Source of the DNA: the human T2T-CHM13v2.0 reference genome, Homo sapiens
DNA: 64,000 nt
Assembly (NCBI RefSeq): GCF_009914755.1
Contig: NC_060926.1
Direction: 5' to 3' (one strand)
Shown piece by piece: positions 1 to 64,000 of this stretch (position 1 is the first letter of the stretch; every line of letters starts with the position of its first letter). The translations under genes were made by a program, and so were the position numbers. The notes under the pieces are model-generated. The model saw only the letters and a list, made by a program, of their open reading frames with translations, ran no database searches and was not told the DNA's origin.

Positions 1-135
1 AGGTGGGAGGGGAGGGGCGGGAGTGCCCAGCGCCCCAGGGGCCAGGCTGTGTGGGCACTGGGGGGAGATGCGCCGTGGACCACAGGGACCCGTGGTGCTG
101 GGCAGCTTCCCGGCAAAAGGTCTGGAAGGTGTGTC

Positions 136-735
136 TGTAGTAGACAGAATTCTCAGGATGCTCCCAAAACCTCTGCCCACTGGTTAGCCAGACACAAATC
201 TAGGAACTTCCTGCAAGGGACTTTGCAGATAGGACTGAGGTTGCTAATGAGCTGACCTTAACATAGGGAGATAGTTCTGGATTATCTGGGTAGGTCCAGC
301 ATAATCATATGAGCCCTTAAAAGCAGCCGAAGAAGCCAGGAGAGGAGCTAAGAGAGATTGAAAGAGAAGGAACTCAACCCACCATTGTGGGGAGGAGACC
401 TGTTCCCCGCCATTGGTCATCCTTGGAAGATGGTAATAGCCCCTGGGCATCACAAGGCAATTCAGCCACCCAGGGACCTCAGTCCGACAGCACTCTGGAA
501 CTACATCTGCCTGTAATCTGAATGAGACTGCGAGTTGATTCAGCCGCAGAGCCTCCAGAAAGGGACACAGCCGCGATGACACCTTAATTTAGGCTCTCTG
601 TGACTCCAAGCAGAGAACCCACTGAGCCACACTGTGCCCAGCCCTTTGACCTACAGAAACAGATAACAAATGTATGTGCTGTTAAGCCTCTAAATGCAGG
701 TTAATTTGTTTCAGCAGCAATAGGAAAATAATACA
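136..735 (+). mobile_element. MaLR LTR, MLT1 family (solo LTR)
   Basis: TG…CA ends; MLT1 hallmarks gggactttgcagat…attatctgggt…ggccc and terminal gcagcaataggaaaataataca. Confidence 0.75.
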
Positions 736-1769
736 TGCATCCCTGCCCGTGGGAGTCACATGGCCCAGGGCCTTAGCAGCGGCCCAGGAGCTGGCTGGCT
801 GTCAGTCACTGAGAAGATGATGAGGGACTGTCAGCCGTTAGGGAATGCCATCCAGGAGCCGTTTGTCTACTATTCACTAGTTAGGGAATGGGGAGCTAAT
901 TTGCATTTTAATGCTAGATTCTCACCATTTTCCCAAACAGGAAATCCTTCCAGAGTAGAATCTTAGCACTTACCTAGGCATCTTTTATGCTTTTGGGGTT
1001 CTGTGCCCTATCCCTCTGGTCTTGCCTGGACTGGGGAGTGGGACTGTTAAGCAAAGAGCAGATTAGGTGAGGCCACCCACCAAAGTACCAACACCTAGGT
1101 GCGGGGAGTTGGTCTGAAGAGAGGCTGAAAGACCAAGTCCAAGTCATGAAGGGAAGCAAAAGGCCAAGTCATTGGCTAAGTCCGAAGGATAAAATGGGGC
1201 CAAAAGTAGGCCAGGTGGTCCTGCTGAACACAGTTGGGTACTTGTAAGGGATTGGGAGGTGGACTGTAGGTAAAATTGGTCACCCTGTGGCTTAAGATTG
1301 AGGCAAGGCTGTCACAATGACATACATCTTCCACCAAAATACAAGGCATAGGGTGTAGGAAATTACAGTGAAATTGCAGAAGAAATTCTAATTGAAGGGA
1401 TCCAGCAAAGAGTAAAGGCGTTTGTCATGGAGACTGCTGTGACATTAATTTATGGACCTACTATGTTCTCAGTCCTCTATGTGGAAGATGTCTTCACTCT
1501 AGATGGTGGGCACCATTATGATCCCTGACTGTCCCCAGCCTCTGTGTCTATTCCAAGGAGCCTCCAGCTTCTCTATCCTTGTGACTGGAGTCAGCCAGTG
1601 CTTAAGGGGAAAGTGGCCCAAATGCTGAATTTATGTCCCTGTCCTCTCCTCTCCTCCATCATAGCCCTGCAGTTTCCTCTTTCTTTAATATCTTTCTGGT
1701 ACCTTCAAATAGATAGTTATTACTTTTTCACTCAAGTTTTTAAGCTCTTCTTACTTTTTATAGGCTAGG

Positions 1770-4700
1770 GTATTTTCCTCTTTTTTATTCATTCTTCACA
1801 GATATTATTTTAAAATATAAACGTGTTTGTTGCTTTTTCTGATTGTGAAGCTAATATATTCATCTTGGCAAATCCAACATAACAGAAAATAATTAGAGTT
1901 AAATTCACCTGAAATCCTACCATCCAAAAATAGATACTGTTAACTATTTCGTATGCAACCTTTTGTATATCTATGCCTTTTCATTGTTTGTCTTTTTATT
2001 ATTTTTTCATAAATAAGATCACACTCTATATACTGGTTTGTAAGCTACTTTTTAATTTAATAATATGCTTTTAGTGACTTTAGTTTTGATAAATATAAAG
2101 CTAAATTATTCTTTTCTTTTCTTTTTTTTTTTTTTTTTTTTTTTTTTTGGAGACAGAGTCTCGCCCTATCCCCCGGGCTGGAGTGCAATGGCACGATCTC
2201 AGCTCACTGCAACCTCCGCTTCCCAGGTTCAAGTGATTCTCATTGCCTCAGCCTCCCAAGTAGCTGTGATTACAGGCACCCACCACCCCGCCCAGCTAAT
2301 TTTTGTATTTTTAGTAGAGACAGGGTTTCGCCATGTTGGCCAGGCTAGTCTCGAACTCCTGACCTCAGGTAATCCACCAGCCTCAGGCTCCCAAAGTGTC
2401 AAGATTACACGCATGAGCCACCACACCTGGCCCCTAAATTATTCTTTTGAATTGGCTACATGGTGTTTCATTATATAAATGTACCTTAATTTATTTTAGT
2501 AGTCCCCTAATAATGTTCAATTTGTTTGTCTGTAATATTTTTCTATTAGAATCAATGCTGGAATCAATATACTTGTAAATACATACTTGTGTGCTTTTCT
2601 GAGTACTTGTTTTCTTAGGATAAAACCCTAAAAATAGAACAATTGGATCAACATATTTGTTCTTTGTAAAACTTTTCTTGAAGTATAATACACATGCATA
2701 AAAGTGCACCAATAATAAATGTATGTTTTGATGAATTTTCACAAAGTAGATATTCTCATGCAACCAACATCCAGATCAAGAAATAGAACATTACCATCAC
2801 AACAGTCTCTTTCTTTTAAATGGAGTATTTAGTCCATTAACTTTTAATGTGATTATTGATATAGTTGGGCTTACATTGGTCATTTTCCTCTTTTTTTGTC
2901 ACATGTTCTTTGTGTTACTCCTTTTCTCCTTTTCTGTTTTGTTTTGGATTAATTGGATCTTTTTTAAAAAAATCCTATCTTTATTATTGGCTTATCACTA
3001 TTCCTTTATGTTATTTTATAATGGTTGCTCTGAAGATTATTTTATATATACATGTGTATATATATATCTTTTCATAGTCTACTAAAAGTAATATTTACCA
3101 CTTTATATAAAATGTAAGAATCTTGCATGTGTATAATTTCATTTATCCCTTTCCTGTTTTATGGATAGAGCTGTCATTTATATGCTCATCTACATGTACT
3201 ATAAGCCCCACAATATAATGTTATGATTTTTGCTTTAAATTGCTATGTATTTTTAAAGAAATTAATTTTAAAATAGTGTGTTGTACATACCCACAGTTTA
3301 ACACTTCTGGTGCTTATCATTTTATCTTGAAGATCAGAATTTCCATTTGTCATCATTCTCACTTTTGCCTGAGCAACTTCACTTAATGTTTCTTGTAGTA
3401 ATCATTTGCTGGTCAATGATTCTCTTAGCTTTCATTTTTCTTTTTTTGGACAGCAGACATTGTGGTGGTGTCCTGTGGGTCACCACCAGGGACACGCACC
3501 TCCTTCTTTCATTTTTCTGAAGATGTATTTATTTCACTTTTATTATTGCAAAATATTTTTGTTGTTGTAGAATTCTGAGTTGACAGTTTTTTTCTTTCAG
3601 CAATTCAAAGATGTTGTTACAGTATCTCTGTCTTTCATTACAGTCAACTGTCATTCAACAAAGGTCTGTCTTGTTATGTTTCTCTGTATTCTGCTTGGGA
3701 TTCAGTGATCTCCTTGAATCTGTACATTTATTCTTTCACCAGATTTGTGAAACTGTTGGTCATTATGTCTTCAGAATTGTTTCTGCTTCATTCACTCTCT
3801 CCTCATGTATGTTAGACCATAGTATTTTCCCAAGTCACTAAGTTGCTGTTCATTATTTTCCAACATTTTTTTCTCTTTTTCAAATTGGATCATTTCTATT
3901 CGTCTGTCTTCAAGCTGCTATTTCTTTCAGTATTTCCAATCTTCAGTTCAGCCTATTCAGTAAATATTTTTATTTTGATACTGTATTCTCCAGTTCTGGA
4001 ATTTCTATTTGATTCTTTGTTATAATGTCCATTTCTTTGCCATTTCCTATTTCTTCATGCTTTAGAAGTATGTGCTTCTGTATATTTTTGAGCATTATTA
4101 TAATAGTTTATCTGTTGCTTCAGACACCTGCATCGCCTAAGTGCTGGTTTACACTGACTTTTCTCTTGGGAACCAATCACATTTTCCTTTTCTTCATATG
4201 TCTAGTAAATTTCGATTGTATGTTGGCTATTGAATAGTTTACAGTCTTTGGATTCTGTTGTTTCTCTGAAGAGGTTTTTGTTTTGTTTTGTTTTGTTTTT
4301 TCCGACCTTTTAGCAGGAAGTTAATGTGGTTGAATTAAAACTTCACATTCTACGTTCAGGTTTTGTAGCCTCTACTAGGCTGCTTGGAGTATTCCCCATA
4401 CCTTCAGAATTCAGGGGTCAGCCAGAGATTTGGGCAGAGCTCCACACAGAGCTCTGTAGCTCGCCTCTGCAGCTCTTTGTTCTGAGATTGTCCTCCTTAT
4501 TGATGCTTCTAAGATCACCTTAAAATCTTTGTTCTAACTGTTCAATCAGTGACACTGTGACTGCAGGTTTCTCTCTGTGTTTTAGCCACCCCTTGGTGCC
4601 TGCCTGCAAGCAGAAAGCTGTAAGGGCAGGAAACTCAGCCAGGGGTATTCCTGTGGTTTCTGCCTGCTTTAGGTCATTCTCCAGTGCCATCAGATAGCCG

Positions 4701-4800
4701 TTTTGTTGTGCTTTTTTCCCAGTAGGTATAATTATCTGCACAGAGTTTGTCTGATAGTAGCCATTCCACTATTATTAGAAACCCTTAAGAGAAAATAAAT
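1770..4800 (-). mobile_element. Degraded ancient L1M (L1ME-like) fragments, interrupted by an Alu
   Basis: T-rich antisense L1 texture (gtatttatttcac…tagaattctgagttgacag; atttagtccatt). Confidence 0.55.
2113..2432 (-). mobile_element. Alu (S-type)
   Basis: polyT + antisense Alu dimer. Confidence 0.95.
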
Positions 4801-4893
4801 ATTTTATTCATTGAGTGATTGAGAGGAATATTTTTTTACATTCTCTGACGTGAAATTAGGTTTTGGATGACGCTAATGGCCTCTGTCGAAGAG

Positions 4894-6051
4894 CAAGCAT
4901 GTGCTTCTGTATCAGCCACTTTGGACAGCATTGCATGCTACTAATGTCCACATTGGTGGTTCCTGGTAGCTTCCCTCAAAACTGGTTAACTTAGATTGGT
5001 CAGGAGCCCACCAGAGCTGAGGGGGTGGGGTAGAGAGAAGAAACGAAGTTAGGTGGGCAGCAAGCTTTGATGCTGTGGGTGAGGCAGAGCAAGTGTCTCT
5101 GTTGTGGCTGGGGTTACTTTGTTGTGCACTTGGGACATAATGGAGGGAAGCTAAAGCCACATCCTGACAGAGTTCTACATCTTAGCGTTGCAGAGGCATT
5201 TCCACTTTAGAAATCAAACTCGTGTTTATGTGTTTAAAGCAGATCCAGAATGGATGGTATTTTCAAGTTAATGTCTTGAGAAAAAAAGAGGTAGGCAATT
5301 ATTAGAGCAGAGGTGTGTGTGTTGGAAACTACACAGGTTTGAAGCCACAGGACTTAGGGTTGTGTCTGAATTCTGCTGCCATTTTCTCTCTGAGCTGGTA
5401 AAGCCTTTCCACACTGCAGAATTTCTCTTATGTGAAGTGAAGTCAAATAACACAGTTCCACAACAGAGGAGTAAACAAAAATGTTTGTTGAACCTGAATC
5501 CAAAAGGTTTAGATTACATTTTCTTGATAGTAAAACAAAATAGTCCAGGCATTTTAGCACACCTGACCTTTTCAGCCTCATTTATCCCAACCTTAGCCCC
5601 TTCACCCACCCTTAGATTATCCGAAGTTTCACCAGTGTTCAAGCCCATGCCTAGGAATTTTATGGGAAATATTTGACAAAGGGATAAAAGTAGCCTTTAG
5701 CAAATTTGTTTTATCTGTCTTAAAGTATGCATTCATTTGAATAGACAGTGTCAGGGTTGGTAGGAAAAAGGATGGTAGCAGAAGAGAAAAAAAATGCAAT
5801 TTCTGGGAAGTCTGCATGTTTCCAGCAATATTTAGGACTTAAGCTCCCGTGAATATCAGGACCTCAAGCATGTGCTTCCATATCAGCCACTTTGGACAGC
5901 ATTTCATGCTATTAATCCCCCCATTGGTCGTTCCTGGTAGCTTCTCTCAAAACTGGTTAACTGAGATTGGTCAAGAGCCCATCGGAGCTGATGGGGGTGG
6001 GGTAGAGAGAGGAAATGAGGCCAGATGGGCAGCAAGCTTTGGATGCTGTGG
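4894..6051. repeat. Direct duplication of ~185 bp (4894-5078 / 5865-6051)
   Basis: caagcatgtgcttc…ggttaact.agattggtca…gggcagcaagcttt.gatgctgtgg occurs in both copies. Confidence 0.92.
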
Positions 6052-6640
6052 TAAGGAGTTTTGACTGTCACTCTGAAGCAGCTCTCAGGCAGAGGAATGA
6101 TGTGATTTATTGTAGTTTACCAAGGACCGCTCAGGGTATTGTGCAGAGGGAAGACCAGCTGGAGGTTCTTGTGTCACTCCGTGAAGTGTGGGGGCGGCGG
6201 AGGGGCAGAGATGGGACCTGCACTGGAGGTACGTGGTGGACAGATGAAAAATGGTTGGATTCTGGATAATAAAGTAAAGGTAGGGCTAGCTGATGGACTT
6301 GATGATAAATATGGATGTGAACTGAAAGAAAGACAGGTGTCAGGATAACCAAAATTATCCTTGCCAAGATTTTTGTTCTGAGCTACTGAAAGAATGCAGT
6401 TGTCTGCTACTGAGATCAGGACGCCTGTGGCTGAGCAGTTTTGGGTGGGTGGTCAGGAGTTCTCCTTGGAGGGAGGGTAGGGGCAGCAAGGGGGTCCTCC
6501 TCGTGTAGGCAGAACAGCTAGAGACCCAGGGCAGGAGAGGTGTGGAGAGGGTTGGGCATTGAGAGACAGGGAGCAGTTTTCCCCTCCAAGGAGAACCTTG
6601 AGATGCATATCAGGCATCTCAGCAGAGGGGCCTAGGAGGC
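5990..6640 (-). mobile_element. L2 LINE fragment containing the ARHGEF4 alternative first exon
   Basis: Antisense-L2 motifs ggtaaggagtttt…, ggttggattctgga, caagatttttg.tctgagc.actg…actgagat…caggagttc…ttgagatgc. Confidence 0.65.
6015..6228 (+). CDS. ARHGEF4: ARHGEF4 alternative first coding exon (N-terminus MRPDGQQ...GTCTG of the 619-aa Asef)
   Basis: ATG at 6015 and donor GAG|GTACGT after 6228. Its 214 nt (phase 1) fit the 2-nt CC at the start of the 22263 exon. All 11 exons sum to 1860 nt = 619 aa + stop, matching the length I recall for Asef. Confidence 0.8.
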
Positions 6641-6919
6641 ACTTAGAGTGGCACGGGGCAGGTGTCACTTCTTTGCCTAGAGCTTCCTTTGACCACCCAT
6701 AAGAAGCCTTTACAATGACTACAGTGCAGAAATGTGCAAATACCCAAAAGTGAACGCAAGCCTGGCTGTGTCAGACAAAAGATACTGAAGTTGCAAAGCC
6801 ACAGGCCTCAGAGTGGGGATGCCTTTCACTGTGAAATCCCATATTTCTAGAGCAAGAACCAAGGCATTTTTGCCAGGACTTTTGTGTGTGTGTGTGTGTT
6901 GGGGGGTGGGGGAGGGGTG

Positions 6920-7224
<305 letters not shown>

Positions 7225-7904
7225 TGACTGTGGAGAGCACAGTGGAAAGGAAGTCTACCAATATTTTCTTTACACGTACAAAATGAGAGATTTATGTAAA
7301 AACCACACCTTCAAGATCCAGGAAAAACTATTCTGGTTCAAGAAACCCTAATCACTGTGAAAAGATTCACCTCGGCAGTTACCTAGGACTAATGACAACT
7401 GTGACATCTTCAGATATTACGTGCCGAGACCAAAGAACTGCCAGCTTCAGAGGAGGAAGCACAGGGCACGCCGCAGTGTGGATAGAGGCCTGGTTGTCAG
7501 GAGCAGATTCAACCTAAGGTGCCCAGCTCTCACCAGCCTGGCAATAGATTTATTTGTATTTGTACTTAAAAGGTGTAATTATCTATTAGGCATTTCTTTA
7601 AAATAATATGCTGAAGAAAGTCTGCATGAATTTTAATCCAAACTGAAGAGAAGTACAGGTCTACCAACAAAGTGGTCAGCTAGAGTGTGCACTGGATATC
7701 GAGACCAGCCAGCATAAAAGGCCGAATGGTGTGCTGAAGGCCTGATGATGCTTGGATGGTTACTTCAACCTAAAACTAATATCCACATGCCCAACCCCTG
7801 TAAGCTCAAACGTTAGAGTTTCTCATGCATGATTGTCCTGATCCATTTCCCTTAAGTGGCTTGCACAGCAGAAGGGGGAAATTGTACCATTTTAGAAGTC
7901 TAAT

Positions 7905-8223
<319 letters not shown>

Positions 8224-9927
8224 AATTTGTTTTAAATAACTAGCTCAGCTATAATCTACCATGAACAATGATGGTGTTTTATTTGGTATTTAAATAATTT
8301 TTGTAATGAAAATTGTTAATCATGACATGATTTATTTTATTGCAGAGCATTAGGGTGAAAATAATGAAAATTTTCATTAAAGGAATATGTGACATAACTT
8401 CATTATATTATATACAGTGTTGTATTGATTTGCCAAAACTTGTAATTTGGTAACGATATTGCATTCCTTGGGTTTGTACTCCAAAAGTCTGTGATCTAAA
8501 ATGTTGAGTTGCAGGCTGGTTCTGTTCAGTGAAAAATGAAAATGATTACCTGAATTTTGCAGCAACCTAAACTTAGAGGAACAGCTGTTCACATCCCTGG
8601 CATTTCACATTTGCCTAACATAACACTACCATGTGTCAGAAACCATGCTTCACTTACTGCTAAATCATGACGCAGCCATGTTTTATGTAATTACTTTTTA
8701 AAGTAATTGTGACCACAAAGTCTTGTTTGTACATGAAGACCTGACTTTTGACTGATTTCCCAGGTTAGAAAAAGTCCTGCTGGAATTTTGATAGGAATTG
8801 CATTAAACCTATGCATCCATTTGGAAGCAACTGAAATCTTTATCCAGTTGAGCCCTCCAATCCATGAACACAGAATGTCTCTCCATATTTAGATCCTCTT
8901 TGATTTCTTTCAGTGCTCCATTATTTTAAAGCAAGTCCCAGACATCATGTAATTTGATCTGTAAATAGCATAGTATATGTCTTAAAACATAAGGTCTCTT
9001 TCTCTCTGTGCCACACTTTCTTCTCTGGCATTTTAAAAGCAGTGGTCTCCCTGAGGTGGGGATTGAAACAGATTTCTTGTAGGAGTCACTGCTTTTCTTG
9101 GCTAAAGGCTCCTCTTACCTTCAGTGAGATGGCACGACAGCACCAAATAGCCAGGGGTCCTTGGAGGGAGAGTAGGGGCAGCAAGGGGGTCCTCCTTGTG
9201 TAGGCAGAACGGCTAGAGACCCAGGGCAGGAGAGGTGTGGAGAGCGATGGGCACTGAGAGACGGGGAGCAGTTTTCCCCTGCCCTGGCTGCGGGTTGCCT
9301 GAGGGACCTCAGCATGTCTCACCTGTGTGTGAGCTGCGGGGCCTAGATCTGTGCGGCGCACCTAATGATACCTGCCTCACAGGTAGGCTGGAGTCACACA
9401 CACAGCAGAAGGAGGGTTGTATGTTCTCAGAAAAAGTTATTTTCCCCCCACCAGGAAGAGAACTGGGAGACGAAGGAGCCTGAGAGAAGTTCAGTTTCTC
9501 CCAGGAGGGCCCAGACGCAGGTCTCTGCAGCAGAGCGCATTCCCACTTGGGACTGTAGATGGCTCAGGGTTTCTGTTGCCAAAGGAACAAAGCTCTCCAA
9601 ATCTGAGGTTTTCAGTGAGCCGTTTGTACAACCTAAAAATTAAAAATCTGGAGCTGAGATGACTAAATGTAGTATTGGATCCTGAAACAGAAAAAGGCCA
9701 TTTGGGAGAACCTGAGGAAATCTGAACAAAATCTGGACATCAGTGACTATCAGAGTCAGTGTTACTCCGTTCGCATGACAAATGTGCCATGCTAGTGTGA
9801 GACCTTATGGTCGGGGAGCCCTGGTGTGGGTGCCTGGGAACTCTGTGCTGGTTGACCGGTTGTTCTGTACATCTAAAACTGTTCTTTAAAAGTCTATCAA
9901 AAATAATCTTTTTAAAAAACAAAAGCT

Positions 9928-10040
9928 AGTCTGGGTGCAAGTGGCTCACGCTTGGAATCCCAGCACTTTGGGAAGCCAAGGGCGGATCACCTGAGGTCAG
10001 GAGTTCAAGACCAGCCTAGCGAACATGGCAAAACCCCATC
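9928..10040 (+). mobile_element. Alu left-arm fragment
   Basis: ggctcacgc…cccagcactttggga…tctctactaaaa. Confidence 0.85.
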
Positions 10041-10079
10041 TCTACTAAAAATAGAAACAAACTCAGTCCAGTGCAGAGA

Positions 10080-10230
10080 GCCCAGTGACCTGGCTGGCCG
10101 GCAAGCTTTGGCCCCTTGTGAGCGTGTGAAGAAACTTCACCTCTCTGGGCCCCAGCTTCCTCATCTGTAGAATGGACACATCATTTCGCCTTCCTTGTTC
10201 ATGTCGCAAGGATGAAGTGAGAGGCCCCTG
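10080..10230 (+). mobile_element. MIR fragment
   Basis: MIR core cttcacctctctgggccccagcttcctcatctgtagaatgg. Confidence 0.7.
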
Positions 10231-10369
10231 TAGGGCCACACCCGGACACGTATCCCAGTCCCGCAGCGCAGAGCCACTGGGGAGCCTGCACCTGCCGTTT
10301 TGCCCGGGCAGGGACCACATGCATGCCAGGGCTCCCCGGGAGCCTCACCTCTCACCCTCCTTCTTGCTT

Positions 10370-10700
10370 CTCACTCTACTCCAGCCACTCTGCAGTTCTT
10401 CCATGACCAGCAGCAACCCCACCCTCTTGCTTCTGGGACTAGATGCTGTCCCTGTTGCCTGGAACACTCTTCACCCCCCTTGCTACCCTGACACCTCCCA
10501 ACGTGCCCCACCAGGATCTCCCAGGCCTGGTTGGGCCTCCTGTGCCTGTGGTTTCCCAGCATCATCACGCAACATTATTTGTTTAACTCCCTTATTTCCT
10601 GCCAGACCCCCATCACCTTCACATTGCATCCTCAGAACCCTGCGTGTGTCTGTGGCGCATACCCAATGGGCTCTGGATAAATACATTTGAGTGAATTCAG
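10370..10700 (+). mobile_element. L2 3' end fragment
   Basis: gctgtccct…gcctggaacactctt and terminal ataaatacatttgagtgaat. Confidence 0.6.
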
Positions 10701-10957
10701 AAAGCAGTGAACCAATGCGCAGACGTGAACTGGAAGCACCTGGCTGTTTGGTGCTGGATGAACAGCCAGGCCGCCTGCACCCTGCCCAGTGCCCCCCATG
10801 CCCAGATTCCTGTTTCTACTCCAAGACTGTATGCCAGACTCTTTAGAGAAGTTTCTCAAAGGGCCCCAAGGCCATGTCAAAGACTGCATTGCCTGCATTT
10901 GCTGGAGCAGAGCTCAGTAAGTCAGTACTCACTTTGTTAATGGCTTTTGATGGACAG

Positions 10958-11139
10958 CAGTGGATCTCAAATTTGAGCATGCACCAGAGTCATCCAGAGG
11001 GCTATGCAGACACAACCTGGGGGCCCCACCCCAGAGTTTCTGATTCAGTGGGTCTGGGGACGGGTCTCAAGGATTTGCATCTCTACCAAGTTCCCTAAGT
11101 GCTGCTGCTGGTCTGGGGACCACACTATGAGAACCACTG
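10958..11139. mobile_element. MER5A (hAT-Charlie) MITE
   Basis: TIRs CAGTGG…CCACTG; internal gggccccaccccagagtttctgattcagtgggtctggg. Confidence 0.85.
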
Positions 11140-13449
11140 ACTTGCAGGGCAGTAGGTCAGCATGGGAAAGAGATGCATAGGGAGGACATTCCTCCACCTC
11201 TCTCCCTGGGTGGGCAGAGCTACCTGCCTTCCCTTGTAAGGGGAAGCAGAAAATTGTTTGGCTGCTGTTCACCAGAGGCAAAGGCACCCTCACTGAGCAT
11301 TTATCTAGAATCTAGAGCTCTTAGCTGCTGTGCTGTCTAAACACTGTTGGAATTTCAGAATGAATCAGAGACTGCTGACTTGTCTTCCTATAAAAAATTT
11401 AAAATCCAAAATCAAGACTGGCCTTTGTGTTGCTGGGCCATGTTGTTTTTGTTCATTTATTCACCTGCATACACCGTGGGGCACATGGTCCCATCCTTTA
11501 ACGCTTTCCTATGAATTAGCTGTGTGAGACCCACAGTAGCTTTGTAAGAGAGTTTGAGCCCAGTCTAAGCAGACAAGTGACTGGCTCTCCCACTGGCTGT
11601 TTGCACAGAGCCTGGATCTCCTGGCTTCAGTCCCGGAGTCCTTCCCCCACCTTCACCTTCACTCCCTCTCCCACGAATGCCTGCTCAACCTTTCGTTCAT
11701 GCAGTTGTGAAACCCTCAGGAAACACCTCCTCAATCCCACACCCTGTGCTGGGAGCTGGAATGTAAAATGATGAGTAAAAGTACTGGGAGACTCATGTTG
11801 AAACTCGCTTTTCTTTTCTCCCAGGCTGCAAATTTGCTAGATGAACAATCATTTTGTGAACTGCTGAGACCCCAGCTGGGACTACTGAAAAGCCAAGAAA
11901 AGTAGTGACTCCTACAAGAAATCTGTTTTATTCCCCTCGAGAGACCATTGCTTTTAAAATACCCCAGAAAAGAAAGTGTAGCAGCAAGACAGAGAGGGAG
12001 AGCAAGGGAAAGAGATGCCTTGCCTTTTAAGACATATACTATGCTATTCACGGATCAAATTATGTGATGTCTGGGACTTGTTTAAAATAGCAGAGAACTG
12101 AAAGAAATCAAAGAGGATCTAAATATGGAGAGAGATTCTGTGTTCATGGATGGGAGGGCTCAACAGAGTAAAGATTTCAGTTGTCTCCGAGTTGATACAT
12201 AGGTTTAATGTAATTCCTATCAAAATCTCAGCAGGATTTTTTTCTAGCTATAGACAAGATTATTCTAAAATGTATATGGAAAGGCAAAGGAACAGGAATA
12301 GCTAAAACAGGAGGCCAGGGGAGGAAACAAAAAAGAATAGCTAAAACATTTCTGAAAAGAGGAATTAAGTAAGATGAACCACTCTACCAAATTTCAAGAA
12401 TTATTTTATACCCACAGAAAACAAGACTATTTGGTATGAGAGGTGGATGAACACATTGATCAATGGGACAGAATAGAAAATCCAGAAATAGTGCCAAACA
12501 AGTACAGCCAACCAGTTGTTTAAACAATTGTGGTATAATCCACATGCCATTGTTATTTTCATATTTTGTTATTCTTGTTGTTTTTGTAATGACCATACTC
12601 AGGATGAACTGGCATACCGCTGTGATTTTTATTTGCATTTCCCTAATGATTAGTGATGTCGTATGTCCTTATTTATATGCTATTGACCATTCGTATGTCT
12701 TTGAAGAAATGTCTATTCAAATCCTTTGCCTATTTTTGAGTTGGGCTAGTTTTTGAGTTTTTTGTTTGTTTTGTTTTTTGAGTTGTGGGAGTTTTTCAAA
12801 AATGTATTCTGGATGTTATTCCCTTATCAGATATATGATTTGCAGATATTTTCTTCCATTCTATGGGTTGCCTTTTCTCTCTTGATACTGTCCTTTAATG
12901 CACAAAAGATTTAAATTTTGATACAGTTCAATTTACCTATTTTTTTCCTGTTGCCTGTGCTTTTGGTCTTATATCCAAGAAATTATTTACAGATTCACTG
13001 CTGTAAAGCTTTCCCCTGTTTTCTTCTAAGAGTATTATAGTTTTAACTTTTATATTTAGGACTTTGTCCATTTTGAGTTAATTTTTATGTGTGTTAGGTA
13101 AGGGTTTAACTTCATTATTTTGCATTTGGATATCCAGCTTCCCAACACTGTTCGCTGTAAAGACTGTCTTTTCCCTCACAGTGTTAGCACCTTTGTCGAA
13201 AATCAATTGACCACATATGGGAGGGTTTATTTCTGGATCCTCTATTCAGTTCTATTGGTCTATATATCTATCCTTATGCCATTTCCACATTATTTGATTA
13301 TTGTGACTTTGTAGTAAGTTTTGAAATCAGGAAATGCGGGTCCTCCAACTTTGTTTTTTTCAAAATAATTTTGGCTAGTCAGGACCCCTTGAGATTCCAT
13401 GTGAATTTTAATGATGAATTTTTCTATGTGTGTAAAAAAATGCCACTGG

Positions 13450-13754
<305 letters not shown>

Positions 13755-13882
13755 TTATAGGAATGCATTGAATACACAGATTGCTTTAGGTGGTATTGTC
13801 ATCTTAAATATATTAAGACTTTCAATTTATGAACATGGGACGTCTTTCTTTGCTTTTTTTTTTTTCCAGCAATGTTTTGTAG

Positions 13883-14253
<371 letters not shown>

Positions 14254-14506
14254 AGTATTTTATTCTTTTTAATGCTATTGTAATGAAATTTTCAAAAGTT
14301 TCCTTTTCAGATTACTCATTGCAAATATACAGAAATAAAACTGATTTTTGTGTGTTAATTTATATTCTGTAGCCTTGCTGAATTTTAGTAGCTTTAATAA
14401 TTTTATTGTGGATTCTTTAAGGTATGCTACATATAAGAAGATGTCATCTGCAAACAGATAATTTTATTTTTCCTTTTCAATGTGGATGTCCTTTATTCTT
14501 TTTCTT

Positions 14507-15990
<1,484 letters not shown>

Positions 15991-17278
15991 TGACTGGTCT
16001 CACCAGGACTTACAGTACTATGTTGAATAGAAGTGGAGAAAGCAGGCATCCTTGTCTCGTTCCTCATCTTAGTGATACAGCTTTCCGTCTTCCATCGCTG
16101 AGTATGATGTTGGCTGTGAGATTTTCATATGTGGCCTTTATCACATTGAGGACTTTTCCTTCTATTTCTAGTTTATTGAATGTTTTATCGTAAAAACTTG
16201 GTCAATGCTTTTTCTGCATAGATTGAGATAATCATGTATTTTTCCTTCATTCTGTTAATTTAGTGTATTATATTGATTTGCTCTCCTATGTTGACCCCTC
16301 CTTGTATTCCAGAAATAAATTCCATTTGGTCCTGATATATAATCCTTTCAATATGCTGCTGAATTCCATTTCCTAGTATTTTGTTGAGGATTTTTGCATC
16401 TATATTCATAAGGGATATTAGTCTGTAGTCTTCTTGTAGTTTCTTTGTCTGGGTTTATTATCAAAGCAATAGTGATGTTATAGAATGAGTTGGGAAGTAT
16501 TCCTTCCTCTTCAATATTTTTGGAAGAATTTGAGAAGAATTGGTGTTGATTATACTTTAAATATTTGGTAGAATTCACTACCAGATGGTAGAAGCCATCT
16601 GGCCCTGGGCTTTTCTTTATTGGAAGTTTTTTTTATTACTCTTCAATTTCCCTACCAATTATAGATCTATTCTGATTTCCTATTTCTTCTTGAGTCAGTT
16701 TTGGTAGATTATGTGTTTCTAGAAATTTTCCATTTCATCTAGTTTATTTAATTTGCTATTGTACAACAGTTCATGGTATTCTCATAATCATTTTTATTTC
16801 TGTAAAATAGGTAGTCATGTCTTACTTTGCTCATCAAAACTTTTGATTTTTTACAAAGGTACAAAAGCAATTCGGTGGAGAAATGATATTCTTTTCACAA
16901 ATGATGCCAGAAATAATACCATTAGACCATCCATAGGTGATGAAAATGAACCTTGACTTAAGCTTCACACATTATACAAAAAAAAAAACAAAAACCCCAC
17001 ACACAAAATGAATTGTAGATTTCCATGTAAAACTTTTAGAAGAAAACATTAAGAGAAAATCCTTGAGAACTAGGGTTTGGCAAAGAGTTCTTAGACATGA
17101 CACCAAAAGCATGACTCATAAAAGGAAAATTTGAGAAATTGAACATTATAACAATTTTAAACTTTGGCACCATGAAAACCCTTTTTAAGGCAATGAAAAG
17201 ATAAGCTACAGACTGAGAGAAAATACTCGCAAACCTCTTATCTGACAAATAACTCAAATATATAAAGAACTCTCTGAG

Positions 17279-17758
<480 letters not shown>

Positions 17759-18567
17759 AGGCAAAAGACATAAAGAGATATATCACCAAAGAGGATATAT
17801 GGCAAGTAAGCACATGAAAAGATGTTCAACATCGTCAGCCTTTCAGGAAATGAAAATTGACACCATGATGAGATATCACTATACACCTATCAGAATACCT
17901 AAAATATAAAATAGTGACAATACCAAATGCTGCTGAAGATTCAGAGAAAGTGATCTCTGAGACATTGAGAGTAATAGGAACGTAAAATAGCACAACCACT
18001 CTGGAAAATAGTTTGGCAGTTTCTTAAAAGCTAAGTAGTCAACTACCATCTGACCCAGTAATTACACTCCTGGGCATTTATCTCAGAGAAATGAAAACTT
18101 ATGTTCACACAAACCCCTGCTGGTGAATTATCATAGCAGCTGTATTCATAATAGGAATAGTTGGAAACAATCCACATATCCTTAAACAGGTGAATGGTTA
18201 AACCAACAGTGGCATGGAATGCCATGGAATTCCATGGAATGACATGGAATATGACTCAACAGTAAAAAGGAATGGAGTATTAATACACATAGCAGCTGGG
18301 ATAGAGTGCAGGACATTTGGCTGAGTGAAAAAGCCAACCTCAAAAGCCTACATACAGGTTGCTCTGGTGGCTGTGCAGATCTGCACTGGTGATACAGTGC
18401 CATACGCCTATACACACACATTGTACTAAAGTCAGGTTCTTGGCTATGAGATCATACTGGACTTATGAAAGCTAGACCATTGACGGAAACTGGGTGGAGG
18501 GTGCACAGTGCCGTCTGTACTATAGTGGTATGCCCTGTGACTCTACAGTCATTTCACAATAAAACAT

Positions 18568-18891
18568 GTTTTGTTTTGTTTTGTTTTGTTTTTTGGGCGG
18601 GGGGTGTTTTGAGACAGAATCTTGCTCCATCGCCCAGGCTGGAGTGCAGTGGAGCGATCTCAGCTCACTGCAACCTCCGCCTGCTGGGTTCAAGCAGTTC
18701 TCCTGCCTCAGCCTCCTGAGTAGCTAGGACTTACAGGTGTGTGCCACCATGCCCGCCTAATTTTCTGTATTTTTAGTAGAGACAGGATTTCACCATGCTG
18801 GCCAGGCTGGTCTTGATCTCCTGACCTTATGATCTGCCTGCCTCAGCCTCCCAAAGTGCTGGGATTGCAGGCGTGAGCCACCGCACCTGCC
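18568..18891 (-). mobile_element. Alu (S-type)
   Basis: Antisense dimer with (GTTTT)n tail. Confidence 0.93.
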
Positions 18892-19359
18892 AATAAAAAC
18901 ATATTTTAAGGCCCTAGGGGAGAAGGTATGGCAATTTGACAACTTTTGGTGGATTGCAGTTTGTTTTAGATGTGTATCGTGGTTATGTTTTTTAAAGAGA
19001 GAGAGATGGGATCCTTATGTTTCAGAAACATATGCTCTGGTGTTTACAGATGAAATTATATTGTATCTTAGATTTGCCCTAAAAACCATCCAGTCGGGAG
19101 GGGAATTAGATGATGAAACAAAAGTGGCCACATGTTGAGAACTGTTGAAGCTGGACAATGAATATACAACGTTCCTTATACTATTTTCTCTCCTTTTGTG
19201 TACTTTTGAAACTTTCCATAATAGAAGTTTTTAAACATAAATGAAATAAAAATCATGAGTGTTCCTAGGGACTTGTAGCTGTGTACAAGGTTAGCAGAAG
19301 GCCCTTGGCTCCTGCTTGCAAGCTGGGTTCTGGCCACTGCCTCCAGGTCGGAGACAGAG

Positions 19360-19727
19360 TGTATTAGTCCATTCTCACAGTCCTATAAAAAAATACCTGA
19401 GACTGGGTAATTTATGAAGGAAAGAGGTTTAATTGGCTCACAGTTCCACAGGCTTCACAGGACGCATGACAGGGAGGCCTCAGGAAACTTAGATCACAGC
19501 GGAAGGTGAAGGGGAAGCAAGTACCTTCACCACATGGCAGCAGGAGAGAGAGTGAGCAAAGGGGGAAGTGCCGCATACTTTTAAACGATCAGATCTCATG
19601 AGAACTCATTCACTATCACGAGAACAGCAAGGGGGAAATCCGCCCCCATGATCCAATCACCTTCCACCAGGCCACACCTTTAATTCAACATGAGATTTGG
19701 GCAGGGTCACAAATCCAAACCATATCC
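19360..19727 (-). mobile_element. MaLR LTR (MST/THE1 family)
   Basis: tgtattagtccattctcac…gagactgggtaatttat…ccaaaccatatc; near-TSD cagag/ctgag. Confidence 0.85.
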
Positions 19728-20399
19728 CTGAGGGTTTCCCAGGTCAGTTCTGGGGACACATGTGGAGCTTTAACTGTTCCTGATGTTGGCTCTGCCAGGC
19801 CTTTGGGCTCCACTTTTAAGGAATTTGCCATTTGCCACCCCAGTCATCCTCCCAGCTTCCATCTGTTCAAGTGTTCATCCTTCCATTGGTTTCTTCATCT
19901 GTTTCATCACCATTTATGTGTTTCTTCCATCCATCTGTTTACTCATTTATTTACTTAACATTTCCTAAACGTCGACATTACGACATTAACAAATAAGTCA
20001 TGGCTCCTGCCTTCAAGGAGCTCAGAGTCTATCTGGTTGGGGGGAGTCAGACCAACATAGTGTACAGGGATGCGTTTCCTTCTGTGAGAGTTGCCTGTTC
20101 AAGCTCCCTGAGAGTAAGATAAGAGTCATGAATGGGACTCTCACAGACGAGAAAATGTCTGAAAAGAGTCTTCAAAGTTCATATTTTCACCTATGTTGGG
20201 CCCATGTGGATAATCCAAGATAATCTTCCTATTTTGAGGTCAGCTGATTAGCAGCCCTGGTTTCATCTGCAACCTTAATTCCTCTTTAATTCCTCACGTA
20301 ACATAACATATTCACAGGCTCTGGAGATGCCATCTTTTCATCTTTTGGAGACCATTATTGTGCCTCCTGCAAGAAGAGAGTCCAGATGCAGACCCAGCT

Positions 20400-21900
20400 A
20401 TCTAGAATCTCAACTCAAGGACAGAGCAGACATTGTAGGTCCATGGGAAAGGACTGCCCATTCCATGAATGGTGCCAAGACCATTTATTATCCTTACAGA
20501 AGAAAGAAATTGGTTTCCAACCTCACTCTATACCACAAAAATCATTTCCAGGTGGATTAACAGCATACATATCAAAAGAAAAGTTATAAAACATTAAAGG
20601 ATAACAGAGAAGAATATCATTATGACTGAGGTTGGAAAGAATTTCCTAGACACAGAAAACATACACCAAATAGGACTAGATTGACAGATTTGTCTATATT
20701 AAAATTAAGGACTTCCGTTCTTCAAAAGGCACCTTAAAAATAGTAACAAGCCACAAACTGGGAGGAGATAGTTGTGGCACATCTGAGTGACGGAGGTATC
20801 TAGAAGTGAGGAAAGGAATGTGTGTGTATACATACATACATGAATACATACATATTTTTATGTCAATGATATGTTAAAGATAAGCAATTCAATAGACAAA
20901 TGGGTAAAACTCATAAACACTTTACATTAAAGGAAAATATAAATGGCCCATAGATAAAAGGTCAACTCATTAGTAATCTAAAATGTCAATTAAAATCACA
21001 GTAAGATACCATTTCATACCCATTAGACTCAAGAATTTAAATGTCTCGTAATGCCAATCACAAGAGCTGGCTGGGATGTGGAGGGATGGAACATTCTTGC
21101 GCCGCTTTCAGGTTCTGGGAAACTATTTGGTGTGCCTAGGACCCAGCAGGGCCACACACACCTAGGCGTCTACACTCAGCAGTGTGAATTCACACCAGGG
21201 GTGGTGATTTTCCCCAACTGGACAAATATCTTAGCTATTATGATGGTTTATGGCTCTCCAGAATGCCACATTGCGTAAGCAATACACAATACATTTGTGG
21301 TATTGATTTCATAGGGGCAGGAAAGGATTAGGAAAACAACGTGCTCCTTAGTGGGGCCGTCATGAAAGCAGGGTTGAGAAACAATGTCCTAGAGAAACCC
21401 TCCAACGCATGCCCAGGAGGCATGCAGACACTGTCCAGCAGCACCACCACAGCAGCACAGGGAATGACCCACCCTGCTCCAGCAGTACAGCCAACACACA
21501 AAATGTGAAAGACTCATACAACACAAGACTGTGTGGCAGTGAAAATGAAACAATCACAGCTACACACACAGTTGAGTGAAAAGAGCCAGCCAGAGAAGAG
21601 TGGATTTGCTGGATCCCTTTAGACAAGGTCAAAACTTAGCATAACTGACAGAACTAAATGCTAAGACAAAGGCATGAGAATGATTTATTACAAGTTCTAA
21701 CTCTTGAATATCTCTACAGGAGGGAGATGGGAATGGGACTGGAATGGAGTATACAAGATATGGAAGGTCAAGTTTCTGGTGTTTTTCTTAAGTAGAGTGA
21801 TGGGTATCAGGACTGTTCATTGTATTAAATTTCAAACCATATTTGCATGTATGTAACTATGTTTTCTTTGAATACACACATATATATTGCATAACAAAAT
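20400..21900 (+). mobile_element. Degraded L1ME-like fragments
   Basis: A-rich sense L1 ORF2/3' motifs (taagataccatttcatacccattag; acaaatgggtaaaa). Confidence 0.55.
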
Positions 21901-22262
21901 GTTAACATTTTTCCTAAGGGCCTATACTATAGCCAACACAATGGAAAATGGTTTGTCACTGAATACAACCTAAGGGGCTCTCGAGCTGTGTGATGGTGAA
22001 TACTTATGTTTCCTTGTCAGCCAAGTTGCTGTAGACTGGGTGATGGGTGACTAATGGTGGTGGTGTGAGTGAGTTGGTGCATTCTTTCACCCAGGCCACA
22101 TGTTTGTGGCAAGGATGGTTTGAGAACCTAGCCCTGCAACCTGCACGCTCCCCCTGCAGAAGAAGCATTTGTCCTGAACCCACTGGGCTCCTTCTCCACG
22201 TGTTCTCCCCTCAGCCCTTCCCAGCCCAGCCCCCTTTGCCCAGCTGCTGTCTCTCCTTCCAG

Positions 22263-22402
22263 CCATGCCTGATGGAGCTCTGGACACAGCTGTCTGCGCT
22301 GACGAAGTGGGGAGCGAGGAGGACCTGTATGATGACCTGCACAGCTCCAGCCACCACTACAGCCACCCTGGAGGGGGTGGGGAGCAGCTGGCTATCAATG
22401 AG
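22263..22402 (+). CDS. ARHGEF4: ARHGEF4 exon, APC-binding region (MPDGALDTAV...EQLAINE)
   Basis: Polypyrimidine tract + CCAG acceptor, donor GAG|GTAGGG; recognisable Asef ABR peptide. Confidence 0.95.
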
Positions 22403-23395
22403 GTAGGGTCAGGGCTGCACGGGCAGAGGGAGGGACAGGCTGGGGCTACAGGCTAGATTCCAGCACGCTAATGCAGGCCAGATGCCCACAGTCCACGTTC
22501 CATGTGGCTGCTGGTGGTGCTGGCCATACACAGCGCAGTTTCAGCCTGCAGTCCTCATTTGGGATGTGGTGTCAAGAGCACGGTTTGTCCAACACAGGAC
22601 TCCCTGTGCCCTCCTGAGGCCCACAGAGCAGATGCAATGCCAGCGTGCTGGTCCACCTTATGGGGCTGTCCTAGTGAGCAGCTGTCAAGAGCCATCCCAG
22701 CTGGAGGAGTCCTACTTAGTAGAAGGGAGGCTAGGGCTTCTCCAGTCACTCCAGCCCCTGACCCCCCAACCAGCCATCTGGGCAGGCTGGGAACAAGTTG
22801 AGGGAAAAACCATTTTCTCTCCTGACAACAGGAGTTCAGAAGTATTGCTGTTGCAATGACAACTGCGTGCAAGTTGCTGTGTTTTTGCTATTCCTACTGA
22901 AGCAAAAGAAATCCATGAGAATCCTCATCCAGGCAAAACTGGTTCCCATCTGAGTTCTCCCTTTGCATTCCCAATGAGAGAGGAATCGTGATGCTTTAAC
23001 GCCCCTCTCTTTCTCACTCACCCTCCTACTTTCTCAGCCTCTTTTACTTAACTGGAGGGTGTTGTTGAACGTCATGGAAGTGTAACCAGTTGACCAGCAC
23101 AAGCACATGCCCATAGCAAATGCCATGTTCTCCAGTCAGGAGGTACTGGTGTGTTTCTGCTTCATTAAAACTGGACTCTGACAACCCAGGATCTTATAGC
23201 ACACAGGTTTTTCCTTAAGAAGAGATCAATTTTGGAAGAGTTAGACTTTTCTGTGAATGAATTAGTTGGGGGGCTTCTCAGAAGCCAGTGAGGAGGGTGG
23301 CGTCCTCCTTACCCACTGGACAGAGGAGTGGAATCAAAGGCCCATGAACTCCTCCTAGAGGCCCAGCTCTAGATGATGATTTAAAACAGTCATTA

Positions 23396-23796
<401 letters not shown>

Positions 23797-23864
23797 CTAC
23801 TTGGGATGGAAGGTGTTCTGAAATGATGCCACCTGAAGCAGAATTCACAAGGAATGGTTGTGCT

Positions 23865-24277
<413 letters not shown>

Positions 24278-26402
24278 TGACCATTTGAGCTGGTTCACAT
24301 GGCTGTGACACCAGATGGTGTGAGGCTGTGCAGGGCTGATGGTAACTGACTGCACACACCCAGCAGGGTGGGCTCTCAGTACATCTCCAACCACGAGGGT
24401 GATCATCCCAACCAAAGCCCTCAGGACTCCGGAGAGGTGGGGGTTCCATGGCTGGCCTTATGGCTGCGTTGATCTTGTGTCTGCATTTCATAGTTGTGTG
24501 TCTCCTACCTGAGGATAAAATTATGGATTGTCACATCTTGCTGCTGGCGAAGAGGTGTTTTTTTTGGGCTCTGAGTTCCTTGACAAGTTGTTCATTCTAA
24601 GATGCTTTGGCCGAGAAAGGCCAAGAGCCAGGACTTCTCTGAAAAAATAACCCAAAAAATGAGGCTCTGTCATCTTTCTGAGGGAAAGGCAGGCAATTTA
24701 GATTTGGATTGTGTAAGCGCCTGTTTGGTCCTGTTTGGTTCAGAGGTCTCTCCTGGCATTAGAGGTTGCTGAGCAGACGGAGTGTTGCTGCTTTGCCTTA
24801 ACGTTTAGGGCGCGTGTCCCCAGGGAGAAGGACACACACATCACAGAGGAGAGCAGGAAGTCAGGCAGAGGGAGCCCGTCTCCTGCGATGCTGCAGGCTG
24901 GTGCTGGGGAGGCTGGCTCCTGTCCCAGATGGCATCCACGCGCCTCATGAAGGCTACCAGTGCTTCCAGATCCTCATGTAGAAAGGCTGTCCTGAGAGAG
25001 GCAGTAAGAAGGGCAGGCCTGGGCTTGGAGGCCTCTCTGGGTCCAGCACAGCGCTGCAGCAAGGCCATCTCTGTGTTTTGTGGGTGGATGTGACACCGGA
25101 GCCCTCACTGTGCCTAGCTTGCACTGCAGACTCAGGAAAGGTGGTGCCTGCCTGTTAGGAGCCGCCAGGAGCATTAAGTGGACTCACTCATCAGAAACTG
25201 AAAAGATAAGAAGTGATTGTCCTGCGACAGGCCAGTTCCCGGGCCTTCAGGGCAGCACTCCCACGGGCTCAGCCAGAAGCTTTGCTGGGGGTTAGCGTGA
25301 CTTTAATATCTAGAGATGAGCAAAGCAACAGGTGTCAGAAAAAAGTCCTTACTAAATAATATTTGGCTTGCCCTAAAATCACACATTCACTTCTATTTTC
25401 TAAGAATATGTAGGGGCTAAATTGTGGCCCTTTCTTATCTTTTTGAGCTCTCAGTTCCTTGACAAGTTGTTCATTCTAAGATGCTTTGGCCAAGGAATAT
25501 CTAAGATGTTTGACATCAACATGAACAAGAAAGGGTCACAATTTAGCCAGATGCCTCCCTCAGAAGGGGAAACCACCTTGCAATTTCCTAAGCAGAACGA
25601 ATGCAAACCCTCTGGCCTGGAGAGCGGCCCACTCGGGGCAGAGCCGCGAGGCAGTTTGCATTCCAGGTACATGAGGAGTGATTTTTATGCTTGCACACAG
25701 ATGTGTGTGCACGTGCTGTACATAAAGGGTGTGGGTGTGTGTTGCATACATGTAACGTGTGTAGTGAGTACTTGCGTCAGGGACGCACCAGGTCCTAGGA
25801 TGCAGCTGTGCAGAAGCCATAGTCCTGCCTGCAGGGAGCTGCCCACAGGCCGTGTCTGTGTGGGCCCCTGCATTGTCCCATATGGGCCTGAGGAACGTGC
25901 AAACAGGCACAATGTCTCGTTCCTTCTGCATTCCTTGAGTTCCCTGTGCCCTGCCCCTCGTGAGTGTCCAGTCCCTGCCAGGCAAATTAAGGAATGCAGA
26001 CGCTGAGTGTTTTCAGTGCCCAGGAGTGTACTCTCTTCTTCCAGCACTGGCCCCTCTAGGGCCTACCCCCAAGGCCATGGCCCAGGCCTGGGCCTGTCTG
26101 CCCAGTTCCTCGCCCTCCCCCTTGACTCTCTTGGGCTGCACTGTGCCCCTGCAGTCAGGCCTGAGGCCACCCTAAGCCCCCTGGACTTTTTCTGAAGCTA
26201 AAGCCAGAAGCGCCTGTCAGTGAGAGTGACCACCCAGCTCCCTCCCCACCACCACCACCGTGTGGGCAGTGCTGCCAGTGCGAGCCATGATGTGACCAGG
26301 GGAGAGGACGGCCTGGCTCCTGCTGGGGAGGTCTAGGGTCTCCCATTGCCCACTGGCACCTGTGAACAGCAGCCTGTCCCCTGCCTCATGTCTTGCAGCA
26401 TC

Positions 26403-26882
26403 CTGTGAGCTGCTTCTGCCCCACCTCATGGAGTGCCTAAGCCCAGCTCGTCTTCCAGCCTGGTGAGGATGAGCACGAGGTGTCTGGCGCACTGATAGGC
26501 ATCAGGCTCCTCTGTGGGGCCGAGGAGGGGGAACAAGAGCCAGGTCCGGCCTGGGGACAGATGTCCCCAGGGCAGGGTCACTGCCCTTGCTCTCCTGGCA
26601 TTCTCCATGAGACAACCCGAGGATGCTATAGGACATGAGGCCAGCTCTTGGTCACCCCTCATGGAGTCACTCTGACTCGCTCCAGGTGTTTTTGTCTTCC
26701 CTGAGTTCCCGTGCCGCTGGACATCCCTCCCCAGTCCTGACCTGGCTCTTATTCCCCCTCCTCAGCCCCAGGGAGGAGCCTGATGGCTGTCAGTGCTGCA
26801 GATACCTTGTACTCATCCTCATTAGGCTGGACAGCAAGCTGGGCTTAGGTGCTCCATGAGGCGGGGCAGGAGCAGCTCACAG
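26403..26882. repeat. Inverted repeat, 164-bp arms (26403-26566 / 26719-26882)
   Basis: Manual ungapped alignment gives about 25 mismatches in 164 nt (~85% identity). Confidence 0.92.
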
Positions 26883-27137
26883 TCCCTTGGGGCCACTGCT
26901 GCCACTTTTGCGCAGGGCTGCAAGGTCACCTGGTGGCCAGCCCCTCCAAAGTGGCTTTCCTCTTCCCTTTGTCCTCCCAAAGCCACAGCACTGGGGGCTC
27001 ACCCCTCATCTGCCCCAGACACCTATGTCTCCCTTCTGCTTGCACCTCAGTCCTGCCACCAGCCTAGTTGGGCCACTCCCCTCCCTGGTGGGAGCTGTCT
27101 GTCCAACCCCTCAAGGGCCTAGGCCTTTGCCTTCAAG

Positions 27138-27468
27138 CTTTCTTTTCTTTTCTTTTCTTTTTTCTTTTTCTTTTTTTTTTTTTTTTGAGACGGGGTCTCA
27201 CTCTGTCACCCAGGCTGGAGTACAGAAGCGTAATCTTGGCTCATTGCAACCTCCACCTCCCAGGCTCAAGTGATCCTCCCACCTCAGTCTTTCTCGTAGC
27301 TGGGACTACAGGCACACGCCGCCACTCCTGGCTAATATGTGTATCTTTTGTAGAGATGGAGTTTCACTATGTTGCCCAGGCTGGTCTCAAACTCCTGAGC
27401 TCAAGCGATCTGCCCGCCTTGGCTTCACAAAGTGCTGGGATTACAGGTTGTGAGCCACCACACCCTGT
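27138..27468 (-). mobile_element. Alu (J-type)
   Basis: Antisense dimer; TSD tgccttcaagctttt. Confidence 0.93.
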
Positions 27469-28149
27469 CTGCCTTCAAGCTTTTCTGTTAGGTTTTTGGT
27501 CATGAAACTCACATAGGAAAGCTGTTACCACTGCCGTTCCTGCCATAAACCCAGCTCTCTGGGATATAGAGGCTGGGGGCCCCTAGGCAGGGAGAAGGAC
27601 CCTGCTCAGTCCTCAGTCAGGGGTGCTTCAGCCACCTTCAGTCCTCCCCAGGCTGCCCTGCTGTGCATGGGGCAGAGGATGTGCGCAGCACTCAGCTGGG
27701 GCTGAAGAACCAACCCCTGCCTGCCCAGGCCTGGCCCAGTGGCCGAGCAGGCTGCTGTAGACCCTCCAGCACTCAGTGCCTTTGCCGGCCATCCAGCTCA
27801 CCGACCCACTGTACCCAGGGCCCAGAGGACATGTACCCTTCTGGGTGGCCAGCTGTTCAGAGGCCACAGGTGCACAATGAAGCATCCACACGTCAGGGGT
27901 TCGAAGCCACACCCCATGAGAGGACACATCACCATCTTACTAGAGGACTGCTGGGATTTGGGGGTACCAGCGAGACTTTAGATGTCTTCTGATCCCCCCA
28001 ATTCTCCTGACAGCTTGGGGGAGCAAACCTGCAGACCAGCGTTTTCTAAAGAACTGGGCATGAGCAGTACACCAGGCGGATGGGCCCAGGCTGAACCTTC
28101 AGATGTGAGGGAGGCACACAGCCTCTCTGGACACATCCCTGACACTTCT

Positions 28150-28325
28150 CTGCACACACACACGGGCACCCACATGTTGTACATAGGCACATGCATGGAA
28201 ACCCCACCCACATACACACAGGTACCCATATGTATATACACACAGAGGTATCCCCTTACACAGAGGTGCCTATGCCCATGCACACACAGGTACCCCTTGT
28301 GTACACACATGCACACACATGTGGC
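28150..28325. repeat. Degenerate CA-rich repeat (cacacaggtaccc-like units)
   Basis: Recurrent acacacaggtaccc / cacagaggt motifs. Confidence 0.6.
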
Positions 28326-28949
28326 ATCCACTCTGCTTTACAGTCAACAGGATGGTGACATTCAGGGTACACTCACCTATCTTTGCAAGGGGTGGCCAAG
28401 AGCTGGCCACACACAGAGAGATCAGAGCATACAAAGTCACTCCCATGGGAACACCCAGTCTGCACACATTCCCTCTGTGCGCCCCTCCCTGCCCTCCAGG
28501 AACTCTTCTTGCTCCAGGATTCAAAGCACTGAGCTTGTTGCCCAGAAATCTCTGCCCATGCCTGAGCGGAGTGTTTAGCCCTCTCCCCTGCAGTCTTCTT
28601 ATCTCTCAGAAGGACACACTGACTGTACCTGGGCTGTCATTCTTAAGGATAGAATGAGAGCTCTTGCACAAGAGCTTTGAAACCTACAGGGTTAAGGTTG
28701 CAGGCTGTGTCGAGTGGAGGCAGAGGAAGCCCTGGACGCCTGGCTTTTCCAAAGGAACACAATGCTGCTCGGACGCTGCGGTCAGTGAAGAGGGGCCCCT
28801 CAGGGTGGATCGCTCCCACCGGAGTTTAAATCCTGCCTCCACCATCCCTGCATTCCTGCGCGATTTTATGACTGAGCAGAATCCCTGACCTTTCAGAGCC
28901 ACGTTTACTCATCTGTGAAGTGGGGGCCTGCGGCCAGTCCTTGTAAGGA

Positions 28950-29950
28950 ATCAGAGTCCCTGGCCCATCCCTCCCCAAAGCGCCGGTGCCAGGCGTTTTG
29001 GCCTCTGTATCTCTGAAACGAGGAGGTCCCGGGGCATCCCCGAGCGCCCCCGTGGCCATCTGTGCCACTGGCCAGCCCAGGGCCAGGACTGCTGTGCCGG
29101 CGTGGAGATTCCCGACCCTTTCCAAGGAGGTGCCAAGGGCGCAGCGCAGCGCACGCCCGAGCCGCCGCGGTCCCTCTGAGCCTCTCCAGCCCGCCGCCGC
29201 CGCCGCCCCCGCCCGCACAGCCGGCTTGGTTGCCAGGGTTGCCAGGGCTTGGGGCCTGGGAGGCGCCGCGCGCACGGCGCCGGCTTCGCGGGAGGAGCCC
29301 CAGGCCCGCGAGCGCAGGCGCCCCGCCTCTCCCCGGGCGCTGCGGGCCACCGGCTCGGCCCTGTGCGGCGGGATCTCGGGGCCGCACGGAGCGGGAGGCC
29401 GGGCGCCATGGCGAGGGCCCCGCAGCCCCGGCGCGGCCCCGCGGCGCCCGGGAACGCCCTGCGCGCCCTGCTGCGCTGCAACCTGCCCCCCGGCGCCCAG
29501 CGCGTGGTGGTCTCCGCCGTGCTGGCGCTCCTGGTTCTCATCAACGTCGTACTGATCTTCCTGCTGGCCTTCCGCTGAGCGGCCGCGCAGGGCGCCGCGC
29601 CGGGGTGAGTGGCGCGGGCGACGGCACTCCAGCCGTTGCCACCCGCGGCCTCCGCACTGGTCGCGGAGGGAAGGCCTCCTTCCACCCCATGTGCTCACTA
29701 CCAGGGCCTGGTCCGGGGGTGTCGCCGAGCGGGTGCCTGAGGGGCGTGGTGGCACGTGTGTCACAGGGTCCTTCTGTCCTCTGTGCCCTGTGGGGAGTGG
29801 GGGCTGCGGGGGCGAGGGGGGAGGCCAAAATGGCGCGTCTCTGCGAGTAACCGAGGATGCGGATTCAGCTGGGGCTCCCCGGCTGCTTGTCTGGAAACGG
29901 AGTGCATGTGACCGCTGGGTGAGCGACCCGCGCTTGCATCTGTGTAGGTT
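28950..29950. promoter_or_regulatory. CpG island / internal promoter and first exon (SMIM39 and short ARHGEF4 isoform)
   Basis: Very high GC and CpG density, (GCC)n run, NRF1-like GCGCAGGCGC at 29312, tandem GGTTGCCAG (RFX-like) at 29228-29245, donor GGG|GTGAGT at 29605. Confidence 0.85.
29408..29578 (+). CDS. SMIM39: Small integral membrane protein 39 (56 aa, MARAPQPRRG…VVVSAVLALLVLINVVLIFLLAFR)
   Basis: Perfect Kozak GCCATGG; basic Pro/Arg-rich N-terminus plus one ~23-aa C-terminal hydrophobic helix; lies in a CpG island. Confidence 0.85.
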   Translation: MARAPQPRRGPAAPGNALRALLRCNLPPGAQRVVVSAVLALLVLINVVLIFLLAFR

Positions 29951-32529
29951 GAGTCAGGTGTGTGGAAGACCCCCGGGCACCGCTGCGCATGTTACCTGCA
30001 GTTGTTTTTCCCGTTTTAGGCCTTAAAATACGTGGTGTCAGTCTTCCCACGGGCAGAGCCCCTCTGCCCCCCTTGCACGTGGGCCCTCTGAAGCCCCCAC
30101 CCCTGCTGCACAAACTGCGGGTGTTCACAGCTGCCCCCACCCTGCACGTCTGGTAGGTGGGCAGGGTGGGGAGGGCAGTGGCGGTCACAGGGAGTAGCTG
30201 GAGGCAGAGCCTGGCAGCGTTGCCCTTCTGGAGGCTGTCAGAACCTCAGAGGCACAGGAGGGGATCCCGCTCCCTGCCCTGGGCTATTTGAGTCTCAAAT
30301 GTGCACCTCCATTGGGACCTTCTCCCACAATAGAACAGCCAGTTTCACAGCCCTGCTGTGTCTCAAGAGTCAGTCTCCGCTCCCTGCAGGCAGAGAGGCA
30401 GCCTGGACTCCTTGCCCCTTGGGCCTGCCTGGCTTGTGTCTTGGCTCAGGTGCAGCTGTGCCTACGAGCACCAAAAAGGGCCTCTGCCCAGAAACGCACC
30501 CAGCGCAATAGCATCGGAGGTGGAGCATGACTCTGATGTCCTACGAAACTGTCTCTGACCTCACAGAGCCACATTTTGTCTTGGTGACAACACAAACAGT
30601 TCACATTTCTCCTAACTCTAAATTAGAGTACCTCCTGAGTGGGAGGCTGTGCAGAAGGGGCTGACATCCTTACATTGGTGGGAGACACAGGAGGAGAGCT
30701 TGCTCACGGCACGTGTCCCTCTGCCAGGGTGCGACAAAGGCAATTAACACCTCCTCCCCTCCTCCCCAAGGTCTTCCAGCTGACTGGGCAGGACAAGTGT
30801 GGGGCTTGTCCCTAATGGTGCCTGGAAGCTGGCCTCTCTGTGAAGCCCTCCTCTTGCCCGACACCTGGTGACCTTCCCTGGCAGCTATGTGGGGGGCCAC
30901 CTATGCCGGACCCAGTCCCACCTGCAGGGACAGGCAGCATAAAGGAAGGGGGAATGGGGGCACCAGGCTTCTGCTCAGGGCTCATTTAAGGGAACCTAGA
31001 GACAGAGGGTGACACCTCACCTGGTTAATATCAGGCAGGAACCTCCTGAGAAGGGAAGCAGTGGGAAAATGAGCCATGTTGAGTGTGTCGGGTCACCTCC
31101 TGACAGCCTGTGTCACAGACCCCAGGTCAGGGCCATGTCACCTACAGCTCACGCTCTCACTGGTGTCCCCAGGCCGCCATGTCTGCTTCCTTCTTTCCCT
31201 GGAGCCTCATTCTTCAGGGCCTCAGCGGGGTGAGCCAGCTCCCCACTGTGGCTGGTGGGCTCCTACCATATGGTCGCCTGAGCCCTCCTGTCTCATCTCA
31301 TCTGAGTGGCAGCAGCAGCTCATGATCTGGAGGCCACCTGCAGAAGGTCTTTGTGGCTGGGAATGAGAGCAGTGGCCCCCTGTGGAAGCCTGCTGCCCCC
31401 AGGAATAACCCAGGGCTCTGTGCCTGGGACCCCGTGGGGGCCTCTGGAGGTCTGCAGCCCCCGCGTGGCTGCCGCGCTGTGAGGGTTCCTGGGCTCACAG
31501 GCTCATGTGTCACTCTGAGGAGAGCGTCCATCAGGACTGGAGCAGGTTTTTCCCCCAGGAAAGAGAAGGTTTGTCCTTCCCTGAACTTGCTTGCTCAGGA
31601 CCCCTGGAGGAAAGCACCATCCCAAGCAGGCTCTGGAGCTTCAGTGCTCCAGTGGCCAGCCCCAGCCCTCACCCTGCCCATTCAGGCAGAGGCCTCTTAG
31701 CTGGAACACAGGACTGGCCCCACTCTTGGTTTCCATGTTGAGGTGAGGATTCACACAGTGCTTAGGGAGTACCCAGTGAAGTGAAAGGAGGGCTCCTGGG
31801 ATGGGAGCTCAGAGGAGGGCCTGTTTGTGACATTCCCATCCTTGACCGCCCCCACAGCTGTGACAGCCAGTGCCAACACCTGGTCCTAGCAGGGAGGGTC
31901 GTGGACCTCACCTCCTGTGCAGCCCCAGCCCACTCCTCCTCTCCTGCCCTAAGGCCCTAGAACTGCTCATCATTCAGGGAGCAGAAACAGATCCCATGTT
32001 AGGAGAAAGCAGGGGTCAGCCCCATGGCGTACAAGGGCTGCCTGGGAGAGGCAGGGGAGCGTCCAGTGTCTTAGTCCACACCACTCTAGAGCAAGGCACT
32101 CTGCTGGTTATTTGAGCAGAGAGAAGCATGTGAAGAATGGTCGGCTAGGTATAATGTGGTTGACTGGGTAACACTGATAAGAGCAGTCCTGAAGTGCCTG
32201 TCACAGAGGTAGCAGCTGCAAAACGTTTCTGCTTCTCCTAGAACTTGGGAAATGAAGAGAAGAGGTTGGACTAACTCAAACTTAGGATCACAGGGCTTGG
32301 GACCTAGAGCTCTAAGAAGGGGCATTGCTCAGCTGGTGCTGGCATCTCTGGGGCTTGGGATGGGAACAGGGGTGCCATGAGGTTGGTTCTGCAAGTGTTG
32401 AAAAACACACAGTAAACAAGCTCCAATCACTCCAATGGCAGGGCACTGTCTACCTGGATGAAGGGGCATTGTGGTTGGTGGCTGACCTTACAGGCAATGC
32501 TCATCCACAAGAAGCCCACAGGAGGGCAC

Positions 32530-32874
32530 CAGCCCCCAGCCCCTCCCTCCTGCAGCCTTGCAGCCCAGCCTCTCCCTCCTGCAGCCTTGCAGCCCTCAGC
32601 CTCTCCTTCCTGCAGCCTTGCAGCGCCCAGCCCCTCCCTCCTGCAGCCTTGCAGCCCCCAGGCCCTCCCTCCTGCAGCCTTGCAGCCCAGCCTCTCCCTC
32701 CTGCAGCCTTGCAGCCCTCAGCCTCTCCCTCCTGCAGCCTTGCAGCGCCCAGCCTCTCCCTCCTGCAGCCTTGCAGCCCAGCCTCTCCCTCCTGCAGCCT
32801 TGCAGCCCTCAGCCCCTCCCTCCTGCAGCCTTGCAGTGCCCAGCCCCTCCCTCCTGCAGCCTTGCAGCCCCCAG
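32530..32874. repeat. Minisatellite/VNTR, 11 units of 29 or 31 bp (core CCTCCTGCAGCCTTGCAG)
   Basis: CTGCAGCCTTGCAG starts at 32550, 32579, 32610, 32641, 32672, 32701, 32732, 32763, 32792, 32823 and 32854. Confidence 0.95.
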
Positions 32875-33167
32875 GAATTCTGGATTGGGAATGCTAACAG
32901 GGAGCAGTTGGCAGTCCCAGTGACAGGATCAGATTCTGTGGTCAGTTCACTTCCGGCTCCATCACTGAGCCTTGATAATCTAGACATGCCCAGAACACAG
33001 CCCCTGCCCCAGGAAAGCCCTGCTCCTGTCAGAGGCAGCCTTGTCAGCTCCTCTGTAAAGAAGTCAGGATCCCCTCTTCCCAGGGCTGCTGAGGGAGTGG
33101 AGACAGAGAGCAGGGAGGCCCAGGCAGCCTCCCCCACTGACCCGCCTGCCCGTGGCTCTCTCGGCAG

Positions 33168-33347
33168 CTCATCAGCGATGGCAGTGTGGTCTGCGCTGAA
33201 GCACTCTGGGACCATGTCACCATGGACGACCAGGAGCTGGGCTTCAAAGCTGGGGACGTCATCGAAGTGATGGATGCCACCAACAGAGAGTGGTGGTGGG
33301 GCCGGGTCGCCGATGGCGAGGGCTGGTTTCCAGCCAGCTTCGTTCGG
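33168..33347 (+). CDS. ARHGEF4: ARHGEF4 exon, SH3 domain ([16 protein letters not shown]...WWWG...GWFPASFVR)
   Basis: SH3 motifs ALWD, WW and GWFP; branch-like CACTGAC, CAG acceptor, donor CGG|GTATGG; 180 nt. Confidence 0.97.
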
Positions 33348-34330
33348 GTATGGTTCCAAGCCCCAGCTTCTCCCAAGTTGGGCCCATAAAAAGCTACCTG
33401 GTTCTGCAGAGAAATCCAAGCCCAAAACAGCTCTGGCATCCTAGGTGCAGAGCACTGGGTGGTGGGTGTCGGGGCGCAGTGTCACAGCCTTCCTCCTCCT
33501 GGAGAGCCACTACTCCTGCTCCCATTCCTCTTCTGGTGAGCCCTCGGGGGCCAGAGAGGAGAGCAGTCGAGAAATGAGTGTGTGCAGACACTAGGCACCC
33601 CTCTGCGATACCCCCGCAACTCCAGGCGCTAGACATTTCCCAAGCCCTGAAGAGCACTGATAGGGGACTGCTCACCTCACACACAGCCCCGGGAGTGGGA
33701 ACCATGACTTACACCTGAAGAAGTTGAGGCACGGTCAAGTTATTAGCCCTGGAGATAGCAGAGAGGGGACCTGGATTCCATCTAAGGGGGTCTCCAGTCT
33801 TCAAGGAAGGAATCCAGGTGCAGTCTCCAAAAGGCCTGGCTCAGGGCGTCCAAGCTGAGGGCCGTCCGGCGGGGAGGTCCCAGGCCCTGGTGTTCAGATG
33901 CTCCTCCTGCCCCAGATCCCCTGGGAAACTGTCCACTCCGCACCCTAAGCCTTTCCCCAAGTTGCATGTTAGCCAGCGGGCGCGCCACCCATCCCCCTGC
34001 TTCTGCCCGCTGGGGCTGGCAGGAGCAGGCACTGGTTCAGGAACTGCAGGAAGCGCTCCAGCCTCTGTGCCGGGCACAAGCAGGGTCTAGGAAGGAGGCC
34101 AAATCGGTGTTCGGATCACACTGACGGCGGCTGCGGGCGTCGGAGTCGTCATTCCTCGGTCCAGGACTTGCGTGGGTGGCGTGGTCGGGGGAGCTGGCCG
34201 GCCAGTCCTCAGCCCTGCGCCCCGTGCACCCTGCGGGGCCTCCGAGGCCCGGTTCCCGCCGCTGCGGCGCAGGGCGCGGGGCGTTGCTCCGAGGGATGCG
34301 GGGCACTGACCGGCCACGCATGGCCTGCAG

Positions 34331-34507
34331 CTGAGGGTGAATCAGGACGAGCCCGCGGATGACGACGCCCCTCTGGCCGGGAACAGCGGAGCGGAGGACG
34401 GCGGGGCGGAGGCGCAGAGCAGCAAGGACCAGATGCGGACCAACGTCATCAACGAGATCCTCAGCACTGAGCGGGACTACATCAAGCACCTGCGCGACAT
34501 CTGCGAG
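34331..34507 (+). CDS. ARHGEF4: ARHGEF4 exon, SH3-DH linker and start of DH domain (…[25 protein letters not shown])
   Basis: DH CR1 motif EILSTERDY; CAG acceptor, donor GAG|GTGAGG; 177 nt. Confidence 0.97.
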
Positions 34508-34575
34508 GTGAGGCCCGGCCGGCGGGCGGTGACTGGGGACCCGGTCGGGGGAGGCCTAACCACGTCCGCCCGCAG

Positions 34576-34755
34576 GGCTACGTCCGGCAGTGCCGCAAGC
34601 GCGCAGACATGTTCAGCGAGGAGCAGCTGCGTACCATCTTCGGGAACATCGAGGACATCTACCGCTGCCAGAAGGCCTTCGTGAAGGCCCTGGAGCAGAG
34701 GTTCAACCGCGAGCGCCCACACCTGAGCGAGCTGGGTGCCTGCTTCCTGGAGCAT
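34576..34755 (+). CDS. ARHGEF4: ARHGEF4 exon, DH domain ([29 protein letters not shown]…FLEH)
   Basis: [10 protein letters not shown] motif; CAG acceptor, donor CAT|GTGAGC; 180 nt. Confidence 0.97.
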
Positions 34756-35545
34756 GTGAGCGCGCGGCCCCCGGCCCCTACCTGGGCGCTGCGTTCACAG
34801 AGGCTGCCGCGGGCGCCAGCGCGGACAGCGGGTGGCTGGTCCCAAAACCTTCCACAACGCCTGGGCCCCAGCTCCAGCCCTCTATCTGCCCCGCTGCCCG
34901 CACCCTTCAGGACAGTTTTAGGATGGTCTCTGCTTCTGTGTGGCGAAACCAAGTCAGGGAACGCTCCTGGGAGCAGAGGGCTGGGGCGTCCCCCAGGAAG
35001 GACTTGCTTTGACAGATAGGAGGGCAGAGGCCTGCCGAGCGCCGCAGGGGCTGTTCAGAGTGAGCTCTGGGGTTTCTCACACAGGGAGAATTTACAGCCT
35101 GCTTAGGCGGCAGATGCCGGCTGGCATTTACCAAGGTTCACTGGGCCGCTCTAAGTGGACACCTCCTAGCCTCACCTGGTAGAGAAGGGCCTTGTTTTGG
35201 CCCTCTTGGGCAGTCGAGCGAGGGTGAGCAGAGGATGCCTGTCCCACCCAACCCCCCTAACACCGCCGCTTTTGGCATTGTTATCCCGTCCTTGTTATCA
35301 TGGATTTCACCCAGAAGGCTAGCGTGCAGCCGGGACACCTGCTCATATTCTCACCATTCCCACCCCTGTGTGTGACTCCATGTAGCTTATGCCCCAGGGA
35401 AATAGGTACACACAGCCTGGGTCTCCCCTAGCCCCCAGCCCAGCTCCTGAAGGAAATGTAGAGGCTCTTGCCCTTCCCAGACATGCAGCTGGATTGCCTG
35501 TGGGAGCAGCAGAGAGCTCTGCTAACCTCCAGCTGTGCCCCTTAG

Positions 35546-35778
35546 CAAGCCGACTTCCAGATCTACTCGGAGTACTGCAATAACCACCCCAACGCCTGCG
35601 TGGAGCTCTCCCGGCTCACCAAGCTCAGCAAGTACGTGTACTTCTTCGAGGCCTGCCGGCTGCTGCAGAAGATGATTGACATCTCCCTGGATGGCTTCCT
35701 GCTGACTCCGGTGCAGAAGATCTGCAAGTACCCTCTGCAGCTGGCCGAGCTGCTCAAATACACGCACCCCCAGCACAG
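35546..35778 (+). CDS. ARHGEF4: ARHGEF4 exon, DH domain ([15 protein letters not shown]…[22 protein letters not shown])
   Basis: DH CR3 motif [12 protein letters not shown]; TAG acceptor, donor CAG|GTAGGA; 233 nt. Confidence 0.97.
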
Positions 35779-36130
35779 GTAGGAGGGCACTGAGGCAGGG
35801 AGGCAGCCCACGCCTCTGCATGCCTCCAGTCAGCCAGTTTGAGCATTAGCAGTGTGCTGGGCACTGCTGCAGCCCTGGGGCAACACACAGAAAACTAGCC
35901 CTGTCCTGATGAGCTCCTTGCAATGGGGGAAGAGGATGCCAACAGGATATTAAGCTCTGCTCTGTGCTTGCCATTTATGGAGAAGAGAGGGGCTGTGCAT
36001 CTGATAGTGAGGATGTGGTCAAAGGGCACAGCCCCAGAGGAAAGCAGCTCCACACGTGGGGGCTGCAGGGGATCCTCACCCTTTCTCTGTCTCCAGCCTG
36101 CAGCAGCCTTCCATCTCTGTTCTGCCCCAG

Positions 36131-36260
36131 GGACTTCAAGGATGTTGAAGCCGCCTTGCATGCCATGAAGAACGTGGCCCAGCTCATCAACGAGCGGAAG
36201 CGGAGACTTGAGAACATCGACAAGATTGCTCAGTGGCAGAGCTCCATAGAGGACTGGGAG
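36131..36260 (+). CDS. ARHGEF4: ARHGEF4 exon, DH C-terminal helix (DFKDVEAAL…[25 protein letters not shown])
   Basis: CAG acceptor, donor GAG|GTGAGG; phase matches neighbouring exons; 130 nt. Confidence 0.97.
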
Positions 36261-36914
36261 GTGAGGGCCTGGGGGCACAGAAAATTCCAGGAGGTCTTGG
36301 CCCCTTGCTTTAAAATCATGCTTGCCCCTGAAAAATCTAGAAGGGAGCTGAAGCAGGGAGCTGCGCTCCTGGGAGCTAGCAACAGATGCTCATGGTGTGA
36401 AAGCCTGTCCCCAGCGTGGGCTCTGGACCTTTGCTGCTGCCTACCGTAGCAGGCTTTGGCACCTGGTGGCCTCTTTTCTATGTGAAACTCCTCCCATGAG
36501 CAGCCAGCCAGCCCAGGAGAAGCCCTCAACAGAGGAAGTGTGTTCCTCAGCTGTGTTCTGTTCCTCTGCCTTCAGGGGACAGGCCAGATCCCTGTTTTAG
36601 TTCACTTCTGGGACTCCTAACAGAAGGCTGCAGGCCCAACACAGCATGACCAAAAATGCATCGCCACCCATCAGAGCCTCCTGGTTCTGTTTGTCTGACT
36701 TGCACATTTCCCTTTGCATCTGCCAATCTTGCCTTAGAACTAATGACGATGTTCCTGTCCCCCTCCACCCACCCCCACTTGCATCTGCCAATCTGCCACC
36801 TCCTGATCTGTTCCCGAAGGCTCCCTACCCACATGGGTGCTGCCACCACCATGCACCAGCTGTCAGCGAGAGAAATGGCCTGGAAATCAATCAGTATCAG
36901 CCACAGAACATTAT

Positions 36915-36980
36915 GAAAATACAGATTCCAGGGCCCCACCCTAGACACAGTGAATCAGAAGCCCTGGGGCGGGGCTGAGG
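36915..36980. mobile_element. MER5A fragment
   Basis: aaaatacagattccagggccccaccctagac…tgaatcagaa. Confidence 0.6.
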
Positions 36981-37283
36981 AATAGGGGCAGTCAGCTGTG
37001 AGGCGGGGCTGAGCAATAGGGGCAGTTGTGAGGCCCAGCCCTGGCTCAGGGCCCTCCAGAGTCACTCATCCCAAACAGGCCACCGCCAACCACTCCCAGC
37101 TGGGGTTTGCATTTTCAAGGTAGAATGAGACCAGGGCAGGGCTTAGTCTAAAAGTATGAAGCCCAAGGGTGGATGATGGACCTTCAGGTACTCAGTGCAC
37201 TTAGCTGGGAAGAGGGCCTCCTTAGAGATCTCAAAGGTTGGCCTCAGAGGTGAATCCCAGACAGGCCTAATTCTTCTCTAGGG

Positions 37284-37600
37284 CAGCACTGTCCAATCAA
37301 ACTAGTATGTGAGCCACATATGGAATCGTATGCTACGCAGTAGCCATCTTTAAAAAGGGAAAAAAACAAGTGAATTTAATTTTAATAATGTTTCATTTAA
37401 CTCCAAAATAGCATTTCAACTTGTGATCAACTAAAACATCATTAATGAAATATTTTACATTATTTCATATGAAGTCTTCAAAATCAATATGTATCTTACA
37501 CTGACATCACATCTAATTAATATGGATTAGCCACACTTCCAGTGCCCAACAGCCACCAGAGGCCACTGGTGACAGGGGGCTCCTATTTTGCAAGGACAGC
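37284..37600. mobile_element. MER33/MER3-like DNA transposon
   Basis: cagcactgtccaat…atgtgagccacatatg…attagccacacttccagtgcccaacagccac…ggacagc. Confidence 0.75.
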
Positions 37601-37772
37601 CAACTCACAGGCCAGACGTGCCACCTCTTCCTCCCCCTCCCACCATGGCCTGGCCAGGTGGGCGCTGCAGGCAAGGCCAGGGGGAGGTGCCCCACCCACC
37701 CATGATGGGGGCAGGAAGTGGAGCCCACGGTTGGGTATGCGAGGCTCATGGTTCTCCTTGGGATCTTCCCAG

Positions 37773-37904
37773 GGAGAAGATCTCTTGGTCAGGAGCTCAG
37801 AACTCATCTACTCGGGGGAGCTGACTCGAGTTACACAGCCTCAAGCCAAAAGCCAGCAGCGAATGTTCTTTCTCTTTGACCACCAGCTCATCTACTGTAA
37901 GAAG
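37773..37904 (+). CDS. ARHGEF4: ARHGEF4 exon, PH domain start ([17 protein letters not shown]…[13 protein letters not shown])
   Basis: PH motif [11 protein letters not shown]; CAG acceptor, donor AAG|GTACCA; 132 nt. Confidence 0.96.
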
Positions 37905-38591
37905 GTACCAGAGCTGCTCTGCCCTGCTGCCCCAAGTTGAGCAAGTGGAGGGAGGGGAGCTGAGGGCTGGGAGCAGCTGCCCAGAAGACAGGTGCCAGCC
38001 AGACCATACCCGGGGAGCCTGGCCAGACCCTTGGGAGCCTGGTGGCCCAGGAGCAGCAGGCGGCTTTCACAGTCTGACCAGGCCGGGTGCTGTTGAGAGC
38101 ATGATCTTTCCTGACCTGGCCGCTGCTTGCTCCTCAAGCTACCTCTTCTCTCCCTGCAAACCTCCACATCCCCTCTCTCCAACCCCGGAGTCCCCTGCTC
38201 TAGCCACCTCCCAGCTTCCTCTACGCTGCCGGCTTCTGCTCCTCTTTCAAAACATGGCCCAGTGGCCTCATGTCCATGAAGCCCTCCTTGTCCACGGGTG
38301 ATCTTTCCTACGTGTGGTGTGAGCCACTGTCTTAGTCTCCCCACCTCAAAGACAGGGCCAACCCCGGGCTAGTCAGTACCTGCAAAATAAAGGAGCAAGG
38401 CCTCTCCACTCATGGCTCAGCATGTCTGTGGGCTGCAGAAGGCATGCTCTGCCCTCAGGATCTCACTGTCTGCTGGGGAGGTGGAGGCATCACCAGCAGC
38501 CCCTCCTATGGCTGGGGAGAGGAGGTGGGAGCAGCCAGGAAATGGTCAGGGGAGCGGTTCAGCAGCCAGGGCTGAGGCCAGCATCTGGCAG

Positions 38592-38835
38592 GACCTGCTC
38601 CGCCGCGACGTGTTGTACTACAAGGGCCGGCTGGACATGGACGGCCTGGAGGTGGTGGACCTGGAGGACGGGAAGGACAGAGACCTCCATGTGAGCATCA
38701 AGAACGCCTTCCGGCTGCACCGTGGCGCCACAGGGGACAGCCACCTGCTGTGCACCAGGAAGCCTGAGCAGAAGCAGCGCTGGCTCAAGGCCTTTGCCAG
38801 GGAGAGGGAGCAGGTGCAGCTGGACCAGGAGACAG
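38592..38835 (+). CDS. ARHGEF4: ARHGEF4 exon, PH domain ([13 protein letters not shown]…KQRWLKAF…QET)
   Basis: PH C-terminal helix with conserved W; CAG acceptor, donor CAG|GTTCGA; 244 nt. Confidence 0.95.
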
Positions 38836-39661
38836 GTTCGAGACCCTGCTGGGCCTTGCCCCGCCCCCAGGGCCCACCCGGCGCTCCCGCCTGCCTGGCC
38901 GCCTGCCGGTCAGGAGAGCGCCGCTCAGCCCTCTCAGGTTGCAGGGTGTAGCAAGGCTCCAGGCACCTCTAGGTCCCAGTCATGAGCATAAGGCTTTGCC
39001 TTCATCACCTCAATGGCAGGGTTACCTGACCGCATCCCATGATACAGTTTCACAGAGTTCAGCCCCAAGGCATGGGTCTGCTGGCTTTTGGGGAGTTGTT
39101 TCACTACACGCGCTCACATGTGCACACACTCCATAGGACGGGGTCCTCTGCGCAGTGCCCTGGGTTGCTGGGACCTGCGGGACCCCTTTCCAGCCAGCAA
39201 AAGCCCTGGGAGAGCCTTGGAGTGGGCTGTGGGTACTGGCCTCAGAAGCCTCCCCTGCCCCATGCACGCAGACATCTCCCCACTACACCTTCCCTCCTGT
39301 CCACGGGCCCCCACATTACCCGCCACAGTGACCAGGTCGGCTCTTGGTCTGGGAAGGAGCCTCCACTGCAGTGGAAAAGACACTAGACATGGAGTGAAGG
39401 TGAGAGATGGGTGGGCAGAGGAAGGACTCGGGGATCTTCATTTTCTGCCAGGAGCCCCAGGACAGGACACCAGAGCATGCCCTCTGCCCTGGTTGGCCAA
39501 GGCAGGCTGACTGTGCAGAATGGGCAACAGTCCCCGCTGTGGCCAGTACTGAGTCCCCAGTACATGATGAGACCCTGGGCACCAGGAAGGTGCAGGTGTG
39601 CAGGGAACTGCACCTGGGGCCACGAAGTGGGGCAGCGCCCTCACCTGTGCCCCTTCCTCAG

Positions 39662-39739
39662 GCTTCTCCATCACTGAACTGCAGAGGAAGCAGGCCATGC
39701 TGAATGCCAGCAAGCAGCAGGTCACAGGGAAGCCCAAAG
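39662..39739 (+). CDS. ARHGEF4: ARHGEF4 penultimate exon ([25 protein letters not shown])
   Basis: CAG acceptor, donor AAG|GTAGGC; 78 nt, phase 1/1. Confidence 0.93.
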
Positions 39740-40330
39740 GTAGGCGGACAGCAGCCCCACCTCCTCGGCTGCCCGGTCCTTACCCTGCTGACATCATTCC
39801 CTTCTCTGAACCACAAAGCCAAGCCAGCTAGCCACCAGGCCTGAGGGGGGCCCACTGCCCTTTGCAGCTGTTTGTTCCCAAAGGTTGGTAATAAGGGGCC
39901 ACTGGGGAAGCCTGGGTCAGTATATGGTTGACATTCTTACTCTCAACACCTTGGCTCCCCCAGATCAGGGCCATTGGTGACAATGCTTGTTTCCCCAGGG
40001 TTCCTTCCTGACAGGCATCTGGGGTTGGTGTAGGGATGGAGCTGCTTTCCCCATTTCTACAGAGAGCCATGCCCCTGAAACATCACATGCCTTTGCACAG
40101 GCCACCCCCCTCTTCAGGCTGCTGCAGGAGGCCAGGCCCAGGCCAGAGACCCCAGGCAGCCTGAGCTCTTGGATGTGGTCAGCTCTCCAGGAGCAAGTCC
40201 TGTGTGGCAAAACTGCCTCCTACGGCGGCTCTGAAGCAGAGCCCTGGGACGGACCCCATGCTGTCCCCAACAGCTGGGGTGGCACTCTGCCCTGGGCACC
40301 CATGACCCTCTGCTGTCTCTCCCTGTTCAG

Positions 40331-40482
40331 CTGTTGGCCGGCCCTGCTACCTGACGCGCCAGAAGCACCCAGCCCTGCCCAGCAACCGGCCCCAGCAGCA
40401 GGTCCTGGTGCTGGCGGAGCCCAGGCGCAAGCCATCTACCTTCTGGCACAGCATCAGCCGGCTGGCACCCTTCCGCAAGTGA
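40331..40482 (+). CDS. ARHGEF4: ARHGEF4 last coding exon ([12 protein letters not shown]…[13 protein letters not shown])
   Basis: Strong polypyrimidine tract + CAG; TGA at 40480-40482; C-terminus typical of the Asef/collybistin family. Confidence 0.95.
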
Positions 40483-41526
40483 ACTGGTCCCTGCCTGACA
40501 GCACCTGCTGGGCCTTCCTGCCAGTGGCCCCCAGTTTTTCTTCCCCGAGGCCCACTCGGCCTGGCCTTCCTCTGCCTGCAAGTGAGCAGGGATGGGCTGG
40601 GGAGTTGCTTGTGCCACCAAGACGTGCCAGGTCTGTACTCCTGTTGTCTTTTTCCCTGCTCCTGGTGCCCTGAAGAGACCAGCAAGGGGGCAGACCCCGC
40701 ACTCGCCACACCGCCGCTGCAGCTTGGGCCCCATCCGCCCTCTGGACCTGTGTAGGGCCTCACTGCTGGAGCGGGGAAACCGCAGCTCAGCCCAGGCCCA
40801 GCTGGGGAGAAGGCGCTACCTGCGTGGGACCCTCTTCTCTGGAAACCTAATCCTCCTTTCATTTCCTCTGGGCAGGACTCTCTGGCCTTCTGTGGCCTGC
40901 AATGCCAGGCCATGTGCCCCTCTGCCCTCTAGTTCTCCAAGTCCCCAGCCCGGCCAGTGGTGCCAGGCAGCTTGCCACTTGGGAGGGCAGAAGCCAGGAA
41001 TTCCACACCCTTGTGTTGCGCCCGGAGCCCGCCCTTCGCCTCCCAGCCCCTCAAGACACCGCTGGCTGCTGGACACCCTCTTCACTTGTGTGTGTGTGTG
41101 TAGCGGAAAAGGACAAGACGGTGCAGTCGGCTGCATACTCCCAGTCGGGAGTGTGGTCAGTCTGCCTGCTGCTGTGCGGTAGCTCCAGAACCACCTCGTT
41201 CCTGGTTTTGTTTGGATTTTGGCATCTTGTTTTTCTAACAACAAACAATGGAGAAAAAGAATTGATTCTTAGTGACACAGAAGATTGCCTTACGCTCGTG
41301 AGCGTGAGAAGCCATAAGAGAGAGACCGAATTCTGTGGCTCAGCACACAGGACTGACCCACAGCCCAGGCAGCGGGTGTGTGGAGATGGCGCCCTGTCCT
41401 GCCAAGGGGCGCCAGGAGCAGAGCCAGGGCCTGGCGAGCTGGCGTGGAGCCCACAGGATTCAGCAGCATGGACAGTCACTCTTGCACTATTCCTTCTCCA
41501 AGCCAGAAACCACATTTAATTTCATA

Positions 41527-41532
41527 AATAAA
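41527..41532 (+). terminator. ARHGEF4: ARHGEF4 polyadenylation signal AATAAA
   Basis: First AATAAA after the stop codon, in an AT-rich patch followed by GU-rich sequence (ttttctgtgggtgtgcgt). Confidence 0.85.
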
Positions 41533-42164
41533 TTTATGAAAAGTAACCTGGCTGCTAGCCCGTTTTCTGTGGGTGTGCGTGCATTTTCCTGTGGCCAGCA
41601 GCCTCTAAAGGTGGGGTGGGGGCTCACCTGTCGCAGATCACACCCTCGGGGATTTAGTGGAGATGATAGGCTGAGGCGGGGCTGGCTGCAGTTGTTCGCC
41701 TAAGGCGAGCAGGGCCAGGCCATGCTGGTTGCTGATGGGGAATACAGGTAGCTCTGCCCTCCCTTGCACTCAAGACCCAGAAACCAGTGCTTCCCTGTGT
41801 TTGTTTGACTGGAGCTGGCCCACGTGAGTTTGGTGGGTGAGTAGTCAGTAATCTTTCTGGGCCTCAGCATCCCTGGTGAAATGAGGAAGAACGTGTCTTC
41901 CCAGGGTCTTCTGACCCTGGCCACAGAAGCCAGAAGGGGAGCATGGTGCTGCTTCCCTCCCTGTCCCACTTGGGAAAATGGTCCCCTGCAACCTGCTGCC
42001 TCCACCACACTCCAGCACTGCCAAGGTCACTGGGGCTGGACGCCATGGTGGTCTTCTTCTCAAAACCCCTGGCAATCTCCCAACTTGAGAGAAGCCCCAG
42101 CACCTCCCAGTCAGGCCATGCTACCTCTAGACAAAAACCCATATGGAGAAATCATGAAAACCAC

Positions 42165-45100
42165 AATATGCAACACAAGTCAATCTTTATTGAAAACTGC
42201 AGTATTAATACATAACAATTCTTGTTACAATAAACGTGCTTTTGAGATTTTTAAATCTGAGCTCATCTCATCAGATTGCATAAAAAATTAAAATAGTATC
42301 AATTGACACCTAACTGAACTGGCTCAGGATGGAAATTCCATTCCTTGGCATGGATACGTAAGTTCAATGCAGAGGTGAGGGATGCCTTTAACACTGGAAG
42401 ACAATGCTGACTTAGCTTAAAAAAAGTACCGAGAGAACGGTGTAAAAAACGGTATTTAAAAATCATTTTTAAAAAAACAAAAAGGAACCGTTTCTTCTTT
42501 AGTTACAATCCATGAGGCTCTCTAGGGCCTCTCCGTGTGGCCAGCACAGCAACCCTGCTAGGAGCACAAACGGCTGGCCTGAGATCTGGCCCAGCTGCCT
42601 TGCCCACTGGTCTGCACAGGGACTCATGGGCACAGCCTGTGGTGAGGAGGAGACACCTGTCATGCCAGTCCTGGGAGCACACCACCCTTCTGCAGGCCCG
42701 GGGTGGGGTCCCTACACAGACGCCGCTCATCCTCTGTCTCCCCTTCCCAAGTGACTTCACTTCAGTCCTGTGGACCAAGATAAGGCTATCCCCACAGGCT
42801 CTCTCTTCTTCAAATAATGAGTAGGAAAAAGAGACAAACTTTCTGAAACATGCAGTTTCCGACCCAAATAGGCCACATACCCCAACTTCTGTGTTACTTG
42901 GTCAGTTGAGCCCCTGGAGCCCTCAGGACCTACTGATAAAGCATGTCCTCTGCAGTATACTCAAGAGTCTGCTGCCCTTCAGAAAGCCAGAGGGAACACT
43001 CACAAATGCAGAGGTACTAGAGGGGAGAAATACGTGCTCTGCCTTCCCCCAGGCCAACCACACTCTGCTTTAGAGACCCTCTCAGAAAGCACCAGAGAGG
43101 AGGACCAGACGCTGCCACCCACCTCAAGCCACACCCCTGCCACCTGCTGCTGCGCCCAATGGAGGTCCTGTCCTGTCCGGGCAACAGCCAAACTGGCGAC
43201 AATGGACACATCCAACAGTCAGCTGTCGGATAAGGTGAAGGTGGCCCAACTGCTCAGAGTAACACTGTTCTCAAATGTTTAAAAAGGACAGGTGAAGTCT
43301 GGGTCTCCTTTTTTAAAGCAGACACCAATACTTACATAACTAGTACATGTTGGCCTTTCACCAGCACTCACTGGCACTCACAGGTGCCTTACATACCTTA
43401 CGGGGGCCAACACTGACAGGTATTAGTACGTCGCAAGTTGCTGTAATAATGTATTTCCTCTCGTTACTGTTGTGTCCCCCAAGACACATGCAAATTATTT
43501 CCTAGACCTCATTCATCACAGCCAGATGATGCCACCAGAAAGAGCAAGGTACTGTATGCCCAGCTGGGGAAGGGCAAGACACTCACTGACCAGGTGCCCA
43601 CCCCAAGGCTCAGGACCACCCCCATTGCCTGTGAACACATTTGCATAGCACTCAAGAAGGTTTCCCAGAATAGCGACAGGTAGGCCTACAAACCACACCA
43701 AGAAGAACGTTCTTAACAGATGGCTCACGAGAGACATAAAAGGTTCTGGAAGTGCCTTCAGGCCCATTACCATGACTGGCCCTGACTCTGGCCCTCACAG
43801 AGCGGCAAGTTCATGGGTCACTGGCTCACACTAAATGCTCAGCCGCCAGCACAGATCCAAACAAGACCTCCATGAGCAGAGAAACTGCAGCGGCTGAACA
43901 CACTCCCCAAGCCTCAGGGGAGAAGGTGTAGAACAAATATTTTTTAAATAGCCATCATGATGTCCATGTTTACATGAACTAGGTCCTTTGCTTACCTGCT
44001 GTCTCAACTTCTAAAAGAATAGTAATTCAGCTGAAGGACTCCCAAATTAGGAATGTCAAACACACAAAAAGCAAATTTCTCAGAATGCTCCACCATATGC
44101 TTCGGGACAAATTATGAAGCTTTGTAACAGAATTTTGACCCAAGTTCTATTTCTTAATTGACTTTAATTTTACTAGAAGTGAATGTTGATAAAATTACAA
44201 CCTATGACAGTTTTGTGACTATTTCCTAAGTCCAGATTCTTACCTGATATCTACCTTTCGTATCTGACAGCTGACGTCCTAAAAATTTCAAAGTCAGAAA
44301 GATTTCTGCACGGATGTGCAATGCAAACTTATTTCATAAAGCCTCTCAACTTCATAAAAGGGAAAAAAGGTTAAGTTACAGGGAGGAAGAAAAGTGTTTA
44401 TGAAGCTGATGTAAATGGCGTGTGGGGGGTGCAGCCCACTCTTTAAAACACCATCCTGTGTGTGCCAAGTACCAAGCAAGCCTGAAGAGATGCCTGTAAC
44501 TTCTAACCTCCTCCTGAACCCCAAGACTCCAGCCCTCACAGGAGTTGTACATGTATGTTTCCATTTTGTTGTGTGGGGCTTTTTAAAAGCATACACTAAC
44601 ATTGTGAGTATTTTATCCTAATCTATTAGCACTCAATTGGGAAAAAAGACTTCTCTGCTACTTGGTCAGCTGAACCCCTGGAACCGTTAGAACCTACTAA
44701 TCCTGCCAACCATCCACTAAACAGATGGAATTACCAACAGAGACTTGAAGAAAGGGGCACAAACTGTGTGCCTGCGGTAAATGTCTGCCCCCACACATAG
44801 ACACTAAGATGGATTAAGTGCTCATGAAGCAATTTAAAGTACTTATCAGTAAACATTCTATGTTAATAGACATCAGGAATAAAGAATCTGCTGTTTACAA
44901 TGATCCATGCAAAAATATTCCTAAACTTCTTATAAAATAAGATGTGAAAAAGAAAATTATAAGAAGTACTTACTATAAAAAATAAGGTTACCAAAGGCTC
45001 AGTGGTCAGGTGTCCCCCCACCAACCAACTGGGGCAGAATGCTAGTGGGCATCCTCACTGGGCGCCAGTGCCCTGACCCAGCTACCAGCAAATGAAGAGG

Positions 45101-46744
45101 AGCAGAGCCCCCTCCCCACCAGAGCCCACAGCACTCAAACCACCACTGCACTGGGAAGAAGACGCACGCTCCTGCCCTAGAGGCCGCTGAAAGGGACCCA
45201 GGCCTTACATCCCCCACCCCCACTCTGACCCTCACTGAGAACCGACATGCACTCTCATGGATACAGGACGGGCATATTTTGGGGGCGGGGTGGAGGGAAG
45301 CCTTTTCATTTCTTATGTACAAGATTCAGATCCTAAACTCAAATTCCTCTCCCACAATAAACCCTGCCAGCAAACGCACTCCAGCACTGCCTGGCCCTCT
45401 CTGCTGTCTGTGCTTGCTTTGTGCCAAGTGCCCTCAGCTGCAAAAGAGATGGCAGGAGAGGCTCGCAGACAACAGACACTGGCCTCCCCCTCGCCCCATC
45501 TCTAAGCGTCCCCTCCAGCCGGCCTCAGCAGACAAGTCACCACCATCAGGTGGGTGATCCCAGAAGCAGCTACAGGTTTCTACATTTCCAGACATATCCA
45601 CGGCCCTGCCTTTCTACAAGAAATTGGAGGAATTTTAAATAAAGTTTTGTTCCCTTTTAACTCATTCTTAAATATACCACTTTCTTCATAACATACAGCT
45701 GAAACCTTTGCCCTTCTTTGTTGGGGAAAAACAGCAATGCCTACCTGTTTTCAGCTGATTCAAACATTTCTCCAGGAAAAAAAAAAAAAAGGAATGATTT
45801 TCTAAGCTAAATAAAGCAGAGGACAATACCTCCTGCAAGCATGGCTGTTTCTCTTTCACATTTCTTCCATCCCAGGAAAATAATTTAGTTTTACATAGGA
45901 CTTTTCCAATAAAGATATATAAAAACATCATCTCTCTAAGAGAACTGTAATGAAAATTTAGATAGCAGAGAAACTGCTTTGCTGACACATAAACCACCCC
46001 CCTCGCCCCAAATTTCACTGGCCACACTACCATAATCTTTCATGATGAGCTTTAAGCATGTCCCTGTTCCACTGACTCCACCAAGCCTAAACTCAAAGGG
46101 ATGTCCATGAACCAGCTGCACCCAAGCAGCTGTGGCTTCCCTACTCTCTCCCAAACCTCGCAACTCCCTCCCAGGACAGTCAGTGCCAAAGAAACAGGTC
46201 GCTGAAAACTAAAATGTCCACATCCCTAACTGGCAACCCACATCAACCCCAAAAGGTTGAAGAATCATCTAAGATATTTCAGATGCTCTATGAAGAAATT
46301 CACTTTAACACTTATAACTGTAAGACTTTGCATACATTACAACAGTGCATTAGTGATACAAGTTGTAAAATACGTTTCCATTCCTTTGGATTTTGCATAT
46401 GATGGTTTTGCATCAGTCACTGCAGGTAGATTGAGCAAGCTTTTTGTGTTTGTTTTTTTAAACATGCATTCAACTAGATATGATTCAGAATAGATTAATA
46501 CTCCCTTTTTATCATTACAGTTAGCTAAAAAATTGCCAGGCAGTCCACAAAACAGAATTTGCTTTAAGACCAACCCACAGAGTCAGCTGGAGACTAACGG
46601 CGCTGGGGCCTGCTGGGCCGGGATATAGTCGTGTTTAGCTAAGTGTCGAGAGCATTAAGAAGAAAGTCCTGGTTGGAGGCGCAAGGCCTGCAGCACCAGC
46701 TGTGGAATCCCCAATAATGTGACTGCACAGCTCCGTCCTCAAAC
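42165..46744 (-). other. FAM168B: FAM168B terminal non-coding exon (~4.6 kb 3'UTR)
   Basis: Acceptor ctttctgcag| at 46745; repeat-free U-rich sequence; minus-strand AATAAA at 42191-42186. The 3' end is approximate. Confidence 0.8.
42186..42191 (-). terminator. FAM168B: FAM168B polyadenylation signal (TTTATT on +)
   Basis: AATAAA on the minus strand followed by GU/U-rich downstream sequence (ttgtgttgcatattgtggtttt). Confidence 0.8.
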
Positions 46745-47194
46745 CTGCAGAAAGGAAGACAGACACTCAGTCACACAGAGCTCTTCCGGCACCGCTATTC
46801 CAAAATCTCAAGTAGGATGAGGCCCAGCAGGGTCGGAAAGGGCAGCAATGGGCAAAACTGCTGGACCTGGTTCTCACTTCCTTCCTAGAGACCCCCAATT
46901 GCAACTGGAGCCCTATTTCCTGTAGCAGGCAGGTGGGGGGTTAGAGCACATTCCAGGCAAGGCTCAAGATGGACAGTGTCAACAGGAGGTATTCAATGGT
47001 TCCTTCCTTCCTTCTACTCTGTAATGTCTCAATAAAAACAAAAAATTTAAACACTACATTGCCTCTGGATCCAGGGTCAGGCACACTTTCCTCGTTAGTG
47101 CTTAAATATGTGGTAAATTTGCCACTGTCCCATGGAAATGCCCTTTCATCAAAGGCTAGCCCAGCCTTCCCTGGTCACTTACATTTGCAGGTGA

Positions 47195-47307
47195 TCACCA
47201 CTGAGGGGGCACATAGCTGTAAGTGGGCGTTCCTGGGGCCCGGTACGTGGGCACAGTGACCGGGTGGGGGGCGACAGGAGTTGGGGAGTGAGCAGTCAGC
47301 AGGGTAC
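47195..47307 (-). CDS. FAM168B: FAM168B last coding exon (GTLLTAHSPTPVAPHPVTVPTYRAPGTPTYSYVPPQW*)
   Basis: ttccag acceptor; TGA at 47197-47195; the exon continues 12 nt to donor AAT|GTAAGT, ending at 47183. Confidence 0.95.
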
Positions 47308-47569
47308 CTGGAAGAAAGAGCAGCACATGACATGAGGCTGACCTCCTGCACAGCTCCACACTGCCTGATACGCACACAAGCCTGGCCTCTTTGCAAGGAG
47401 GAGGGTATACAGGAAGAGGGATAGTCTTGACCCAGATACTGTCAGAACTCTGATTAGATAATCCCCCACACCCAAAAGTTGTCTCCACACAGCAAGCTCC
47501 ACAGACAATATGTTCGTAAAAGCCTTTTGTGTGTCCCCTTCATAAAGCACACCCAATAATTTTTATAGG

Positions 47570-47885
47570 TCAGATGATAAACAAATGAGTATGCTTCAGC
47601 CTTAACAAGGAAGGAGATTCTGACACATGCTACAATATAGATGAACCTTAAGAACATAATTCTGAAAGAAAGAAGCCAGTCACTAAAAGACAAATACTTA
47701 ATGATTCCACTTAGATGAAGTACCTGGAGTAGTCAAATTCAGAGACAGAAAGAAAGTAGAACAGGGAATTAGCGTTAATGAGTACAGGAGTTCAGATTTG
47801 CAGGATAAAGACGTTCTGGAGCTCTGTTTCACAACAATGTGAATATACTTAACACTACTGAACCGTACTTAAAAAGGGTTAAGAT
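47570..47885 (+). mobile_element. L1MB-like 3' end
   Basis: ttctgacacatgctacaa…gaagccagtcac…atgattccactta…caatgtgaatatacttaacactactgaac. Confidence 0.75.
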
Positions 47886-47886
47886 G

Positions 47887-48545
<659 letters not shown>

Positions 48546-49563
48546 ATGAGGATTCTAAACTACATGAGCTTCTGAGTTCTTTAAGAGAAATCTATTTTTC
48601 CTACAACTGCAGAAACTCAACAACTACTTGAGTCCCTTTATGGACCAGCACCACCTCCAACACAGTGGCACCCAACCTGGTGCCTGCTGCCCTCCCTCCC
48701 TGTGCCTCAAACCAGCAGTTTCTGTCTATGCCCAGTTTCCTGTTCCTTGACAGATAAGTATGGGGAAAACCAAATCAGAGTCTACATTGAAGCACACATA
48801 ATAACCCGGAATGCTTTTCTCTCTGGCATAATTTCCTTACACTGAAGTCAAGTCCAGAAAAACAAGGAGGGAACAGTACGCTTTTGTGTGGGCATGACCT
48901 AAAGGTGGTCATATTGACCCAGAGACCAGGAGGTGAATCCACATGGGTGGTCATACAGATTGGGTGGTCACCCAATCCCTAGACATCAGATCAAACCCCC
49001 AGGGCTTCCGCGGAGATGTGCCCATCCCAGCCAGGGGCCTCATCTTTCCATGGTTTATTTTCCTTAGAGGAGGCCTTGCAAAGTAAAGTACGGTAGATGA
49101 ATGCCAAAGGATTTCTACAGGCAGCTGTTTCTTCTATCAACGCAAGACCAGCTCTCCTAGATGCATGAAAACATCCCGATGAAGACAACTGACCTGCAAA
49201 GACAAGCTCCCCTCAAGGGAAAGGAAGAAGGCCAGAGCAACCCCGGTACACAAAGTGTCCTCCTTCTACTCAAGTCTTACATGGTCATAGGGGGTGGGAG
49301 GAGAGGGGGCACATCCTGCATTGCCAAATGGCTCAGTTCACCAACAAAGCGAGTCCATCAGATTCAGAGAGGCCTCCACAAGGGGTCACTCAGGTAGGCA
49401 AAATAAAAGATAACCTGCTGTTTCTTCCCCAAAGAATTTTCTGTCCTTCCACACAATTACAGCTATGAAAACCTAGAGCCAAGGGTCAGAGGATTCGTGA
49501 GCTCTCCCCTCCCCCAGCTCTAGGGTACACCATAGGACAGACACCGCAGGAACGAGGACTTAC

Positions 49564-49741
49564 CTGCTGACATGGCCATGGTGGTCCCAGCCACCATGCC
49601 CATGGTGACCCCGTTGCCTCTAGGAGGGGGGATGGGAGCAGGGTACACCGTTGCAGGCATGCCGTTGGGCTGCACCACCGTGGTGTGGTGGATGACGTGA
49701 GGAGGTGCTGCATACAGCGGCTGTGTGTAGTACGTGCCTTG
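49564..49741 (-). CDS. FAM168B: FAM168B coding exon ([27 protein letters not shown]…[13 protein letters not shown])
   Basis: ccccacag acceptor, donor CAG|GTAAGT; conserved FAM168 motif [13 protein letters not shown]. Confidence 0.95.
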
Positions 49742-49844
49742 CTGTGGGGAGAAGAGAGACAACTGACACAGGGTCCCAGGGCCAAAGGATGAACGCCCAG
49801 GTGGTATCACCCCTTCCCACACAGCAGTGTGTACCCAAGCATAC

Positions 49845-49987
49845 CTGTGCATACGGGCTCTGCTGGGGGTAGGCACTTCGCACAGGGTACACGGCAGTCT
49901 GGTAGGGGTTCGGGGAGGAGGAGTACGGTGGCACAGCCCCGCTGGTGGGGGAACAGGACACTTTGTAAGGTGTGCCAGGAGTGTAAC
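49845..49987 (-). CDS. FAM168B: FAM168B coding exon ([48 protein letters not shown])
   Basis: Minus-strand ttccag acceptor, donor CAG|GTATGC; recognisable Pro/Tyr-rich FAM168 (MANI) peptide. Upstream exons lie beyond the window. Confidence 0.93.
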
Positions 49988-50329
49988 CTGGAACAAAGAA
50001 GGCAATGGCCTGAGTTCACCCAAGCCGGTCCAGGCGCAGGGAGAGGACACAGGCAGGGAGGAGCTAAGCTGCGTGTCAGCCCCACGCAACTCGCCAGACC
50101 TGCTGCCACTGCCGCCCCCACTCTCCTCCACTAAGATCTGACTTCATTCTTACTTTGTGTGCGTGTGTGCATGCACGTGTGTGTGGTGGCAGGGTGTTGG
50201 GGAGGAGGAAAAAATACCAAAAGAGAACGTTCTACAGATGGAATGCTCACACAAGGACAGGAAATAAAAACTGTCTTGTCCTGCTGGAATTTAAATTGGT
50301 ATGGCATTCCTGGGGCTAAACTTGGCATC

Positions 50330-51930
50330 TAAAGTATATATGCCTTTTAATCCCACAATTCCACTTCTAGAAGTCTGTCTTAAAGCAATACACATGGATC
50401 TATACACACACAGAGACTTAACTGTAAGCATGCTCATCATAGTGTTGTTTGTTACAGCAAAAACAGGAGAAACTTGCCCAGCACCAGGACCGGCTAAGCA
50501 CTCTATGGTAAAAAGCCCTCTGGGTTAAGGGAGAAAGCTGAACACACATACTTGCTTTTGTCCCCACACAAAATGACATGAAAATGACAATAAAGCAGAT
50601 TAAGAGAAAAAAGACATAAAACTCACCAAGAATGGAAGAGAAGACAGCATGTTGAAGCCTGGCAAGCTGAAGTGGAGGATGATTGAGCAGACTCGAGAAG
50701 AAGGCACTCAGCCAGCAGCGAGGAGCAGCTGGCACCAAGAGAGCCGTTCCCCAAAGCCCTGCAAACTGCTGGCCACCAACCCGTCTCCAGAAGCAGATAA
50801 AGAGACCCCATCTAGTAGAGTGGTTGAGTTTGCTGAATAAGCAGTTAGGTGTCCCTTCCTGACCCCAACAGAGAAGAGGGGTTTGGTCTCAGGGGAGGGA
50901 GAGGGTCTCTGGACAGCTATGTTCACAGCAGCTATATTCACAATGATCAAAAGCTGGCAATGGCCCAGATGCCCACCAGGAGACAAATGGGTAAACACAC
51001 TGTGGTGCATCCATACAAATCCTACTGAGCAAGCCAAAGGGACAAACTGCTGATCCATACAAGCACATGAATGAATCACAAAGCCACACCATGTCAAAGG
51101 AGCCAGATACAAGGACACATGCTGGATGCATGTACTGACAGAAGCTCTAGGAAAGACCAACCTAATCCAGAGTCATCAAAACCCCAGCAATGGTGCCAGG
51201 GGCCAGAGGGGCATGCGAGAACCTTTCCAAAGAGTGCATTCACTCAAATGTGGTGACGGTCATACAGCTGTGTATGACTGTCCAAACATACCAAACTGTA
51301 CACTGAGAAGGATTAACTTATAATATGTAAATCAGACCTCCATACAAGTGCTTATGGCATCTCACATTCCCATGGGTGAGAGCAGGAGGGGTGGAGCACT
51401 CACACACTGTCCGTGTCAGACAGTGCAACTTTGCAAGCCAGAGACACATCCCGCAACATCCAGCAATCCACTCCCAAAACTTCCCCTAGAAAAATGAAAA
51501 CACAGGTCCACGAAAGACTTGTAAAAAGTGTTCAATCTTATTCCTAGTAGCCAAAAATGGGAACTAATCCAAATCTTCATCAACTGGAGAAAGGATAAAT
51601 CATGATATGTCTCTATAAACATTACTCAGCAATCAAAAGGAAAAAACATGGATGAATCTCACAACATGCTGAGCTTTCCAAAGAAGCTGGAAACAGAACA
51701 GCACATAGAGCAATGATCCCGTTTATTCCCTAACAACAAAGAAATTTACCTACGGTGACGGAAATCAGAGGGGAGAGGGCGAAGAAAGCGTTCTGGGATG
51801 ATCAAAGTATTCCATGTTTTATTTGGAGTGGTGGTTCCATGGGCATGTACAACTGTCAAAACCCACCCAGTTGAGCACTTAATATGTGGGTGTTTTGTGC
51901 ATAAATTATACCTCAAGTTTGAAAAAATGA
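50330..51930 (+). mobile_element. Several degraded L1M 3' fragments
   Basis: caattccacttctag, atggtaaacacactgtggt, atggatgaatctcacaa, ataaattatacctcaa. Confidence 0.55.
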
Positions 51931-51949
51931 GCTGAGTATAAAGAATTTT

Positions 51950-52410
<461 letters not shown>

Positions 52411-54317
52411 TGTATATATATGTGCCTGGTCCATATATTTTGTTTTAATTTGAAAGGGAAAGAGAATGATTGGCCCCCTGGGAAATTCACTAGTCTGGGG
52501 CCTTTTGTTTGGGGTGCCAGTGCAATTCTGTGACATGGATATATTGCACAGTGGTGAAGTCTGGGCTTTTTCACCTAAATACTGCACACTGTATCAATTA
52601 AGCAACACGAAGCCTTCAACATCAGCCTTCTCATACTCCCCTGCATGCCCTTTCATGGTCTCACGGTGGGAGGTGCTGTGGCTGAGATCTGCAGCAGACC
52701 AAACAACAGGTGGTCCTGTCCTATGCAGCAAAGCGGGTGCTCACACCCAGATTTGTCTGCATCCAGAGTCCTGACCCTTCTACCCAAACCAAGCAACTCC
52801 CAACCTCAGCTAGTCTCCATTTGAAGAAAGAAAAGATTCCTCCAGGGCTCCCTGTATTTTGAAATTCGCTCACCGCTATGTTAACCGTAAATAGAAACAC
52901 TGCCAAAATTTGAATACAACAACTTTTTAATACTGGTGCTTGGCCAAAGGAAAGCAGAATACGCAGATTTTCCATTAGGATTTGGAAAAGCAAGTTTCAA
53001 GACAAGAGCAGTTACAGAGTTTCCTTCTCTGGCTGCTCATCTCCTCGTCTTTAAGAAGGCTAAAAAAGGAAAGTGAAAAGGAAAGCTTCACAGGTGTACA
53101 CAGGTTAAAACTCATCAAACTGAAGCTTTAAATCTGTACACTTAGTTGTATGCCAATTACGCCACAACGAGGTTGTATAACATTTTCTTTAATTATAAAG
53201 AAAAAGGTAGTGTGAATGCCATCAAAGAATTATAAAGGAAAAGGTAGTGTGTCCGGCCATGTACTGATACTCCCAGGAGACCCGGGACAGTCCAATTCCC
53301 CCTAAGTGACTAGCTAACTCAGGGAAGAAATGCAAAAAGGAAGCATGGTGTGTGGCGGGCACACATGTGACTAGTGAATGGTGACTGGGGCATTGTACCA
53401 ACACAGAGAGGCTATTCACCATCAACATGGGGCCATGCCCTGTCACAGCGGAGATGATCAGGACAGATCCAGCCCTCTCCATAAGGTGCTTGGCTTCAGG
53501 GGGAAAAGAAATCACAGGAAAACAAACCACCAACATAGCAGCATTTTATGCAGTCTTGGCAAGCAATGAGGAGTCAGCTCAGAGAGGGGCAGGTGGGGCA
53601 AGGATGTCTCAAATGAAAGAAACTGTGGGGATGAGGGACGTCAAGGGTCATCTTGGATAGCTCCCTTCTCCCCAGCCACACCACCTCTTTCATTTCCCAC
53701 CACCATGCAGCAGCCAGACACCAGCGGGTACCTTCAGCTGTACCTAAAGGAGACACTGCCGAATGGGATCCCCACTGTACGGCTTAATCCCAGTTTTCTG
53801 CCTCATATTTCCACTAGCCTGAAAAGAGATCCTCCCAGGAGTCACCAAACTCTTATCTGACCAAGATGATATTTTTTTTATAAAAATGTCAAAACATAGA
53901 GCTAACCTCTGTGTGTCACATCCTGAGAACAGATGCTAGACTTCAAAGTTGGGAATCTCATTCCAAACTTCCAACAGTTTAAACGAACAAACCCACAGGG
54001 TTCCCTTTCTTCATACAATTAAAAACATTCATGACAGATAACTGGAAATATGAACACTGATTACAATCTCAGTAGTGATAAAAAAATTTTTTAGGTGTGA
54101 CAATGACACAGTTCTAATTTATCTTTTAAAGATAATATTTAAAAAGCTGATGAATATAATGTCTGAGATTTGCTTCAAAATAATACAGAGGAAAGTGGCA
54201 GGGGCCCAGATGAAAAAGATCAGCCATAAGGTGGTAACTGCTAAAGCCAGGTGATGTGTAGGTGGGAAGTATATTCCCATGTACTTGTGCTTAAGCCAGG
54301 TGATGTGTGAGCAGGAA

Positions 54318-54613
54318 TTTTTTTTTTTGGATGGAGTCTCGCTGTCTCGCTCTGTCACCCAGGCTGGAGTGCTGACACCATCTTGGCTCACTGCAACCTC
54401 CACCTCCCAGGTTTAAGAGATTCTTCTGCCTCAGCCTCTCAAGTAGCTGGGACTACAGGCGTGCACCACCACACCCAGCTAATTTTTGTATTTTTAGTAG
54501 AGATGGGGTTTCACCATATTGGCCAGGCTGGTGTCGAACTCCCAACCTCGTGATCCGCCTGCCTTGGCCTCCCGAAGTGCTGGGATTACAAGCGTGAGCC
54601 ACCGCGCCCGGCC
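54318..54613 (-). mobile_element. Alu (S-type) inserted in a 49-bp tandem repeat
   Basis: Antisense dimer; TSD gtgag(c/t)aggaat. Confidence 0.93.
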
Positions 54614-55061
54614 GTGAGTAGGAATATTCCCATGTACTTGTGCTAAAGCAAGGCAATGTGTGAGTGGGAATTATGTTCCCATGTATTTCTGTAAATATCT
54701 GAAACGTTTCCTAATCACTCTTTTGAAGTCAAAGTATTAAAAAATACAAGGAAGACTGCTACAGATTGAAAGAGATAAGAGACATAAATTCAACTTTATA
54801 AAAAATTCACTATGTGATGCTGAGTACATTATTCTGATTCCAAACGTTTTTTAAAACTTAGGGGGTAACTGGGCAAATGTAAATAGGAGCTACTTTTAAA
54901 ATTAGAGACCTGCTGTTTCTAAGTGTGGACAGGCAAAAGCACACCTCACTCATGTTAGGGAGGGCTACACTCAAGTCCATTGGACAAGACACAAAGGATT
55001 CTGAATTGATTCCACAAGAATAAAAGAAAAACCACACAACACTCATCCTTACATAAGGTAA

Positions 55062-56214
<1,153 letters not shown>

Positions 56215-56593
56215 TTAAACTATGCCACTGGACATGTTCAATATATACAGCCAATGTGCAACAAGAAGTTACAGTTCTATCTGATAAACTGATTCACTAA
56301 AGAAAGAATGAGAAGAAAAAGGAAAAGCTGTTAAAAGAAGTCAAAACAAGCAATAAACCCACGACCTACATCCATCAACATTGCTAATAAGAAAGTCCTT
56401 GACCTTTTTATCACTCTTCAAACTGCAGAAAGAGCTCAGAGTGAAGAGAAGATGCAAGCTGCCAACCCAAACAAACCTCTAATACAGAGTATAAAACCAA
56501 AGTGAGGAAAATCTGAGAACACCTCTCTCCAAAGAGGGAGTCTCTCAGCCACAAGTGCTCATCTGGCCCACCACAGCCACTGAAAAAAGGTGA

Positions 56594-57070
<477 letters not shown>

Positions 57071-57365
57071 TAGGCGTTGCTGAAGCAAAAGGAGCGACTG
57101 CTCCAAGGAAGCATGCATATGCAACTCAGCATGCAATGCATGGGATGCTAAACTTGTACATTTCACACATGCACATTTTACTTAAAAACAAAACCAAAAA
57201 GGAACTAAACAAATAATGATGTGCATGCTCAAGTTATTGAGGTAAGATATACTGAGGACCACAACTTACTCTGAAATGAAACCCATCAAAAAATAAGATG
57301 GACTGAAGGATGGATGGAGTAATGTGTATGTGATACAAGTAAAATGTTACTTGTAAAAGTTGACG

Positions 57366-57551
57366 TTAAAAAGTTTAATCGTAGAATCTTAGCAGTCCAT
57401 ATATAGGTGATCACTGTGAAGTTTCTGCAACTTTTCTGTGACATCTGAAATTTTTTAAATTTAAAAAATTTAATCGTAGAATCTTAGCAGTCCATATATA
57501 GGTGATCACTGTGAAATTTCTGCAACTTTTCTGTGACATCTGAAATTTTTT
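57366..57551. repeat. Tandem duplication, period 95 bp, two near-identical copies in an L1M 3' end
   Basis: tttaatcgtagaatcttagcagtcc… starts at 57374 and at 57469. Confidence 0.93.
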
Positions 57552-57784
57552 ACAATAAAATGTTGAAAAAAGTCACCAACGATTTCTAATCACAACAATG
57601 GTTTTTAATATATATTATCTTACTGTTTATTCTTATGACTGTGAGGCTACGTTCTAATGCTCACCAGAAAACTTTTGGTCTTTGGTTTAGGCACGAATAT
57701 TACACCATTTTCTAGCCAGCACTTAAGACAAGTGCATTTCAAGTAAGGCAAACAGGTCTCCCTATCAATTTAAGACTTAGTGTG

Positions 57785-58085
57785 GGGCCAAGAGCTATGG
57801 TGCACACCTGTAATCCCAACACTTTAGAAGGCCAAGATGGGAGGATAACTTGATTCCAAGAGTTCTGAGACTGGCCTGAGCAGCATAGCGAGACCTTGTC
57901 TCTACAAAATAAAAATTAGCAAGGCATGGTGGGGTGTACCTGTAGTCTCAGCGATTTAGGAGGCCAAGGCAGGAGGATCGCTCATTGAGCACAGCAATTC
58001 TGGGTTACAGTGAGCTATGATTGTGCAACCACACTCCAGCCTGGGCGACTGAGCAAGACCCTGTCTCTAAAAACTAATAATAATA
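57785..58085 (+). mobile_element. Alu (J-type, diverged)
   Basis: Diverged sense dimer. Confidence 0.85.
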
Positions 58086-59796
58086 ATTTTAAAAATTTAA
58101 AACACTAAGTAAAAAAATTTTTTTAATTAAAAATAGACAGTGTGTGCTTGCCACCTTTTTTTTTTCATTCAGCACTAAGTCCACCATATCCCTCCATAGT
58201 AACTCAACAGGAACTTCACAAACTTTAAATAAATACACACAATTACCTCATCGTACCCAAAAATATACACTGCCTCCCTGAAATATCAAATTCATTCAGT
58301 GCTAGGTCTTTCCAAAACAACAGCTTTTCAGATTCTCCCTCCCCAGGAAGCCCATCTGTACTGATGCAACCCAGGCGGCGCAGACAACAGACGCTCCCTC
58401 CTTCCACTTCACCAGACCTGTGAGTGACCCTGGCTGTGCCCTCAGGGAAGAGGACATGCACAGGGTCACTGATTTTAGAATGCCAACTGTTCGGGAACCA
58501 GAAACTTTTTATTTAAATAGGTCATTTTTTTTTTCAAAAGTACTGTGTACCACGCGGATTTTTTTATAATAATTTTTTGAGTAAAAAAAGACATTTATTT
58601 AGAAAATTTAAAAAATTCAGAAGCCTGAAGTACATGTGAGGAGAGAAGATCTGTGCCAAAACACAGCATCATGAAATTTCTGAACACTGGAGGCAAAAAT
58701 CCTACAGAATAGCAAAGAAAAACCAAGGTTACACTCAATCAGGCACCAACAAGGTACCCCAATTCTCAGCAACAGTGGTGGAAGCTGGAAAGCCATTGAG
58801 CAAACACCCGAATATTCTGGGGGGAAATAACTGCTCTCTAGAATTCTGTATCCAGACAACCATCAACGAAGTGTGCGTGCAGAATAAAATGTTTTCAGAC
58901 ATGGAAAATCTCAAAATTGTGACTTTTCCATACTCTCCCAGGTGGTTACTGAAGAAAATCCCCCGCCAAAACCAGAGTAAACGAGGAAAAAAGAAAAGAA
59001 CTCAGGCAGAAGGGAAAGGCAAAAGCAAGCCCTGGGATGATGAGAACAGTGACCCCCCCAGGGTCTGGCCCAGAGGACAACCAGTCCAGATAAGAGAGAG
59101 GAAGGGAGGGCTTCAGAGATCACCAGGAAAACAACACACAAGTATCTGAAATTGCTAAGAAGAGATCTCAACACATCGGGGGTAGCTGGAGGTTTAATTA
59201 ATGCTATGGTCACAGAAACCTAATCAAAGACACCAGATAAGTACAGTATTAATTCCAGGGACACCGCAGTAGATGCAGAAGAAACTGCAACAGGGCACAG
59301 GACAACAGGATCGCCGCACAGAGGACACAGCCGTGAACAGTGCTGATGCGGCCACAATAATAGAACTGTGAAGGAAGGTCGGGGCAGCAAAGTGAGAAGT
59401 CAGTAAAGCAGTGCCACTTTACAAAAACAAACAAAAAAAGAAGCAGGGAACAGCAGAAACATGTCATGTGGAAGCACGGAAGGCACGAGCAAAAGCAGCT
59501 TTAAAGAGTTAAAGAGCTGGAGTTTGCCCATGGGGAGTGAAATGTGGGGGCTCCCACAAGGGAGCAGGCAACTGCTATTGTTCATTTTTAAAAGCCTTGT
59601 GGAGCACTGCAATCTTTTACCTCTATGAATGTAAACCTTTAAGAGGGAAAGAAACAGGCTCCACAAGACCTCACAGACTATTAATATTCCAAAGGCTATT
59701 CTCTCCCCCTCGGCTGCCATGCATGAAGTTTAATTTTTAAACAAACCAAGGGTTTCATTTTATGGCTATAATTCTGAGTTCAAAAAGAAAAGAAAC

Positions 59797-60764
59797 GCCG
59801 GGCATGGGGGCTCATGTCTGTAATCCCAGCACTTTGGGAGGCTTAGGTGGGCGGGATCGCCTGAGGTCAGGAGTTCAAGACCAGCCTGACACACATGGAG
59901 AAACCCCGTCTCTACTAACAATACAAAAATTAGCCGGCGTGGTGGAGAGCGCCTGTAATTCCAGCTTCTCAGGAGGCTGAGGCAGGAGAATCGCTTGAAC
60001 CCAGGTGGCAAGGCTTGCAGTGAGCTGAGATCGCACTACTGCACTCCAGCCTGGGCAACAGAGCGAGACTCCAGCTCAAAAAAAAAAGAAAAAAAGAAAA
60101 AAAAAAAAAAGAAAAGAAAGCTCTACTGTAAACCATTTTCACTTATCATTAAATATTCTCCATAAACAAGTACCAAAACCAGATAAACACTGTGTGATAA
60201 ACAGTTTAATTAAACCATCACTTCGTAATTAAATGCATGTGTACCTGTACATAAATGTTTGCACATCCAATTATTGCCCTTAGAATACATTCCTAGAAGT
60301 GGGTCGAAAGGGTTCATTTTTAAGCTTCTAACATACACCACCAAACTGCCCTCCAAAGAAGTTTCTCCAATTTACCCTCCACCCAGCCATACACACCAAT
60401 GACCATGGAAGCTATTTCATCACTCCATCACTCTTTGCAACATTTGTATCTTTTTTTTTTTTTTTTTTGAGACTGAGTGGAGTCTCGCTCTGTCGCCCAG
60501 GCTGGAGTGCAGTGGTGCGATCTCGATCTCGACTCACTCACTGCAAGCTCCGCCTCCCAGGTTCATGCCATTCTTCTGCCTCAACCTCCCGAGTAGCTGG
60601 GACTACAGGCGCCCACCACCACACCCGGCTAATTTTCTGTATTTTTAGTAGAGACGGGGTTTCACCGTGTTAGCCAGGATGGTCTCGATCTCCTGACCTC
60701 GTGATCCGTCCGCCTCGGCCTCCCAAAGTGCTGGGATTACAGGCATGAGCCATTGCACCCGGCC
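59797..60764. mobile_element. Alu plus (59797-60120) and AluY-like minus (60449-60764)
   Basis: Alu consensus matches, tail-to-tail. Confidence 0.93.
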
Positions 60765-61137
60765 TAAATTTGTACCTTTTAAAAATAAGTGCTAATGTAA
60801 TAAATATCTAAACAACCTTGTGTGTAGAGCTTATTACAAAGAACAGACTGTTTTGACAATTTCAGATCATCATTACCAATATTAGTTACAGGTACTTGTG
60901 ACTCTAAGTAGGACCAGAACAGAGGCCTCAATGTGCTGGCCCAGCTGACATCTATGCCTGATCGTAGGCTTGGGGCTGAAATCCTCCCATAAGAAATCAA
61001 GGAGTTATTTATTCATTATTCCAATGCCAAGGGTGAAGTTAAACAACTTTCCCAGGGAGTGACACAGTCAGGAGTATAATCCACATCTAGCTAACTCCAC
61101 AATTCAAAGCTCTGATTCCAAAAATGGACAGCCCAGT

Positions 61138-61470
61138 TGTATTAGTTCATTCTCATACTACTAATAAAGAAATACCCGAGACTGGGTAATTTATAAAGGA
61201 AAGAGGTTTAATGGACTCACAGTTACACATGGCTGGGGAGGCCTCACAATCATGGTGGAAGGCAAAGGAAGAGCAAACGTGTGCAGGGGAACTGCCCTTT
61301 ATAAAACCATCAGATCTCGTGAGACTTATTCACTATCATGGGAACAGCACAGGAAAAATCCACCCCCATGATTCAATTACCTCCCACCAGGTCCCTCCAG
61401 TGACATGTGGGGATTACAGGAGCTACAATTCAAGATGAGATTTGGGTGGGGACACAGCCAAACCATATCA
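61138..61470 (-). mobile_element. MaLR LTR (THE1/MST family)
   Basis: tgtattagttcattctca…atacccgagactgggtaatttataaagg…gacacagccaaaccatatca. Confidence 0.85.
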
Positions 61471-61748
61471 CCACCACTCTTGATGTGTGCATACACAGCC
61501 TTGTTCAGGAGGACAAAATGAATGACACCTTCTCCATTCCCAGATTCTGAAAAACAGAATTCTTCAGCAAAAGACATCTCATCACAAGGGTCTCGGAATC
61601 CTCTTATATCACAATTGGAAGAGGGCTAAGAAATACGTGGCATTTGGATTACAAAAGTGCTCTGGAAGTCAGACTCCGCATATACAGCGTTGAAACCACA
61701 AGTCAGCATTGGGTGCAAACTGAACGGCAAGATCAAGAAAGCAGCAGG

Positions 61749-64000
<2,252 letters not shown>

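What the first reader, a model, noticed from the sequence alone, without database searches (positions are those of the whole stretch)
29200..33347. Candidate bicistronic system: SMIM39 TM microprotein in an alternative first exon spliced to an autoinhibition-deficient Asef
Seen: the CpG-island exon holds a 56-codon ORF with perfect Kozak (GCCATGG, 29408-29578) and one C-terminal TM helix. A consensus donor GGG|GTGAGT sits 26 nt after its stop, and the next + strand coding acceptor is the SH3 exon (33168). In that spliced mRNA the first in-frame ARHGEF4 AUG is ACCATGG at 33222 (MDDQELGF…), 80 nt after the SMIM39 stop. It gives a 483-aa protein lacking the APC-binding region and the first SH3 strand. 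Established: Asef is autoinhibited by ABR-SH3 packing on DH-PH, APC relieves this, and N-terminal truncation activates it. Inference: one mRNA may encode both a membrane microprotein and an APC-independent Cdc42/Rac GEF, with SMIM39 acting as a translational gate and/or membrane partner. I recall a similar TM-encoding upstream ORF in the paralog ARHGEF9 (collybistin) but cannot verify it here; if true, this is an ancient family-wide cassette.
Basis: partly seen in the sequence, partly recalled or inferred. Interest (0 to 1): 0.85.

Follow-up and report, generated by a model that had tools for sequence, protein, structure and literature searches.

The report
SMIM39 microprotein exon inside ARHGEF4
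The small open reading frame is the already annotated, vertebrate-conserved membrane microprotein gene SMIM39, carried on the same transcripts as the 3' exons of ARHGEF4; a related microprotein frame sits in front of the sister gene ARHGEF9, so the pairing is ancient, but nothing shows that a truncated, always-active Asef is made.

Summary
The object is not new. The 56-codon frame is SMIM39. Mackowiak 2015 listed it as a conserved small ORF. Mudge 2019 described it as lying in an alternative first exon of ARHGEF4, 'cotranscribed with ARHGEF4', with brain peptides.

The truncated-Asef part is unproven. Two out-of-frame AUGs (33178, 33214) lie before AUG 33222. Its ACCATGG context is ordinary SH3 coding sequence shared by all three human paralogs. 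A mouse transcript of the same build is annotated as coding a shorter ORF.

A 59-codon homologous frame (hhalign 97.7%, E 1.5e-12; 0 of 2000 shuffles) lies 29.8 kb upstream of the ARHGEF9 SH3 exon, on the same strand, in its 5' leader. SPATA13 has no copy in the 100 kb searched. In ARHGEF9 the reading I infer (start codon recalled) keeps the whole SH3 domain, so loss of autoinhibition would not be the conserved feature.

I found no paper linking the two microproteins. Verdict: known gene, partly supported interpretation, moderate interest.

The parts
29101..30000 (.). CpG island and alternative promoter inside the ARHGEF4 intron between the APC-binding-region exon and the SH3 exon
   Evidence: GC 0.74-0.79 and CpG observed/expected 0.83-0.95, against 0.22-0.23 in the flanks. 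CAGE support in brain is as stated by Mudge 2019, Suppl. Data S2.
29316..29604 (+). Alternative first exon of ARHGEF4 transcripts (RefSeq bounds). By my conversion, Ensembl models start at about 29288 and 29244.
   Evidence: Hub gene table. Mackowiak 2015 supplement gives first exons of 317 and 361 nt, both ending at the same donor. The 95-nt leader folds at -63.6 kcal/mol, z -1.65.
29408..29578 (+). SMIM39 coding sequence: 56 codons plus TGA, the first AUG of the transcript, in context GCCATGG
   Evidence: The peptide is identical to the SMIM39 sequence printed in Mudge 2019 Suppl. S2 and Mackowiak 2015. Orthologs.
29504..29572 (+). Codons 33-55: the single C-terminal transmembrane helix, with an invariant mid-helix Asn46 and only one residue after it (tail-anchor-like layout)
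   Evidence: Kyte-Doolittle 19-residue means of 2.75-3.15. Second codon position is 75% T while third-position GC is 0.92. Invariant columns.
29605..29612 (+). Splice donor GTGAGTGG, 26 nt after the SMIM39 stop
   Evidence: the junction is used in the Ensembl models.
32530..32874 (.). 31-bp minisatellite (11.3 copies) in the intron, about 300 nt before the SH3 exon. Context only, not part of the mechanism.
33168..33347 (+). SH3 exon of ARHGEF4 (phase 0, 60 codons). Its first five residues are the end of the published APC-binding segment.
   Evidence: 100% identical to PDB chains 3nmz_D, 2pz1_A and 2dx1_A. Pfam SH3_1 covers residues 12-56, profile positions 2-48 of 48. ABR numbering 176-194 comes from PMC8100458.
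33178..33270 (+). Out-of-frame 30-codon ORF (AUG in GCGATGG; a second AUG at 33214). It overlaps AUG 33222, and its TGA overlaps the in-frame AUG at 33270 (TGATG).
   Evidence: ATGs at the same exon positions 11 and 47 occur in the SPATA13-type exon but not in ARHGEF9.
33222..33224 (+). First AUG in the ARHGEF4 frame of this transcript. It opens a 483-aa frame (residues 208-690 of the 690-aa Asef by arithmetic) that lacks the APC-binding region and the first 8-9 profile positions of the SH3 domain.
   Evidence: Pfam match of the truncated exon starts at profile position 10 of 48. The same ACCATGG occurs in all three paralog exons.
22263..22402 (+). Upstream exon encoding most of the APC-binding region. 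It is skipped by transcripts that start at 29316.
   Evidence: Hub table. Its translation ends in the published ABR residues.

Best explanation
The feature is SMIM39, a vertebrate-conserved 56-residue membrane microprotein. It has a basic N-terminal part and one transmembrane helix at the very C-terminus. It is encoded in a CpG-island-driven alternative first exon that lies in the ARHGEF4 intron between the APC-binding-region exon and the SH3 exon.

Shown here or in print:
- The ORF, its hydrophobic helix and its amino-acid-level conservation.
- Splicing of this exon to the SH3 and later ARHGEF4 exons, with no polyadenylation hexamer of its own downstream.
- Peptides reported from frontal cortex (the authors call the statistical confidence not high).
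- A homologous 59-residue microprotein frame in the 5' leader exon of the paralog ARHGEF9. The pairing of this microprotein with an SH3-DH-PH exchange factor therefore predates the ARHGEF4/ARHGEF9 split. Both are reported in zebrafish, so it is older than the teleost-tetrapod divergence.

Inferred:
- SMIM39 has the cap-proximal AUG in a strong context and is 57 codons long. It is probably the main translation product of this transcript class.
- Ribosomes can then reach the exchange-factor frame only by leaky scanning or reinitiation, past two out-of-frame AUGs. In human the 483-aa Asef lacking the APC-binding region would be made at low or conditional levels, if at all. SMIM39 would thus act as a uORF-type gate as well as a protein.
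- With its helix at the extreme C-terminus, the peptide would be inserted post-translationally, N-terminus in the cytosol.
For: [quoted passage not shown]
- Mackowiak 2015 tables: human PhyloCSF 311.8 with the reading frame kept in 15 species, on a transcript with exons 317, 180, 177, 180, 47. Mouse type 'utr5' on a 10-exon Arhgef4 transcript.
- Orthologs: 28 of 29 candidates at E <= 0.01, and all 12 named rows are called SMIM39 (or SMIM39-like). There are 14 invariant columns, concentrated in the juxtamembrane and helix part.
- Hydrophobicity beyond composition: 0 of 4345 control segments reach the observed value.
- No AWTAAA on the + strand from 23737 to 38386. The next is intronic at 38386, then 41527, beside the annotated ARHGEF4 3' end.
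- Paralog: a 59-aa ORF at C23:62179762-62179938 (-). It lies 29.8 kb upstream of, and on the same strand as, an exon 100% identical to solved ARHGEF9 chains. Profile-profile probability is 97.7%, E 1.5e-12, and 0 of 2000 shuffles reach the real score. The two families split at 100/100 support in a 43-sequence tree. Mouse Arhgef9 'utr5', 59 aa, 45 species including coelacanth; zebrafish arhgef9b 'utr5'.
- A 1781-aa non-mammalian ARHGEF4 gene model (SH3 54 of 60 identical to human ARHGEF4) reads the SMIM39-type ORF between the ABR and SH3 exons. That is the same intron.
- Intervening AUGs at 33178 and 33214.
Against: - No translation data were available here for either cistron. That SMIM39 is the dominant product rests on scanning rules, not measurement.
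- Mouse ENSMUST00000047664 is annotated as protein coding with a shorter ORF and changes in usage in adipose tissue. Annotators therefore accept a downstream product. I recall, unchecked, a mouse Arhgef4 database entry of about 484 aa, which is what the exon sizes give from the equivalent Met.
- The stop lies upstream of nine exon junctions. That predicts nonsense-mediated decay of a purely SMIM39-translating mRNA, which sits oddly with a conserved, expressed transcript unless downstream translation or some escape occurs.
- The MS support was rated by its authors as not of high statistical confidence. 442 characters of that table cell were cut in the stored copy.
- The species of the non-mammalian SMIM39-type proteins are unnamed in the databases. 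The zebrafish statement rests on the two papers.
Confidence: 0.6

Rival explanations
1. The mRNA is truly bicistronic. SMIM39 and a 483-aa Asef starting at Met-208 are both made in functional amounts. Lacking the APC-binding region and the first SH3 strand, the short Asef is an APC-independent, constitutively active Cdc42/Rac exchange factor. SMIM39 gates its translation and/or anchors it to membranes.
For: - The junction and frame are as stated.
- The 483-aa frame loses SH3 profile positions 1-9 of 48.
- Reviews state that Asef is autoinhibited by SH3 binding to DH-PH and released by APC (passages read).
- The mouse counterpart transcript is annotated as coding a shorter ORF.
- The 80-nt spacing could allow delayed reinitiation past the AUG at 33178, which lies 36 nt after the stop (inference).
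- The linkage is conserved in two paralogs.
Against: - The first AUG is in a strong context, and a 57-codon first ORF makes reinitiation inefficient (established scanning rules).
- Two out-of-frame AUGs precede 33222, one in GCGATGG.
- ACCATGG at 33222 is conserved SH3 coding sequence in ARHGEF9 and SPATA13 as well.
- On my inferred ARHGEF9 reading the downstream frame starts with three codons at the end of the microprotein exon and keeps the full SH3 (that this is the collybistin start is recalled).
- A pangolin ARHGEF4 model begins with Met directly joined to the full SH3 exon.
- A fragment with two thirds of an SH3 domain may be unstable rather than active (inference).
- No 483-aa protein was seen among the 120 listed of 1604 hits. 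The ranking favoured full-exon matches, so this is not evidence either way.
Confidence: 0.2
2. The linkage is incidental. The intronic promoter makes a SMIM39 mRNA that lacks its own terminator and so runs into ARHGEF4's splice sites and poly(A) site. The downstream exons are a long 3' UTR, the RNA is kept low by nonsense-mediated decay, and there is no functional tie between the microprotein and the exchange factor.
For: - RefSeq models SMIM39 as its coding sequence alone (hub table).
- GENCODE had classed the human transcript as non-coding within ARHGEF4 before adding the CDS.
- No poly(A) hexamer follows the exon.
- The stop lies upstream of nine junctions (hub exon table; inference on decay).
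Against: - Co-transcription is reported in human, mouse and zebrafish.
- A homologous ORF keeps the same position relative to the SH3 exon in ARHGEF9, there in the 5' leader of a coding mRNA. Two such arrangements surviving since before the teleost-tetrapod split are hard to ascribe to accident.
Confidence: 0.15
3. It is a regulatory uORF only. Translation of the frame matters, but the peptide has no function of its own.
For: Its position as the first AUG in a GC-rich, strongly folded leader.
Against: - Conservation is at the amino-acid level: PhyloCSF 311.8 in human and 474.8 for the mouse Arhgef9 ORF.
- The Cys, Gln-x-Val-Val-Val and mid-helix Asn positions are invariant across both families, which end at the same aligned position.
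- The helix is kept while third-position GC differs (0.96 against 0.59).
- Peptides are reported by MS.
Confidence: 0.04
4. It is a chance open frame in a stop-poor CpG island.
For: ORFs of this length arise in 95% of shuffles, and a 196-aa antisense ORF overlaps it.
Against: Hydrophobic helix: 0 of 4345 controls reach the observed value. Orthologs and a paralog family exist. Published PhyloCSF and MS support it.
Confidence: 0.01

Closest known systems
SMIM39 (HGNC/GENCODE ENSG00000284479; RefSeq NM_001414894.1), as described in Mudge et al. 2019, Genome Res, Suppl. Data S2
   Same: It is this gene. The peptide and position are identical: an alternative first exon of ARHGEF4, flagged under the column 'Bicistronic?' as cotranscribed with ARHGEF4.
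   Different: Nothing differs. The paper gives no function and, in the files I could search, does not mention the ARHGEF9 counterpart (0 occurrences of ARHGEF9 or of its motif; one supplementary file could not be searched).
Conserved 5'-UTR small ORF of ARHGEF9/Arhgef9/arhgef9b (Mackowiak et al. 2015 supplementary tables). NCBI names its orthologs 'uncharacterized LOC128031833 homolog'.
   Same: It is a homologous single-helix microprotein (hhalign 97.7%, 17 of 43 identical residues between the human pair). It lies on the same strand upstream of the homologous SH3 exon, on the same mRNA as the exchange factor.
   Different: - It sits in exon 2 of the mRNA rather than in an internal alternative first exon.
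- It is followed after 172 nt by Met-Thr-Leu codons and a donor in phase with the SH3 exon, so on that reading the downstream protein keeps the whole SH3.
- Its AUG context is weak (T at -3).
- Its N-terminal part is acidic (net -3) rather than basic (+6), and its GC3 is 0.59 against 0.96.
- Its homology-graph neighbour in the 2015 table is only its human ortholog, not SMIM39.
uORF-encoded conserved microproteins on bicistronic mammalian mRNAs (for example SLC35A4-MP, PMC12396333 abstract; the TP53BP1 smORF with promoter switching and reinitiation, PMC10193022 abstract; others recalled, such as MIEF1-MP and ASDURF)
   Same: A conserved protein-coding ORF lies upstream of a larger CDS on one mRNA, and access to the second frame depends on leaky scanning or reinitiation.
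   Different: Here the upstream ORF is supplied by an alternative promoter inside the host gene. The pair is duplicated along with the host gene family. Translation of the second frame is not shown.
Engineered N-terminally truncated, constitutively active Asef (Kawasaki 2000; Mitin 2007; Murayama 2007, as cited in PMC8100458; only the review's passages were read)
   Same: The putative 483-aa product lacks the APC-binding region, as do the activated constructs.
   Different: It would retain about two thirds of the SH3 domain (profile positions 10-48) and is not known to exist as a protein. Its activity is untested.
Tail-anchored regulatory micropeptides of the phospholamban/sarcolipin/DWORF type (recalled; DWORF is also listed in Mudge 2019 Suppl. 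S2)
   Same: A very short protein with a single helix at the extreme C-terminus and a conserved polar Asn inside the helix. The resemblance is one of layout only.
   Different: There is no sequence relationship. Pfam gave only one sub-threshold, unrelated match, and the language-model look-alikes all scored below 0.85. No partner is known.

Membership tests
SMIM39 orthologous group | Peptide identical or near-identical to the curated SMIM39 sequence | tested here: met
   The translation equals the sequence printed in Mudge 2019 S2 and Mackowiak 2015. 12 of 12 named database hits are SMIM39 or SMIM39-like.
SMIM39 orthologous group | Location in the ARHGEF4 intron before the SH3 exon | tested here: met
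   Human: hub table. Non-mammal: gene model P0038 places the ORF between the ABR and SH3 exons.
Bicistronic mRNA with a protein-coding uORF | Both frames lie on one mature transcript, the small one upstream | tested here: met
   Exon structures of ENST00000439368 and ENSMUST00000047664 (the latter typed 'utr5'). Spliced-frame arithmetic. This rests on annotation, not on reads examined here.
Bicistronic mRNA with a protein-coding uORF | Both frames are translated | not testable with these tools
   Only a literature statement of MS peptides for SMIM39. There are no data for initiation at 33222.
Tail-anchored membrane protein (layout) | A single hydrophobic helix within about 30 residues of the C-terminus and no signal peptide | tested here: met
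   The helix spans residues 33-55 of 56. The signal_peptide column is False in Mackowiak 2015. Actual insertion and topology are untested.
Paralogous microprotein family shared with the ARHGEF9 leader ORF | Significant collinear sequence similarity beyond helix composition | tested here: met
   hhalign 97.7%, E 1.5e-12 over 43 columns. The SMIM39 profile scores the human chrX ORF at 38.7 bits, against a maximum of 17.4 in 2000 half-wise shuffles. The whole-library profile search recovered six chrX-family proteins at E 1.7e-7 to 2.7e-4.
Paralogous microprotein family shared with the ARHGEF9 leader ORF | Equivalent position relative to the homologous SH3 exon in every family member (ARHGEF4, ARHGEF9, SPATA13) | tested here: not met
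   Met for ARHGEF4 and ARHGEF9. SPATA13 shows no hit better than E 0.23 (9 bits) in 101,680 bases, including the 1.9-kb homologous intron, while positive controls scored 34-129 bits. The human genome search found no third copy.
Autoinhibition-deficient Asef | Absence of the APC-binding region and of an intact SH3 domain | tested here: met
   This holds for the conceptual 483-aa frame only. It starts at residue 19 of the SH3 exon, and the Pfam SH3_1 match begins at profile position 10 of 48.
Autoinhibition-deficient Asef | The protein exists and has raised exchange activity | not testable with these tools
   No proteomic or enzymatic data. The mouse transcript is merely annotated as coding.
Phospholamban/sarcolipin-type regulins | Sequence match to the family profiles | tested here: not met
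   Pfam scan at E <= 0.1 returned only Ig_PDGFR_d4 at 15.6 bits, below its cut-off of 27.

The most novel reading that the evidence does not exclude
The transmembrane microprotein and the SH3-DH-PH exchange factor form an ancient two-cistron unit, retained since before the teleost-tetrapod split in both ARHGEF4 (SMIM39) and ARHGEF9 (the LOC128031833-type ORF). It is retained because the microprotein is a working membrane partner of the factor encoded behind it. It might recruit the factor to a membrane or modulate its SH3-based autoinhibition, much as the membrane protein neuroligin-2 does for collybistin. On this reading it is not merely a translational gate. This would add an unrecognised component to Asef signalling and to gephyrin/GABA-A receptor clustering, and make ARHGEF9 5'-leader variants candidates in X-linked epilepsy and intellectual disability.
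Probability: 0.15. Interest if true: 0.75.

Novelty: already known. Interest (0 to 1): 0.38.

Why it matters
SMIM39 itself and its co-transcription with ARHGEF4 are in the annotation and in print, so the finding as written adds little.

What this check adds is that SMIM39 and the conserved leader ORF of ARHGEF9 are homologs sitting in equivalent places before the SH3 exons of two paralogous, SH3-autoinhibited exchange factors. My searches found no paper on this: 'LOC128031833' gave 0 papers, 'ARHGEF9' with 'PhyloCSF' gave 0, and none of the 4 papers holding 'SMIM39' deals with it in the two I read or in the title and abstract start of the other two. The 2015 homology graph does not link the two ORFs.

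A linkage kept for over 400 million years in two genes argues that the microprotein and the factor are coupled, in translation or in function. Both host genes matter in disease: Asef in colorectal cancer cell migration, and collybistin in inhibitory synapse formation and X-linked epilepsy and intellectual disability. The ARHGEF9 ORF is identical in human and mouse. The idea can be tested directly by mutating the start codons in cis.

Tried and rejected
- Complex prediction of SMIM39 (alignment A1) with the SH3-DH-PH module of a pangolin ARHGEF4 model (P0166, residues 1-425). The job never ran. The queue was full at all 14 hand-ins. No result exists either way.
- Profile search of the human genome was not accepted by the tool. 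I used single proteins instead.
- ESM Atlas look-alikes of SMIM39: the best score was 0.84, generic small bacterial and archaeal membrane proteins, below the tool's own lead threshold. Rejected.
- Pfam on SMIM39: one sub-threshold hit to the helix region of PDGFR Ig domain 4. Rejected as composition.
- Paper search 'ARHGEF4' + 'uORF': its single hit concerns ARHGEF40.
- A six-term microprotein/ARHGEF9 search was too loose. None of the 20 listed papers holds ARHGEF9.
- Search for a paper describing the ARHGEF9 N-terminal exons gave 2 papers. Only the general collybistin passages of one were used. A follow-up look-up failed on term syntax and was not repeated. That the Met-Thr-Leu codons at the end of the ARHGEF9 microprotein exon are the collybistin start therefore rests on the sequence, the 'utr5' class and my memory.
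- Looking for an annotated 483-aa human isoform. The 120 listed of 1604 hits were ranked by full coverage of the SH3 exon and hold none. This is uninformative.
- The long Ala/Pro-rich N-termini of two 624-aa models (P0089, P0091) gave only low-complexity matches to the window (best E 5.9e-9, 36% identity, low-complexity). They are not encoded by the SMIM39 exon.
- A class-I SH3-ligand-like RxxPxxP motif in the human SMIM39 N-terminus. By eye on alignment A1 it is absent from several mammals and from all three non-mammalian rows. I dropped it as an argument for SH3 binding.
- Leader RNA structure: -63.6 kcal/mol but z only -1.65. This is explained by composition.

Full report
**1. The observation**

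A 56-codon frame runs from 29408 to 29578 on the + strand, in the context GGCGCCATGG. A GGG|GTGAGT donor follows 26 nt after its stop. The next annotated coding acceptor is ...ctcggcag|CTC at 33168.

I joined the RefSeq alternative first exon (29316-29604) to the exons from 33168 onward. In that RNA the first ATG in the ARHGEF4 frame is ACCATGG at 33222, 80 nt after the SMIM39 stop, and it opens a 483-aa frame. The exon lies in a CpG island at 29101-30000, with GC 0.74-0.79 and CpG observed/expected 0.83-0.95.

Frame length alone means nothing here. 95% of 500 dinucleotide shuffles of the island give an ORF at least as long, and a 196-aa antisense ORF overlaps it. The hydrophobic stretch does mean something. 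Residues 33-55 reach a 19-residue hydropathy mean of 3.15, which 0 of 4345 open segments from shuffles attain. Its second codon positions are 75% T inside DNA whose third positions are 92% G+C.

- Two out-of-frame ATGs lie between the SMIM39 stop and 33222: 33178 in GCGATGG, opening 30 codons that overlap 33222, and 33214.
- The first exon read in the ARHGEF4 frame is open throughout but has no ATG.
- There is no AATAAA or ATTAAA on the + strand from 23737 to 38386.

**2. What it is**

The peptide is letter for letter the SMIM39 sequence in Supplemental Data S2 of Mudge et al. 2019 (PMC6886504; I read passages of the main text and the table row). [quoted passage not shown] Under a column headed 'Bicistronic?' they entered 'cotranscribed with ARHGEF4'.

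They report CAGE and RNA-seq support in brain and peptide support in frontal cortex. They add that statistical confidence was not high. The rest of that cell, 442 characters, is cut in the stored copy.

The same ORF is in the supplementary tables of Mackowiak et al. 2015 (PMC4568590; I read table rows and the column key). The human entry sits on ENST00000439368, whose exons are 317, 180, 177, 180 and 47 nt. Converted to window coordinates, these reproduce the 29604 donor and, to within one base between assemblies, the 33168 and 34331 acceptors. That entry has PhyloCSF 311.8 and a reading frame kept in 15 species.

A 2020 review table even lists SMIM39 as an alias of ARHGEF4. The object and its bicistronic appearance are therefore already known.

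**3. Conservation**

A word-indexed search found 28 proteins at E <= 0.01 among 29 candidates. All 12 rows that carry a name are SMIM39 or SMIM39-like.

In a 16-sequence alignment the N-terminal third varies. A Cys, a Gln-x-Val-Val motif and a mid-helix Asn are invariant, much of the helix is invariant or nearly so, and all 16 aligned sequences end at the same aligned position.

A profile search of 1.84 billion representatives gave 23 hits at E <= 0.001. One is a 1781-aa non-mammalian gene model. Its SH3 exon is 54 of 60 identical to human ARHGEF4, against 49 for the SPATA13-type exon and 43 for ARHGEF9. It reads the SMIM39-type ORF in between the APC-binding-region exon and the SH3 exon. This is probably a mis-annotation, but it shows that the ORF occupies the same intron far outside mammals.

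**4. The downstream frame**

The SH3 exon is 100% identical to the solved Asef chains 3nmz_D, 2pz1_A and 2dx1_A. A review gives the APC-binding segment as residues 176-194, ending in the first five residues of this exon (PMC8100458, passages read). Met at 33222 is therefore residue 208 of the 690-aa protein, and 690 - 207 = 483 agrees.

Pfam SH3_1 covers profile positions 2-48 in the whole exon but only 10-48 from that Met. That Asef is held inactive by its SH3 domain and released by APC is stated in the passages I read.

Three points weaken the step from frame to protein:
- SMIM39 has the first AUG in a strong context and is 57 codons long. Ribosomes that resume scanning meet AUG 33178 after 36 nt and 33214 after 72 nt, before 33222.
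- The 'perfect Kozak' is not a signal. The same ACCATGG, coding Thr-Met-Asp or Thr-Met-Ala, sits at exon position 55 of the SH3 exons of ARHGEF9 and SPATA13.
- No translation data exist in what I could reach.

On the other side, the mouse transcript of the same build is typed 'utr5' for this ORF, which means it is annotated as coding. That transcript is ENSMUST00000047664, with exons 298, 180, 180, 180, 233, 130, 132, 244, 78 and 1632 nt. [quoted passage not shown] I recall, but did not check, a mouse database entry of about 484 aa, which the exon sizes would give from the equivalent Met.

**5. The ARHGEF9 counterpart**

Six weaker hits of the profile search form a second family. One of them maps in the human genome to C23:62179762-62179938 on the minus strand (E 1.3e-26). 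There a 59-codon ATG-to-stop frame lies.

The Asef SH3 exon finds its homologs at C13:23493294-23493473 (82% identity) and C23:62149802-62149981, minus strand (68%). The latter is 100% identical to solved ARHGEF9 chains. The ORF thus lies 29.8 kb upstream of the ARHGEF9 SH3 exon, on the same strand.

The two families are homologous and not merely both hydrophobic:
- hhalign gives 97.7% probability and E 1.5e-12 over 43 columns.
- The SMIM39 profile scores the human chrX ORF at 38.7 bits, while 2000 versions with the N-terminal and helix halves shuffled separately reach 17.4 at most.
- The human pair shares 17 of 43 residues and ends at the same aligned position.
- A tree of 43 sequences separates the families at 100/100 support. 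One read-through model, P0032, was left out, and only the last 43 residues of each sequence were used.

Mackowiak's tables list this ORF as a 5'-UTR small ORF of mouse Arhgef9. It is 59 aa and identical to the human ORF, with PhyloCSF 474.8 and conservation in 45 species including coelacanth, frog, lizard and chicken. It lies in a 382-nt second exon that is followed by a 180-nt exon. A 31-aa version is listed in the zebrafish arhgef9b 5' UTR. NCBI names the orthologs 'uncharacterized LOC128031833 homolog', and calls one snake copy SMIM39 by mistake.

In the human exon the ORF has a weak AUG context (T at -3). It follows an acceptor-like tract. After 172 nt come the codons Met-Thr-Leu directly before a GTATAT donor, in phase with the SH3 exon. 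I recall these three residues as the start of the canonical collybistin protein, but I could not verify it here.

On that reading the ARHGEF9 downstream product keeps its complete SH3 domain. Loss of autoinhibition would then not be the conserved property of the arrangement.

**6. SPATA13**

The exon homologous to the APC-binding-region exon lies at C13:23491223-23491351, so the homologous intron is only 1.9 kb. I scanned 101,680 bases in six frames (3694 segments, positive controls included) with three profiles. The best hit was E 0.23 at 9 bits, against 34-129 bits for the two positive controls. A genome-wide search with SMIM39 at E <= 10 found only itself and the chrX ORF. The cassette is therefore in two of the three paralogs in human.

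**7. How it most likely works**

Shown:
- A conserved single-helix microprotein gene in an intronic alternative first exon.
- Splicing to the SH3-DH-PH exons.
- No terminator signal of its own.
- A homologous arrangement in ARHGEF9.

Inferred:
- SMIM39 is the main product of this transcript class and limits ribosome access to the exchange-factor frame.
- The peptide is inserted post-translationally with its basic N-terminus (net +6) in the cytosol.
- The linkage is under selection. It is reported in human, mouse and zebrafish for ARHGEF4 and from mammals to teleosts for ARHGEF9.

Whether the coupling is only translational or also physical is open. The one complex prediction I prepared never left the queue.

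An unresolved tension remains. A stop codon upstream of nine exon junctions predicts nonsense-mediated decay, unless some downstream translation or escape occurs.

**8. Novelty**

The gene and its co-transcription with ARHGEF4 are known. I found nothing in print that links the two microproteins or notes that they accompany paralogous exchange factors:
- 'LOC128031833' gave 0 papers.
- 'ARHGEF9' with 'PhyloCSF' gave 0 papers.
- 'SMIM39' gave 4 papers, none on this in the passages of the two I read or in the title and abstract start of the other two.
- Mudge's searchable supplements hold no ARHGEF9 entry or motif (one file was not searchable).
- The 2015 homology graph lists only the cross-species ortholog for each ORF.

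About 1.7 million PubMed Central articles and subscription journals are outside these searches.

**9. Verdict**

The object is already known.

Noticed in passing
window 32530-32874: A 31-bp minisatellite of 11.3 copies (89% matches) lies about 300 nt upstream of the SH3 exon acceptor. Each unit contains an acceptor-like CCTCCTGCAG.
   Followed up: partly
window 33268-33272: The TGA of the out-of-frame 30-codon ORF overlaps an ARHGEF4-frame ATG by one base (TGATG). That ATG, at 33270, opens a 467-aa frame. The layout resembles termination-reinitiation sites, but it may be coincidence.
   Followed up: no
window 25308-37374 (both strands); + strand 23743-38385: There are no AATAAA or ATTAAA hexamers at all in this 12-kb stretch, although the window as a whole has 144 against about 60 expected from shuffles.
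   Followed up: partly
window 28951-29541 (-): A 196-aa antisense ORF lies across the CpG island and overlaps SMIM39. ORFs of this kind are expected in such stop-poor DNA (shuffles). No homology search was made.
   Followed up: partly
window 34001-34850: A second CpG-rich block (GC >= 0.6, observed/expected >= 0.75) covers the exons 34331-34507 and 34576-34755.
   Followed up: no
window 29408-29578 compared with non-mammalian homologs (tree): The mammalian SMIM39 clade sits on a long stem (1.06 changes per column). The human ORF has third-position GC of 0.96. By eye, helix residues Ile/Met/Phe of non-mammals are Val/Leu/Ala in mammals, which looks like a GC-driven shift in amino-acid composition.
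   Followed up: partly
SH3 exons: window 33222; L003 (C13:23493348); L004 (C23:62149927, - strand): The in-frame Met within the SH3 domain, with its ACCATGG context, is kept in all three human paralogs. The out-of-frame ATGs at exon positions 11 and 47 are shared by ARHGEF4 and the SPATA13-type exon only.
   Followed up: partly
database proteins P0038, P0054, P0041, P0025: Likely annotation or assembly artefacts. P0038 is an ARHGEF4 model that reads the microprotein ORF as an internal coding exon. P0054 is a snake protein named SMIM39 that belongs to the ARHGEF9-linked family. P0041 is a 222-aa protein whose membrane-protein-like N-terminal part is joined to the first 30-odd residues of human-type SMIM39. 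P0025 is a 78-aa protein that joins the SMIM39 helix to the translation of the opposite strand.
   Followed up: no
L001 1677-1689 (- strand; C23 near 62179938): A 7-codon ORF (ATG in CATGG) starts 11 nt before the ARHGEF9-linked microprotein ATG and overlaps it. A 13-codon ORF starts directly at the microprotein stop (TGAATGG).
   Followed up: no
L005 (C22:40441900-40442055, +): A fourth SH3-like match to the Asef SH3 exon (46% identity, E 5e-10) lies on another chromosome. It was not identified.
   Followed up: no
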